From positions 372,001 through 436,000 of the forward strand of contig JBDOQK010000006.1 in assembly GCA_040437565.1 (NCBI GenBank): 64,000 nucleotides of DNA. The letters are read 5' to 3'. The notes beneath the pieces were generated by a model. It saw only the letters and a list, made by a program, of their open reading frames with translations. It was not told the origin of the DNA and did no database searches. A program made the translations under genes and the position numbers. This stretch comes from Albugo candida (taxonomy: Eukaryota). Position 1 is the first letter of the stretch; every line of letters begins with the position of its first letter. Shown in pieces: positions 1-64,000 of this stretch.

Positions 1-1652
1 GTCTTAAAGACAGCTTCCATTTGTGAAGGATGGCGTATCGAGCAAGTGGAAGGGAAGACTGTTGAAGGATATAATTTGCAATCCCTCGCTTCTTTGATGA
101 GAAGCAGCTCTTCGGTAAGTTTTTGGTGCAAAAGGGCATAAGAATGAATTGATGATGCTGAGTTTCTAGATTGAAGTAGACTTTGAGATTTCTCAAAATC
201 AACAGCAGGATGAACGACAGGATAAAATACAAACAAACATGCTGTTGCTGGAACGTTATACAGGCTCACAATCGCAAAGCTATTTATCAGGATTTGGCAA
301 AGCCTCTTTGAGGCAACAATACATTCGATGCGTACCACCTGGTCCCGTCAATGTTTCAACAAAGACGATATCACCAGGTGTAGGAAAAAATAGTGAGGCA
401 CACCCGCCTGAAAGTAGTGCTTGCATCGGCGACCCAGCAATGGGAAGAAAAAGAGCTGATACTTCAGTTGCTCCCCAAGCAAAAGATAGCCATCCACAGA
501 AACAGATGAAAATGACCGTGTGGGCCAAGAGTTCCAACATGATGAAGGCCCAGCCATGCATAGATGCGAACAAAGAGACTCCACCACATCTTGAAGAACC
601 AAACGCATCAAGTTGTAAATCACAGCATCCGACCAATTCAATAAAAGTCGCACCTATTTGTCCCCAAACATCAGAGGAAGCGCCATCACGGAGCTCTTCA
701 TATGCTGTTCGTTCAGTTCCACACTCAAACAATGGTACATTGTAGCACGTTGTATACAAAATCGTTGACTCATTTGAATTTGTCAGCATCCAAGTCTGAT
801 GATCTTCGCTCTGAGCTATCAAGCCAAAAGCCCACTGGAGAATCGAATCGGCAGCGACACAGCCTGACTACTCGACGATTGACTGACATGGGCTTCGATA
901 AAACAGATGCAGTGGCGAGTATTGCCGCTTGTGGCGACGATCCAGAGAAATGTATGGTGTGGATTGCTGCGCAATTGGAAGAAAAGCAATTCATATCGGA
1001 CCTTAACCAAGCATCCATTCAATCAGAGCTCAGCAAACAAAAAGAGGCAGCATCTCTAAAGCATAAAGAGAAGGAACTTTATAAAAAAGCCCGAGTATTC
1101 ACCTCATTATTCCCAAATGTGCGTCAAGCCACCATCCGTTTTATGAGAACTCACGATTCTGGTGTAGTCCTATATTTTGAGCGATAGAGAATCCAATACA
1201 TTGAAGGAGGTCATTGATGAGCAAATTGGCCGAACGGACAGTGAGTGTCTTCTTCGGACGACGTTGACACGACTGCTGAAATTAGAAGCCCAAGCTATCA
1301 AATGGTACAAAGTCGCCGCACGCTGTTACCTTCTTCGGATTGCAGAGAATTTGGAAGGAATCTATATCGGTGTGTTGCACAGATTAAATAGCCAAATGCT
1401 GCTAGTATTTCTAACAATGTGTTTTGCGAAAATGTAGCTGAGAGTCACAGCGTCTTTGAGTGTTGCGGAAAAGCGACTTCACTGTCTGCGTGCACATTTG
1501 TCAAGTCGATACAAACTGAAGTTGAGCTGCTTCAAAACCATTTGTTTAATATGCCAAAGATTCATGGAGGGGTCCCCATGGCTTTTTTAGAAGCGGATGA
1601 ATCCACCAAATTCAATCTAGAGGATGATGGTTTTGAAGTGATCGACAAGTAA
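1..1652 (+). CDS. UBA-like domain protein, multi-exon, 5' end outside the window
   Basis: ORFs 239-745, 702-1187, 1177-1437 and 1419-1652 join through GT-AG introns (~115-170, 734-786, 1119-1167, ~1370-1437). UBA-like segment RLTDMGFDKTDAVASIAACGDDPEKCMVWI. Confidence 0.7.
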
Positions 1653-1969
1653 AGCAATCTCATCAAACGCTGGTCAAATAGAGCGCCCGAGATCCCACTC
1701 ACTTGGTGAGTGTATACTCTGAGCGCATGAATTGGTACAATCCTGCCGGAGCACGACTTTGCTAAGGTTGTTGATGCGGCTCTAATCTTCATCCATCGGG
1801 TCGTGCAATCCCCCGCCGCATGTCAGCATCAAATTATCGTGTAGTTTTGATTGCACGTGATAGCTCAAGAAGCATGTAATTGGCACTACAATAGAATTTT
1901 TGAAGTCATATTGTTTGTCCTTTTGAGCACGTTGGCGTAAATGTACTAATGTAACGCCTTATTATCAAA

Positions 1970-4646
1970 ATGGCTGATAATGACGAAATGCTACGAGATC
2001 CGACTTATGAAGAGCTTCACACAGGACCACGTAGAGAAAAACTTCCGGTGGATATACAGAATATGGAGCAGGAAGAAACAGCTTGCAATTTCTGCGGTGT
2101 GAGCTACTTTGTTTTTGCCGAAGTGCATGAGCTACAAGATAGAATCAAGCTATACTCCAAAGCAGCTCGTGTAGGTGATAATTTCTCTATGAATACTCGA
2201 TGGGTATGACAGTGAGTTGGCGTAGTTCTTGTCGGAAAATGCACGAGTTGCTCATCACGAAAATATGGTTTTAAAAGAACAGGTCGAGTCATTACAAGCC
2301 GAAACTCTTTATCAGATAACCAAGCTGAAATCTCATTTCGTTGCATTCGGCCATGAGTACGACCGTTTGCGCTGTGAATATNNNNNNNNNNNNNNNNNNN
2401 NNNNNNNNNNNNNNNNNNNNNNNNNNNNNNNNNNNNNNNNNNNNNNNNNNNNNNNNNNNNNNNNNNNNNNNNNNNNNNNNNGATAATGACGAAATGCTAC
2501 GAGATCCGACTTATGAAGAGCTTCACACAGGACCACGTAGAGAAAAACTTCCGGTGGATATACAGAATATGGAGCAGGAAGAAACAGCTTGCAATTTCTG
2601 CGGTGTGAGCTACTTTGTTTTTGCCGAAGTGCATGAGCTACAAGATAGAATCAAGCTATACTCCAAAGCAGCTCGTGTAGGTGATAATTTCTCTATGAAT
2701 ACTCGATGGGTATGACAGTGAGTTGGCGTAGTTCTTGTCGGAAAATGCACGAGTTGCTCATCACGAAAATATGGTTTTAAAAGAACAGGTCGAGTCATTA
2801 CAAGCCGAAACTCTTTATCAGATAACCAAGCTGAAATCTCATTTCGTTGCATTCGGCCATGAGTACGACCGTTTGCGCTGTGAATATGAAGCTGAACAAA
2901 AGCGAATATCTGTGTTGTCGCACGCAAATGAACAGAGTTTCACTGAACAATCGCTGATGCAGAAAAAATGGCAACAAAATCTACTTTCAAATGAAAAGAA
3001 GCTCCGTGAAGAATTCGCTTTATCAAATCAACAATTTGACATCTTTCGGCTCAACGCACATGAGCAGCAGAAGCGAGCAAAGCTGGAACTTGAGCGATTG
3101 CTGCTGAGGAACGAAGATTTGACTACACTTGTCTATGAGCTGCAAAAGTATCGCGTGGAGGCGGATCAAACGATGGCGTGTGATCAAGTATACAAAAAAC
3201 AACTCACAGACCAAATTATGATTGAAGCCAAGGCTACGCTTCAGGTAAAGTCCAAGGTGGAGGAATTACTTCAAGAACGTACCACACTCTTAGGTCGTCA
3301 TCAATCATACTACAGAACGGTGATAGAGTTAGAAGTTACGATTGGTATGCAGCAAGAAGAGATGAGAACTCGAGAACTCCTGCAAAATAGTACATTGGAA
3401 AAAGAGCGTCGAGCTTACCAAGAAAAGCTCGAAGCAGCTGAGATTCGACATCGCCAAACGCTTAGTAAAGAAAATCAGCAGAAAAAATTGGTACTACAAC
3501 GACTAAGTGTCACGGAGAACTCAGTGGAGAAGCTTTCTAACAATTTGCATAATCTCCGCTCTACACACGCATCTGATCTGCAAGTCGTCAAAGATGATCA
3601 TTCGAATGCGATTACCGCTCTGGAGACTTCACACAAACAAATTGTTGGCAGTTTATTGCAAGAACAAGATGAACTCAGACACGAGCTTGATAAAAGATCG
3701 CAGACGCAAACCGCTCTTTCAAGAAAGGTAAGGAAAACGTTTTGAAGCATGTATCTGATTTGCGGTGGATGCTTCAGCTTGTAGACCACGAGACTCAAGC
3801 TACTGAGTGGATTGCACAAATGACGGAAATGTCGAACGAGATTCATGTAGGCAAGGCGTCACCCTGATCAACGATCTGAACACATTAATGCAATTATAGA
3901 GTATCGATAATGCGCGCGCCATGCTTGAAAAGGAGGCTGAAACACGAGAAAAGCATTCTGAGCAAAAAGAGGTACACCCGGCTATCCACGTTAATGTTCT
4001 ATTTATGACGGGTACTGGCAGCAAGCGTTAATGGGGGAACTGAAGCGAGTACAAGCCGAAAATGAAGGGATGCTCCTATTGCAGCAACAACTTCAATCAA
4101 AAGTTGCCACATTGCAACAAAGAGACAAAGACTTAAAGAATCAGTTAAGAGTATCCGTTGAGAAGATGAACGAGCAGAAAGAAAAGATGATACAGCTTGA
4201 GACATTATCTTTGCATCAAGCTCCTCCATCTGTCGCCTCTTCAAATCAAAGCGAACATTGCGAACCTGAACAGGTTGCAAAATTAAACCGAGAACTACAA
4301 GACAAGGAGACAGTACGTATTCTTCAGTGACCTCACCACTTTGATGCCTGATGCTGCTATAAAGGAAATCGTCGTACTGCAAAGAACAGTTTATCGGGAA
4401 TGTCTTGAACGAACCTCACTACTTGAGCGCATGCGTGCAGCTAGAATTCTTCCAGAGATACCCGGATCAATTTCAGATTTAATCGATGTCTCTTCTTCCA
4501 GCAACGTAACATTTTTAAAAAGCAATGAACAAGATATCACGATCGAACACGCTGAAAATGAAACGAGTTCAAACGCTCCAAAGGCTTCATTTTATGAAAA
4601 ACTTCGCCAGTCCAGCCTACGTAAATCTAAACCAAGACGATTCTAG
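1970..4646 (+). CDS. LEKR1-like coiled-coil protein, multi-exon; first exons duplicated across the gap
   Basis: N-terminal LPVDIQNMEQEETACNFCGVSYFVFAE resembles the LEKR1 N-terminal CxxCGVSY motif, followed by a long E/K/L/Q-rich coiled coil. C-terminal EIVVLQRTVYRECLERTSL. Confidence 0.65.
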
Positions 4647-5556
4647 CCGAATCAAGTATCTGATTGATATAATAGCTACTCTGTTGTATGATCTTCTACC
4701 GGTGCATCGCGTTGTTGCTTTGCTAATGCCAACTGAAGTGCATTTTGAATTAAGCGGCAGTCATTGGTATAGGGCACAGAGTAATCAACGAATGAACCTA
4801 TCATTTTACGCAAACAGTTGCTTTAATATTATGAAGCTCTTCAAATAAATTAGAGCAAACCGAGGACGCCAAGTATGGCAAAAGGCTTGTAGGACTTGAA
4901 TCGAATACTGATTGGAATACCAATAAGTACGCCGGTCACGCAGCCCTTGAAAATACGTCAAGGGCTGTAATTATACTAAATCAGACTTCATACCAAGATT
5001 TGACGATTGATCATGCAGGACGTTAGCATTTTTCTCAGTTCTTGAACATCTTCAGTGTCCTCAACGGATTGCTCATTCGGTCGTGAAAAAAACATCGGAA
5101 CTGTGTGTGGGTTTGACGTAATATACTGGAGCCGCGTACTTAACCACAAAATCGGTTGTTTGAATGCACCGAGACGAGTATTATGTTCAGACTCGATCCG
5201 CTCACAGGTTGGTTGTGAGTTCTCGTAGAGTTCCTGTATGCTTCTGATAGTCGCCTTCATACATGTAAGGCTATCTGTATTCACAGAGGTTGTAAGAATA
5301 CAATCGCTTAGCTGCATGTAAATGTAGAAAATGATCGATTTTCCCGATTGTATACGCATATTCTCTCATATTTGCGCTTTGTACGCTTTCAGTGTTATTA
5401 AAATTTGAGTCATAAGTGTATTAAAATTATTCAATGCGTAGCTCTGCGCCTTCGATGCGAAGAGTTAGTACAAGGATAGTACAACACGCCAAATGAGAAA
5501 TATCGCACTTATCTGATGTTATTCTTAACGTATTTGCCGCCTGAACTTCTGCTGCA

Positions 5557-7979
5557 ATGGAAGCGAGCCCTGATTGTTCTCATACAAACGATTCCGGCAA
5601 TCATCAGAGTGAGTCTTCTTCTTCATATTATTATTCACCATTGCCTCCTTGTCCTGATGAACCTCCTGCTCCGCCGCCACCATCCTGTACTCCTCCGAAA
5701 TACCATTCCTNNNNNNNNNNNNNNNNNNNNNNNNNNNNNNNNNNNNNNNNNNNNNNNNNNNNNNNNNNNNNNNNNNNNNNNNNNNNNNNNNNNNNNNNNN
5801 NNNNNNNNNNGAGTCTTCTTCTTCATATTATTATTCACCATTGCCTCCTTGTCCTGATGAACCTCCTGCTCCGCCGCCACCATCCTGTACTCCTCCGAAA
5901 TACCATTCCTGTACAGAGGAAGATGAAGACCAGGATCAGCTAAACCGACATTCGAGCGGCTTTGACGATTGTAAAGGAGACGAAAAGTCTCAAGATGAAC
6001 ATGAATCTGATGAGCGTGTAGAATTGTATTCAAACTCACCACCACAGCCTCCACCGCCCATGCAAACTGTTTGCTCACCGGATAGCCCTATCCGACCTCC
6101 ACCTCCTCCATTCACTCCTATTGTGAGTAGCGGTATTGACGATAATCAAGCAGATAGAACTCCCGTACATCATGATGGCTTGAATCGTACAAGAAATGAT
6201 GGGGTGCACACATCAGATAGCAAACAAAAGTCAGATTTGACCAAGTGTCCGATGAATACCGTTGCATTAATGAGACGAGAGGCAAGTTTACGAGAAGTTT
6301 TAAGTTTCAGTAAACCTCAGATAGATGAGACAACAGAGAAAACACGCTGGTACATGGGCGACATTGATGATTACACGATAATTGACAAAGTTGGCTGTGG
6401 CACGTACGGGTACGTCGAGGTGACCGCATCGTTTTATGACCGCTTACAACCATTTACTTATGCTCAGGGAAGTGTTCAAATGTCAACATAAAGTGACAAA
6501 ACAAATTGCTGCTTTGAAGAAGCTTCGACCAAATGTGGAGAAAAATGGCGTAAGATTCTGCTTGCTTGTCCACAGCTAATTCTATGACTCAGATTTATAT
6601 CTAGTTTCCTATCACCTCAATCCGAGAAATGAAGATACTTAAATTTCTCAAGCATCCGAACATCGTCAAAATGAATGAGATTGTCTCGACAAAGGGTTCG
6701 TGGCAGTCACCTCGGCGCTCACACAACGACCTTAGCTTCAATTATATAACGTAGCACTTCCAAAAGAAGGAAAACGACCGCCACTATATTTCGCATTCGA
6801 GTACATGGAACACGATCTATCGGGGCTTTTAAATCATCCCCGTGTGAAACTCAGCCGAACACAAACGCAATGTTATATGCGACAACTACTTTGTGGGATT
6901 GCTTTCATGCATCATAATAAGATTGTTCATCGCGATATCAAAGCTTCGAATCTACTGCTCAATAATCAAGGAATGTTGAAGATTGGTGATTTTGGGCTCT
7001 CAAGATTCTGGAACGAAGTGAATGCAAACGCTGGACGGTACACGAATAAAGTTGTCACGCTATGGTATCGCCCGCCAGAACTTCTGCTAGGAACAACTTC
7101 GTACGATTATTCGGTCGATATGTGGTCCATTGGATGCATTTTCGCTGAGCTTTTGACGGGACGAGCAATTTTGCAAGGGAAGACGGAAATCGATCAGGTA
7201 TATCGCTTCCTCATCAACTCGAGTCTACCATCTTGAGTCTTATCTTTTAGTTGAAAGCTATTTTCGAATTGTGTGGCGCCCCAACAGATCTGACATGGCC
7301 GACATATCATGAGCTCCCAGGATCCAAAACCTTTCAATTTGATGTGAAATACGAGTCTTCACTGAGGGAAAGATTCAGCAAGTGAGTGACTGTCCGATTG
7401 TAAACTCGGTGTTTATTGATCTTCTCGGGTAGCTTTCCCCAGCATGCCGTGGATTTACTAGAGAAGATGCTCACGCTTGATCCATCCAAGCGCATCACCG
7501 CAATGGAAGCACTCGATCACGATTATTTTTGGCGGGTATTGACATGCAAACCAAGAGAGTACGTTCAGATTTCATTTAGCATTGATTTGACGGATTATTT
7601 CATGAACAGCTTGCCTAAATTCTGCGTGTCATCGACGCATGAATATCAATCGAAAAAGCGTCACCATGCCGAGATAGCGGCAGCTGCGGCTGTATCGAAG
7701 TTAAACGGAAAACCTGAGAATTCGCATCATTATACGAAAGAACGACTCGAAGGTGCACGAAGCCGTCAATTGGCACACGGAGATCAAAGTCGGCTGTCGG
7801 GAAAGCACGATAATGAGAAAAAGTATCTGAGAAACAGGGACCACAGCCAAAATGCATATCGAGATTGGGATGGAAATCACCGAAACCGTGATACATCTCG
7901 GGATCATGTGCGGACGGAGACCGAAGATGCACATTTCCCACTTGCAAAGCGCCATCAACCGCATATCCAGCGGCGCTGA
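5557..7979 (+). CDS. Transcriptional cyclin-dependent kinase (CDK9/CDK12/CDKC class) with a Pro-rich N-terminus
   Basis: GCGTYG loop, PITSIRE cyclin-binding motif (~6608-6628), HRDIKASN, DFGLSR, YTNKVVTLWYRPPELLLG. Several short introns and an R/D/H-rich tail. Confidence 0.9.
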
Positions 7980-8165
7980 TGACAGACACAAATAGTATCC
8001 TTAAATAGTGTTGGAAACATTGTTTGATTGTGACCCACCACTTCCAATCCTTTAAGAACTCTGTTTTCTACAGCTTTTTGTTTGAAACTTTCGAGTGCTA
8101 ATTTACTGACTGCAGCAAAAGATATTAGCCGTGTGACCGCTACAAAAGCTTGACTTGATTCCCAC

Positions 8166-11100
8166 ATGGTAGCGAATGATGGAAATGCCGCTGTGAGCTT
8201 GTTTGGTCTAGAATCACGCGCAGATGATGATCGCTTATTGACACAGCCAAATGAGTTGTCACAGAGTCGAAAACGCTATGAAAAGGCTTTGGAAAAGGGA
8301 TTACAGAATGCTAAAGCGCAAGTGGATCAATTCTATCAGGAAGATAACAAATTCCCAGATTTATATGATCGATTACTGAATCAAACTGAACCGCAAAATT
8401 ATTTTTTTGAGCCGTATGTCACACAATGGCGACCACAAATTGTCAAAAGAGGTAGTCTAGTTACTTATCCATCGGTGGTAGCATCCTCGATTGAGGAAAC
8501 CAAGACGTTGACGCTATCAGGACTCTTAGAAGAGATCAGTCATGCGTGGACGTCCGTGGACAACCGATTATTTGTCTGGAATTACAGGAATCTGAAGCAA
8601 TTTGCCGCGTTGGAGTTTGACCAGGCTATAGTGGCTGTGAGCTTGTGCGAGTCGCCTGCATCTGGTATCTTTACTGAAAAAGTTCAGCATCTTCTGGTAG
8701 TCGCTACAACTGTAAATATATCGTTGGTGGCAGTATTATTCGACCCGTTTGTATCACCAGGATCTTCTGCTGGAAGTACAAGCCTCGCTCTAAAGTTACA
8801 GAGAACTAAACTTGGTGTGAGTACCGATAATTGCGTTGTACGCAGTATCGTGTGCACGCAGCATGGTAGGATATTTTTTGGTGGATCGGATGGCACACTA
8901 TACGAGCTCTGTTACGGTCCTGAAGGCACAAGCACTCCAGTAAAGGGTCTGTTGCCCTCCTTCTTTACAAGCTCTGACGCAACTCCTCGCTGTTCAAAAG
9001 TCGCTCACACGACAAATTACAGCAACTATTTACCGTCCTTTCTTGTAGGCTTTGCTGGATCACTTGACAAGATCCACCAAATAGCACTTGATAGCGAGCG
9101 AAATGTTTTATACGTACTTCACGATCAAGCTCATGTGGAAGTATTCGACCTCGGCCACAATGCGAAGGATTTGAAGCTGGTTTGTAGTTTGAATCTTTTA
9201 TCAGCAGGTACAAAATATGCTCGCGAGTACCGAAGAACGCGGGTGTCTTGCCCCGACGAGAAATTATTTCAGAAAGCCTCGACGGGAGATGCTACAACTA
9301 CTGATCCAGTCAAATTCATCTACATTTGCCCCGTTCCACGGAATGAATCGTTGTTTATCACACTGCTGGCCGTCACATCCAATGGATTACGGTGTTACCT
9401 GACAGTATACTCGAAATCTACCTACATTGCCAGTGCACTTGGATCCAGAGCCGACAATGAAAAAGCCAGTATTGTTCAAAACAAGCGACCGACAAGATTG
9501 GAGATGGTCTATATCCGCCTGCCCCCACCGGCAGTGGATGTTAACGACTCACCACCATACCACACCAAAGAAGGCATGCAACCCGGATTTGTGCCTGGTA
9601 AATCACCGTCACAGATTCATTCGGCGTATTATCGTGATGGCGTATTCTTAATCGCAAATGGTGGAAAAGACAAACAGGATCAATTTATCGGAATAGCGTA
9701 TGATGCAATCGCAACGACACTAAAATCAATCCATAAACCAGCTATACGCGAGTCCATATCACTGGATAATACGCTGGGAAAAGTTATCGAAATCAAAGGA
9801 TTCGGTGTAAACCAGCGGAAAATCTCATCCGTGTCAAGTGCAACTGGCTCCAACGATGGGATAAGCTCGGGATCAAAGAGGTCATTTGATACTATGGCAA
9901 AGGCTGGGAAAAGTACGAGTGGGAATGAAGTCATAATTGGAGAAATGACATCTCAATTTTCAGAACCACCTCGACATTTCATCACATTAACAAACGCTGG
10001 AATCCAACTATACCGAAAAATTCGACCCTTAGACCAGCTTCATCGAGTACTACTGATCTCAAAAGGAAGTGAATTGAAGCAAGTTCTTGCTCCATTTGTT
10101 CGATGTTTTGGGGAAACTGAGGTCTGCTCGATGCTTTTAGCAATTGCATGTGGCGTTCAAAGTGATTCGATCGAGGCCTACTCATCAGTCTCATCCGACA
10201 TGACACCATCACTAGCCAACGGGGTGATCGATGAGTACTTACATTCCGCTGCAATACAAGGAATATTTGATTGTGGTTTAGGATTGGCCAAGGTACGCAA
10301 GGCGAGTACTGCAAGGAAAAGCTCGGCAAACGAGAACGAACAACCATCATTCATCGCGTCTTCGGCTCGAGTGGTCCTCAAATCCGAATCTGAGATGTCA
10401 TATTATCACGATGCTCTCATTTTGTTTCTCAGTAGAGTCATGCGTCCATTGTGGCAAAACAAGGATGGGAAGTTGTCGACTGATAACTCAAACAACACAT
10501 GGGAAATGGTCTATGATATCAACAAACTCTGTGAGATTAGAGAAGTCTTATTCCAGTTGAGACAGTTGATGGAGAACACAGGACCATTCTCTGTAGCAGT
10601 TAGTTCAGGAGCAGCAAGTTTGGAGGCATCGGCTGTTCAGAAATCATTAGGGAAAAATGCACATGGTAGTGAAGCAGGCGAAACTAATATATCTCGTGTG
10701 AGCCAGCTGAGTGAGCGATTTGCAGAAACGCGTTCAGACGACCAATTGAAGCAGGAAAAACGATATAGAATGGAACAGCAGTCGCTGTATTTCCAATATC
10801 GCTTTGTATGTCGAAGCATTGAAGTGATATCCCTTTTGGATGTGTTGGACAAATACAAGTCGACTTCGAGTGAAAACCTTTTGACGTTCAACTTTGGTGA
10901 TCTTATAGCAAGCACAGAAGGGGTCGAAGTTGCTAGGGCTGCTATCAGGACATTGATGCAGTCGAATGAAAATGAGCAAAATGCACAGTTAATACAACAT
11001 CTTAGAGCGCAATGTCCATCGTTCTTTTCTGTACCAGATCTGTGGCAATATCAAGGATATAAGAGTTTATCGTCAGCGAAACTCAGCACAGCACCAAGCG

Positions 11101-13218
11101 CCCAGCGCAAATATCTACAAGAAGCTTTATCTCAATTTCTCAAGTCGTGTCATATGTGGAATAGTGAAGACGGTATTGAGGTGCTACGAAATACCTGTGA
11201 GGATCTGATCGCATTACACTTTTACGAGGGTGTTGTCAGGCTCTCGCTTGCATGTGCCAGGAATTTTAGCTCTGAAACAAAATTTGACAAGACTCCAATC
11301 CACTCGCCTTTCGTGGTTGCAACGGGAGTATCCACTCGAGAAAAGACAAGACTACTGAAGCAAAATTGTTTTGGACCTATTCTTCTAGCCTTACAAAAGC
11401 TGCTACCATCCACAACAAGTTCAGCATCCGATATGGCAACGTCACACAGAAATTGGTATAGCAAGAAAAAGCCCAAGAATCAAACAACAATGAATGAATT
11501 AGTTTGCTTGGACGAAGAATCACGTCGAAGATATGTCGATGAGATACTCCACTTGGCTCTAGCGTCAGAGGACGAAGATCTGCATATACTTCTGTATTCG
11601 TGGCTCATGGAACATGGCCACACACGTACTTTATTGTCGATTCGAACTCCGTATATCGAACCCTTTTTGCAATCCCAAAACCGAGATTTGCTTATTCAGT
11701 TGTACATGGAACAGCAGAAATACTTACTCGCTGCAAATGTTTGGTGGGAACTTGCACGCGAAGACCATACAGAAAACACTTTCGATGTCGATAGCGATAT
11801 GAATGGCGTGTTTACAGAACAAGCCCAAGGATTGCGAGATCACGAACTCAAGATTGTTGATCGTGCACTGCTGGAACGTAATCCCGACATCTCAAAGAGG
11901 CAGTATTACATTTCTAAGACTTTAGCATGTTTGAAAAATATGGAGCAAAGCGGGCTGAATGAAAATGCAAATTCGGTGGATGCCACTCGCGAAGTATTGG
12001 ACATTATGGATGTATTAAATCTACAAGCTCGAATATTCACATCGTTGAACCAGTCGTTGACAGAACTTGAAGCAGATGTCGACTTCTCTGTACAAGAAAA
12101 CTCTGCTTTCACAGAGGAAATATCTCGGCGGCGTGATGATGTGACCTTGCTCAAGTACAAAATGCTCAGCCCTACAACTTTGTATAACCAATTCGCTGTC
12201 AAGTACTCAATGTGGGCTGAATGCTTGCACATTATTCGTGTGTGTCGTTCGGAGGAATCCGACACTGTGGAAGCACTGTGGCGGAAGATAATTTTCGACG
12301 TGATTCCAAGGTCTTCCAACGATAGTCAGTTCAACAATTGGCTGGCAAAGATGCGTCAGGAAGCAAGGCTGACAGAAATATCGGCTGATGTTTCGACCTC
12401 ATTCGAAAGCGGTGTGTGGATCGGTCAAGTCCAATGTATTGTGCAACGGCTAGGAAGGATACTACTCAATGACGATCGAAGAGCTGCCGGAGATGTTGGG
12501 TACACATACACAAGCAACGGAATGGATCGTTTTCTCGTGTTCCCAGTAACATTTCTCCTGCGAGAATTGGAGACTTTATCGTCATGGTATATCAGAGCGA
12601 CCCAATTATCTGTTTCTGCTGCGACCACACTGGNNNNNNNNNNNNNNNNNNNNNNNNNNNNNNNNNNNNNNNNNNNNNNNNNNNNNNNNNNNNNNNNNNN
12701 NNNNNNNNNNNNNNNNNNNNNNNNNNNNNNNNNTGGAGACTTTATCGTCATGGTATATCAGAGCGACCCAATTATCTGTTTCTGCTGCGACCACACTGGA
12801 TATTGGAGCATTCAATTGGGTGGTGAGGCTTTTTGTGGATGTTGGTCTTCCGTATCAAATTATTCTAGGTAACTACGAAGAACTATATAGAGAGCAAGGA
12901 AATTTCTCCTGGGGAATACATCTGATGCGATCAATTAAAGCCGCTATCAATATGTGGAGAAAACATTCCATCGTTTCAGGTGATAGAAACGAAGAATTGT
13001 CCAATTTTGCGACCTGTATCCCTCATCTCGTGGAGTTTTGCGACGATATTCTGACTGATTTGCAAGCTGTGCCACCAGGTACTTGCATCAAATTTTGTAA
13101 TGTTTTGATGATGCTCACTTTCGATTGTTTAGATGCTGGCTGTGATGATGTTTTTGTACTTTTGGATGATTATCGCGACTTAAAACGCCAGTTGATCAAC
13201 TTTCGTAACATCTCGTAA
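8166..13218 (+). CDS. NUP155: Nucleoporin Nup155/Nup170
   Basis: >1550-aa ORF with EISHAWTSVDNRLFVWNY, GRIFFGGSDGTLYEL and LLAVTSNGLRCY, then a helical C-terminal solenoid (LHILLYSWL, LYNQFA). Continues after the gap in 12820-13218 with a short terminal intron. Confidence 0.92.
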
Positions 13219-13293
13219 GAAGCTTTAAAATCATGCAGTATATCTGTTGGAGTTGCTCAAAATCGGACACAAGCAGGTGGGGTGTAGTTGATA

Positions 13294-14582
13294 CTAAAAC
13301 TTCTGCAACGCGAGTCGAAGATGAATAAGACCAACGGTTTTGTCTGTTCTTTCGTGAGCTCTCAAAAGCTTCCTTATCGTAACATTTTTCGACATTTTTT
13401 GTATCATCTTTCTTAGCGGCTCATGTGCGGATTCATCTGTCCCATTGCGAGGATAGAGCGGGACACTGTGGTTGTTCGAACATGCTGGCTGCATCTCATA
13501 TCGCGTTCTCTCATCGTTCGTTAGCGAAACTTGGTGCCACGAATCGATTGCTGTAGACTGCTTGTTACTTTCTTCATTACTGCCATCGTTGTCTGCCTCG
13601 ATTAGCAACTGTAAAAGGTCCGAATCAACGATGAAGCCTCCCAAACTCCGGCTTGAATGGAATCGCTTACGATCATGTAGTTCCACCTTTAATGGTGATA
13701 ATCCATCCCAGGACAGCAACAACTTTTGATTCCACCGTGGCTTGAAATCGTTCTTGATGGTATTGCTCGTGACCATCTGCTCCCCAAGGCGTAGTGTTAC
13801 AAACAAATCGGATCTGTCATTTTTATTGTACTTTGACACATCGACACCTTCGATCAGCTCGACTATGAGCACTCCGATGTACTCGACCATGCCATATGTT
13901 GAAGATGATTTTCTCGGTGCGTTAGAGCTCCTTTTAAGCCCCTCAAGAGTTTTATCGGAAGTCAACGCAAATGTATGCCCAGGAATGCAATTCATCTGCT
14001 GGGTTAGCGAATCAATCTCCTGCTGCTTTTGTGCAACCGCGCTAGCTCCTTGGCAGAAAAGTTGCTTCTCGTATTTTGCTCTAATAAATGCCTCGCGCTC
14101 CTCCCAAGAGGAGTCAAATTGTGGTTTCAATTGCGGTGAAGGCAACCCATTCTCAAGCTTCTCGTTTGACTTTTTATTTCCCATCAGGTCCAAGCATTGT
14201 AGCTGCGCTAGCTGACAGACAAAATAAATGAGAATTATCCATATCTGCGCTTGAAAATGCTAACCGTCCAATTATCAAGCGTACAGCTTATCACGAAAGA
14301 GATATGGACGCCTAAGGAGCGATGAACACCCGCGCACTTTGTGCATATTGTGCAACCATGAGAAATTGATGCCCACCTATGACCCGAAATCGGTAAATTT
14401 TACTCCAAGCGAACGAGGAAAACTCACTTGGGTGATTGCGCATTACAATCAGCGCAAGTTGTGTTTTCAAGGCGAGAGAGTATCTCCTTTAGTTTTTGCT
14501 GTGTTTCCATCCTTGTCGATCCGTCGTTGTCACCACCCGCGCAAAGCTCACCAGAAAGAGCCCAATTTGCTTCGAAAGCCAT
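13294..14582 (-). CDS. ArfGAP plus C2-domain protein (ZAC/AGD11-13-like architecture)
   Basis: CADC...[28 protein letters not shown] zinc finger with the Arg finger, and [11 protein letters not shown]2 domain begins [16 protein letters not shown]. The 5' exons are repeated at 14690-15037 as an artefact. Confidence 0.88.
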
Positions 14583-15226
14583 CCGTGTANNNNNNNNNNN
14601 NNNNNNNNNNNNNNNNNNNNNNNNNNNNNNNNNNNNNNNNNNNNNNNNNNNNNNNNNNNNNNNNNNNNNNNNNNNNNNNNNNNNNNNNNATCTGCGCTTG
14701 AAAATGCTAACCGTCCAATTATCAAGCGTACAGCTTATCACGAAAGAGATATGGACGCCTAAGGAGCGATGAACACCCGCGCACTTTGTGCATATTGTGC
14801 AACCATGAGAAATTGATGCCCACCTATGACCCGAAATCGGTAAATTTTACTCCAAGCGAACGAGGAAAACTCACTTGGGTGATTGCGCATTACAATCAGC
14901 GCAAGTTGTGTTTTCAAGGCGAGAGAGTATCTCCTTTAGTTTTTGCTGTGTTTCCATCCTTGTCGATCCGTCGTTGTCACCACCCGCGCAAAGCTCACCA
15001 GAAAGAGCCCAATTTGCTTCGAAAGCCATCCGTGTAGATGTATTACAGGCTCAATTCAATCGAAACACCGAAATTCTGTGATTAGTTCGCCATCGATTGT
15101 TTATTTTCATCGAGGTATAATTATCCCATCCGCATACCATGCAAAGGCGGGCACAGTGAGATGCAATAAGAATTAGCTTAGTAGTGACCAACAAGCTGTC
15201 CGACCATTCAAACACCAGTGACCTCA

Positions 15227-16605
15227 ATGCTTCGAAAGCTGGAGTCACCGAGGAAGTCGTCTCGAAGAAGGCATGACGCATTCGAAGCCAGCCCTACAGC
15301 TTCCAGTAGGTAATGCGGACTTTTATTTATCTGTTGCCACTTTATGCCAAGTTGTATTAGTACAAGTCTTGACGTGGGAAATGAATCGAATGGAAATAAG
15401 AAGAGCGCATCTATAAATGGGGATAGAATTGTGGGATCGATGGGATCCATACAGGGATTATCACGCAGAGGTAAAAGCTGTCAGATCAGGCTCTTTATCC
15501 CAAACTTATGAAGAGTTTTAGTGAGCGAGCGGAGGCTAGAAAATCCCCCGTTCAAGTCGACCCGTTCTCGGCGTCAAACACGAGAGCCCGCGCATAGGAC
15601 TCCAAAACCGTGAGCTAGTTCTGACCATACCCTCGAGAGTAAAATTGACGGTGACTTTGCAGACTGGAAAATGGTGCTGGGATTCTTGGTAAAGATCAGT
15701 CGATGAAGCTTCGTGACCTACCACTTGAAAATATAACGCATTATGAAGCACCATCGACGCACGATACAAATCGGCAAATGGGGGTGTTAGTGGGTACGGA
15801 GAATACGGACAAAGAATCAGCAAAGGAAATAGGCGTCGAAGATACTAAGAGCTACATGCAAAATGTGAACATACATTCTGACGCGCCATCGGTGGTCGAA
15901 ATTCCTTCTGATCGTAGATCGCAACAAACCCCACATCAAGGCGATGAACTTACAGGAAATGTTTCTTCAGTGTCGATCCAAAGGGAACCAAGTATTTCTT
16001 TCGATAAGAGAAGATCACTAGCGCAGAAAATAATGCTGCATGCACAGAAGGGAACTTTTACAAAAAAGCAGGCAGAAGTGCACATAATCGGTGAAATCGT
16101 TAGCGGTCGTAACTTTGGACCGGGTTGTTTTTCCTGTAAATGGAGCATCGATTATGGGGAGGGCTGGACACATTTGGAAGGAAGTCAGCTCGATCAAACG
16201 CAGATCGACTGCCTGTCTTCCAGCCAAGCCTCGATTATTTGGGCGCATCCAATCGATATACACTTGACAACGATAACCATGCAGGGATGGCCACGAATAT
16301 TGCTGCAAACTTGGCGAATAGACGCATCGTCCAAGGCAAACGTGGTTGGATATGGCTTTATTCATGTTCCTATGGCTCCTGGTAGCCACACACTGGAAGT
16401 GTCAATGTGGAGACCTATTGGCACTTTTAAGACCGAATTAGTAGCGACTTGTTTTGGTGATACGATAGAGCTGATTTCAGACGAAATTCTGTACGATACC
16501 GCATGGACAGAGCGATCTGGTCTTAAGACAATTGCCACCGGCAAGGTCAAACTTCGCCTGGACATTATTTTGCGCAACTTTGATCTTTTCAAAACGCTGT
16601 TTTAA
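15227..16605 (+). CDS. B9D2: B9 domain ciliary transition-zone protein B9D2 with an N-terminal extension
   Basis: AEVHIIGEI...IIWAHPIDIHL..QGWPRILLQ matches B9D2. Three upstream exons from ATG 15227 splice in frame through GT-AG introns (~15310-15360, 15471-15521, 15610-15662). The B9 domain is confident; the upstream exon model is inferred. Confidence 0.8.
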
Positions 16606-16641
16606 GCTAAATCGCAAACTAGACTATCAATCCTGACTATT

Positions 16642-18909
16642 TCAATATTCATGAGTAGCCGAAATTGGCCGAAGAATGCACTCAATTTGATCAATTGTGG
16701 ACCGAAGCTTTTGTGCAAACCCAGGATCCTTGCACTCGATCATTTCATTCGGGTAATCATAGAGGGCTTTTATACCACATGGTGTTTGTATATGGATTTG
16801 ATTCGTTTCAAAATTGAGGGAGACATCGCCATATTGATCTTTCAGGAGTCTGAATACCACCAACAGATTTAGTGCATGCTCGTCCGCTTCTTCCAGCTTT
16901 TCAGCGGCGGCTCGAAGATCTTCAGACAAATGAGCATTATTTACTTGAATATCAGCATCAGCAGCGCTATCTGAGATCGGCTTCGGCTCATTTATACGCT
17001 CTTCTTTCTGCTCTTTACTGACAATTTCGTCCGCAAACCCTGTCGATTTCGGCTCAAGGCTGTGATCATGATAGCATGCGGCAATAGGATGTTTGCTGAC
17101 CTTGAAGCTGGCTGGACTCGCCTGGGCTTGCATGGTCAATGCAACTACAGAGTCTGCAATCATGTCAGCGATTGGCTCGGTGGTCCATTCCAGAAGTATT
17201 TTTTCTGATGAGAAATGAGTGATTACCACTTTCTTGTCAATAATAAGACGAGCTTTTCCCATTTCATCATTTATCACCACATCGTCGTACATTTGTCTGA
17301 TAAAGGTCTCGAGTACATGAAATGATTGCTGAACGAATGGAATATGCTGTCGTTGCGTTATTTTTCCAGACACGAGTTTTGTGTACAAAGGTAGGTCTTC
17401 TTCTTCCATCAAATGGGTGAAAGAATCATGCTCCACCAATAGCCCTGAAATGACTTTGCCTTGTTGTGGCTGCTCACTGGCCATTTTCCCGATAGCCTTC
17501 GCAATTTTCTCTCCTTTAAATTCCAAAACGATTTCCTGCATGTTTGCTGGGGTAAAAATGTTTGGACGATACGTCTTCGGATCATGAAATTTCTTGTTCA
17601 ACGCTGATTTCAAACGCATCATTTCATTTTTTTCTCCATGAACGAGAACGATATTGGGCGGGACAAGTTTCTCAACGAAGCCACTGGTTCCGACAAAGTC
17701 GGCGTGAGCTGAAAATGAAATATACTCTACTGTGCAATTCATTGGTAAAACGCGTCCATCCATTGCAACGATCTCGGTGGGTTCTGACAGAATTTTCTTG
17801 GCGAGTGTGCCCTCTACAACATAACCGGGAATCAAGCAAGCATTTCTCTTATCAGAACACCAACGCTCAAATAATTGTCGAGACACTCCGCTTTGTAGCA
17901 TTCCAGGGCTCGCCATTACAACACATGGCCCAGAGTCATCAAAGTCGTCCATACTTTTTAGATTCGAAATATGATCAAACAAAAATGGATTTGACACTGC
18001 AATCTGCTTACGTATGCGATCATTCATCATATTGATATACGTTTGATAGACTCTGAGTGCTTTTGCTGCTAATTTGGAGGCAAAATAAATCGGAATATTA
18101 TGTAAATCTGGATGTGCTTGCCAGTGCTCGTCAAGTATCAAAAGCAATTCCTGCGTCCTACCAAGTGCAAATACAGGTATCAGACATCTTCCCCCACGCC
18201 GAATAACTGATTCCACTTGACCGGTAAATCGGCCTTCTCGTTCAACCACGGATTGATGCACTTGTACGCCATATGTTGATTCCACAATTAGGACGTCAGG
18301 CGAACAGGCAGGTAGCTCTGCGGCCATCAGATGCCGATCATTCTCGAGTGAATAATCCCCAGTGTAGAGAACTTTCACACCACCAATTTCAATCAGGTAC
18401 ATGCAAGCGCCCAAGACATGACCCGCATTATAAGGTGTAAACTTGATTCCATTGTGTGTTTTCTCTTGATGAAAATCAATAATCTCAACTTTGGCCACAC
18501 AATTATTTAGGTCTTTATCGTCGTATATCTGATCATCCACGGAGATATTGCTCACACGCAAGAAATCGCGTAGCATCATTTGCATTACTGCTTTGGTCGG
18601 ATGTGTCATAAAGACACGTCCTTTAAAATTGGTTTTCTCTGTGAAATGAGGCAAAGCAGCAACGTGATCGATGTGGAAATGAGTGACTAATAATAAATCA
18701 ATCTCCTCGGCTTCGACACCATCAAAAAATGGCAAACTTCCGTGTCCCGAGTAGCCAGGGTGAACACCGCAGTCCAGCATTATCGTCTTTCCTTTGAACT
18801 TTAGTATTATGCAAGACCGACCGACTTCATTCCCGGCGCCAAGAGGCATGATTCGCATGATATGACGCTCATCAGAGTCGCCTGCTTCGGAGACCTTACG
18901 CTTCGACAT
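16642..18909 (-). CDS. CPSF3: Cleavage and polyadenylation specificity factor 73-kDa subunit (beta-CASP endonuclease)
   Basis: Intronless 755 aa with PLGAGNEVGRSC, THFHIDH, AGHVLGA, GGRCLIPVFALGRTQE and YISFSAHAD. Confidence 0.97.
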   Translation of the reverse strand: MSKRKVSEAGDSDERHIMRIMPLGAGNEVGRSCIILKFKGKTIMLDCGVHPGYSGHGSLPFFDGVEAEEIDLLLVTHFHIDHVAALPHFTEKTNFKGRVFMTHPTKAVMQMMLRDFLRVSNISVDDQIYDDKDLNNCVAKVEIIDFHQEKTHNGIKFTPYNAGHVLGACMYLIEIGGVKVLYTGDYSLENDRHLMAAELPACSPDVLIVESTYGVQVHQSVVEREGRFTGQVESVIRRGGRCLIPVFALGRTQELLLILDEHWQAHPDLHNIPIYFASKLAAKALRVYQTYINMMNDRIRKQIAVSNPFLFDHISNLKSMDDFDDSGPCVVMASPGMLQSGVSRQLFERWCSDKRNACLIPGYVVEGTLAKKILSEPTEIVAMDGRVLPMNCTVEYISFSAHADFVGTSGFVEKLVPPNIVLVHGEKNEMMRLKSALNKKFHDPKTYRPNIFTPANMQEIVLEFKGEKIAKAIGKMASEQPQQGKVISGLLVEHDSFTHLMEEEDLPLYTKLVSGKITQRQHIPFVQQSFHVLETFIRQMYDDVVINDEMGKARLIIDKKVVITHFSSEKILLEWTTEPIADMIADSVVALTMQAQASPASFKVSKHPIAACYHDHSLEPKSTGFADEIVSKEQKEERINEPKPISDSAADADIQVNNAHLSEDLRAAAEKLEEADEHALNLLVVFRLLKDQYGDVSLNFETNQIHIQTPCGIKALYDYPNEMIECKDPGFAQKLRSTIDQIECILRPISATHEY

Positions 18910-20050
18910 TTAGATAAGGTCGCACGAAGGTGAGTGTGCACCAATGAGCTGGACAGATTTACTCGATTTGTCCCAATAAGGTTCGATATTCATGAAGTAC
19001 GATAAATGAAGAAGAGTCTATCCACCCTCAAGTACGTTTGCGCGTGCACTCAGATATACCATACACATCTGCTACAAGAGAATAGAAACGTTGCGTAACA
19101 GAAGGAGATATTTTCAACTTTTCAAATGCTGGGTTTATGAGTCTCATAAAGCAGAGAAAAGACTCGACTGAAGAAGGGCAGGATGTCGTATAATGATTAA
19201 CACCTTGTACCGCCACGCATGAGATCGTCCTCATTTCTTAGTTCACTGAAGTGATGTTCGTCAGTAGGAAGGAACATCGCACAAGGTTGATGTAGTATAC
19301 GATGAAGGAGCAGTCCTGCTATTTACATGGTGTTTGTGATAGAGTCACAAATCTCCATTGAGCACTGCGTGATAGGCAATGGCGGCATTTCTGATTATGT
19401 ATTGAGGATTGGGATACGTCCGAAGTAATCATAATCTTACTTGCGTAAATCTTCGTATATACATGACTCGGTGCGTGGTATCGTGCAATACCTGAGAAAG
19501 CAGCACATCATCTGTGGACAATGGATGCATGCATGTCGTCGTCGTCACCATTATTTCGGGCTTCTTCTTGCTACGATAGTTTGAGTACACGTAGCTGACG
19601 GATGAGAATGGGAAGACTTGACTTTCTTTATCTACTCGCATCACATAATACGTAGAGGATGATGTACATGCTATTTGTTCTTTTTAGCGAAGGTGTCTAC
19701 TTTATGCGCTTCCAATGTGGCAGGTGACTTAGGTGAGCAGGAATAACTTACAATGATTATCTCGTCGACCATCTTCCACGCATAGCGATGTTTCTTGATA
19801 CACTGAGGAAAATTTCTAGAGTGATAGCGAATGTAATCATGCCTGCAACAATTTAGATAGAGCGCATTCATTAAGCGTACTTANNNNNNNNNNNNNNNNN
19901 NNNNNNNNNNNNNNNNNNNNNNNNNNNNNNNNNNNNNNNNNNNNNNNNNNNNNNNNNNNNNNNNNNNNNNNNNNNNNNNNNNNTAGCGAATGTAATCATG
20001 CCTGCAACAATTTAGATAGAGCGCATTCATTAAGCGTACTTATAATATCA

Positions 20051-21103
20051 ATGGTGGTACATCGTCGTGGTATAAATGGTCCAAGGGAATCCCACAAAAG
20101 GTCAGGAGAGAAATCCAATGGAGCTAAGAAGAAGGAAAGGCTGCAACCCATTCAGTCAGGGCGCTTTGCTGCAGATATGCGTGTACATGTTGGAGGTTAC
20201 GGACGTGGTGAGCATACTATTGCTTTGGACCAAGAAGAGCACAAACAATTTTTCGATAAAGACCACATGGAAGAAGGATCGAAGGAGCCAAAGGAACAAG
20301 CTAAGCGAACAGGGAAGAGTCGTGCTTCAATAAAACGGCGTAAGGAAAAAGAAAGAAGGCGATCAACTACACAATCGGCTAAGGGAGACGATCAAGCTGG
20401 TGAGACCTCAAAGGCTTCTAAACAAGTAAAATCGAAGCAGGATGCCGCTCCAAGTTTGGTTACGGTCAGTCAATGCGAACTTTGCAAAGTAGAAGAGGGC
20501 ACCTCTCGAAAAGAAAAAAATGATGCAACAAAAAAACGAAAGATTCAGAGTAAAGATAGGATACGCGGAAAGAAAGCTGCTCTGGATATATCATCAAAAT
20601 CAGATCATAGCAGTGATATTATCAAAGATGCGAATTCAACAAAAAAAAGAAATTTACTGTCCCAGCAATATGCCCAAGTTTTGGGTGAGACGATTGTGAC
20701 TGAAAGCGGTTTAGAGATACGAGATATAAAAATTGGTCAAGGTGCTCTTGTTACGGAAGGCGAAATGGTAACAGTGAAGTATCGCGGACGCCTCGACGAT
20801 CTAAAAGGGCTGATATTTGGTAAGGGAATGCTTACATTGCAGTACGGTACGAATTCGATCATTCCAGGTTGGGAAGAAGCTCTAGGAACAATGCTTCCTG
20901 GGGGCATTCGCTTTGTCACCATTCCGTCCAATTTGGCTTATGGAGTAACAGGAAAAGGGAAAAAAATACCTCCTAATGCCACCCTCTTCTTCGAGATTGA
21001 GCTGGTTCGAATCGGCAAACGATCACGTGGAACTGTTGGCGATGAAGAGACTCCGCTGCCGAAAGCGTTTCGACGTAAAAAGCGAAAGGAGAGGGCCCGA
21101 TAG
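20051..21103 (+). CDS. FKBP-type PPIase domain protein with a long Lys/Arg-rich N-terminal region
   Basis: TESGLEIRDIKIGQG..VTVKYRGRL..IIPGWEEAL..IPSNLAYG..IPPNATLFFEIELV, with basic NLS-like tracts. Confidence 0.9.
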   Translation: MVVHRRGINGPRESHKRSGEKSNGAKKKERLQPIQSGRFAADMRVHVGGYGRGEHTIALDQEEHKQFFDKDHMEEGSKEPKEQAKRTGKSRASIKRRKEKERRRSTTQSAKGDDQAGETSKASKQVKSKQDAAPSLVTVSQCELCKVEEGTSRKEKNDATKKRKIQSKDRIRGKKAALDISSKSDHSSDIIKDANSTKKRNLLSQQYAQVLGETIVTESGLEIRDIKIGQGALVTEGEMVTVKYRGRLDDLKGLIFGKGMLTLQYGTNSIIPGWEEALGTMLPGGIRFVTIPSNLAYGVTGKGKKIPPNATLFFEIELVRIGKRSRGTVGDEETPLPKAFRRKKRKERAR

Positions 21104-21400
21104 AGCGATTGACGATTCACTGACAGCATGCAGTAGGTCTAACTTCCCAATCTACTCATGTATAACTTAGCTGATGAGATAAACGATCATTATTAGCATT
21201 TAGTGTCAACATAGTACGTAGGCGTGATTTGCTTGTATAAATAAAGGTCAATTGCCTGAACACTTGGACGATACAACGATTCATACAGATTTAAGACTGC
21301 CGAACGATATTATAACTTAGCAGCTAGGTCAGACAGACTTATGCCTAAGTATCAACAATCAGATGCAGAGCGGAACCAACCATTTTCAGTCTTTTGAATC

Positions 21401-22786
21401 ATGGCGTGGTTCTGGGCTAGTAGCTTGAGTGAATCAAATACTGTTGTGGTGGAAATACCGGACAAGCACGTGCTAACAGTGACGAATGCCACTCGAGCCG
21501 TAATGGATCCTTCAGACGGTGCTCTCAGTGTTGGGTTGGAAACCCAGCAGCTGGACGGAAGTTTATGGAAAGGTTTTGTTTGCCATTTTGACGACGGAGT
21601 ACACCAGCATAAACTTGACTTGGTATTTACAAAGAAAGTGAAGTTCTATATTGCTAATGGATGTGGCCGGATCAATTTGACGGGCTACTTTCAAGCTGCA
21701 CCCCCAGCAACACTGACCGATGTTAAGAAAACCACGACATTGGAACCCGCAGAAGTACCGCATAAGGAGTCCAACAACAAAAAACAGCAACCAAAAAAAT
21801 CCGTGAATGCGGCATCACCTGCGAAGGTACCTGCAAAAATTTCGAGTGATGTGCTAGAGTCCGTGAAGAAAAATGCACAGCCTCCGAAAGCAAGTGTGCA
21901 AACCCCAAAAGCAAATGTACAACCTCCGAAATCAAATGTACAAACCGCGAAAGCAAGTGTGCAAACTCCGAAAGTAAATGTACAATCTTCAAAGGCAAAT
22001 GTACAACCTTCGAAGAAGAGCGTACAAGCCCCGAAAGAAAATGGGCAGCTTCCAAAAGCAAGTGGACAGCAATCGAAAGTCTCGCAATCTATCAAGACGC
22101 CAGAAAAATCAGCATCAACACCTAAAACACCCGCGAAAGCCACGGGCACACCTGTGGTCGCACCAGAAGAAGCGCCTAAAGCGATGTCAAAGGCTGCCAG
22201 AAAGCGGGCTCGTAAAGAGGAAGCAGCAAAAGCAGCGTTAGCAACGAAAGAAGTGACATGGGATCAGGTAAGCGATCAGTGTAGTAATTCCCACTTGTAA
22301 ATTATCTCCAGCTTTTTAGCACGCTTCTATGCGTGTCTTTATGGCCGCATATTAGCGTATGCTAACTTTTCGTAAGCTGGAGATCCAGACCATTTGGAAA
22401 AGTAGCAGTCAAGGTCGAGTACAAGAGTTTTTCTTGTATTTGACCTGAAAGCTGCGCATAGTCCTTAAGGCTGTCTCCGTTTATGGCCTATTTGCCTATC
22501 CATCGGAATCATACGAGTCATAACTATGGCACATCCCCTGCAATTCTCTTCAAGTATGAAGTACTCATAATTGTTCGGTTTATTGTAGGATACTGCTCCC
22601 GAAGATGGAGCCACGAAAAGCGCAAATGCCGGAAAGTCTGCAAAACTGGATTCATCTTCAAGCCCATTGACCACACCAAAAAAGCAAACTCAAGAAGCCG
22701 CACAATCAGATTCTGCGAACAAACAAAGCAAGAAGAAAAGAAAGAAGCGCCGTGGAAACGCCGATGCGCCAAACACCATCGAATGA
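21401..22786 (+). CDS. Nucleoplasmin-like (NPL) domain protein with a basic repeat tail; two exons (21401-22267, 22589-22786)
   Basis: N-terminal FW...LDLVF..KVKF..GCGRINLTGY fits the NPL fold of FKBP39/FKBP53/HD-tuin proteins. Phase-0 intron GTAAGC...TTGTAG at 22268-22588. Confidence 0.75.
21866..22075 (+). repeat. Coding 21-nt tandem repeat, about 10 copies of a KxxVQxP heptad
   Basis: KKNAQPP KASVQTP KANVQPP KSNVQTA KASVQTP KVNVQSS KANVQPS KKSVQAP KENGQLP KASGQQS. Confidence 0.9.
22304..22536 (+). ncRNA. Intronic box H/ACA snoRNA with three hairpins, predicted guide for LSU rRNA helix 69 pseudouridylation
   Basis: Hairpin 22304-22384, H box AGACCA 22387-22392, hairpin 22405-22455, 3' hairpin 22457-22528, ACA 22531-22533. 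Pocket strands CCUUAAGG and GAGUCAUA are complementary to the conserved LSU sequence UAUGACUCUCUUAAGG. Confidence 0.8.
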
Positions 22787-22918
22787 ACAACAAATTGAGA
22801 TACATTTGTAACTAAATGAGCAACTCTTTAGAGATACTTGGGGTGTTATGCGCTACTAATTAACTTGGGACAAAGCTGGCACACTGACAAGATGCGAAAT
22901 TGATTCAGTTAGCTGATA

Positions 22919-23041
22919 TCATTGCTTCTTCCGCTTCTGAGCTTGATTGCGAGCTGTCTTCATTCCCCATTTAAAAGCTTTTTTGACATGTTTCTTTCGA
23001 CACATTACCACCGTCCACACAACCAGACGTAGTTGCCACAT
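22919..23041 (-). CDS. 40-aa cationic microprotein (MWQLRLVVWTVVMCRKKHVKKAFKWGMKTARNQAQKRKKQ)
   Basis: ATG 23041 to TGA 22919, with an in-frame stop just upstream. Paralogous to 23284-23394, with 16 of the first 25 residues identical and many synonymous changes. Confidence 0.7.
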   Translation of the reverse strand: MWQLRLVVWTVVMCRKKHVKKAFKWGMKTARNQAQKRKKQ

Positions 23042-23283
23042 TCCTCTTCTGTCTCAGTCTCGATAAGAAAGTGAAAAGACAGATCGCGAAAGCACGGCAG
23101 CGAAACGATTATTTTATACTTGTTTCAAGCTAAATTTTTCGCACGGTTGCCTGGAGTGCGAGCAAGTAGAGCGGTTTCAGAGACATGAATTCACTTATGT
23201 ATTAAGACATGCTATCGGAGAAACTTTTCTCTCACGGTTGAACGCGATTGAAATGCGATTCGAGTCGTCCATTTGATATCAGA

Positions 23284-23394
23284 TCACTTTGTCAAGAGTC
23301 TTTTCACTTGGTGATAGCTCCACTTGAATGCATCTTTAACGTATTTCTTTCGTGCCATAGCGACAACCCACGTAATCACTCTGATCTGCCACAT
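23284..23394 (-). CDS. 36-aa cationic microprotein (MWQIRVITWVVAMARKKYVKDAFKWSYHQVKRLLTK)
   Basis: ATG 23394 in an AAA-ATG context to TGA 23284. Tandem paralogue of 22919-23041. Confidence 0.7.
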   Translation of the reverse strand: MWQIRVITWVVAMARKKYVKDAFKWSYHQVKRLLTK

Positions 23395-25479
23395 TTTATT
23401 TGAACAGTCCTTGCAATGAAACCGTTGTAGGACGTTTTGTCTCGCGTATACCAGCGACATTCTTTCCCATACTATTGCACGCGTTTATAAATCAAAGGAT
23501 ATTTCCTATCGTGAAAAAATGTTTCCAGCTACTCCTGATAGTCGCGCAATTAGTTGACATTGTCGAAGCGAGTTCGGTGTGAAGCGTAATTCATCTTTTT
23601 GATTGAAAGATTGCGCGTGCTGCCCGTAGAACGCCATCCATCTTTACGCAGCTGCGTATTGCATTACTCAATTGGTTCCGGCAAGCATTATCAGTCGACT
23701 ATCGTGGTGGTCGCAACGCAGTGATAATCGCCTGACAATCGTGGTAGTCGCAACGCAAAGGAACTTGCATGAGATGGGGAAGCTGAGAGTCCTCGTGTCC
23801 TGTGTGGATGGTCTTTGTTTCCTTGCTTCTTAATCTCGCGCCAGCGAATGGCCCCTCCCAGTTTGTTATCAGGTCTATATCGGCTTCCGCACTGATTTAG
23901 ATGTGGATAACTACCAAGAGATAGCTCTCGTGGTCATCGAATTTCCCAGCACTGAACTCGCTAGATTTTTTTCGAAAGTTCCGCTACGAGGTTGGGAAAA
24001 CCCTGCATCTTAACATTTCGATGAAGATGAGTCGTACCGGCACGAAGATGCGGGCACTTCGACAAAATAATAGATCATTCGTTTTTTGGTCTGTAAATCT
24101 ATGAAGACATCCCTTCATCGCTATCTTTATTCTCTATTAGAATCTCGATATTCATGTATCCATCTCCACTATCGCTTGTGTACAGCAAGACGGTCGCGAA
24201 AGAAAACACCGATGCCATACCTTGTTTGATAATGCTTATGATTGAATCTACGTTTATATGAAGGTTGATGTCTTCACCAAACATCACAATGATCATGGAC
24301 AGTTTTCTACTCTGACGTCAGATCGAAGTAAAGAGTGCTAATGATTTCTCGGAAGGATTCTGGACCACATCACTAGTTTTACATTACACTCTATCATATC
24401 TAGCTCTAGATCAAGTTTATGTTCGAAGGAACTCAACATTGATGAACTCGTGGATGAATGAAGACGCTGCGAGCTTTCATGCAAACGTAAGAATTTAAAA
24501 AAGAAAGCCAAAAGATAATACGAGGAGAACTAAATAAGCAGATTTTGAAGCGAAGTCATGATAGACGGCATCCTTGATCAGAGAAACGCCTTATTAGAAC
24601 CCTCATGATGAAGCCTAGAGTATCTTACATTCAGTTTAGTTGCTTGCTGAAATACAGCGGCAAGCAAGCAGATACAAAGAAAATGTAGCCATTCGCGTCT
24701 CATTATGCGGCTTCGTTCATTGGAAGCGACACTTGATGAATACGAATAGGGTGCAGTGGAGTATGAGAAGAAGCTTTGGACGCTGATTCTAAATATTGCT
24801 GACGCTAACAAGGAGACAAATCAAGTGTGGCGTCAGCAAAGAAGGTGAAGCTAAATCTTATCGACACTTCCCATAAACTCTGTTCTCTGTGATGCGGAGG
24901 TCGAAATGCGACATTAGTTTTCCAGCAAATAACTGCGCTCTCAAGGATTGTTATAATCTAACGGCTTTACTAGAATCGAAAAAAACGGAGAGATGCATAC
25001 AAAGGATGTACATCTTACAGAACAGCTTCCCTCTGAACAAATTCAAACTATGCATGCTCAAGTGCTGATGAATAAGGGGCTTTCACTATTCCGTCGTGAT
25101 GATACACAGCAAGCGATCCGTGCTTGTAGCTTGAATGTGCATCTAGAGCTGTCAAGTCGAAAACACAAATTACCAATGCCACGATAAGATTCTGCGTAAT
25201 GAAGATTATTGGTCGAGAAATGAGATTTGATATGCGCGGCAGCCAATGAGTACGCTATATGTGCATCATACAGTTGTCACGTGTACGGAGCTGTTACAAT
25301 GCTGGAAAGGATATTCAGACTGAGTCTAGTACGCTTTTAAGAAAAAGGTGTAATTGTCAGTCCCGTGGTCTCGATTTTATATTACAAACAGCACCAGTCG
25401 AAATTAAATGCTGATGCAAATCGCTGATTTGATGATTTGGAAGGCATCGGTGCAGCTGCGTTCTGCATTTAATGATTAT

Positions 25480-26354
25480 TCATAATTGATTACTTGCGTC
25501 AAGATCCTCATCACTGGAATCGATCTTGCGAACCTTGGCTGATGGTATAGGTCCCGTCTCTGATTCCATACATGCTACCTCATATGTTCTTTTGACATTT
25601 TTGACTTCTTCCGCTGTTGTCGTATCGAGAAGTGATGCAGGATTCATTATCAATATCTCGTTCATTTTTGCTTTTAAATCCAACCATGTTTTCTTCATCA
25701 TTGCGCGCATTGAATCTCTGCTATTTTGGTTATCTTTGAGCCTCTGACAGATAGTTATCATAGCTTCTCTCGCAGCTTCGGGGTTCTCGAATTCCACAAA
25801 ACCAAAACCTTTAAACTGCCTTGTCGAGTCGAATCGAGGTAAGCTGACCAATGTTACTTTACCAAATTCAGATAGAAGGTGCCTCAAAGTATCGTGATCG
25901 TGATCGCAATGAAATTTATCGATATAGATTGTACGATCTACCAAGCTTTTAATAGTGATATTGAAGACCAAAGCAAATCATGAGAATACACGTACCTAGA
26001 CTCGTATCATCTCTCATGAATGGAGACTCAACAGGACCAATGCGAGTCTTGCCAGGATCAAAGCGAATTTTTGGCGATTTCTCAGCTGCTTCCACAAGCA
26101 TTTTCCTGGTGGCCTGCAGTGCGATCATCCTATCGGCGAGGAGTGAATATTAGAATGCGATATTGCTGTCTTGGCTTTGTCGTGTAGTTTTACTTTCCGA
26201 AGGTTAGAAATACATCTAAGTCAATGAAGCAATTTTGAAGATTATCTGCTTGTTTCTGGAGAAATCTGTCATTGCGCAAGTTACTCTCACTGAGATAAAA
26301 CTCTAATTGTCGCTGTATCTGCTTTGGAACCGACTTTGACTTTTTCACTGACAT
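25480..26354 (-). CDS. La-motif plus RRM protein, LARP7-like; three exons
   Basis: La motif QIQRQLEFYLSESNLRNDRFL..FIDLDVFLTF, in a frame absent from the ORF track. RRM1 DRTIYID..FGKVTLVSLPRFDSTRQFKGFGFVEF is closer to LARP7 than to genuine La. Confidence 0.8.
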
Positions 26355-27759
26355 TTCGTACAGTGATTAAGNNNNNNNNNNNNNNNNNNNNNNNNNNNNN
26401 NNNNNNNNNNNNNNNNNNNNNNNNNNNNNNNNNNNNNNNNNNNNNNNNNNNNNNNNNNNNNNNNNNNNNNNCATTTCGTACAGTGATTAAGAAACCAGCA
26501 AGATAGTGTTGGACCACCTTGATAGTAGGCCTCATCGAGACATCATTTTTGACGGAGCTGCTTGCTTCAAACGCAAATTAACGGATATACAAAAGAATGA
26601 AAGGAGTAAGATCGACTGCTAGACGATCTGCTCGCGTCTTACGATAGCAGAATTGCCATAATGGTCCATGCGAGCGACAAGCGACGTGTAAATAATTAAA
26701 GTATCGTTCATCGCTCAGATAACACTGAGTGAGTTACAAATTGACAGGAACATCGACAAAAGGAAAGCTGGCTTAGAGAACTTTTGCTGAGGCACAAGAG
26801 AACGGCATGCAAGTTTACTTATTGAAAAATAGGTGTCATGCAAGGCAAGATGTACACATTTTGGATAAGCACGACACAGGAGAGAAACATTTTCTTGAAG
26901 TCATTTTTTAACTATCGTCATGTGGTGCTTGGTGGCTCCTACAAGTTCAAAGTGTCCAGCGAGAGAATTTTATAAGATTGAGAGTCTTGATGTGTGGAAG
27001 AATCGTCTGTCTTGTTTATTTGATATTACTTAAACGCTCCATGCTCGCTCCAGCTAATTTGATGGATCAGAACTGACATTTCGCGAACTAGTCAGACTGC
27101 AATCAGATGTACAGCATTTGCAACTCATCATTTATATCATGGCCAAGAGCGCAGATTCCCTCTGTCTAAGACACGTCGTCACAGTGCTGGATATCGACGA
27201 AATTGCAATGTTAGCTGCCTTGTGGCTGACTTAAGCCGACTCCATTCACTTATACAAATTTTGCTACATCTCTCCATTCCGAAAAAATGCAGCATCTCAT
27301 AACGGCAATACATCTCATTGACTTAAGCCATCACGCCTTCCAGATATTTCATTTGAAACAGGTGAGCGTTGGATGATTATAAGAATAAGAATGATGCGCT
27401 TTTTGCAATGAAATCGTCACTGACTTTCCATTCGATCTTCGCCGTTTTGATCTTACCTTAATGTCTGTCTTCGCACTTGGTGCGTCTCAGAAATGCGTCG
27501 TTCATTGCTGCATCCAATCTGAAATGGTTTATAGGGCGTCAGCTATCAGTGGGAGATTACACGTATCATGGCTTGTGTGCCCCGAGTTTGCTGCTATGAA
27601 GACGGTCCAAACTTCATTTTGTCTATAGATGTTGACCAAAAAAAAAATTCTGGCAGAGCAGCTAGTCATTGAGTGGATCAAATATCTGAAGGTCAGCAAG
27701 TTGCTTCAGGTCGCGGGTCTACAATATGAGCGTCACAATACTTCTTTAAAGCTACAATT

Positions 27760-29700
27760 CTCTCTTCGTCGACAACGTCACTTTTGAAAGCCTTCATTTT
27801 CGGAACTGCCGCAAGACTGCAATTTTTTTCTTGTCTGAATAAATTATTGTGGCGTTACCATATTCATCAATTCATAAGCAGTTCTTTCACCACATCCACA
27901 AGCCTATGAGGAGTAGTGTATGATCACAAGCTACTAGATCTTGGTATGGAAAGGTTCCGCCAAAGCTGAAAAACGCGACGCTCACACACGTAGTATTGGC
28001 GAATTCTCGGTCGAGATTTTGCATGTAATGCATCAATTCATCAAATTTGCATTTGCTTCCTTGAGCTCTGTTTCCCTCTTGCTGATTTTCTTTATCACCG
28101 ATGACTCCCGTTATTTTAATTTGCTCTGGAATCTATCGATCTCTTCCATCTACCTCAATTTTCGTAGGAGCTTGTTCTGAAGCACTCAGTGCAGTTCCCA
28201 GATGAGGAATGTTCTGATTTCGAGATGTATAAGCTCCAAGCCATTCAATCTTTACTGAACTTGCTTTCATCGTCACTATTCCAGACTCGATCATGTGGCG
28301 CGTTCTATGCAGCTTCTTCTGAGTCTCGTTGCCTTGAAGTATACTATAGAGATCTTATTTTCAATCGCGAGTTCTTTTATTGCAACGTGTCGCTTACTTG
28401 GTATCTGGCCTTCAATATCGCAAAATGCTCTCGGTTCCGCACTTTACGTCGCTGCACTTGACCGAATTGATCTTGTGATATTTGCTGCATGTGTTGATTT
28501 TGCAGCTTTTTCAATTTAACGCACTGTTTTACTGGTTATCAGTTGTTGCTACAGCTGTTATTACGCTGCTACCACTTGAATACATCTTCTGCTGTTTGCT
28601 ATTCCATACCATCGACCCAAAGTCGCAACCGTCTGAAGGGCCTGACTCAATTTCGGAGCTCTTCGAATTACTTTTAAGTTTTTCAGGCATCATTTCCCAG
28701 TTCTCCATGCCATTATCGCTCCATGTTTGTGATCGAGACGTGCAATGGAAATTGAGATTCAGCTTATGAATTTTCCATGTGAGCTGCCCAAATACACCTA
28801 AGCGTACTTTCACCTGGTCATTTACATAGTGATGTCATGACTAGTGTTGATTGATGAGACCTTCCCGACTCTCAAATCCGGCACCATCTTGTGCACGCAA
28901 AACGAGCTCATTACGAAATCGAAACCGGTTCAGCAATATTATGGGTCTACTTGTGGGGTATGTCGAGTGGCTACAACCCGCTCTTATTCAGAGTGACGCG
29001 CATGGATGGATTGATGAGATCCTCTCTGCCCCTATATACTGTAGAGCGAACCATTTGGAGCCCTTTATTCTCCAATGTAATCATGTTCCTCTCACTTTGA
29101 CATCAAGATATGCGCCTCCCGCTCGAGTCATTGAGTTACTCTTCTTTCAAGTTGATGTTGAAGCTGATGGCAACGTACGCATCGAATTTGACGAGTGTGA
29201 TGATGGTATTGATTTCACGCTTTTAGCTTCCCCACCTATTGTATATCGTGCTATGTCACACTTGTAAAAACCTCGAAAGAATCAGCCGAACAGTGTCAGC
29301 CGATTTCGTCCACTGGTATTCAGATTTTTCAAGGGCTGAATTCAACTGATAAACTGTAATGTTTGCGTCCTGTAACAGCATATAGTGGCATTCATAAATG
29401 GTGAACGAGTTGCTCCCCGTCGCCAGTGCTTCTATCCTCAAAATGTGTATCACTTTCGGTGAGTAAATCACGTGCTTTCTGTTCCATTATGATTGTGCTG
29501 CCTTCATCAAATCAATGAACGTCGGCTCCATTTCGGCCTCATCGCGGTCATCTGTCCTATTGCTTGATACTTTCACCAACTCGGCACAGCATCGGGAAAA
29601 TTCTTTATCACCATATTGTTGTGCAAATGCGTCATACTGAGGAATTTTAGAACCGATCGATGATGAGAAGAGGGTGATTCTTCACCACTCAATTCCGACA
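27760..29700 (-). pseudogene. Probable decayed coiled-coil protein gene
   Basis: Protein-like translation broken by in-frame stops and frameshifts, e.g. MEEIDRFQSKLK*RESSVIKKISKRETELKEANANLMN* and RFLQV*HSTIYNRW..STST*KKSNS. GTAAG/GTGAG donor sites remain. Confidence 0.4.
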
Positions 29701-30094
29701 ATGATATATTGGTCTGATCATAATTGCTCGTGAATCGTTTTCAGAGTTGATCAGGAATGATACGGTAAAAAGTATAACCCCTTGTCACGAAAAATGAAAG
29801 ATGATTTCTTAAGCTGTAGCATTCCTTTTTGCATTCATGCACCCATGATGGCTTTACCGTCATGAAAGTAGCGATATACCGATTATAAAAATAGTATTTT
29901 GTCGCCGGGTGTACGCCTATAGCAGATATTCGAATCTGGATTTGCTGCCCTTCTNNNNNNNNNNNNNNNNNNNNNNNNNNNNNNNNNNNNNNNNNNNNNN
30001 NNNNNNNNNNNNNNNNNNNNNNNNNNNNNNNNNNNNNNNNNNNNNNNNNNNNNNCCTATAGCAGATATTCGAATCTGGATTTGCTGCCCTTCTT

Positions 30095-31275
30095 ATGGCC
30101 ACGACTATTCCACCTCATACATCTAATCCTTACTCTGTGTTGGGCTTGAAACCGGGCGCTTCCAAGGCGGCGATCAAATCAGCGTACCATCATCTGGCAC
30201 GGAAATGGCACCCTGACAAGGTAGAACTTTTCACGTCTTTGTTGGTGGACGAAGAGGCAATGCTGAAAATGTCACGCAGAACCCGGGCAACAGTGATGCA
30301 GAGAAAATGTTCCTTCAAATACAGAGCGCGTACGAAATTCTGACGGCACAATCTTTGGCACATAATGGTGGCTCGAATAGCGAGCGATATACTGGCGCAG
30401 AACATAGACAAAAGGTAAATATGGTTCGTTTATTTGTGTTCTTGATGATAGTATCTTGATATGGTTAGCAATATGAGGGGCATTACCAACGCTATAGGCA
30501 AGATTATCATCAAAATCGAGCCAGACGGACGTATCAAGTGTCGATCTCATTGAATGAAATGATCTTGTTTGCATTGATTGTGTGGCTTTTGATCAAGTTC
30601 ATTGCGAGGCGATCGGAATCATATAAAGACTGTGATAGCAATGCTCATTGTGCTAGTCCGGAAAAGCACGACACCAAAGCAGATGCCGCGGAACCCTCTG
30701 GTTCTCTGACTCCTCGAGAAAGCTCACTGGCTCAACTTGCTAAAACAATCAGCCCATCTGTTTATGAGCTCAAAAAGGAGTACCTCTTGGCCCGAGGGCG
30801 AAGAATCGTGATATTTTTCGCACGGGAGTCATCAGAACGATGGAACTGTGACACGTTAGGTAGGCTTACAGCTTTTCTGCGGTGAAAATACTCAGAAGAA
30901 TTCATGTGCTGTATCTACAGAGCAGTACAGGCGTATGAATCTTGTTGCAAAAGAGTTCCAGCGAGATCCGATTACATTTTGCTGGATGGATATCGCACTA
31001 GCTGATGCCAAAACACGTGACTTTTGGAAAGACCAATTTGAGCAATTTTGTGATTCAATTGCAACACCACGTAAGCGACCTGAACGTGATCGCATATCAA
31101 GTTACTGATGAAGCGCACACTTACAGCACTAGCCATCTCTTGTAATCACCGGGCTAGAAAGCTGTCAAGATTTACTGGGAAAGATAGCAGCGTGGAGCAG
31201 GTTCGGCGATGGGTACTGGGCCTTCTTGAAGGGAGAATACCTCAAGTAGCTTCAATCGGAAATTTATTCGAATGA
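30095..31275 (+). CDS. DnaJ (J-domain) protein with a TM segment and a C-terminal thioredoxin-like region, multi-exon
   Basis: NPYSVLGLKPGASKAAIKSAYHHLARKWHPDK|NPGNSDAEKMFLQIQSAYEIL, hydrophobic ILFALIVWLLIKFI, and C-terminal PITFCWMD...VRRWVLGLLEG. Confidence 0.8.
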
Positions 31276-32766
31276 TTGCGCATACAGACGCGTCTGTCTA
31301 CGCCGCACTCACATACACTCTGAAACATACAGCTTGCAGTCGCTCCAATTGATCTGCATCATTCTGCGTTGTACTAAGCTACATGATTGCATGGGAGATG
31401 CAATAATTGCGTAAAGGAACTGCGGAATTTTGAATACAAGCGATACATATGCGGCAAGAACCTATTTGCACCGAGTAACTTCAACATCTCACCGAATGAT
31501 TCATGTATGTCAACTTCGCGATAGCCTTATCTGATCAACAGCACGCCTGCTGAATTTTACAAAGCTTGGCAACCTGTTTTTGTGAAGGATGAAATGACTC
31601 ACCTTGCATGCATTTGCTGAAATGGATGCTTCGATATGGGTACGCTGCATAATCATACATTAAGAATCGTTGGTAAACGTACAGGAGGGATATATGGCGC
31701 TCTGTGAAGCCCCTTACTGTGTTTCACGATTCATCTGCGAACGCTAATATCTTTCCAACCATTGTCTCCTCGGAATATTTAGACGAGTGGTAGAATGCCA
31801 ACAATAGAGTTACTCCAGTCCAGCAATCATGTCGATAATGACAAGCAGTGCTGCTGATTTGGGATGCATTTCGGTTCATCATACACGAGTGTACAACCGC
31901 AACGCATAATTGATAAGATCTACCTCCCTCTAGGCGATGCCGCAGTGGGGAACAACGTAAAAGAATTCGGTCAGCAATCATTCGTGCACAGCTTGGGCTA
32001 CACAAAAAATAGCAATTTTGATTAGATCAGTCATCTGCGGATGCATGAGGCTTTNNNNNNNNNNNNNNNNNNNNNNNNNNNNNNNNNNNNNNNNNNNNNN
32101 NNNNNNNNNNNNNNNNNNNNNNNNNNNNNNNNNNNNNNNNNNNNNNNNNNNNNNATTGTCTCCTCGGAATATTTAGACGAGTGGTAGAATGCCAACAATA
32201 GAGTTACTCCAGTCCAGCAATCATGTCGATAATGACAAGCAGTGCTGCTGATTTGGGATGCATTTCGGTTCATCATACACGAGTGTACAACCGCAACGCA
32301 TAATTGATAAGATCTACCTCCCTCTAGGCGATGCCGCAGTGGGGAACAACGTAAAAGAATTCGGTCAGCAATCATTCGTGCACAGCTTGGGCTACACAAA
32401 AAATAGCAATTTTGATTAGATCAGTCATCTGCGGATGCATGAGGCTTTCATAGAATGAGTTGACAAAGTATACTACTAAAACGGGCTCACTAGCTGTCTA
32501 CTAAAACCCATGCAAAAATATCAAGTAGATGATGGGGTGGTTTTCGTGTTAAAAAGTTTGTTTGCGTTTACGGTAGCGTTCGTACAAACGGTGGAGCTGA
32601 GTTTGAACCTTGACTGAATATGTCACATACGTAAATTCTGAATTATGCTCTGCCATAAGTATGTAGNNNNNNNNNNNNNNNNNNNNNNNNNNNNNNNNNN
32701 NNNNNNNNNNNNNNNNNNNNNNNNNNNNNNNNNNNNNNNNNNNNNNNNNNNNNNNNNNNNNNNNNN

Positions 32767-33315
32767 ATATTCTTTTCTTCGAAGTACTGAGCCAGTTGCT
32801 CAAAGTACAGATCCACAGACTCGCCCATTTTACCATGGAATTGAGGTAAGCTGATCCCTTCAACTTTTATTTCACGCTTGGTCATAGCTTCAAGCAATTC
32901 CTGTTGTTTTTCGACTAATTGGATCAATGTTTTCGTGATGGCGTCGGGGGACCATCCTTGGAGGTTCAATGCCGCCATGATAACCAAGAAAAAACAAAAA
33001 AAAGTCCAACCAATTAGAGCCGGAACAAACGACAAACACTCGGCGAGCGGCTTTCCCAATGTCGTGACGCTAAATAGCGCGTAAAAACTCCTTCCGGACG
33101 ACTAGAGTTATGTGACCAACAAGTGCTACCAGTTGTAACGTCGGCAGGAGGAAGGGAGAGGAAGCAAGGGAAGATATTTGCTGGCGGAGCTCTATTTGAT
33201 AAAAAATGGAATGTCAGATTTTTGATCAAAGAATCCTGGTTCACCTATCTGATTGGCTAATCCAGTTCTTCAACTATGTGAAATTATGTATGCATGTACA
33301 GTGGAGGTTGTTACA
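32767..33315 (-). mobile_element. 5' end of an LTR retrotransposon, probably Ty3/gypsy: LTR, PBS and start of gag, truncated by a gap
   Basis: LTR 33315-33134 with TGTAAC...GTTACA termini. PBS TGGTAGCA at 33131-33124. gag-like MAALNLQGWSPDAI..LPQFHGKMGESVDLYFEQLAQYFEEKN. Confidence 0.75.
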
Positions 33316-34440
33316 CTCTTCTTCTATCACATTTTGGTTGATGTCAAGCTGAAAATTCTGCTTAAGATAAACCTCTTTGATTCATTATCATGATTTGCAA
33401 TTCAATGAATACTTTCACAATAGTGCTATCTATGTCGGTAGTGTAAATCTATCATACGGATAACGTATGGAACTACTTCNNNNNNNNNNNNNNNNNNNNN
33501 NNNNNNNNNNNNNNNNNNNNNNNNNNNNNNNNNNNNNNNNNNNNNNNNNNNNNNNNNNNNNNNNNNNNNNNNNNNNNNNGTATTTATTGCCCCTAGCTCT
33601 CTTGTTTTACATCAAGTTGATCGTCATACTGCGTATGGCTCTCTATGTCCAAACTGGCGTGATGTTTCAGCTTCCAATTATCCTGCTCTAGGCCACAATG
33701 AGAAAATTGCAAGCTGATATCAATTTGTATTTTCACTCTGTCAATTCAGCTAATTACGTCAAAACTAATAGAAGAAATACTCTACGACGCCTCAAGTCAT
33801 CCTGTTATCTGCACTACCGCATCCGATGTGCTGGGCATTGACGTGAAATGTGACTAAGAAAATTTGTGGAATCTCAAATTGAGTAAATCTTAGTCACAAT
33901 CATTTGAAACGCAAGCCCATTCTCACTGCAAACATTCTGCTTGTAGTTTAACAACCTGCCGGCGTTACTGTAGTATGGTAGACAGAATGTCATTTCCATA
34001 TTTGATATATCCAGCATAGAGTGTGCTTGTCACCCTCTCTGCCCAGATATAGAAAATCGCTAAATCCCGTGTCAATTTTCGACGCAATTTTTTAGGACCC
34101 TTCCTGAGTATATTAGTGTCGGCAAAGACGAAAATAAATTCTAACACATGAACGCGTACATTGATGAATAATTAGCGACAATTGTGTTATTCGTATAATT
34201 ACTTGTGTGTTGATGGTGTGCATCCTTTTCAATTGTTGATTTCTGCAAGTCCATCTCTGGTCATCGTCAAAGGAAGGGTCCAAGAAATAATTTTTGCTGT
34301 TCTCTTTCCTTTTTTTTTATCCACATAAGCTTCTGCGATCCAAGCCAGCATTTCAACTTTTGAGTACAAATCAATGTTGCATCAATCTGACTACCACAGA
34401 AAAAAAATCTTTCTCGCCCCCTGGGCCATCTATCTGAATC

Positions 34441-37400
34441 TCAAATTTGTACCGTGTAAAGAAAATCATTCCTTGGATCACTTGCAATCTTTTCCAGGAG
34501 CTCGTCCAACGATGCTTCAGCGGCACAATTGCGTGTATTGTGAAAAAACACGGAAGCATATGCTGCACTTGACTGACCACTTTCATCTGCTTTAGTATCA
34601 ATACACCAATTCGTGAGCGTGTTTGCGATATCCATCTGCTGTCTTTCGATTAGATTGCTAAGCGAAGCCCAAAGACGGCACAGAATTGCATTCGATTCAT
34701 GAGATCGACCACGAACGCGTATATGATTCAGTATTTTCCTGAAGCCATATAGACCAAGCAGACGAAGCTCGTGCACCAGTCTGGTAGAAGTATGATGATT
34801 TTGAGTCCCTTTGCTCTCATCCTTTCCGATATAGCTTGCCAGATTCTTGCTGCAATAGGAAAGGATGCCTCGAACATTAGAGCAAAGAAAATCCGCAGTG
34901 TGGCAAACGTAACGAAGCTTCTTTACGAGTACCACAAAACGAATGGCAGCCATACTGAACAATTGAAACGCATTGATCTGAGCAGCAGGCTGCGTTGAGT
35001 TTTCCGATATACAAGTAGAAAGCCTCTTACATGTATGGTTTCCCTTTTTAGAACGAATGAGTCATAAAAGATCGGATGACAGCGCTGTTTGATTGATGCC
35101 AGTACTTTTTCAGCAAAGAAAAATCGCACTGGCTTTGCTTCATTAACAGAGAGCGTGTTTCTCATCATCTCACGGATGCTGCACCTGTTGAAAGAAGAGA
35201 ATTAGAATTTCTGCGCCAAGATAAGCGATAGATATACATACTTCTCGTAGTTCACAAACACTTGACCATTTTCTATGTCGAGAAGGAGACCACACCACGA
35301 AAACAGATTACAGCAGCCAGGTATCGATGAGACGTCATCTTGATGGAAGTTGACTTGAGTTTTGCTTTTGTTAACGGAACAAGCATAATCGTCGTTAGTT
35401 TGAAGCATGGTGGTGAGGAAGGCTTGTGCTTGACAAAGGTTTTCTGTCATGTATAAAAAATCGTCTGTGTATCGGAGCAACAACTCAAAACCAGGTGAAG
35501 CTGCCTTGAGAACTTTTCTAAGCACCTGCCGTTCGAAATGAGCAAAATATAGGTTGCAAAGCGTTGTAGACAACACTGATCCTTGAGGAATCCCGCAGTT
35601 TTGTATATAAGTCGGATTGAACCAGTTTCTGCGGGTCAACTGAATGCGATTTTGTGTCAAGTGCTCTTTCAGAAGTTCAAGTATGTGCTTTCTCGTGAGG
35701 TAATCGTACACCACACCATCGACCAAAACAGACTCACACCCTCTGCGTTTATACTGCGCTCCTGACAAAGCGTTTGTCGTGATAAAATCTTGAAAGGAAG
35801 TCAACGCACCAGAGTGTGATGCATATTGCTCTTGTCCGAACACGATCTTGATTTTGTCGCCAGTTGCCTGATTTTCAGCGCTGCTTATGTCTGCAATTCG
35901 ATAAACATAATGTTTTCGAATCAAATATTCGTTTTCTTGGAGTATTCTCTTGATAATTCGAAGCAATTTGTCTGGACGTATGGTATCGAAGCAGCGTTCG
36001 ATATCAAGGTTGATGCAATATAAAGGAGCTGATTGAGAATTGGAGCTGAAGCGCGTGAAAAATGGCCGTAATTTTTGCTGCACTTCAGTCAAGTTGCGAA
36101 CTGTCGATCCAAGAACCCTTGGTCGACGCTGAATCTCATATAATAGTACGCGGTGGATGGAAGCGAGGCACTTATTGACTGAGCGATTGTGTTTCTTGGC
36201 GCATGGATGAGTCGATTGACTTGTGCCTTTAAGCGAGGACAAATTCATCAACGGACGTAATCCTCCTCCATCTGCTTTTGGTAGAAAACGAAGACGGGAA
36301 ATCGGAAGACTGTACGATATGCCGTGAAGAATTGCGGTGCTGCCCGAGACGGAGAGAACTCTTTCTTGACGTAGAAGACTCCCGAAAGCATCATGAAGAG
36401 CTAAACTACTGAAAAGAATCGAAGAAGTGAGGTTTCTTTAAAGTGTGGTCGTTTACCTGATTGTGTTCCAAACTGGTTTTTGAAAATAAAAAAGCTCGTA
36501 TCCATTTCCTTCAAATTCTGTGATGTAAAACCATTTACGAAGAAGAGGAAAGATGATTGACTGAACCATCCAGAACAGAAGATCTGCCATCAATGTCTTT
36601 CTTTTTTCAAGCTCGTTTGGTGGGCTACATGTGAGAATCTGAGTTCTTTCTATACAGACCGGAACTCAAGTTATTATCAAGTGCACCATGTTGTTGTTGA
36701 TTGGATGTTCATCCAAGTGATCGCTTTGATTCGGAAAAGGTTCGCCCACTATAACAACGTAAGATGAGTGTTAGATTGACAGCATATGCTGGGTGCTACC
36801 TTTCTCGCACAGAAGGAATCATTCTTCGTCGATGACTTGAGCAAAACTCGGAGGAACCGCCGTAAAACACGCCAGTTATGAGATCCTGTATCACCGATTC
36901 CGAAGAACGAAGAAGGTAAAAGAAGTGCTAGCCAGTCTCGGATCCATCGATATACGTGTTGTTTACTAGTAGCGTATCGTAGCAATTGTGTGATCATAGA
37001 AGCATGTTGTTGCAGAGGCATCGGTTGCCCTGAGCAGGATGTGGTGGCTTCTTCACGAAGACTCCCAGTTCGACAATCACCCGGGTCTGTAGCATCAGAA
37101 TGCGCATTTTGACGCTTTCTCTCCTTCGTGGTTTTTGTCGAAACATTGATTGCATCCAGTGCCTCCTCATACCTCCTTTTCTTTCGGGCATTACTTGTCG
37201 TATTGATTTCTTCTTGACTCCAGTACTCGTCCTCCATTTGTGCTATTTTTGATGTGCTACGTGCTGGATTCGAGATCATTTCAGCTCCATAATTGGCTAT
37301 TCGCAGTCGCGTTCTGTTATGAGCACGCATGCAGTATCGAAGAAACGAACGAGGAGGCTTCAGAGTCATGCTTCTTTTTTGAAAAGTAGTCTGCTTTGAT

Positions 37401-38888
37401 AATTGGTCGAGTCTATTACATTCGCTGATTGCTTGAAGCATTTCTTCGATGAGCGGTATCACTTGAATCAGACGCTTTGGTAATCGCCGTGGCAATCGTT
37501 TTGCGCTGTCGATTCTTCGCCCAACTTTTATGGAACGGGATGTCGCAGGATTCGTAACCAATTTCTCTGACGAGAAAATCATTCGTACGATACGGGAAGC
37601 AGCTGCATGAGTTAGCTTTTTGGCATTCGCTTTTCGGCAATTTCGAAGCTCCTTAAAAAAAATGTGAGAAGAAGGAAAAAGTGATTTTTTCTCCACTTGA
37701 TCTACGTCACGTGCGTATAGTACACTATTGATTCTCATGATTCTTTGAAACATTTCAGAATTAGTTTTTTTTGATCGGATCTCTCGCTCCAAATGAATAA
37801 GTGTTNNNNNNNNNNNNNNNNNNNNNNNNNNNNNNNNNNNNNNNNNNNNNNNNNNNNNNNNNNNNNNNNNNNNNNNNNNNNNNNNNNNNNNNNNNNNNNN
37901 NNNNNGCGGTATCACTTGAATCAGACGCTTTGGTAATCGCCGTGGCAATCGTTTTGCGCTGTCGATTCTTCGCCCAACTTTTATGGAACGGGATGTCGCA
38001 GGATTCGTAACCAATTTCTCTGACGAGAAAATCATTCGTACGATACGGGAAGCAGCTGCATGAGTTAGCTTTTTGGCATTCGCTTTTCGGCAATTTCGAA
38101 GCTCCTTAAAAAAAATGTGAGAAGAAGGAAAAAGTGATTTTTTCTCCACTTGATCTACGTCACGTGCGTATAGTACACTATTGATTCTCATGATTCTTTG
38201 AAACATTTCAGAATTAGTTTTTTTTGATCGGATCTCTCGCTCCAAATGAATAAGTGTTCCAAGTTTTGGACCTGCGATCTGATTGACATTATAGAAAGCC
38301 TTTGGACCAATGCTGCTCAAACTTACCTGCAAGTATGTTGTGGGTCGGATATCCGCTCTCAGCACAAAAATCGCGTGATGTGATAATAGAAATATCATAC
38401 AATCATCGCCGACAATTTGATGATACATTTCCCATATTGTTTCCTTGTATGCGCTCACCAGAGAGTTTGGGTAAAAGCACATAATCGAGTTCGAGTCACG
38501 AATGCGATATCCATCCAAGTCGGGTCTTCCTTCTTCATACCCAAGAGTTAATATGTTCCGTGTGTCGTATTCCGGCAATGAAGGTAACCATTGATTTTTC
38601 CTCTGCTTGAGCAAAAGACGCTGCATGATACAAAATGAATCAACTTTATACAGCAAAATTGCTAGAGTCACATCTGACCTCAATCACTAGATGTAGAAGC
38701 TCTGTTTGTGTCAAACAGCATTCGAATGACACCAAAGGTTTGCAGGGTGGCTGCAATTGACCAGGAATCGGGACAACAATTGTAGATTGAAGCAAATGAG
38801 AGAATTCAGGCGATATATCTTGGTCAAGTTTAGTTGAAAAGTTTTCCATACATACTTGCCCCATAAAAATGCTAGTAGATACCGTCAT
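34441..38888 (-). CDS. TERT: Telomerase reverse transcriptase, multi-exon; internal segment duplicated across the gap
   Basis: TEN/GQ NILTLGY..IVGDDCMIFLL; QFP-like VYRWIR..LLPSSFFG..HN; T motif FYITE..LFYFQKPVW; motifs 1/2 RLRFLPK..GLRPLMN; A LDIERCFDTI; B' GIPQGSVLS; C LRYTDDFL; E WCGLLL; then CTE exons. Confidence 0.95.
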
Positions 38889-39343
38889 TAGTTCTCATTA
38901 CATTCGGAATTCGAGTCTAATATTTGCCTCTGCGTGAATGTATAGAGCGTTTGACTATTTTGGAATAAACGAGAGAATGCAGGAGATGTTTGAGAATTCG
39001 ACATTGTAGCGCAAGTCTACTTGCGATGCGAATGAAGCAAAGTGTCGAATGCTAGCCGTACTAAGGGATATGATTGGACAAGAGATGCATACAACTACGG
39101 TGGCGATCGAGCACGCCGACCTTTTTGTGCACATTAATGAATAACAGATACTATGATGGTATATGTAAAATTATGTGTTGAAAGCTAGCTGTCTATCAGC
39201 ACTTCTCTGATATCTTACGACTGTTTGATGACATTGCTACGACGATGGAGTGATTCCCATTTTCTGGCTGGTAATTGATTTAAAGTATGGCGGGATATTA
39301 AGTGTGAGGATATAATTGGTTGCAATTTTATTAGGACTTTAGA

Positions 39344-40965
39344 ATGAGCGACAGCGAAGTGTCCAAACCGCGCATAGTGGTCTTAGGTGGTGCAGGAATG
39401 CTGGGAAGGAATTTTGTCAAATATTGCATAGATAACGATATGTGCTCGTACATTAGAGTTGCAGACAAAACGCTACCTGCAATTGCTTATTTCAATGAGA
39501 TGCACAAAGCGGCGTTTGAAGATGAGCGTGTCGACTTTGTACAGGCTGACCTCACACGAGAAGCACACATCGAACGAGCCTATAACTCCGAGAAGGGTCC
39601 GTATGACTATGTTTTTAATATGGCCGGTGAAACAAAAAGTGGCTTATCGGACGCCATTTATGCATCAAAGGTATGAGTCCCTGTTCGTTTGTTGTACCAC
39701 TAGATTTACCTGTGTATGCAATTCTTATCAGTGCCGAGATTTATCGGTGAAATGCGGTAAGCATTCAATTTACTCTGATGCAATTGTAACTTGATCCCTC
39801 CCTTACTAAGCTTTGTGATATGTTGTAGCCACGATGGCTCAGACGCTTGATTTGAAGCGGTATATTGAGGTTTCAACAGCTTTTGTTTACAAAGGCGAGA
39901 AGAAAAATCCTGCTACAGAAGTGTCCGATTTGCAGCCGTGGACTCGTCAAGCCAGATACAAGCTGGAGGTGAATCAGAATAGTTTAACAGGGAAACTATC
40001 CTTTTGGCCCACTGATTGATTGGCTTCAAGTAGGCAGAAGAAGAAATACGAAAATTAGCGGATATCAAGCTCGTGATTGTACGGCCTGCGATTGTGTATG
40101 GGCCGGCCGACTTTTCTGGCCTTATGCCACGTATCGTTTGTGCGGCATCGTAAGCCTATTTTACAGCAATTTTGGATGTTATTAGAAAATTCTGTAACCT
40201 TCCATTCAGATATGTCAAACTTGAGGAAAAGATGAAGCTTCTTTGGAAAGAAGATATGCGCGTGAATACTGTGAGTCACAGCATAGCTATATTTTTATCG
40301 CGTAATCTCTCAAATTCAATGTCTACATGCAGGTTCACGTCCACGACGTGTGTAGAGCTATGTGGCATCTCACGGAAGCAGGTACTGATGGTGCAATATA
40401 CAATCTGGCTGATAAAAACGACACTAGTAAGCACACGACTTGGAATCACTCTAATCACCCTATATGACACATGCCTTCGATATGTAGATCAGTGCAAAAT
40501 AAATCTGATACTGCAGGAAATATTTGGCATTGAGACAGGATTCCATGGAAAGTTACTATCTGGGCTTGCACGTGTTCGTCTCCCAGAAGTCGTCAACGAT
40601 GCTAACGATAAACACATGCGTCCGTGGTCAGAGCTATGCATGGTATGTGTGGATCGATCTCTTGATGCTTGCGTTGTGCATCTTACGTATGATCGGAATC
40701 TGTTCTAGGAGCATGGTGTGACGAACACACCGCTTACACCGTACATTGACAAGGAACTTTTACAGCATACTCCCCTACATATAGACGGAAGTGCAATCGA
40801 ACGAGAGACTGGATTCGAATACACGCATCCAAATGTAAGCACTCAGCCTAACGATGTCGGAAGTCACATTTTCACAACTCTTCTATTTAGGTCGAAACGG
40901 ATGAAATTCGCGACATTGTGCAACAGATGATTGACCAGAAAATATTTCCTCCAATACTTTGCTGA
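39344..40965 (+). CDS. NAD-dependent epimerase/dehydratase (extended SDR), intron-rich
   Basis: IVVLGGAGMLG Rossmann motif, FNMAGET, EVSTAFVY, YKLEAE, IVRPAIVYG. About eight short introns, including a 25-nt exon at 39732-39756. Confidence 0.85.
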
Positions 40966-41297
40966 ATACAAAGTCATACAGCGCATCTCACGATGAGATA
41001 TTTTATTCCTTGTCACAGTTCCAATTCGATCAGAGTCGTTTCTGATGCCATACTATCAATCCGACCCGCTGTATACTGGCAGCGTCCATCTCGTCAATAC
41101 AGCAAAGACATTATCACAAGAATGATTGCTTGATCGTGGAGACAATGCACAAATAGTGTTACTATCTTGCAGCTTCATAGACCAAATTGTGTCCATGTAA
41201 CGAGCAATTACGTATATTTAGGTTGCATTCGCTTGTGTGTGAATGCATCGCGTCAGATTTTGCTCCAATCACTATCGCATTGTCGAAAAGTTGACAA

Positions 41298-42822
41298 ATG
41301 TCTCTATCTTCTCTAATCTCAAATTCTCGCAATCGCAATGCGAGTCGGATGTCAATATCTAAGCTGATTTTTATCACTGATGTAGAAGGGAACTGGAGGT
41401 ATATGGAGAGACTTTTGCAAATCTCAAAATCTTTTTATCTAGACAAAACCACCCAAGAATTTGCATTAGCCGATGATTCGATGCTCGTCTACGGTGGTGA
41501 TGCGGGTGATAAAGGGATACACACATTGCGCGTATATGCTAAACTAGTTCAGCTGAAGAAAGTGTATCCCGATCGTGTTATTCTGCTCGCTGGTAATCGA
41601 GATATTAATAAGATGCGGTTGATTTCCGAGCTTGTAGATAATAGAGAAATGAATCTAAACTACATGGCAAAAGGTGTGTATGTATGGAACGAGAGCACTT
41701 ATCTCAACAAAGCTGATGATAGAGATTCTCGAGGGACCAATTTGGGTACCTGCTGATAAGCGATTGTCATTACGCAGCTATCTTGAAAGACAAAGCAAAA
41801 TTCACCATAGCGAGCAAGGACTGGACGCCTCTCAGTGGACACCGAAGGATCTAGAAGGTGTCAATACTAAAGTGAATCGACTGAAATGGATGCTGAATTA
41901 CACGATGGGGTCTCAGGGAGATTTCGATCGTCGTCGCCAGGAATTAGCAGAAATGAATGAGAAAGCACCTCACTTGATATCGGATGAGCAAGTATTGCAA
42001 TCGTATTTGGAGAGTGTGTCTCCGAATGGAATAATTCGTCAGTATTTATCACTTGCTCAACTAGCTTTCATCTGCAAGGAATCACTGTTCGTGCACGGAG
42101 GAATTGTCAACGGTGAAAATAACAATAACAATTCATTTTCGGCGTTGGAATTCACACCCCAAGGATTAAAAACCTTCAGCTCAATTCATGCTTGGGCTCA
42201 AGCACTCAATGATTGGAATCGTGCTCAAATCACGGATTGGGTCGTTTGTCCATTTTGGAGTGAAGATCATGGAACACGCGGTGGGAATCATCTCATGACA
42301 TATGCTCTACCCGACTACCATCCCATCAGCGTAGTAATGGGAAGGCATTTAAATGCATCCGGCATGCCAGTGCAACTACCATATAGTGTTGCGAAGAAAC
42401 TAGCAGACAATGGGATCAAGAGGCTGATAGTAGGTCATACCCCACATGGTAATTGTCCAACTGTGATTCCACAAACGGATGACACATCCTTCCAGCATGT
42501 CATTATGGCAGATACAAGTTACAGTGACATGAAAGCGGAAGATAATCGTGGGGCTGCCGCATCAGAAATCGTTGTTGTAGACGTGACAACTCATCATGGT
42601 ACGATTGTCAATGTTCATGGTGTACTCGAGAATGAACGTTGCATTCGATACACGCTGGTTGAATCATCCTTGGTCGGCAGAGCCCTGAAGGACCGCTCCA
42701 TGATCAAAGCCAAGATTGAGTCGGAATCGGCACCAGAGTATTTATCTTTTTCAGTGAAAAACAGATTTGACTTTCACTACGCTGTAAAATCGGGCAAGGA
42801 TGTTGAAGAAGAGCTTACATAA
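41298..42822 (+). CDS. Calcineurin-like metallophosphoesterase with atypical motifs
   Basis: TDVEGN, GGDAGDKG, LAGNRD, FVHGG, VGHTPHG, MADTS. One intron at ~41675-41724. Confidence 0.8.
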
Positions 42823-42958
42823 GCGTTTAGGATACGATGCCGCTCTACCAACGTCTTGACGCAGTTTCCTGACGTGTTGATGTAAACTTGTTTTCATTCA
42901 ATTTATCTCACGAATTACAGTCTGTCTCAATCGCATATCTTGGCAGAGTAAAATCTAC

Positions 42959-44380
42959 TCACACTTGACGTTTTCCTTGCTTTTTCTCAGTATACTTGAA
43001 GTGAATAATTTTGTTGGTCATCAAGGTCAGTGCAATGACCACAGACATGATGCCGCTAAGTATACCAAGCAAGGGAATGAATTCGAAAGCTTCATTGGCA
43101 TACACTTCTTCCAAAAATGCATGAATTCTGTTGTCATTTGGATGTGTTGTTGCTCTCGAGTGCTTTCTTCTTCGTAGATGCTCTTCTTCTATCAATGGAG
43201 GAGGTATTATGGATCTATCATATGTGCAATCATCACCAACATAATTACTCAGGGTAGTGGAGTATTCTTCCACTGGTAATTCCCAAGGAGCAGGTTTTGG
43301 AAGTAATTGCTGCATGAATTGTTGTATAATACGTGAAGTCTCGTCATCATCGAATGCATCATTTAGAGCCAGTAACACTTCTGGTACACGATTGTCCAGA
43401 ATACTTTCCAAGTACCGCTCCAGCTGTTGCTGCGACATTTCACTCCCTCGCAGATATTTGTAGTCTTCTGATTCCAATATCGGGTTCCACTCGTAAGGGA
43501 TATTCAGCAATTTGCTCCCTTCTTCCTGCATGTATATATGATGCAGCAGAGGGATATTGACATCGCTTGCATTTCGTTCTTGATGCGATAATGTCTGATT
43601 CAAAATCTTCCCAAATTTAGTGTGCAGATTTTTAAAAGCTTCACGAGAGTATACATACGGAGCATGCTTGATAAAATTGTACACATGTTGTCCTCCATAA
43701 TGTGCATCAGTCAGAGCCACAGTCTTTCGCACACTTGATAACCAGACGCTGCGATGCGGGTCCGTCACGTGTCGAATGGAATCCATTTCGGAAAAAAAGC
43801 GTATTCCTCCACCGCATGTAAAAAGCCGATGTGGACTAATAGATTTCACGTACAAATAGTCATCATTCATGTGTAGGAATATATCGCTCAAACTAGGAAT
43901 CTTATACAGATATTGCTCAATCACATTTGTATCGAAATTGGGCAAAACCAGGTTTGCAGAGTCCTTGGGGAGAAGATCATCTTGGTCAATGATACGGATC
44001 CGCGGATTCGAGCGATCCAGCCAGGCAGGAATTTGACCCGGAGTCACAATGAAGATTGGTCCATCCAGAAATGACGCAAATGTATGCAAAGAACGCAAAG
44101 AGTATTTCAATTCACCGAAATCTTGGCCTCTCTCCGGCCGCAAATGATTATCCTCGCGGCGTTTTTTGTAACAGACTTCCGATTTATTGACCCACGTGTA
44201 AACGATTGCGCTGAGGCGTAAGCTGTCGTAGTTCGCGATATCGCACTCGAAAGAATCGGAACTTTCCAGAAATGCAGATGATGCCACGTCAGCTATCAGT
44301 ATTGGAGGATTATCTTTCAGGAAATATAGAAGGGTACACAAGCTGATACAGCTTGCGAGTAGAGCGTAAAGGTTTCGCAT
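42959..44380 (-). CDS. Stealth-family hexose-1-phosphate transferase with N- and C-terminal hydrophobic segments
   Basis: CR1 AIVYTWVN; CR2 ELKYSLRSL..IPAWL..IEQYLYKIPSLSDIFLHMNDDY; CR3 KHAPY; CR4 LALND. Confidence 0.9.
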   Translation of the reverse strand: MRNLYALLASCISLCTLLYFLKDNPPILIADVASSAFLESSDSFECDIANYDSLRLSAIVYTWVNKSEVCYKKRREDNHLRPERGQDFGELKYSLRSLHTFASFLDGPIFIVTPGQIPAWLDRSNPRIRIIDQDDLLPKDSANLVLPNFDTNVIEQYLYKIPSLSDIFLHMNDDYLYVKSISPHRLFTCGGGIRFFSEMDSIRHVTDPHRSVWLSSVRKTVALTDAHYGGQHVYNFIKHAPYVYSREAFKNLHTKFGKILNQTLSHQERNASDVNIPLLHHIYMQEEGSKLLNIPYEWNPILESEDYKYLRGSEMSQQQLERYLESILDNRVPEVLLALNDAFDDDETSRIIQQFMQQLLPKPAPWELPVEEYSTTLSNYVGDDCTYDRSIIPPPLIEEEHLRRRKHSRATTHPNDNRIHAFLEEVYANEAFEFIPLLGILSGIMSVVIALTLMTNKIIHFKYTEKKQGKRQV

Positions 44381-44591
44381 CTGTTTTGAAATTGATGGAA
44401 ATAGNNNNNNNNNNNNNNNNNNNNNNNNNNNNNNNNNNNNNNNNNNNNNNNNNNNNNNNNNNNNNNNNNNNNNNNNNNNNNNNNNNNNNNNNNNNNNNNN
44501 NNNNTTCGCATCTGTTTTGAAATTGATGGAAATAGGGCAAGATGAAAATCATTTACATAATATTTGGCAAGAAATCAAAATATACAGTTGG

Positions 44592-45515
44592 CTAAATCTC
44601 TCCCATCAAAGCATTGACCACTTGCTGGACGTCGCCTTTAAGCTGCTCCAACAGTTCGTACGCTCGAGCATCTTCGATGCTTGGAAGCACGCTTTGAACA
44701 ACCGCAACCTCGCTCGCCCATTGCTTTTCTTCGATCACATGTGCGGTATCAGTCGCTGCTTTTTCGGATTGAACATCAACGTCCTCGGCTCCAAGTGCTC
44801 GTCCTGCGGCTGCTTCCGCTGGGATTTCAGCAACTTTCTCCCAATCGCTCTCATCATTGCTATCCTGTTTAGTGAAGGGTTTGTCGCTTTGAAGCTCCTC
44901 TGAATCTTCTGCTCTTGCAGCTTGAGCATTCTTGCCCACAATATCTTGAGCGTACGAGCTAATGCTTTCGGCAACAGAACTCAATCCCTCTGCGGTTTCT
45001 TTCAGCACTTGATCAAAACTAATTTCTTGCATGTTTTGGCGGGCCATGATGATTGATTCACGGGCACCATCAGCGACCTGTTTGACGGCGACTCTTGTAT
45101 GGGCAACACCATTATGGGCCTTTTGTGCCCATTCCTCGTTCTTGACCTTATCCATTGCTATGTTTAATGTTTCCATAAGTTTATCAATGGCTTTAAGAAT
45201 TGGTTCAGCCACACTTTCTTGGAAAACAGCCTGATGGCGCAAAATCGCATTAAATCGAAGCACCTTCGAGTCGGTCGTCTCCCCATTAGTATGCAATTGA
45301 CGTGCTTCGTCGAATTCAGCATCGGTGACAACATTCAGATAGTCGCCTTCGGAGTCTTTGTATTGAATAATGTACGCTCCTGGGGATAATTTAAACGTTC
45401 TTATGAACGCATTATGCAACTCCTCGAGAGTTAATGCTTCCAAATTGATTCGAATACGATGAACCTCCCCCTTAAAAACCAATTTTAGTGGAGCAGTAGA
45501 TGCAGCTATCGACAT
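44592..45515 (-). CDS. PB1 plus LIR plus UBA/CUE-like protein (p62/NBR1-like)
   Basis: PB1 LKLVFKGEVHRI..YKDSEGDYLNV; acidic DESDWEKV; C-terminal AYELLEQLKGDVQQVVNAL. Confidence 0.75.
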   Translation of the reverse strand: MSIAASTAPLKLVFKGEVHRIRINLEALTLEELHNAFIRTFKLSPGAYIIQYKDSEGDYLNVVTDAEFDEARQLHTNGETTDSKVLRFNAILRHQAVFQESVAEPILKAIDKLMETLNIAMDKVKNEEWAQKAHNGVAHTRVAVKQVADGARESIIMARQNMQEISFDQVLKETAEGLSSVAESISSYAQDIVGKNAQAARAEDSEELQSDKPFTKQDSNDESDWEKVAEIPAEAAAGRALGAEDVDVQSEKAATDTAHVIEEKQWASEVAVVQSVLPSIEDARAYELLEQLKGDVQQVVNALMGEI

Positions 45516-45718
45516 GGTTGTGTTCGTGGGTAAGAAAAATAATGAGTTATGTAGTAGAAGGGCGGATAGAACAAAGCCTTTCCAGTCAGCCGGGTCTCAT
45601 ACAGGCCACCTCACACTATCGATTTCTTGAAACCCTACCTGCCCCCCCTGTCGTGGCTACAATCAATCGATAGGAATTTCGCATACAGCTCAATTGAATT
45701 ATGATTTCATAGTTGAGA

Positions 45719-47065
45719 TTATGCTCGAAGTCTCGGTTGTTTGACTGTGGCCGCACTCAACTGAAGAAATATGAGAAAGAATATGTACAGAATCAGTAAT
45801 CCAATGCTCGTAGTCAGTGCACGTCGACTAGTTTGAAAGAAGGAAAGCATAGTCTCCTGCAAGTCTTTGTGCTCGACAAAAGTTCCCGTCTTTTTCGACT
45901 GTGTGACTAAGAACTGATGAATGACGTTGCAATCTGTCGGATTGATTGATGTTTGATTGCGAGCTGCTTCATCTGGACGCTCCATCTGAGTCGCGTGGGG
46001 GTACAAAGTACTTAGTAACTTGATGGTCGCGTTTCTATCGGAATTGTCATTTAATGCGAGAAATGTATGCCTGACGCCCGAGCTTCCCAAATCTCCAATT
46101 TGGTGGCTCGCTGATGGGTAGAGTACCTTGTAATTCATCCATTCCTCTAGAGTGAGTAATGTAAAGTCAATCTCAAGCTCTTGGTTCCCTTGATGGAGCA
46201 TATAATAATGGTGAAGTAGCGGTAGAACCAAGTCATCTCCTTTACGGCTCTGTTGACGCAAAAAGTCGCCGAAAATGTCATTCACTCGATACATTGCGCG
46301 ACGACTGTACATGCGTGGGGCATTTTTGAGAACGTATACTTTCCGCGTTCGCCCCCACTGTTTCCCAACTTCCATCTGTGTACGGATTGTGGATTTCGAC
46401 AAGAATCCAAGCTGGGTTTTGTAGTGTTTGTATGGCAGCAGATTCGCCGTAATGGCAAGCGGTCTGATACCTCCATTGCAGGTGAAGAGATCGTGAGGGT
46501 CCGTGGCATTGAGAAATAAAAAGTCTCCATTCATATGTATGTAAAATTCCGATAGACCAGGAATCCGATGCAAATACTGTTCGACCACGGCGCTATGCAT
46601 ACCCTGAAGCAGGTCATCCTGATTGATCAGTTGGATACGAGGGTGACGTGTATTCAGCCAGCGTGGGAGATGGAACGGAGTCACGATATAAATCCTACCC
46701 AGAAACCACGGCATCGATTCGGATAAGGAGCGTATCGAATGCCTCACTATCTCATCGAATTGATCACTGGAATCATTGACCCCAATATTCCTAACAAATG
46801 TGTCGTTCTTGTCACGATAGCAGCGTGAGCTTGCGTTGGGCCAACTGTACACAATCGATGAACGCCGTAACTTCTCAAACGATTTGATCACACACTTGCC
46901 AGGATACATTGCTTCAAAGTCGATAGAGACCTCAGTGTACTTGGCTTTGTGCTGTATATTAAATCCGAGCCCAGGTAGGTCGAGTCGAGACACGTACATC
47001 AGTAAGCCGACGATAGACAAAAAGCCTCCACAAAATGCAGTCAACGCGATTTTGGCAAAACTCAT
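45719..47065 (-). CDS. Second Stealth-family paralogue with degenerate motifs
   Basis: SIVYSWPN, RHSIRSL..PWFLGRIYIVTP..PRWL, VVEQYLHRIPGLSEFYIHMNGDF, NAPRMY, FLALNDN. Confidence 0.85.
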   Translation of the reverse strand: MSFAKIALTAFCGGFLSIVGLLMYVSRLDLPGLGFNIQHKAKYTEVSIDFEAMYPGKCVIKSFEKLRRSSIVYSWPNASSRCYRDKNDTFVRNIGVNDSSDQFDEIVRHSIRSLSESMPWFLGRIYIVTPFHLPRWLNTRHPRIQLINQDDLLQGMHSAVVEQYLHRIPGLSEFYIHMNGDFLFLNATDPHDLFTCNGGIRPLAITANLLPYKHYKTQLGFLSKSTIRTQMEVGKQWGRTRKVYVLKNAPRMYSRRAMYRVNDIFGDFLRQQSRKGDDLVLPLLHHYYMLHQGNQELEIDFTLLTLEEWMNYKVLYPSASHQIGDLGSSGVRHTFLALNDNSDRNATIKLLSTLYPHATQMERPDEAARNQTSINPTDCNVIHQFLVTQSKKTGTFVEHKDLQETMLSFFQTSRRALTTSIGLLILYIFFLIFLQLSAATVKQPRLRA

Positions 47066-47421
47066 CGATCTCACACGTTCAGCTCACAAAAAAACAAAAA
47101 GTGATTCTGCGCACCAGTGGAATTCTTCGCAACTATCGAATCGAAATTGTGCAACATTTTTAAGAAAATTCGCGTTCGAATTAATAATGCGTGCAACTGT
47201 CGCCTCACTGCATTTAGTGGCTCAGGTTTACGCGAGCACGAGAATGGATCCAATTTTCCAAAACCTTTATAAATGCGGAATTCTCTATGTCTTCGCTGCC
47301 ATCAATTGCTCATAGGATCACATATATAGACTTCTGACCAAGCCTGTAGCATTCTCAATACTGCCGTACCAAACGGATAGCATGCTGACCCCAGTAAATG
47401 CATCACAAATTGCCATCCAAG

Positions 47422-50400
47422 CTATCGAACATCAGCTCGATTCCACGTACTAATCCCACGCTTTGGATGACTGTAATAATACTTCCCAGGAACACTTCGC
47501 GATTCGCGTTTGATCCAGCCCGGTGGAAGCTTTTCAAAATTCTCTGGATGTTGAGCTTGCTGACTAGCACGTTTTTCCATCTCTTCTGGATGGAAATAAC
47601 ATATTTCTTTAAACATGAGCTCTTTCAATTCTGCTTCATCCAATCCGTCCAAATCGAAATAATGAAATGGTTCGACTTGCAAACTCTCTTTTTCTTCACT
47701 GTAATACGCACTCAAATATGGATGTCGCAGAGCGTCCATGACAGAGATTCGTTTGTCGACATCAAACACGAGCATTTTCCAAAGCAAATCTACTGCTTCG
47801 GGATTCGCATTTGGGAATAAAGTCGACACATCCATCCCGGCAACAGCATGCGTCTGACTGAGTAATTGTCGGCCTTTCAATTTGTTAGCTTGGGGATTCT
47901 CAATGAAGGAGTGCTCTTCAGGGACGCCTAGAACGTTCATAATCAGCTGTAATTGATGCACGTACGTTTCTCCAGGAAATAAGGGTTTGCGTCCCAGCAT
48001 TTCGGCAAAAATACAGCCTGCCGCCCACAAGTCGACACCTTCTCCATAGGTGCTTCCAAGCAATAACTCGGGTGCGCGATACCATCGAGTCACAACGTAT
48101 TCTGTCATTCCAACATCGTCCCATTCCTTTGTGCGTGCCAATCCAAAATCACAGATTTTCAGTTGGCAATCGGAATTAATCAATAAATTACTTGGCTTTA
48201 AATCTCGATGAAGAACTCCCGCCTTGTGCATATGACTCAGACCGCTCAGTATTTGGTAGAGGAAATATCGAATGTGATCATCCAAAAGGATTTCTTTGGA
48301 GTAAATGATGCGATGTAGATCCATTTCCATGAGGTCGATAGTCATATACACATCGCGAAAGTCCGTATACGACGGCGGTGGGATCAGATCCATCAAGCTC
48401 AAGATATTCTCATGCATCATATGACGGATCAGTCGGACTTCACGAAGTATCTGCTTCAATTGGTGAAGATGCCAAATGCAGTCAATCACTTTTTTGATAG
48501 CCACATTTCCACCAGTAAGTGTATTTGTCGCAGCAATTACAATCCCATAAGCTCCTCGACCGCAAACTTTAATCAGCTGATAATGGCGAGGAATAGTAAA
48601 TGGAGCTCCACAGACGATAAAAGTGTGCATCGCGTCGTTGTCTTTGCAGACAATCGAGTCGATCGATGGTTTCATTGGAGACGGGAAGCGTTGATGAACA
48701 GTGGAAGTCTTTGTTGCATTCACACAACCGGCTGAATGCGAGCGTTGTTCATTTGCTTCCGGAGATAGTCGAACATGCGCCCATCCGTGTCGTCTTTGGC
48801 TGCTGGATTGACTAGTTGTGCTTTTGGGGTTGGGCTGATACTCCATATTGGCTGATACTCCATCCAAAGTATGGCTGAGACTTCTATTCTCTCTTGAATC
48901 CTCCCGCTCATCATCGACTGGCACCGATCGATTGCTGCTTGGACGCCATTGTAACGCGTACGATCCTGTAGTTGTCAAACATGAATCCGACGCGCAAGTA
49001 TTCGGTTTGTACTCATCTATCTGACGATCGTGTTCCCAGGAATGCGGCTCGAGCTGATTCTCAGTGAGCGGGCTGCACACTTGTGGAGAAACCTTGACAC
49101 CTGATCCACCGGGCGATACTGACCGACATGAGATTCCGAGTAAGATTTTACCGCAGTATTCCCCTTTGGTATTACTCAGCGTGTACCATCGACTATCGGA
49201 AGCGATCGCGATTTCCTCATCTCTTTTGGAAAGGTTTCGAGCTGACATCAGATATCGAGCGATATTCACAGTGGCTTGGGCTACTTTTCCATCCGATCCC
49301 GATACAGCTATCCCAAGCTTTACACGTCCGTGGTCGACCAACTCAATCAGCAGGGAGCATGTTCCAATGACATCTGAAAATGGTAGCATGATCATGTGGT
49401 TCCATAAAGGATTGGTCGTTTCTATCTCAAAGTCACCCAAATCTCGCGGTGGGCCGGTCATATTGTGGAATTGATCCGTATGGGCTCCAGAAGTATGGTT
49501 AGACGACTCGTAGGATGGTAAGCTGTTTGCAGCAGTGGCTGCAGCCGCATGCAGTAAATTGATTCCGGTGTTCAGTTTTCGCGTCAAACTCACCGGAACA
49601 GCGATTCCAGCAATCATAGTCGATGCAGTACCGGAAATTCGATGTGCATCGCAGATTCCACGAACGCGTTGTTCTTTTTCTCCATGGATGACCGATAAGC
49701 GCACTCTTGGAGATTTGATGGGTCTTTTTTGTGTGGAGCCCGTTTTGATTCCATTCCCTTGCATGACACGTACAACCAGCACTCCATGTTTTCCATGTTC
49801 CGCATCCACTTCATTGAAATCCTGTGGCAATTTTAACGTCGTTGCTGCTCCAGGGACCTTGAATACTGCTGACGCAGCGACTACATCGCCGTTGATCTCG
49901 AATCGCGTCAGTTTTCCATTTTCAGAAAATGTGAATTTATGGACCCAATTTTGAATGAATTTCCGTCGATCTTTTTGGTTCTCCATTTCTTCTTTCCCGG
50001 AAGCCACTGCGATAGAGTTTTCCACGCTGAGTCCTCCAATCTTGAAATTGGTCCAGATCGTGTGTTTCGCAAACTCATTCATAAAGGTGACGACACCCTC
50101 GTGACCTCGATACGCGCCATGGAAGGGAACCGAAGGTGGGTAATTGGAGCAGAAAATGACATCTTTATCCAAGAGACGAAAGAATCGGGTAAATACTTGC
50201 TCGGATGGAGGTGGGAGCGTCACAGCCATATCGCCGTCAGTTCTCCAGCTCCCATAATACGCTGTATATAGCACCACCAACATGGCGTAAAACTCCTCCA
50301 TATCGAGCGGTGTCACTGGCAAACCGGGTAATGCGACGAGTGCTTCGAGACCCAAACGCATCCAAATCACTTTTTCTACCGGGTTGCTAGCATTCAGCTG

Positions 50401-51576
50401 TAAAGTCTTTTTATCCTCGGTGATGAAAGTGAGTCCATTCACACGCGTCGACGAGTCTTTCACGCCAGCGAGTGTGTACGCATGACAGGTGGTGTTTGAA
50501 CTCGATGTTGCAACGAAAGAGCTTCGTGTACGATCGCCTGACGGCGCTGTTGGTTCCATTTGAGGTGTCTGTTGGAGCTTTGGTTCATCTGCGGTTGCGA
50601 GATACGCCTCTTTCGATGGAAATCGACGGAGGACTTTGCCTTCTAAAACATAGAAATGCTTTTCCACCCGACGGAGCCATTCACTACGCCGACTTAATGT
50701 CCCTTTCCATTGTACAAATTCATGGTAGAAAGGCTCTTCATTCGCTCGTACATAATGACCCAAATCGGTCAATTCTCGAGCGGTATCTGACTGCAAGGGA
50801 GAAACAACGCTATCTGTTTCACAATTTTTCGAGGGAGTTTGTCTTTGTGTGCTTGCTTCCACACATTCGATCTTTGGTGCGGTATTGGCATCTTCCTCTG
50901 TTCCTAATGTTTCAATATTGCCATCAGTGCCATTTTCTGTTCGATCTTTGATGAGCTTCTCGCCCAAAATGCTCAAAAATGGATTCTGTGACGCTGAAAG
51001 ACGTTGCGCAGAAGCTCGATAGAGCTCATTTTCCCTTCCATGAAGTGAATGTTTGGCGTCCTCCATCATCTCATTAGCTCGTTCGGAGATTCGGCCTTGT
51101 TGGCACCAATGTAGTCGATGGCATTTGGCATCGTCCCATTGCGAATTCTGACTGTATGGATGCGTTATAGAGCGTCGAAGGGAGGGATATGAGTGCCGTT
51201 CCTGTACTTCTGATAGCTCACAGTCTTCTTCCGGACATTCGCGATCCCGTGCTGTGCCCTCGTGGACCATACTCGAATCTCCCGCTGTATTTTCATCGAT
51301 TTCCAAGCCAAACGTATCATTTTCCTTTTTATTTTCAGAATCAGCGCTTCGTAAGCATTCGATTGATTGGTCTGAATCCACACGGTGATCGTTCAGGCCT
51401 CCATTCCATGATCCCATTCTGAAGGAAGCTCGAGTCCAAACAGCGCCTTCCGATTGTGTGCGAGAACGGGATTTCGGTTGATTTTTGCTTGTACGGTTCT
51501 CTTTTAAGGGTGTCCTTTGATCGCTTCCTTCCGTGGATTTTGCAGTATATAACAGCGAAGAGCTCCCTTGATCCAT
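47422..51576 (-). CDS. Multidomain MAP kinase (PH, SnoaL/NTF2-like, C2, TEY kinase, WW), SAK1-like oomycete type
   Basis: Intronless ORF with GRGAYG, VAIKK, HRDLKPSN, DFGLAR, MTEYVVTRWYRAPE and WW LPPGWIKRESRSVPGKYYY..STW. Start is probably ATG 51576; the ORF is open to 51798. Confidence 0.92.
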   Translation of the reverse strand: MDQGSSSLLYTAKSTEGSDQRTPLKENRTSKNQPKSRSRTQSEGAVWTRASFRMGSWNGGLNDHRVDSDQSIECLRSADSENKKENDTFGLEIDENTAGDSSMVHEGTARDRECPEEDCELSEVQERHSYPSLRRSITHPYSQNSQWDDAKCHRLHWCQQGRISERANEMMEDAKHSLHGRENELYRASAQRLSASQNPFLSILGEKLIKDRTENGTDGNIETLGTEEDANTAPKIECVEASTQRQTPSKNCETDSVVSPLQSDTARELTDLGHYVRANEEPFYHEFVQWKGTLSRRSEWLRRVEKHFYVLEGKVLRRFPSKEAYLATADEPKLQQTPQMEPTAPSGDRTRSSFVATSSSNTTCHAYTLAGVKDSSTRVNGLTFITEDKKTLQLNASNPVEKVIWMRLGLEALVALPGLPVTPLDMEEFYAMLVVLYTAYYGSWRTDGDMAVTLPPPSEQVFTRFFRLLDKDVIFCSNYPPSVPFHGAYRGHEGVVTFMNEFAKHTIWTNFKIGGLSVENSIAVASGKEEMENQKDRRKFIQNWVHKFTFSENGKLTRFEINGDVVAASAVFKVPGAATTLKLPQDFNEVDAEHGKHGVLVVRVMQGNGIKTGSTQKRPIKSPRVRLSVIHGEKEQRVRGICDAHRISGTASTMIAGIAVPVSLTRKLNTGINLLHAAAATAANSLPSYESSNHTSGAHTDQFHNMTGPPRDLGDFEIETTNPLWNHMIMLPFSDVIGTCSLLIELVDHGRVKLGIAVSGSDGKVAQATVNIARYLMSARNLSKRDEEIAIASDSRWYTLSNTKGEYCGKILLGISCRSVSPGGSGVKVSPQVCSPLTENQLEPHSWEHDRQIDEYKPNTCASDSCLTTTGSYALQWRPSSNRSVPVDDEREDSRENRSLSHTLDGVSANMEYQPNPKSTTSQSSSQRRHGWAHVRLSPEANEQRSHSAGCVNATKTSTVHQRFPSPMKPSIDSIVCKDNDAMHTFIVCGAPFTIPRHYQLIKVCGRGAYGIVIAATNTLTGGNVAIKKVIDCIWHLHQLKQILREVRLIRHMMHENILSLMDLIPPPSYTDFRDVYMTIDLMEMDLHRIIYSKEILLDDHIRYFLYQILSGLSHMHKAGVLHRDLKPSNLLINSDCQLKICDFGLARTKEWDDVGMTEYVVTRWYRAPELLLGSTYGEGVDLWAAGCIFAEMLGRKPLFPGETYVHQLQLIMNVLGVPEEHSFIENPQANKLKGRQLLSQTHAVAGMDVSTLFPNANPEAVDLLWKMLVFDVDKRISVMDALRHPYLSAYYSEEKESLQVEPFHYFDLDGLDEAELKELMFKEICYFHPEEMEKRASQQAQHPENFEKLPPGWIKRESRSVPGKYYYSHPKRGISTWNRADVR

Positions 51577-51704
51577 TTTGGATGGGTTTATGACGGAAGG
51601 GACTTCGAACAGATACCGTTTCTCGGCGGTACTACCGGTAGCGTTGAAGCGATGATCGCGGGGTATGCCAACATAGAGGTCTATTGGATCTTGAAAGGAC
51701 ACAA

Positions 51705-54700
51705 ATGGCTGCCAGTGAAATGCAAATGTTCCCAACGGATAGCGCTTACTCTTTTCGACGGAAATTGGAACTGGTTGACAAAATATCGTATTTGACATGT
51801 GATAGAACCGATAAGTCGAGTAGGTTCATTGCAAGCGCAATGCATCCCGTGCGTCAATGGATCGCGGCAATCGATTCTTTGCATAATGGAGAATGTGTGG
51901 TTTGGAACTACAAAACACAAGAAGTCGTGTTCCGCTTCCAATTGAATGCATCCAATGACATGTATCAGGAGATGGATTATGAGGAAAGAGACTCTGATAT
52001 CGCTACTACAACTCTTCCCACCACACTCAATGTTTTATCGCCTTCAGCGCTTGCAAGACAAGCACTAGCCAAAACTACATCTCCTAATAGCTCATATTTG
52101 CGAGTATCTCGTAGATCCTCTTCTCTACAGCTTCTTTTTTACGACTTTGAAGTCATACAGGAGACAGCAAAGGTCCCTATCGAGCGTACTTGGCATAATG
52201 AGTGGCTTATTCTCATCGCTAACAGCCATATTATGACGTTCGACCTCAATCACAACGGATCGGTAGACTATTATGACACCTGCTACCTTTCCTTCTCTTA
52301 TCATTTCGGCCTCAGATGCGGAGACTGTCCTCAGACGAATTCCAAAAAAGTGAGCCGACATGTATCACAGTGTTACCGTGCGGAATGCTCGCAATTGGTA
52401 GCGTCAAGCGATTCAAATTGTAATCAAAGCTCATAAACTTTATTTAAGGATGTCAGGATGGAAGAATACGACTTTGGGATCCTCATATGTGGAAGATGTT
52501 GAGAGTTGTCGAAACAGGACTGACACGAGGTCTTTTCCATCGTTTTCAGAGTTGATATCGCGACTTATTTTGTGTCTTTAGAGCTACAGGATTTGAAGCT
52601 TTTGACGCCTATGAACAGCAGTAAACAATCTTCCGAACAAGAACGATTCGTTGCTGGGCTTTCAGTGGATGGAAAGCTCACGATATGGACCATTGTGCGC
52701 GCATTCAACTCCTGGGAATACGTCAAAGTCTCCGAATTAGAGCTCAAAGTATTTTCCTTCCGAATTGATAAGTACCCAATTCCAACGTTTGCATTTGAAG
52801 GAACTGACAAAGAGCTGGGAATCGACTTTTGGATTTGCTGAGATCAACGTCCATCACGCTCACGAAATGCTCACAATCTCGACAAAAGATGGGACGATTT
52901 ACGTCTTTGATGTTTTTCAATTATATCACGCCGCCAAACCGTAAGCCCATTTTCAAATTCGATGGAAAAGCATATAAAAGTCGATAGTGTGCTATTGATT
53001 GGAATTTTGCCGTCCGTGAAAGCGAATTTCATCGCTGTATTTGCCGGAGTCAAACGCGGGTCCTTCACGATCGCATCGATATCAAGTCTTCATTCCGGGG
53101 TACGAAGCCTTCTCAACTCCATCCGTGGGCCTACATGAGCGTTGTAGATCTCCTTCTCGGACATGATTGTGAAGGGGAGACTCTTTTTGCGAGAGAACAC
53201 CTCAAGCTACTATGAATATGCTTGTGGCCCGGGACACGAGTCGAAAGACCTCTCTACTTTGATTCCACAGGTACGTGAAGATGTAGGAGCGAGGACTTGA
53301 TCCAAGCTGATCTCCTTCTGCTAGTATCACTCCAAGAAGACAAAGATGATGTCACTAACCATAGGCTCAGAAACGAGGAATGAGATCGTTTGCATCGGCA
53401 CCACTTCTGGGCTTCTTGTACTGAAAGCCAGCTTTCTATCACCAAAGTGTGCCCCCATTCTGATTCCACGATCGATCGATAAAGTGCCTCTAATAGCTCT
53501 ACCGAGCAATGATCGTGTCTTGATTCGATTCCTGGAAGAAAGCGGTGTCGAGGGGAAGGATGAGTACAAAATGCAAGATACCGGGATGGAGACGGCTTTG
53601 GAAGCATGCAGGCAGCCCTATCTACAATCAAGTCTTTCGGATTCGACGTACTTGAGCGCTCTTCATCTCGGAGCAGCTCACGGAGAGATTCTTCAAATGG
53701 ACTCGGAGCTACGCAACCAAAAGTCTATCACACTGCACAAAGTCTTTTCGGGTAGTGCTACGTCGATCGCTTGGCATACAGCAATGAATCGCTTTGCTTT
53801 CGTGATGGTTTGTGCTCTGATTTGATTGTAATTCATGCAATCTCATACCTGACGTAGCCTCAAGAACAAAACGAGCAAAACTTGAAAAAACCCAGCAATG
53901 CACGTCGTCGCAACTTTATATTCGGACGAAATTCCAACTCTGATGACGCTGGGTCTCAGCGAAGTCTGCACAATATTCCTTCTCCTTCTTTGTTGGCGGT
54001 GTACGACATTGTTGGGGAAGCTCAAATTGAGCTCATCGATGACTCGTTCACGGCCGGAGACGGTCATATTCTTCATATTTTTTCTGGGCCTTTTCTCGGT
54101 CTCGTACGATATGAATTGGAAGACGTTCCTGGTAGTAATGATACCCTCCCTGACACGAAAAGCAGTGATTCAAGCCCCAATCTTTTCCGAAGAAAACGAC
54201 AGGAGTCAGGTCTGGGTGCGTTTTCCCCCACGCTGAAGGGAGCACAAACGCCTCCCAATTCGACAAATGTGGCAGCCACCGAGCAAAAGATAAAGAAGAC
54301 TTGGATCGAGTTTTACGAATGGGGAGCGAGATCCTCGGCTTCTTTCTCTCTTTGCAAAGTAGGCTCTTCGATCCCGTGCCCGATGGCGATTGCATGGGAG
54401 TCCAAGTCGAATCGATTCTGTGCCTTGCTGTATGATCGAAAGATTGTCATCTACAGCTTTCAGAGAATCGAGTCGAAGGACGAGGAATGCATGAAAAAAC
54501 TCCATGAGATCTCCATAGAGAAAGTTGTCTGCATGAAATGGATTCAGTACACGCTGTTCACGTTGACGACCTCTTCTGTGCACTGCTTCATCATGAGCAA
54601 AACCAGGTACTTTAGCTTCCAGCTTGCAAGCAACAGTGATGGAATTGGATCAGAGAGCACGCTGCCCCACAAAGACCTCGCCATCTTACAAAATATGGCG

Positions 54701-55637
54701 AAATTCGAGTTTCCAAAAGCTCAATACTTACCAAAGCAAATCGTGACCATTTTTGGAGTCAATAAAGAAAAGCTTCTTGTAGCCGATACATCAGCCAACG
54801 TCTATACAATCGATCTCACCAATCAGGTGGTGCAATGCTGCATCTATGTATCGAACGGCCTGCCTGTGGAGGCTCTAAAGACCTTGAAATGTCATATCAC
54901 CAGTGAGTCTGTGACCAAGTTTATCGCCAGTGTCATGGAGGTACCGACGACTTGTTAGCTCTCAAGACGGCTCCTTTGTCATGTCTGTTGTGAAGGGATT
55001 TGGATTCATAAGCGAAGCCCTTGCAGTTCCACGCCTTCCAATACGCTTTGCAACTGAGCTTTGTATAAAGGTATCGTATTTGTACTCTAAAAATTCCGCT
55101 GAGGAGAGTTTGTAGCACAATCGATTCGAAGAGCTTGTGGGTCTACTTGACAAAGTACAAATGGATTCTGACACTGTGATGGTAAGCCACGTCCAATGGA
55201 TGTTGATGCGTGCGTTTTCATAGCGACATGTGGCAGGGCACGTCGGTATTCCAGCGTGGATGTATCGCACTGTATCGTGCCGATCGACTTGAACCGCTGG
55301 AAGCCTTGCACGACAAAGCACAAGCTTCAGTATCTCGGCCAAAGGATACAATTTTCCTGGCTGCGATGCTCGGAGACCACAAAGTGCGTTCCCTTGATCG
55401 ATGGGAATTCGTAGAAACTGATAAGCGTTTGCGTAGAAACATCAGGACGCTCTTCTCGCACATGGAGATTTTGCTTTGGCAATGTATGCGGCCAAGGAAA
55501 AAGATCAAGACACATCTTTGATTTTGGAAAAGTGGAACGAGCATATGCAACTGCCTACAGCGTCTTGGAGAAGCCTACTCGATAAACTGCATCTTGATCC
55601 CGGGCATTCTTGGCTCAAATTGTCTTTGAAGGCATAG
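51705..55637 (+). CDS. WD40 plus alpha-solenoid protein similar to TSET/TPLATE-complex TTRAY2 (TWD40-2/TstF), multi-exon
   Basis: MHPVRQWIAA..VVWNYKTQEVVF, LLFYD, LILIANSHIMTFDL and DGRIRLWD..WKML parallel the TWD40-2 N-terminus as recalled. Helical C-terminus ends at TAG 55637. Confidence 0.6.
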
Positions 55638-55696
55638 GTACCTTGGGCTTTCATTAGCAATTGTGCTTGTGATAACTTTAGTGTAAATATCAAAAG

Positions 55697-58295
55697 TCAA
55701 TCGAAAGCTTGAAACTCGGCAAGTGGAGCGATCGAAGGTCTTCCGTGAGCACATTGGAACGGTAAGCTGCATCGGCTGAGCTCTGAGAGCAGATGTTGGC
55801 ATTGAGCATGCGAGAGCCATTCTCCAAACATGATGGCACTTCGACAGGCTCGAGATTTGATCAGACGAGTGATCATCGGTGGTCGTTGGTCGATCATTTG
55901 ATCCTCTTCCAAAAGATAATTCACAAACTCACGAAAATCCGATTCCGTCGCTATTCGTCCGTCAAAAATCGGGCTAGTCATTAGCTCCAAACGAGTTCCG
56001 TCGATGGATTCCCTCATTCGAAAATGACTCTTTTCATGGACAATTCTTTGGAATCGAAATCCCCACTCGTCCAGTGTCCTCTCATACACGTGTAAGGCTC
56101 GATCCTCTTGTGCATTCATCCAGAGCTTGATACCCGGAGAGTGCTGATATCGCTCGATATTTCTTTCCGTGCCGTCCATACCGAAGAGATCTTTCTCAAG
56201 CTTTTCTAGCTTTATACGCTCGTCAACTGCATGCTGATCAAACGCCATGATCACACAGATGTCTGTGTTGTCACCTGAAAGTTTCGTGCTCGCGAGAATG
56301 AATTTTCGATCCACTTGTCCAAGTACAGCTATATGATCGAAAATCCCTTTGGACACTTTACGAGGCTGAAGGATGTTTGGAAGGTGTATTACGCTCAAAT
56401 TTCGATCGACCGTATTGCAGGACTTTGATTTCTGACATTTTCGGTGTAATCGCTTTATTTTCTGACAGAGATCTCTGTCGATGGGAGCAAAGAGATCGTT
56501 CCTGATCTCGCTCTGATTCGTGATACAGCATCGATCGTTTTCATCGGTAAGTCTTTCTGCATGGTATCGTGCATTGCTAAAAGTACACGTAGTTGCCCGC
56601 ATTTTCTTTGTAGAGCGGAATGGCGGAAAAGTATCACTGGGAAATAGAACCTGATTCATTACACGCGACTTGAGTCGTGTCAATACATCGTTCCCCTCGT
56701 TCTTGGCGTAGCCCACGCTTTTCAAGCGCGATGCAGCCTCCACATTGGAAAGTGCTTCCGACTCGATCTCGATACGTCTTGACTTTTCTCGCCTCTCATC
56801 GGCTTTCAATGCGTGGAAACTCGGTCTTTTATGTCGTCTATAGCCAGTTGATGTGGCATTTGTTCCAAAAGTCGATTCACTTGAGAGAGAAATTTCTTTA
56901 AAAATCTTCGACTTGGAGAGCATTATCTGATACATCGACTCAGCGGTCTATTCAATCGATGAAAAATCACGAGTACCTTTGCAACTTGCGTCATGACTGC
57001 TTGGAAGGCGTCGTACGAAGCGAAAATCACATCGCGTTTCGTGTCCGTTTGCATCACATCGACAGCATTTCTTCCTGCTTGGATTGCCAACACAAACACC
57101 AGCAAGCCTATTACGCATACTCCGTTATACAATCAAACTCCACAATACATTGCCATACATCCATCGCATGTCAGCGCAATTTGCCTCGAAATCAGTTTGG
57201 ATACTTGAGCCTGGAAACTCGCATGAGGGCGATTGTTTAAAAACGCATATTGATAGCAAATTCGAGCGTGTTTGGTCGTCTGAACGATCTGCCAATTTCG
57301 AGAGGATACTCCCGTGATTGTGACTCCGAAGTAGCCGCAAACTGAGTACTCCGGTGTCGCGTAATGTAAATACTGCAATTTATTTGCAATAGCGGACCCA
57401 AATATTTGAGTTAATCGATCGATGTACTCATTGACTTTTTCGATGTGAAAAGTACCAATGCGATTGGAGTGAGGACTCGCTACATATATCATGAGTTCGG
57501 TATCACTCTCATTCTGCCGTACCGTTTTCGCATATGATTTCAAACGAGATTTTAGGCCAAATTAATGAGAGACACTTGAGAAAGTTGCGTATACGCGTGA
57601 GAGCGGATTGTTGGTATCGGCTTGTGCTCAGAAGCTTATGTCGAATGGGGAGTCTGGCAAATAGATTCCTCACCGAAATGGTCACTCCTGAGGTCAAACG
57701 ACGTGAGTTGGTGTCTCGAGCGTTGTAAACAACCTCAGTGTTCTAAGGGAGTAGCAATGGGTATAAGGAGGAAGACGGGATGGGAGTGGTCTCACGTCAA
57801 AGACTTTGCGATGCACAATCCATTCGTCTCGTGCTCGACTCTCAATTTCAACGTCCGCTACAGCTATCAGCGAGGCAAGGAATGTACCATGTGCTCCGTA
57901 GTACGCAGATGTATCGCGATTTTCAAATACTATTCACGATGAGTGCATGAGGTATTTCCCACTCTTGATCACCTACCGATTTCCTCTTGCATCAAAGTGA
58001 AGAGTGTATCGGCTTTAAGTCCATTTCCTAATCAAATGTAGATTCACGAGATGCAAGAGCACAGCTGAGATATCGTCTACCATTATCGATAACGGAGAAG
58101 CTCGCTTGGGGTAGATTGAGGTACAATTTGATCGCAGAAGCTTGTGCGTCAATGGCGTTATACACAGCTACACAGTGAGGTCATACACATGAGGTAATTA
58201 ACTGGAGTATTTTGCATACTCTCAATGATCGCGGTTACGAGATGAGGGATTCGATGGCACGGATGAATAAGGTTTTCATTCAAAGTTTTCTTCAT
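55697..58295 (-). CDS. MLH3: MutL homologue MLH3, multi-exon; 5' exons duplicated at 58466-59070
   Basis: C-terminal QVDRKFI, DQHAVDERIKLE, ACRSAIMFG and LPFQCAHGRPS. N-terminal GHKL segments NAIDAQAS, IDNG and GVTISVRNLF. Confidence 0.9.
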
Positions 58296-59352
58296 TCTTT
58301 GTATTGTAACGCAATCACTCTGTTGCTTACATTGCACATAGCATCAGCATAAATTTCAAACGCAANNNNNNNNNNNNNNNNNNNNNNNNNNNNNNNNNNN
58401 NNNNNNNNNNNNNNNNNNNNNNNNNNNNNNNNNNNNNNNNNNNNNNNNNNNNNNNNNNNNNNNNNGTATAAGGAGGAAGACGGGATGGGAGTGGTCTCAC
58501 GTCAAAGACTTTGCGATGCACAATCCATTCGTCTCGTGCTCGACTCTCAATTTCAACGTCCGCTACAGCTATCAGCGAGGCAAGGAATGTACCATGTGCT
58601 CCGTAGTACGCAGATGTATCGCGATTTTCAAATACTATTCACGATGAGTGCATGAGGTATTTCCCACTCTTGATCACCTACCGATTTCCTCTTGCATCAA
58701 AGTGAAGAGTGTATCGGCTTTAAGTCCATTTCCTAATCAAATGTAGATTCACGAGATGCAAGAGCACAGCTGAGATATCGTCTACCATTATCGATAACGG
58801 AGAAGCTCGCTTGGGGTAGATTGAGGTACAATTTGATCGCAGAAGCTTGTGCGTCAATGGCGTTATACACAGCTACACAGTGAGGTCATACACATGAGGT
58901 AATTAACTGGAGTATTTTGCATACTCTCAATGATCGCGGTTACGAGATGAGGGATTCGATGGCACGGATGAATAAGGTTTTCATTCAAAGTTTTCTTCAT
59001 TCTTTGTATTGTAACGCAATCACTCTGTTGCTTACATTGCACATAGCATCAGCATAAATTTCAAACGCAATCCTTTATTTTGCGTTACATAATGAGTTTA
59101 GTACATGATTTCAAGTACATAGATAGTACGATAAGGGAGTGGCCGTCAAGGCTCATGCAGAAAGTATAGGGGTGAGTAGGGTAGCCATGTATTGTTGCTG
59201 TTTGAATGGACATAAACAACGTACAGCAAATCGCGTACTCTACGACTAATACAAAACGACCATTTCACCAGTCGTAACGATCGAATACATTGCGTTGATT
59301 CCAACTTTATTTCACAAGCTCCGTCATTTGCCGGTTAAGTACAGTTTTTACG

Positions 59353-59913
59353 ATGAGTTCTCCTTCCGCTTTTTCGCTTACAAAGCACGAAGCCATGATG
59401 AAATGCCCATGGCAATGGCGACCTGCATTTCTGGACGAAAAACGCGAGAGTCGGAAACGCAAGGCTGGGGACGGGTGTCTTTACGATCCCGTTGATCCTA
59501 GTTTTGTGGATCATTTAGTGCCCGTGTATGCAAAGCGTTTTTGTTACAATGCTTTTGTGGAATCCGAAGAAAAAGAAAAAATTGAGAAAGAGATACAACG
59601 ATTAAGAACGCAACAAACCTTTGAGGCGCGTGGTGAGACGTCTGAGGACGCAGACGAGACCGGCGATTTGACGAAAAAGGAGCAACTCTCTCACACATTG
59701 AGTGGCGGAGGTTCAAAAGATATTAGTGAGGAGAATCTTGCTTTGGTTGACAGTATTATGGTAATGTCCAAAAGAGCAATGGAGAAGCAACACACACATC
59801 ACGCGACTTTGCATTTAGTATCAGACAATATTGAGGAAAATCATCTGGTCATTTGCGGAACGTTAGACTTTTCAATGGAATACATAACCGATACCGATAC
59901 CGTTAGCTATTAG
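59353..59913 (+). CDS. Hypothetical protein (~170-186 aa)
   Basis: Uninterrupted ORF with protein-like composition and a KRK NLS-like patch. No family recognised. Confidence 0.55.
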   Translation: MSSPSAFSLTKHEAMMKCPWQWRPAFLDEKRESRKRKAGDGCLYDPVDPSFVDHLVPVYAKRFCYNAFVESEEKEKIEKEIQRLRTQQTFEARGETSEDADETGDLTKKEQLSHTLSGGGSKDISEENLALVDSIMVMSKRAMEKQHTHHATLHLVSDNIEENHLVICGTLDFSMEYITDTDTVSY

Positions 59914-60017
59914 CGATTAGCCATTAGCCATTAGCGTCTTCTTTGCAGTTCATCATTGCCTCATTACGATATTTATACACGTATACTGTGACCAAGATTT
60001 GTGTGTAATGTAAAGAC

Positions 60018-62516
60018 TCAATTCCTCGGACTTGGAACTTGCCAAAATAATTTTCCTTCTACGACAAAGGGACGAAGTAAGCGCTGCGATACTAAGACGT
60101 CGAGTAAGAGCTCGATCTTTTCTGTGCTGTATATCGGGAAGTGAGATTGTAATTGCTCCACACACTACATATAGAGTGAGAAATGAGAAGATGGTGATGA
60201 GAAGAGATATTACGAATGCAGGCGTCCGTTCTTCCTCACACGTTCCATGAAATCTGCTGTATACGGCTGAAATCGCTACCGCTCCAGTTCCTTTCTGTGG
60301 CAACTACATGTTATATACTACAGACATCCAACATGCTTGTTACCTGAAAAGCATCTGGAAATAAGGACAGATCGAATGCAGCTGGGACTTCATGCGCACT
60401 GAAAAATTCTTCGTATTCTATTAATGCTGATTCCTGAGATTTTGTGCCAATGTCGAGACTTGCACCTACAATCCGATTAGAGAGCGGTGTTCGAGGCGTC
60501 ATTCCTTTCAATTTGGTCGAAACGAGCGGTGACGTCAATGTCGGCGTTGATAGGTCTTCACTCAAGTTGAGTTTGTTGGGTGTGGGTGTTTTCTGTTTCT
60601 TGTTTAGTGCTGAGGGCCTCAAAAGCGCTTCTGATTGTTTCCGAGTATCAAGTGACGTTTGTTGATGATTAGATCTTTCTTCTTTGCTGCTTTCCGGGCA
60701 ATGAACGACTTTCTTATCCGACACAGCACCCATATCGGCTTGGAAAGTTGCAAGTGTCGTCACAGTTGTGAAATTTGGAATTTCTGGTGTTTTGGGGCTT
60801 TGAGGTCCGACCTGTTGCACGGTGATTCCCTCAACCTCTCGGACTCTTGAGGGCTCCGGTGACATCTCAAAGGCGCCCAATTTCATCAGATTTTTATTGA
60901 TTGCTGGAGTTTCACCGATCAATTCTACGCTGCTGATATCGGACTTCTCCGTTCTGACTTCCAAGTTCTCTTCATCGATTTTCTAGAACGGATTCAAGTA
61001 ACAAAAACTTAAAATTTCTCCATATCAGTACCTTTAATTGCGTGTGTGGTGGCGAACTTAACATGGGCGTATGTTGGCTTGTATCATGTGATTCAGAGTG
61101 CTGTTTCTCGAATAAACTGTGTCGTTTGATGTACGGCGTTCTCCTCATTGAAGGGAGCTTATCACTATCGATACTGACATTTGTCAGAGTCTCTTGAACG
61201 GAGGTTTTGTACTCTTTCAGCTCANNNNNNNNNNNNNNNNNNNNNNNNNNNNNNNNNNNNNNNNNNNNNNNNNNNNNNNNNNNNNNNNNNNNNNNNNNNN
61301 NNNNNNNNNNNNNNNNNNNNNNNNTTCTATTAATGCTGATTCCTGAGATTTTGTGCCAATGTCGAGACTTGCACCTACAATCCGATTAGAGAGCGGTGTT
61401 CGAGGCGTCATTCCTTTCAATTTGGTCGAAACGAGCGGTGACGTCAATGTCGGCGTTGATAGGTCTTCACTCAAGTTGAGTTTGTTGGGTGTGGGTGTTT
61501 TCTGTTTCTTGTTTAGTGCTGAGGGCCTCAAAAGCGCTTCTGATTGTTTCCGAGTATCAAGTGACGTTTGTTGATGATTAGATCTTTCTTCTTTGCTGCT
61601 TTCCGGGCAATGAACGACTTTCTTATCCGACACAGCACCCATATCGGCTTGGAAAGTTGCAAGTGTCGTCACAGTTGTGAAATTTGGAATTTCTGGTGTT
61701 TTGGGGCTTTGAGGTCCGACCTGTTGCACGGTGATTCCCTCAACCTCTCGGACTCTTGAGGGCTCCGGTGACATCTCAAAGGCGCCCAATTTCATCAGAT
61801 TTTTATTGATTGCTGGAGTTTCACCGATCAATTCTACGCTGCTGATATCGGACTTCTCCGTTCTGACTTCCAAGTTCTCTTCATCGATTTTCTAGAACGG
61901 ATTCAAGTAACAAAAACTTAAAATTTCTCCATATCAGTACCTTTAATTGCGTGTGTGGTGGCGAACTTAACATGGGCGTATGTTGGCTTGTATCATGTGA
62001 TTCAGAGTGCTGTTTCTCGAATAAACTGTGTCGTTTGATGTACGGCGTTCTCCTCATTGAAGGGAGCTTATCACTATCGATACTGACATTTGTCAGAGTC
62101 TCTTGAACGGAGGTTTTGTACTCTTTCAGCTCACAGGTTTTGAGCGTGGGATGAAGTGTTTCCTGTCGTATTGCGTCTATTTCCACGTGCGTTACAGACT
62201 CGGTGAACGATATGTGGTGGGTTTCTATTTGAATGGTACTTGTATGTTGCTTCGTATCACTCGTCAGTCGAACGTGATCCTCCTGATCCTCAATGATAGT
62301 TTTTGGTTGATCCTCAATGGTAGTTTTCGGAATTAACATTTGGTTAAATAACGGACTCCAAATTTGCAATGATGAATGTATTTTACGCATTATTTGATGC
62401 TGTTTCCGAACTTTAGTGAGTATACGAGTGGCGCATCGATGGGAGGCGCAAATGTTCTCATCAATCTCTTGTAAGAGAAATGTGATGCGCTGCTGGATTG
62501 CGTCGTCATCCGTCAT
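60018..62516 (-). CDS. DASH/Dam1 complex subunit Ask1-like protein, multi-exon; middle duplicated across the gap
   Basis: N-terminal IQQRITFLLQEIDENICASHR..W..F matches the Ask1 domain pattern (EQxITLxLQEIDxN). S/TP-rich linker; spliced C-terminal domain ends at TGA 60018. Confidence 0.7.
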
Positions 62517-62660
62517 GGTTGGTATGAACTGTTATATAACATTATATCGACTGGGTGTCCACAACGTGTTGTAATATTTCACAATTCTATCATGCAATAT
62601 TGCGTTCGAAAGAGAAACTCTCAAGATCTTTTGATCATTCACGACTCAAAGTACAAGTTT

Positions 62661-63953
62661 ATGGAGAATTATGTGAGTGAAGAAACTATACGTCGTTTCT
62701 TACTTCGAGTCGGCTTTCGAGAATATACCGATCAAGTGGTAGCGTTAGTTCGGTCGTCCTTGCTTGCGTTTTTGAAAAAAGTAACACGGACCATACTCAT
62801 ACTTTCTAACCATTATAAATGTACAAGCATCCGATTGGTCGAAGTATTACAAGCATTAGACTTTCATCAAATCCGTCTTTATGGATTTGATGATGTTTGT
62901 GTTATTGATTGGCCACGAGGAAAGGAAACGATGCATATTACCGAGTTGGTCGAGCTAAAGACAATGCTCACGACACAATGCTGTGAGCCTGAAACGGAAT
63001 TGGGACCGGGAAGTTTTTATAACCGACCAGAATTTGTTAGTAATCTAAAAAGCTGGCCAGAGGATGAGGATGAGGATGAAGACGATGAAGAAAGTGAATG
63101 GTCGTGGACAAATAATACCTCCAGTGAGGACTCTGAAGATAGTGACGCGGAAATTGAGTCAGCTGATTCGGAAACAAGCCCTACTACTGACGGAATCACA
63201 CGGTGTAAGGATCAGAAGGAACGTTTGATGCAATCAATTGAAGCTGCTCAAATGAGATGCGACCAGGAATTGATATTACAGGCATCCGAAAGCTCTGTGG
63301 ATTATGAAGACACACCAATTGGACAGGGATACTTTTCCGATTACGACGATCAAAAACGTTCACAAAATTTAAGTGATTTCGAGGCTCATTTTGTAGAAGA
63401 AAGTTCCGGGTGGAAAATATCTGAAAACTCGAAAAAAATGGAAGACGAGTATGCCGAACGAATACTCAAATCGGAGAACGATCGCGTTGATGGAAATCAG
63501 TACCTGATGTCTCGTCAATGTTTCGCCGATCTGTTCAAAATGATATTGTGTCAGCACCGAACCGTTTCGTCAGCTGCACTTAGTGCCTTACACAACGCTA
63601 CCGAAGGCTACCTGCATCGCTGTCTGACAGAAGGACATTTGGGTGAGGAAATTAAATCCATTCTGCTCACAGATCAAGCCAAACATACAAGAAACATTGC
63701 GTCCATCCTACAGAATCAATTGGATGAAAAGAATGCCAAGGTAACTGAGCAAGAAGTCGTGATTGCGGAAATGAAATGTAAGCAAGAGGAATTACAAAAT
63801 CATATCTTACAGCTACAAAAATTGTTGTATGGGAAAGATGGTGGCAAAGAGAACGATAACCCCAACGCCGACTGCCGTTTCGATGGATCTAGTCTCGGTA
63901 AAACTCCTCCGTTACTTTCTTACAGACAAATACTAATACGTGGTGCGTTATGA
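62661..63953 (+). CDS. Histone-fold fusion protein: H4-like fold, acidic linker, partial H3-like fold, coiled coil
   Basis: VSEETIRRFLLRVG...FLKKVTRT...IRLYGF aligns with the H4 fold. LMSRQCFADLFKMIL..VSSAALSALHNATEGYL aligns with H3 alpha1-alpha2. ORF is open from 62592. Confidence 0.75.
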   Translation: MENYVSEETIRRFLLRVGFREYTDQVVALVRSSLLAFLKKVTRTILILSNHYKCTSIRLVEVLQALDFHQIRLYGFDDVCVIDWPRGKETMHITELVELKTMLTTQCCEPETELGPGSFYNRPEFVSNLKSWPEDEDEDEDDEESEWSWTNNTSSEDSEDSDAEIESADSETSPTTDGITRCKDQKERLMQSIEAAQMRCDQELILQASESSVDYEDTPIGQGYFSDYDDQKRSQNLSDFEAHFVEESSGWKISENSKKMEDEYAERILKSENDRVDGNQYLMSRQCFADLFKMILCQHRTVSSAALSALHNATEGYLHRCLTEGHLGEEIKSILLTDQAKHTRNIASILQNQLDEKNAKVTEQEVVIAEMKCKQEELQNHILQLQKLLYGKDGGKENDNPNADCRFDGSSLGKTPPLLSYRQILIRGAL

Positions 63954-64000
63954 ACAGGGAAACGAAAGAAGACTTTTGATCTGAAAAATACAAACGAAAT

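Follow-up and report, generated by a model that had tools for sequence, protein, structure and literature searches.

An intron of a nucleoplasmin-like gene in Albugo candida probably encodes a box H/ACA snoRNA with a candidate dual-register pocket for LSU helix 69

The window, i.e. the whole stretch of 64,000 nucleotides of Albugo candida DNA that was analysed, contains a host gene composed of two exons and an intron, arranged as follows.

21401..22267, + strand: exon 1 of the host gene, coding for an NPL (nucleoplasmin-like) domain and then Lys/Pro/Gln-rich repeats (open reading frame, Pfam)
22268..22588, + strand: host intron, 321 nt, GT..AG, phase 0 (sequence and spliced contigs)
22589..22786, + strand: exon 2 of the host gene, coding for a Lys-rich tail and the stop codon (open reading frame, splice joint)

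The intron had been delimited in the earlier note from the sequence. Its GT and AG ends are in place, and exactly these 321 nt are skipped in spliced contigs of X9 and X19, two of the four runs examined. The start of the host protein corresponds to the NPL domain PF17800 (Pfam, E = 1.2e-6), which fits the earlier proposal of a likely nucleolar host in so far as such a domain suits a nuclear or nucleolar protein; location itself is not given by the domain. A word-index search for the NPL domain returned the host protein itself as its sole match. The gene neighbouring the host matches generic FKBP clusters only in a protein cluster search.

Abundant intron-derived RNA is present in X9, which we take to be an RNA run because the spliced joint is found in it, the run label itself being a guess. 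There, a separate contig of 299 nt covers 22268-22566 at a depth of 208.3, compared to 597.5 for the mRNA contig, and depth of this kind reveals neither the ends nor the local level of an RNA. Because the contig extends from the first intron base to 22566 and thus exceeds the predicted snoRNA, it could represent the excised intron or a lariat instead of a trimmed snoRNA. No contig of X14 spans 22254-22381, and X19 lacks contigs within the intron; neither gap was used as evidence.

The whole intron folds with z = -7.76, and none of 100 shuffled sequences folds equally well. Its substructures, on the plus strand throughout, are given below.

22288..22536, + strand: predicted mature H/ACA snoRNA of about 250 nt, with both ends predicted
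22291..22297, + strand: lower stem of the 5' hairpin, 5' strand CCA-cu-UG, paired with 22391-22397 (constrained fold)
22298..22303, + strand: 5' pocket, 5' strand UAAAUU, of which the AAUU part is predicted to pair with SSU rRNA
22304..22384, + strand: upper (distal) stem-loop of the 5' hairpin, including the 11-bp stem AUCUCCAGCUU/AAGCUGGAGAU and everything above it
22385..22390, + strand: 5' pocket, 3' strand CCAGAC, a conserved antisense element complementary to SSU GUCUGG and overlapped by AGACCA
22391..22397, + strand: lower stem of the 5' hairpin, 3' strand CA-uu-UGG (constrained fold, covariation)
22399..22404, + strand: H box AAAGUA (revised), 14 nt after C22385
22402..22455, + strand: internal hairpin, with a near-perfect stem 22412-22426 / 22432-22446 and the apical loop GUUUU at 22427-22431
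22457..22462, + strand: lower stem of the 3' hairpin, 5' strand CAUAGU (sequence, fold)
22463..22470, + strand: 3' pocket, 5' strand CCUUAAGG, with the invariant C22471 directly after it
22472..22511, + strand: upper stem-loop of the 3' hairpin, with a weak base (UG/CA, a 2x2 loop, then UCCG/CGGA)
22515..22522, + strand: 3' pocket, 3' strand GAGUCAUA, with the invariant C22514 directly before it
22523..22528, + strand: lower stem of the 3' hairpin, 3' strand ACUAUG (sequence, fold)
22531..22533, + strand: ACA box, directly after the 3' stem, 16 nt after G22515 and 14 nt after G22517

When folded under constraints, the window and eight relatives (see below) share the hairpin-hinge-hairpin-tail architecture of the H/ACA class, with an internal hairpin inserted in the hinge. 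A sequence of the form ANANNA, AAAGUA, lies in the hinge just after the 5' hairpin, although its place overlaps the outer 3-5 bp of the predicted internal hairpin. The distance expected between a target U and the box (14-16 nt upstream) is observed in both halves, as 14 and 16 nt from ACA and as 14 nt between C22385 and AAAGUA. In each pocket, two strands can pair on either side of an unpaired U-N, with LSU rRNA in the 3' pocket and with SSU rRNA in the 5' pocket. The weakest substructure is the lower stem of the 5' hairpin, in which a 2x2 loop separates 3 bp from 2 bp. The three-hairpin intronic H/ACA RNA put forward in the earlier note is thus recovered in its architecture and boxes, and the folds of the intron place the three hairpins where they had been described. 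The same holds, from the sequence, for the pocket strands at 22463-22470 and 22515-22522, the CAUAGU/ACUAUG stem that flanks them, and the ACA at 22531-22533.

Quite probably, in our view, a box H/ACA snoRNA about 250 nt long is encoded in the intron and serves as a guide for rRNA pseudouridine formation. This RNA would be released from the spliced-out intron and would join the usual dyskerin/Nop10/Nhp2/Gar1 proteins in order to guide pseudouridine formation in rRNA, its layout being a 5' hairpin with a pocket, the H box AAAGUA, the internal hairpin with its GUUUU loop, a 3' hairpin with a pocket, and ACA. We infer the mature ends, as well as protein binding and the pseudouridines themselves: the 5' end is placed at 22288 on account of the base of the 5' hairpin, and the 3' end at 22536 because H/ACA RNAs, as a rule, end 3 nt past ACA.

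In the 3' pocket, the two strands of 8 nt would pair with the LSU helix-69 sequence UAUGACUC-UC-UUAAGG. The 16-nt motif is found inside three eukaryotic LSU rRNA genes (L018, L019, and L028, the LSU of the last being yeast-like), and the pairing was accordingly scored on LSU sequences of other eukaryotes, which may not be identical to that of the host. Two registers of 14 bp each were obtained, 16 and 14 nt from ACA, as the earlier note had claimed. They comprise 8+6 and 6+8 bp, one without any G.U pair and the other with one. An unconstrained bipartite target scan was uninformative, as shuffled RNAs reached 15-19 bp, and it was replaced by scans with fixed geometry. With the pocket geometry fixed, none of 3000 random pairs of 8-mers reached the score of 14 bp without G.U, and only one reached 13.5, so that complementarity of this extent is rare by chance. 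A scan of viral contigs for the LSU motif yielded no loci.

One register would set the equivalent of yeast Psi2264 / human Psi3747 at 14 nt from ACA, and the other the equivalent of Psi2266 / Psi3749 at 16 nt. By analogy with human SNORA53, we are inclined to think, by a modest preference, that one 3' pocket may guide both helix-69 uridines. Comparable stabilities of the registers are described as necessary for dual guidance in passages of PMC8763049, and the two registers here are close in energy (-12.0 and -12.9 kcal/mol, a difference of 0.9).

Alternatively, the same H/ACA snoRNA might direct only one helix-69 pseudouridine, with the second site served by another guide encoded elsewhere and the extra two complementary bases of one strand merely strengthening the binding; we give this a smaller, though appreciable, chance. 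In yeast the two sites indeed have separate guides (PMC5699541, PMC8307265; both in part). Furthermore, according to the sections of PMC8763049 used here, human SNORA53 in which the upstream antisense stem was made perfect became locked on Psi3747, with Psi3749 abolished, and the stem in question is perfect in the window; the same sections give 14-15 nt as the usual spacing and 16 nt as less common. Against a single register, both strands are perfect in the window, and neither register is favoured by the energies given above. In addition, even very divergent relatives retain both flanking C and every one of the 16 pocket bases, the latter being ascertained by the search pattern.

The closest parallel to guidance of both uridines by one pocket is human SNORA53 (ACA53). 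As described in the excerpted text of PMC8763049, that RNA guides 28S Psi3747 and Psi3749, which lie 14 and 16 nt from its H box; one pocket is complementary to the same two helix-69 uridines, the RNA is intronic and in sense orientation, and the upper stem over its pocket is weak and irregular, all of which resembles the RNA of the window. The two differ in that SNORA53 has its dual pocket in the 5' hairpin, with the spacing counted from the H box, whereas in the window the pocket belongs to the 3' hairpin and the spacing is counted from ACA. The antisense element that lies upstream in SNORA53 leaves one rRNA U bulged, while both strands in the window are perfect. Its other hairpin is without a known target in that part of the paper (PMC8763049), in contrast to the conserved SSU pocket found here. 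The corresponding helix-69 positions of yeast, Psi2264 and Psi2266 of 25S rRNA, are assigned to snR3 and snR84, respectively (PMC5699541, PMC8307265; in part), that is, to two RNAs with one helix-69 site each. What the earlier note says about SNORA53 and about snR3/snR84 agrees with the passages of these three papers on which we rely. Pairing of one pocket with two nearby uridines by alternative pairings is also recorded, within the same portion of PMC8763049, for SNORA57, SCARNA8, SCARNA1, yeast snR82, and archaeal sR-h45, whose targets differ.

In the 5' pocket of the window, the strands AAUU and CCAGAC would pair with SSU GUCUGG-UU-AAUU. The best SSU match of the family 5' pocket is UGUCUGG-UU-AAUU, and the same site is the best target in all six 5' pockets tested. 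The pairing amounts to 6+4 bp in the window; on its own, pairing of this extent (10-11 bp) is not rarer than chance, as random pockets often score 10-11. Compared to its relatives, in which the antisense strand reads CCAGACA, the window has CCAGACC, together with two mismatches in the lower stem. With this weak lower stem and the loss of a base from the pairing, the 5' pocket of the host organism may work poorly. In SSU, the target U is found 30 nt past the C of a helix-34 CCG motif, and it presumably corresponds to the position of human Psi1367. Human SNORA15 (ACA15) is listed as the guide for 18S-1367 in a table of PMC6466398, and would be alike in this respect if that equation is right.

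To find relatives, metagenomes were searched with a pattern that required the 8+8 pocket, so that conservation of this pocket among the loci found is ascertained and not independent. The scan disclosed 28 loci with the pocket pattern; in five of them the lower stem is uninterrupted over 7 bp or more, and three more have 7 of 8 pairs. The remaining 20, with 0-3 lower-stem pairs and including six copies of one identical sequence, were treated as chance. A pattern that allowed only transitions in the lower stem gave no loci. The family set (n = 9) comprises the window and L035, L051, L054, L055, L038, L045, L052, and L053, and constrained folds reveal a layout common to the window and its eight homologues. 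Features of the family are the CCAGAC strand, an H box 13-15 nt later (in seven of nine), an internal hairpin with the loop GUU(U/A)U, and CCUUAAGG-C ... C-GAGUCAUA located 8 nt before ACA; among these, only the 3' pocket was imposed by the search pattern. The C after CCUUAAGG and the C before GAGUCAUA are invariant in all nine sequences, although absent from the pattern. The CCAGAC strand is invariant in the eight aligned sequences and is present in L045 too.

Covariation was evaluated on an alignment of eight sequences, with a structure that came from the same sequences. In it, 86.8% of cells pair, compared to 69.0% in shuffles, and 18 pairs change on both sides, compared to 9.5; none of 500 shuffles reached any of the covariation measures, and slid controls gave 35-42%. 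The 5' lower stem (helix 1) covaries among relatives, as CCAGAG/CUCUGG, CCAUGG/CCAUGG, and CCCCGGG/CCCGGGG, and in the 3' lower stem (helix 4) both sides are changed in six of seven pairs. The loop of the internal hairpin is GUUUU in six sequences and GUUAU in three, and its closing stems covary (helix 3); three GC-rich rows were misplaced by MAFFT in this segment, and their pairs were read outside that alignment. A local mini-hairpin CCAGACA-N-UGG was considered and ruled out, as its 3' half covaries with the far 5' strand. The extra internal hairpin seen in the earlier note is thus present, and it is not peculiar to the host organism, as it is a conserved part of the family with covarying stems. 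Conservation of boxes and pocket in relatives, which the same note had proposed to check, holds for the layout and the covarying stems, with the H box shifted to AAAGUA and with a pocket that is ascertained. When the eight homologue loci were searched by tblastn with the host protein, no match had E under 1, and therefore host genes of the homologues differ. Besides the window, the putative snoRNA family is represented in two or more further eukaryotic lineages that are very different.

The alignment also bears on the anatomy proposed originally, in which a 5' hairpin devoid of a pocket is closed by the 11-bp stem, AGACCA (22387-22392) serves as H box, and the middle hairpin represents a lineage-specific extra. 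AGACCA does match ANANNA and starts 2 nt past the 11-bp stem, and this stem appears in the minimum-energy fold. However, the motif lies inside the conserved antisense strand, and ANANNA occurs at that offset in only two of the nine sequences; in the other seven the equivalent place reads AGACAC, whereas seven of nine carry an ANANNA 13-15 nt past the initial C of CCAGAC. If AGACCA were the H box, the top of any loop of hairpin 1 would be 21 nt distant instead of the required 14-16, and hairpin 1 read from it as a guide was rejected, its best rRNA target score (12.5) being equal to the shuffle median. The middle hairpin is found in all nine sequences, and constrained folds identify the 11-bp stem, taken earlier as the base of hairpin 1, as the upper (distal) stem of the 5' hairpin. 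We hold this first anatomy to be very unlikely and retain AAAGUA as the H box.

The scan for named guide families suggested in the earlier note gave no match: no Rfam family is present in the window at the gathering threshold, models of snR3, snR84, SNORA15, and U17/snR30 have no significant match in it, and the SNORA53 covariance model has none up to E = 10 in 22100-22750. In six homologue loci, no snoRNA family of Rfam was detected up to E = 1. Matches under the threshold (miRNA hairpins, snR82 with 13 bits and E = 1.9, and pieces of lncRNAs) were rejected as chance. Like the RNA of the window, snR30/U17 and other H/ACA RNAs have a third, internal hairpin, which separates the H box from the 3' hairpin (PMC7601244, in part); snR30/U17 is a processing snoRNA that binds 18S ES6 through its 3' loop, while the pockets in the window look like ordinary modification guides. 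In the SNORA53-like dual guide of the earlier note, the two registers and the 14/16 spacing are retained, and membership in the SNORA53 family is not: judged from sequence, the RNA would work like SNORA53, yet it is not a member of that family, because it has no Rfam match and its dual pocket is in the 3' and not in the 5' hairpin.

That the intron is merely structured, or its middle hairpin a miRNA-like precursor, with coincidental complementarity to rRNA, is scarcely credible: the weak Rfam matches to miRNA hairpin families (E = 0.3 to 7.5) are far under gathering scores, and 14-bp matches somewhere in rRNA are common in the unconstrained scan, but the helix-69 match is rarer than 1 in 3000 once H/ACA geometry is fixed, other eukaryotes have the entire layout, with covarying stems, in host genes unrelated to this one, and the intron is more conserved than its exons in organism E. 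In the latter (X15, a DNA run), two differences were counted in 321 nt of the intron, whereas the flanking exon shows 10 in 330 nt (Fisher p = 0.037). Both intron differences, at 22341 in the apical loop and at 22366 in a bulge, are unpaired and fall within the upper stem-loop of the 5' hairpin.

Helix 69 is a bridge between the ribosomal subunits and touches tRNA. Its pseudouridines are counted among the most conserved rRNA modifications (PMC8307265, in part), and experimental proof of dual-register guidance is dated only to 2022, in human cells, by the part of PMC8763049 that we draw on. If the dual reading is true, a symmetric version in distant eukaryotes, characterized by perfect 8+8 strands, near-equal energies, 14/16 spacing, and two invariant C, would imply that the dual-register trick is old, and would offer a simple system to study how the register switch works. 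A tentative and rather doubtful extension is that the sequences represent an ancient, unannotated H/ACA family of widely separated eukaryotes, in which an SSU guide is coupled to a register-switching helix-69 guide. The flanking C might then pair in turn with the released pocket G (C22471-G22515 or C22514-G22470), one pocket might make both pseudouridines, and the GUUUU hairpin might bind an additional factor or RNA.

No description of an oomycete or stramenopile H/ACA snoRNA was found in a search that covered the open-access literature. The candidate adds an H/ACA guide for a lineage in which this search returned none. It would join a well-known RNA class, box H/ACA snoRNAs, as a new member, and the practical gain is mainly in annotation, i.e. 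a snoRNA gene, its predicted targets, and the corrected box assignment.

The 321-nt intron at 22268-22588 of the NPL-domain host gene carries a real intronic H/ACA snoRNA, an addition to a known class, and this element belongs to an unannotated family conserved in distant eukaryotes. All testable defining features of box H/ACA guides are found in it. Read from the sequence, the intron ends are 5' GTAAGC and 3' TTGTAG. Four public sequencing runs were compared with the window over 22100-22750, and in contigs of two of them, X9 and X19, precisely these 321 nt are missing, with GT..AG at the borders, which shows the intron to be real and spliced as proposed in the earlier note. X15, a DNA run with another organism label, carries it. 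The flanking open frames are joined in phase across the intron, and a nucleoplasmin-like (NPL) domain stands at the start of host exon 1 (Pfam, E = 1.2e-6).

The intron folds at -105.6 kcal/mol (z = -7.76; none of 100 shuffles as good), and all strings quoted in the earlier note were found where it had placed them. In X9, a separate 299-nt contig covers 22268-22566 at a depth of 208.3, about one third that of the spliced mRNA contig (597.5), so the run contains abundant RNA derived from the intron. The contig begins at intron base 1, is free of exon sequence, and ends one base 5' of A22567 (within CUCAU and 21 nt away from the 3' splice site). It resembles the lariat of an excised intron, spanning the 5' splice site up to the branch point. 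Since contigs carry no information on ends or local depth, this is only a hint of a stable RNA and no proof of a trimmed 250-nt snoRNA. X15 differs from the window at 2 of 321 intron positions and at 10 of 330 positions in the flanking exons (Fisher p = 0.037), and both intron differences fall at unpaired positions of the 5' hairpin.

To obtain reference rRNA genes, genome_contigs was searched with the helix-69 motif. Rfam identifies three of the loci (L018, L019 and L028), which lie within prokaryotic assemblies, as complete eukaryotic rDNA units; they have the 16-nt motif in LSU at 2312/3494, 2592/3965 and 2501/3790, respectively. When SSU, 5.8S and LSU of L019 were scanned with fixed geometry, the best target of the pocket CCUUAAGG / GAGUCAUA was U2600 (6 + 8 bp, without G.U) and the second U2598 (8 + 6 bp, one G.U), followed by a target of 10 bp. 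Among 3000 random 8-mer pairs, none reached the score of U2600 and one that of U2598. In an unconstrained scan, shuffled RNAs match some part of an rRNA with 15-19 bp, so the significance of the match comes from H/ACA geometry and not from complementarity alone. G22515 and G22517 are 16 and 14 nt from ACA (22531), and the pairing with LSU in two registers at these distances, as read previously, was borne out with 14 bp each.

The literature statements that accompanied that reading also proved correct. In passages of Jady et al. 2022 (PMC8763049), the 5' pocket of SNORA53 makes both 28S Psi3747 and Psi3749, at H-box distances of 14 and 16 nt, and the 28S stretch 3749-UCUUAAGG-3756 is quoted; review tables (PMC5699541, PMC8307265) assign yeast Psi2264 to snR3 and Psi2266 to snR84.

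The same 20-nt helix-69 motif as in eukaryotes also occurs in contigs titled archaeal (L003, L005, L006, L007, L009, L010, L014, L025, L026 and L027), including Thermoplasmata, Nanoarchaeota, Heimdallarchaeota, Crenarchaeota and Methanobrevibacter. Complete or near-complete eukaryotic rDNA is present in L011, L012, L018, L019 and L028 on contigs filed under bacterial MAGs; these bins are probably contaminated. L018 also has a 5S gene, 3' of LSU and on the same strand.

A stricter first pattern retrieved no metagenome loci, and a general one (the two pocket strands with 30-60 nt between them, and ACA after a further 8 nt) retrieved 28. A contiguous stem of 7-8 bp flanks the pocket in L035, L038, L051, L054 and L055, and 7 of 8 flanking pairs form in L045, L052 and L053. 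Because chance would produce a 7-bp stem in roughly 1 of 1000 cases, these eight loci are real H/ACA hairpins; the remaining 20 of 28 have 0-3 flanking pairs, and six of them are identical in sequence. The homologues comprise an AT-rich group (L035, L051, L054, L055), with GTAAGT-like motifs upstream, and a GC-rich group (L038, L045, L052, L053). The domains encoded in adjacent open frames are eukaryotic (in L052, coronin-type WD40 and Nse4_C; in L055, Gpi1). The window's host protein is encoded at none of the eight loci, and the element therefore resides in different host genes. In the GC-rich relatives, an exon with the Nse4 C-terminal domain lies directly downstream of the snoRNA (L052, 1761-2399), and a near-identical reading frame, its domain read from L052, has the snoRNA just upstream in L053 (541-1178). 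This position beside an Nse4 exon indicates that the host genes of the family are unrelated between lineages.

All eight relatives share with the window the CCAGAC(A) strand, the closing stem, the box and the internal hairpin, all located 5' of the 3' hairpin. On this basis, the 5' part of the element was revised as follows.

AUCUCCAGCUU/AAGCUGGAGAU, 11 bp: upper stem of the 5' hairpin, placed from the relatives
22298-22303 (UAAAUU) and 22385-22390 (CCAGAC): strands of the 5' pocket, below the 11-bp stem
CCA-cu-UG / CA-uu-UGG: weak lower stem closing the 5' pocket
22399-22404 (AAAGUA): H box, exactly 14 nt after C22385

The 11-bp stem of the hairpin 1 described in the earlier note thus exists, its anatomy being corrected by the relatives to the upper stem of the 5' hairpin. 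AGACCA, then named as the H box, belongs to the antisense strand, and ANANNA occurs at its offset in only 2 of 9 sequences (the eight relatives and the window); with it, hairpin 1 lacked a loop at any workable distance, and its targets were no better than those of shuffles. Counted from the first C of CCAGAC, ANANNA follows at 13-15 nt in 7/9, and the other two lack only the final A.

The CCAGAC(A) strand is invariant in the alignment, and the stem closing the 5' hairpin just after it covaries (CCAGAG/CUCUGG, CCAGAG/CUUUGG, CCAUGG/CCAUGG, CCCCGGG/CCCGGGG). By sequence comparison, the internal hairpin is conserved across the family: its apical loop is GUUUU in six and GUUAU in three of nine sequences, while its closing stems vary (ACAAGA/UCUUGU, CAAGC/GCUUG, CCGGC/GCUGG, GUGAU/GUUAC, GGGGC/GCCCU, GACGG/CCGUC). 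In the L045 family member (5527-5751, minus strand), a long extra hairpin of ~130 nt separates the H box from the hairpin with the GUUAU loop; the hinge region tolerates large insertions. Because of this insertion, L045 was left out of the covariation alignment. Over 29 pairs in six helices of the remaining eight sequences, 86.8% of cells are paired (69.0% in shuffles) and the covariation score is 0.470 (0.188 in shuffles), for few sequences and a structure derived from these same sequences. In the same alignment, 18 pairs are changed on both sides vs 9.5 in shuffles. None of 500 shuffles reached any of these measures, and sliding the partners by 1-3 columns left 35-42% paired.

All six 5' pockets tested with fixed geometry share the same best rRNA match, SSU (U)GUCUGG-UU-AAU(U), with 10-11 Watson-Crick pairs; the 5' pocket strings of the other three family sequences are identical to those of L038. 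The GUCUGG-UU-AAU site is present in five fetched rDNA loci, with a variant in L028. As 10-11 bp are not rare by chance, the argument for an SSU target is based on the spacing, which is correct, and on conservation of the antisense strands. The predicted SSU uridine lies 30 nt downstream of the C in a CCG motif and probably corresponds to human 18S Psi1367. A review table (PMC6466398) assigns human 18S Psi1367 to SNORA15. The window's antisense strand has C in place of the relatives' A and its lower stem has two mismatches; its 5' pocket may be weakened.

The helix-69 pocket plausibly works in the two predicted registers, and we lean slightly toward dual guidance, in which the 3' pocket would guide both uridines. 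The two strands pair perfectly and symmetrically (8 + 8), and the nearest-neighbour energies are almost equal (-12.0 and -12.9 kcal/mol); for SNORA53, two alternative pairings must be of comparable stability (passages of PMC8763049). Also in favour, the spacing is that of SNORA53, the upper stem above the pocket has a weak base, and both C residues flanking the pocket, which lie outside the search pattern, are invariant in 9/9. Each of them may pair with the pocket G freed by the other register (C22471-G22515, C22514-G22470), which would lengthen the upper stem in either state. Against dual guidance, the search pattern itself required the 16 pocket bases to be conserved in relatives, and perfecting one SNORA53 antisense stem locked that guide to one site (same passages).

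The SNORA53-like dual guide envisaged in advance holds in its two pairing registers and spacing, and the likeness is one of predicted mode of action; the element is outside the SNORA53 family, because its dual pocket sits in the other hairpin. Internal hairpins, as found here, are known in snR30/U17 and some other H/ACA RNAs (passages of PMC7601244); the three-hairpin layout, although unusual, has precedent in eukaryotes. Rfam searches gave no family at gathering threshold in the window and nothing relevant up to E = 10 around the intron, and no snoRNA family up to E = 1 in six homologue loci. In the texts of open-access articles, nothing relevant was found on oomycete or stramenopile H/ACA snoRNAs. 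The gain is chiefly in annotation, together with a clean natural model for dual-register guidance.

An FKBP_C gene (20060-21100) lies directly 5' of the host gene (21401-22786) on the same strand. Fungal and plant nucleolar FKBPs have NPL and FKBP_C domains within a single protein, and the two genes may be a split or a mis-joined pair. A 100-N gap (19884-19983) is located inside the FKBP gene's open frame (19820-21103), 5' of the stretch scanned; scaffold gaps of exactly 100 N, as in a draft assembly, occur fourteen times in the window, the first at 2382-2481. In translation, host exon 1 shows tandem Lys/Val/Gln/Pro repeats of ~9 residues (KA.VQ.PK-like) at about 21880-22030.

Follow-up and report, generated by a model that had tools for sequence, protein, structure and literature searches.

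Does a single gene of the oomycete Albugo candida encode both an H4-like and an H3-like histone fold, and, if so, do the two halves pair with each other? The question is raised by an open reading frame near the end of a 64,000-nucleotide stretch of the genome (assembly GCA_040437565.1, contig JBDOQK010000006.1, positions 372,001 to 436,000; the whole stretch is referred to here as the window), in which an H4-type fold, a long acidic linker and an H3-type segment had been proposed from the letters alone. Giant viruses are the main known source of double folds in this order, H4 first and H3 second, and assemble nucleosome-like particles from them; the double folds described so far in cells (Sos, Spt3, ABTB2) lie far from H3 and H4.

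The borders of the gene had to be redrawn at both ends. Coding starts at the ATG at 62592 rather than at 62661, the start first proposed: it is the first ATG downstream of two contig 5′ ends (62557 in X2 and 62577 in X3), and the protein that it opens, MQYCVRKRN, matches the family N-terminus MEYRVRKR. Position 63953, taken at first for the end of the protein, is only the end of the raw reading frame. Contigs of X1, X2, X3 and X7 (all four runs examined) skip 60 nt with GT..AG borders at 63898-63957, which places the stop codon 63951-63953 inside an intron, so the gene runs past the end of the window. The X2 contig reaches 306 nt past base 64000, and the protein encoded here is longer than 449 aa. 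The gene is spliced and probably transcribed, the kinds of run behind the contigs having been guessed. We ruled out a gene-fusion artefact, as the reading frame is uninterrupted and spanned by single contigs and its architecture is kept in 37 homologues. For annotation, a protein without a Pfam family whose raw reading frame misleads at both ends is a reason for caution. The features of this gene and of its neighbor are as follows.

61892-61940, minus strand: intron of the Ask1-like gene, 49 nt (joint from 61891 to 61941, CT..AC on the plus strand).
61941..62516, minus strand: exon 1 of a DASH-complex Ask1-like gene (PF08655; contig ends 62524/62525).
62557..62591, plus strand: 5′ untranslated leader without an ATG (contig 5′ ends; sequence).
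62592..63897, plus strand: exon 1, 435 codons plus 1 base, from the true coding start (reading frame; N-terminus against the family; contigs without internal joints).
62592..62672, plus strand: N-terminal extension of 27 residues with a conserved basic motif and no H4 tail (family alignments A1 and A2).
62673..62888, plus strand: H4-like histone fold, with alpha1, L1, alpha2, L2, alpha3 and the terminal LYGF (phmmer, family profile, AF2, Foldseek).
62895..62954, plus strand: beta-hairpin and conserved H(V/I)TE(L/M)VE helix after the fold (AF2 strands 79-84 and 87-92, helix 93-98; alignments).
62958..63200, plus strand: acidic Ser-rich segment with an EDEDED repeat (63060-63079) and a conserved SEW motif (low model confidence; composition).
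63189..63287, plus strand: conserved helix with the motif S-L-x-x-A-Q-x-x-x-D, in long forms only (AF2 helix 177-209; invariant A196, Q197 and D201).
63321..63482, plus strand: module preceding the H3-like part, with a G-Q-G-Y-x-S-D motif, a helix, a beta-hairpin with E-D-x-x-W and an alphaN-like helix (alignment, AF2).
63513..63674, plus strand: H3-like alpha1 (residues 285-296), L1 (297-303) and alpha2 (304-338, with a kink at a conserved Gly) (AF2; PDB profile; predicted interface 282-338).
63636..63842, plus strand: long unbroken helix, residues 326-394, continuing alpha2 and a putative coiled coil (AF2 of P0001, pLDDT ~90).
63898..63957, plus strand: intron of 60 nt, phase 1, GT..AG, holding the in-frame TGA 63951-63953 (contig joint from 63896 to 63957).
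63958..64000, plus strand: start of exon 2, a basic tail opening with the family G-K-R-K motif (post-splice frame; family tail).

The neighboring reading frame, 61881-62516 on the minus strand, does encode an Ask1-like protein, as had been proposed: residues 7-59 match DASH_Ask1 (PF08655) at E 5e-7, scoring 30 bits where 20.7 is the cut-off. The head-to-head arrangement also stands, but with the start at 62592 the gap between the two start codons shrinks from the ~145 bp first given to 75 bp. The one feature that suggests a link to the kinetochore is the promoter region that the two genes have in common.

The protein belongs to a family that is oomycete-wide and apparently single-copy: we found 37 homologues, and all 28 of those that carry a name are from oomycetes. 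Three of them are short forms (Thraustotheca, Achlya and Aphanomyces). In the ESM Atlas we found only the family's own cluster, labeled 'Histone-fold' (55 members, Oomycota, score 0.82), and Pfam gave no credible family for the window protein, for 27 members, for 8 divergent members or for 20 C-terminal segments. Pattern scans with the family alignment produced 77 matches in metagenomes and 17 in IMG/VR, none of which was confirmed; two pattern scans of IMG/VR yielded no viral relative. Nor did we find a description of an oomycete H4-H3 family in the full-text literature or in two reviews.

Sequence and profile comparisons identify the N-terminal ~75 residues as a divergent but true relative of H4. 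The H4-type fold ending in LYGF was confirmed at 62673-62888 (residues 5-76, numbered from the ATG originally proposed) by phmmer against the PDB, by a family profile and by Foldseek. It aligns over its whole length and without gaps to H4 residues 29/30-100/101, up to and including LYGF, at 26-29% identity. With the single sequence, phmmer gave E values of 0.0088-0.07, the best 60 rows all being H4; the family profile A1 reached PDB H4 with an E value of 1.3e-7 (H4 residues 27/28-101), and the best 60 of its 108 matches were again all H4. AF2 predicts the three-helix geometry of a histone fold (helices 7-17, 24-51 and 59-68, pLDDT 81-95), and in Foldseek 68-79 columns of this model overlay H4 chains with rmsd 1.0-1.9 Å and TMt 0.69-0.91. 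The R-R pair that opens alpha1 of canonical H4 is invariant in the family. Unlike canonical H4, however, the family protein lacks the N-terminal tail, having a different, basic extension of 27 residues in its place; it is 450-530 aa long against ~100 aa; none of 27 family members matches Pfam Histone (PF00125); and the partner, which for H4 is H3/CENP-A, is predicted to be supplied in cis and without alpha3. Loop L2 of the window copy is mostly devoid of basic residues, with K-C-T opposite the K-R-K of H4; the family consensus is R-R-R.

For the second half, the AF2 model agrees with the original prediction in showing an H3-type alpha1-L1-alpha2 at 63513-63674 that passes into one long helix without alpha3. 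Helix 326-394 occupies the place of L2 and alpha3, and in the models of two family members the second half consists only of an alphaN-like helix, alpha1, L1 and alpha2, an incomplete histone fold. No block of the family is better conserved than this segment, in which A-L-S-A-L-H-N is unchanged in all 27 sequences. Profile searches, whose failure had been named as grounds for giving up the H3 assignment, gave matches that stay below threshold but lean consistently towards H3: a 66-column profile, A3, found 26 matches in the PDB at E<=10 (best E 0.17), of which 20 were H3, CENP-A/Cse4/CID or viral H4-H3 doublets, and those 20 place profile positions 3/8-43/51 on alpha1-L1-alpha2 of H3 (canonical H3 ~61-112) in a single register. 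A single-sequence search of the PDB with the segment returned no H3, its sole match being a Roadblock/LC7 chain (E 0.7), and Pfam Histone matched none of 20 C-terminal segments. The long helix matches coiled coils (VIA, Z ~7), and a crude heptad test gave weak periodicity (z 2.6 for the window protein, -0.9 to 2.6 over 36 sequences), so we treat the coiled coil as putative.

Between the two halves, the acidic D/E/S linker of ~200 aa is present much as described, but it is not only low-complexity sequence: it also carries conserved motifs and confidently modeled elements. The acidic part contains a (GAGGAT)3.3 tandem repeat at 63060-63079, in a segment with 40% D/E and 18% S, and AF2 confidence falls below pLDDT 50 at residues 100-120 and 135-180. 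The hairpin and H(V/I)TE(L/M)VE helix next to the H4-like fold belong to the long forms; the Saprolegniales short forms lack them. The module at 63321..63482 is kept in the short forms as well; its invariant residues are G221, Q222, G223, Y224, S226, D227, E247 and W251, and its helices (230-249 and 262-274) and strands (251-254 and 257-260) are modeled with pLDDT 84-91. Conserved aromatic residues stud the acidic linker. The ESM Atlas held no usable match for linker residues 78-282.

Do the halves pair? At the level of prediction, the C-terminal segment folds back onto the H4-like half in a classical histone handshake, to give a pseudodimer with the giant-virus H4-H3 doublet as its closest structural counterpart. 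For the window protein, whose AF2 model is of moderate quality (pLDDT 71, pTM 0.55), the best match in the PDB is 7n8n_A, named 'Histone H4-H3 doublet' (Melbournevirus), with Z 13.3 and rmsd 3.6 Å over 161 aligned residues (model range 1..339); the next seven matches, with Z 9.6-7.2, are all single chains with two histone folds. The same best match (Z 13.2, 160 aligned) came from the AF2 model built for the Thraustotheca short form (pLDDT 77.6, pTM 0.65); eight more two-fold chains rank next, single histones begin only at Z 5.5, and only 20 of 48,161 chains reach Z>=5. These two homologues are 29-30% identical and have linkers of unlike length. In BFVD, the best match is again the Melbournevirus H4-H3 doublet (E 5.9e-3). 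When residues 1-100 and 228-345 were given to ESMFold2 as two chains, the score was 0.64 in each of three runs, against 0.00 for the best of three controls; of 78 solved complexes 51 attain the mark for this test, as do 2 of 108 mismatched pairs, and for eukaryotes the figures are 39 of 65 for solved and 2 of 126 for unrelated pairs. The three runs had at least 67% of their contacts in common, with a partner pLDDT of at least 59 (~60), and the contact pattern is the one expected of a handshake: L2/alpha3 (57-63) with 302-310, and alpha2 (37-45) with 292-295 and 310-314. The structure matches and the two-chain test thus support the intramolecular H4/H3 mimic that had been proposed, with the proviso that AF2 and ESMFold2 may be repeating H3-H4 geometry memorized from solved structures and that a monomer model cannot separate cis from trans pairing.

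The most serious alternative is that pairing occurs in trans, the H4-like fold taking up either the H3-like segment of another molecule of the same protein (a domain swap by way of the long helix) or genuine H3/CENP-A, and the acidic linker serving as a built-in histone chaperone or decoy. In favor of this are the completeness of the H4-like fold, which is closest to real H4, next to an H3-like half without alpha3; a long helix that could join two chains; and a linker that is 40% acidic with conserved aromatics. There is also a precedent in yeast UAF, where, according to a preprint, the H4-like fold of Rrn5 is complexed with H3 (bioRxiv 10.1101/2022.02.10.479882); as described there, Rrn5 is likewise an H4 paralogue within a larger non-nucleosomal DNA-binding protein and pairs in trans with real H3. 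However, two predictors put the protein's own C-terminal segment at the H3 position, and it is this segment that the family conserves best, with A-L-S-A-L-H-N in 27 of 27 sequences. We regard trans pairing as unlikely, if worth keeping in mind.

It is also conceivable that only the N-terminal fold is related to histones and that the 'H3-like' segment is the start of a conserved coiled-coil stalk, its resemblance to H3 and its docking being artefacts. The H3 sequence match is not significant, alpha3 is absent and predictors are inclined to fill in a histone partner that they have memorized, all of which would fit; but an artefact sits poorly with 20 of 26 profile matches of H3 type in one register, with the same double-fold outcome from two homologues 29-30% identical whose linkers differ in length, and with three complex-test controls all at 0.00, and we consider this explanation improbable. 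That the protein is a highly diverged orthologue of a known subunit (Spt3/SUPT3H, a fused TAF6-TAF9-type pair or a CENP-T/W/S/X-type protein) we think very improbable indeed: Spt3 and SUPT3H chains are among the structure matches (Z 8.6/7.8 and 7.8/7.4), Bromo_TP is matched weakly (2 of 27 members, best E 0.021; P0048, E 0.01) and the kinetochore option has the Ask1-like gene 75 bp away start to start, but the TAF, TFIID-18kDa, CENP-T_C, CENP-S and CENP-X models of Pfam all stay below threshold in 27 + 8 members (no known TAF or CENP orthologue emerging from these 35), the best 60 of 108 profile matches are H4, and the viral doublet lies 3.7-5.4 Z units above Spt3. Among single-fold matches of the Thraustotheca model, H4 scored 5.5, TAF6 5.4, CENP-W 4.8, CENP-S/X 4.5 and TAF8/10 3.9 in Z, which amounts to a tie.

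Compared with known systems, the Marseilleviridae doublets (Melbournevirus 7n8n chain A and 9cvt chain C; Marseillevirus delta-gamma 7lv8) have the same order of halves and the same intramolecular pseudodimer in one chain, the latter only predicted for the oomycete protein; the H3 half of the viral doublet is also the top, non-significant, profile match of the oomycete C-terminal segment. In the viral protein, however, the H3 fold is complete, alpha3 included, the linker is short and nucleosome-like particles are formed, whereas the oomycete family is encoded by a cellular, intron-containing gene; its linker of ~110-200 aa is acidic and partly structured, alpha3 is missing, alpha2 is prolonged into a long helix and the protein has a basic tail. 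Spt3/SUPT3H, Sos, ABTB2/Cca3 and Methanopyrus HMk also hold two histone folds per chain with a long linker, and 6t9k_C and 7kts_I (which we take to be the Spt3 and SUPT3H chains), 1q9c_A and 1f1e_A are among the top structure matches. These cellular double folds reach Z 7.3-9.2 against 13 for the viral doublet, have two complete folds and are without sequence or Pfam similarity to the oomycete family; Pfam models for Spt3/SUPT3H-type halves (TFIID-18kDa/TAF13-like and TAF11-like) gave nothing at E<=1 in 27 + 8 members. Section 3.4 of a 2026 review of double histone folds (PMC13088155) lists, for eukaryotes, Sos, ABTB2/Cca3, Cca3S, SPT and high-identity H3-H4 fusions, and oomycetes have 0 occurrences in that review; in section 6 of an ACS Omega 2026 article, eukaryotic H3-H4 doublets are near-identical H3-H4 fusions in animals and not the oomycete family.

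The closest relative that we found outside the family is the H4-like half of P0050, a 282-aa metagenomic H4-then-H3 doublet (hhalign 96%, E 4.2e-9, 32% identity; BLASTP E 9e-8), which likewise has a linker rich in Ser/Thr and acidic residues. Its second half, in contrast, is a complete and clear H3 (Pfam Histone E 6.8e-19; PDB H3 E 7.5e-16) with no similarity to the oomycete C-terminal segment detectable by hhalign, the C-terminal profile giving nothing useful against P0050 (probability 0.5%). A homologue search from P0050 returned only P0050 itself. In a metagenome scan with P0050, loci L001 and L002 matched only its H3 half, at 32%.

The explanation that we favor, and hold to be probable, is that this is an oomycete-wide family with a cellular double histone fold, H4 then H3, used as a non-nucleosomal chromatin- or DNA-binding module. 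On this view the protein would be such a module and not a part of the nucleosome, and its function is probably that of a nuclear chromatin or DNA-binding module. In the mechanism that we envisage, the long helix would dimerize as a coiled coil and so join two pseudodimers, replacing the H3-H3′ four-helix bundle, which needs alpha3; the basic C-terminal tail may provide nuclear import or extra DNA contacts, and the acidic, aromatic-studded linker may shield the basic face of the fold or bind other histones until the module docks. A more specific proposal, which we put forward as a speculation and think doubtful, is that two coiled-coil-joined pseudodimers make up a lineage-specific oomycete non-nucleosomal particle, a mimic of the tetrasome without the H3-H3′ bundle in which the linker gates access to DNA. 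The role of such a particle would be to bind DNA, or to bridge it, at particular loci; the promoter region in common with the DASH Ask1-like gene makes centromeric or kinetochore chromatin one candidate.

What appears to be new here is an H4-H3 double fold, as predicted, in an oomycete-wide cellular family, the order of halves being one that otherwise comes mostly from giant viruses. The family may descend from an H4-H3 doublet domesticated from a giant virus, or cells may have reinvented such a doublet independently, and if the double fold is real, either origin bears directly on the debate over the source of viral histone doublets, adding a data point on gene exchange or convergence between these and cellular histones. 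With an H4-derived first half and a predicted stand-in for H3 that has lost alpha3 and gained a helix, the family would also be a natural experiment in the remodeling of the H3-H4 handshake. As the oomycetes include major pathogens of crops and fish, a lineage-restricted and probably nuclear protein of this kind is of interest for their chromatin biology.

The double-fold gene and its neighbour are arranged as follows.

62592-63953, + strand: raw ORF of the double-fold gene, 453 codons
63898-63957, + strand: intron of that gene, 60 nt, GT..AG, phase 1, containing an in-frame TGA
61881-62516, - strand: DASH Ask1-like gene

Both ends of the protein differ from the original prediction. The start proposed there, ATG 62661 (from which we count the residues of this protein, P0001), is internal; we place the true start at ATG 62592, because it gives an N-terminus, MQYCVRKRN, that matches the conserved MEYRVRKR in the family alignments and because it is the first ATG 3′ of both public contig 5′ ends (62557 and 62577). 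Nor does the protein end at 63953: the in-frame TGA lies within the 60 nt that are skipped by contigs of all four runs (two studies; two of the runs, X1 and X7, have contigs equal in length and depth and may be a single data set filed twice). The frame past this joint reads G-K-R-K-K, the start of the family’s basic tail, and the contig from run X2 runs on for 306 nt after base 64000, which puts the C-terminus outside the window. The same contigs skip 49 nt in the minus-strand neighbour (61892-61940, CT..AC on the + strand). The source runs are guessed to be RNA by kind; contigs that lack two canonical introns on opposite strands and stop at gene borders nevertheless have the look of transcript assemblies. 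The GAGGAT repeat at 63059-63095, which encodes an ED run, draws loose-ended pieces of unrelated contigs, and the spike in summed depth there is an effect of the repeat, not to be taken as expression.

The predicted head-to-head arrangement with an Ask1-like gene was correct as to the neighbour’s identity, but the start codons are 75 bp apart rather than about 145 bp, and the contig 5′ ends 32-52 bp apart. A kinetochore link through this neighbour is only a hint. With its 49-nt intron removed, the Ask1-like gene (61217-62516, - strand) continues in frame through a second exon into ORF 61217-61795, part of which is masked as a run of N; for this gene the X2 contig measures 2341 nt, and the transcript, or a merged contig, extends well past 61800. 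Farther away, a 412-aa ORF (55697-56935, - strand) matches PF08676, the MutL C-terminal dimerisation domain, at E 2.7e-7 and probably represents a single exon of a mismatch-repair gene of the MutL/PMS type; five further ORFs within 51705-60886 gave no Pfam match.

P0001 residues 5-76 align without gaps to H4 29/30-100/101, through the terminal LYGF. A single-sequence phmmer search of the PDB gave E values of 0.0088-0.07 with H4 in all of the best 60 rows, and a profile of 27 family members reached E 1.3e-7, with H4 in all of the best 60 of 108 matches. An AlphaFold2 model of P0001 built on the family alignment (mean pLDDT 71, pTM 0.55) has three histone-fold helices in this half (pLDDT 81-95), which Foldseek overlays on nucleosomal H4 chains over 68-79 columns (rmsd 1.0-1.9 Å, TMt 0.69-0.91); the E values, of about 0.1 only, reflect the 430-residue length of the query. 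Based on these matches and the modelled overlay, this half is a true H4 relative, as had been proposed. The protein is not a canonical H4: it has a different tail, is several times longer and, like all 27 family members scanned, has no Pfam Histone match.

The H3-like half is weak by sequence alone. A single-sequence PDB search with this segment found no H3, Pfam found nothing in the 20 C-terminal family segments, and hhalign found nothing in common with P0050, a metagenomic H4-then-H3 doublet. When 20 diverse family segments were combined into a 66-column profile, it gave 26 PDB matches at E<=10 (best E 0.17), and 20 of these were of H3 type: H3 itself, CENP-A/Cse4/CID, a trypanosome H3 variant, and the H3 portion of viral H4-H3 doublets. 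These matches, being related to one another, count as no more than a few independent observations, but all 20 share one register, profile positions 3/8-43/51 on H3 alpha1-L1-alpha2, which is not what chance would be expected to give. The AlphaFold2 model places the following elements in P0001.

262-274: alphaN-like helix
285-296: H3-like alpha1
301-302: H3-like L1 strand
304-323: H3-like alpha2, with a kink at a conserved glycine, then one helix to residue 394

L2 and alpha3 are absent from the model. The predicted alpha1-L1-alpha2 segment without an alpha3 agrees with the modelled elements and with the register of the profile matches; its sequence support stays below significance.

When the whole P0001 model was compared with 48,161 PDB representatives using VIA-align, the top match was 7n8n_A, the Melbournevirus H4-H3 doublet chain (Z 13.3, rmsd 3.6 Å, 161 aligned, model range 1..339). 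All seven chains at ranks 2-8 are single chains with two histone folds; from rank 9 onwards, the long helix was matched to coiled coils.

VIA-align matches of the P0001 model, ranks 2-8
H2A-H2B fusion: Z 9.6
Second Melbournevirus doublet: Z 9.2
SAGA core chain 6t9k_C: Z 8.6
Methanopyrus HMk: Z 8.3
Human SAGA chain 7kts_I: Z 7.8
Sos: Z 7.3
Thermus 1wwi: Z 7.2

We take 6t9k_C and 7kts_I to be Spt3 and SUPT3H, and 1wwi and 1r4v to be double folds. As a robustness test we folded P0046, the Thraustotheca short form, which shares 29-30% identity with the window protein and has a linker about 90 residues shorter (pLDDT 77.6, pTM 0.65). Again 7n8n_A came first (Z 13.2, 160 aligned), followed by eight more two-fold chains; the top single histone scored Z 5.5, among 20 chains at Z>=5. 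In a viral structure library the best match was also the Melbournevirus H4-H3 doublet (E 5.9e-3), with none reaching E 0.001.

ESMFold2, an independent method run without alignments on P0001 1-100 and 228-345 as separate chains, gave a two-chain score of 0.64 in all three runs versus 0.00 for the best of three controls, a result that does not distinguish cis from trans pairing and that, since H3-H4 complexes have been solved in large numbers, shows likeness and may reflect memory. In calibration, 51 of 78 solved complexes reached the mark used, as against 2 of 108 mismatched pairs; for eukaryotes the figures were 39 of 65 for solved pairs and 2 of 126 for unrelated ones. The runs had at least 67% of contacts in common, with partner pLDDT of at least 59. 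Confident contacts join the H4-like L2/alpha3 (57-63) to the H3-like L1/alpha2 start (302-310), and the H4-like mid-alpha2 (37-45) to 292-295 and 310-314; the H4-like alpha1/L1 (9-23) also lies within the confident interface, where we infer that it packs on the continuing helix (327-338). This predicted contact pattern is that of a histone handshake. Together, the two models and the ESMFold2 result favour the intramolecular H4/H3 mimic that had been suggested.

The region between the halves had been described as a D/E/S-rich linker. One low-confidence stretch is indeed 40% acidic and 18% serine and contains the ED repeat, but the region is not filler alone. A beta-hairpin and an H(V/I)TE(L/M)VE helix directly follow the H4-like fold; the linker also has a conserved helix and invariant G-Q-G-Y-x-S-D and E-D-x-x-W motifs, and a helix-hairpin-helix module is confidently modelled before the H3-like alpha1. 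In the short forms from Saprolegniales the earlier elements are missing, and the last module is kept.

A word-indexed search yielded 37 homologues, 30-38% identical, and all 28 that are named come from oomycetes (Pythium, Globisporangium, Phytophthora, Peronospora, Hyaloperonospora, Nothophytophthora, Plasmopara, Peronosclerospora and Bremia), with one distinct protein per species, strain variants aside. Nearly all are labelled hypothetical or uncharacterised, and one ‘Histone-fold’. P0026, a Phytophthora cinnamomi member, carries the name ‘Hippocampus abundant transcript 1 protein’, which does not suit the family; a merged gene model or a transferred annotation may be the cause. An exhaustive HMMER search of 1.84 billion representatives gave 17 matches at E<=0.001. 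Because three short forms occur in Thraustotheca, Achlya and Aphanomyces, the family is present in both major oomycete branches. The searched collections held no near-identical protein to the window’s copy.

The only match outside the family, P0050 (282 aa), is a true doublet with H4 ahead of H3 (Pfam Histone E 6.8e-19; PDB H3 E 7.5e-16). Its H4 half resembles the family’s (hhalign E 4.2e-9), whereas its H3 half is unlike the family’s C-terminal segment. P0050 has a Ser/Thr- and acid-rich linker and is a singleton in a collection of 5.8 billion proteins; two metagenome contigs, L001 and L002, each encode at 8001-8195 a stretch 32% identical to its H3 half (214-277).

Full-text literature searches found no account of the family in main texts. 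Neither oomycetes nor this architecture is mentioned in section 3.4 of a 2026 double-histone-fold review (PMC13088155), in part of a viral-histone review, or in part of section 6 of an ACS Omega paper that deals with H3-H4 fusions in eukaryotes. We take the family to be a new cellular variation on the known double histone folds, H4-then-H3 in order, whose H3 half, as modelled, is without alpha3 and joins a long helix.

The H3-H3′ four-helix bundle that underlies tetramers requires alpha2-alpha3. Given that a helix of about 70 residues stands in place of the H3-side alpha3, we propose that this helix would dimerise, keeping two pseudodimers together; this is the least secure step, given the weak heptad signal. 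The acidic linker, with its many aromatic residues, may cover a basic surface or bind other histones. Most basic residues opposite the H4 loop L2 are lost in the window’s copy, which disfavours nucleosome-like wrapping. In nucleosomes the R-R pair of H4 alpha1 and the first lysine of H3 alpha1 face DNA; in the family alignments the basic residues opposite the former are invariant, and the one opposite the latter shows conservation of at least 90%. This pattern and the basic tail together suggest that the family protein binds DNA or chromatin in the nucleus.
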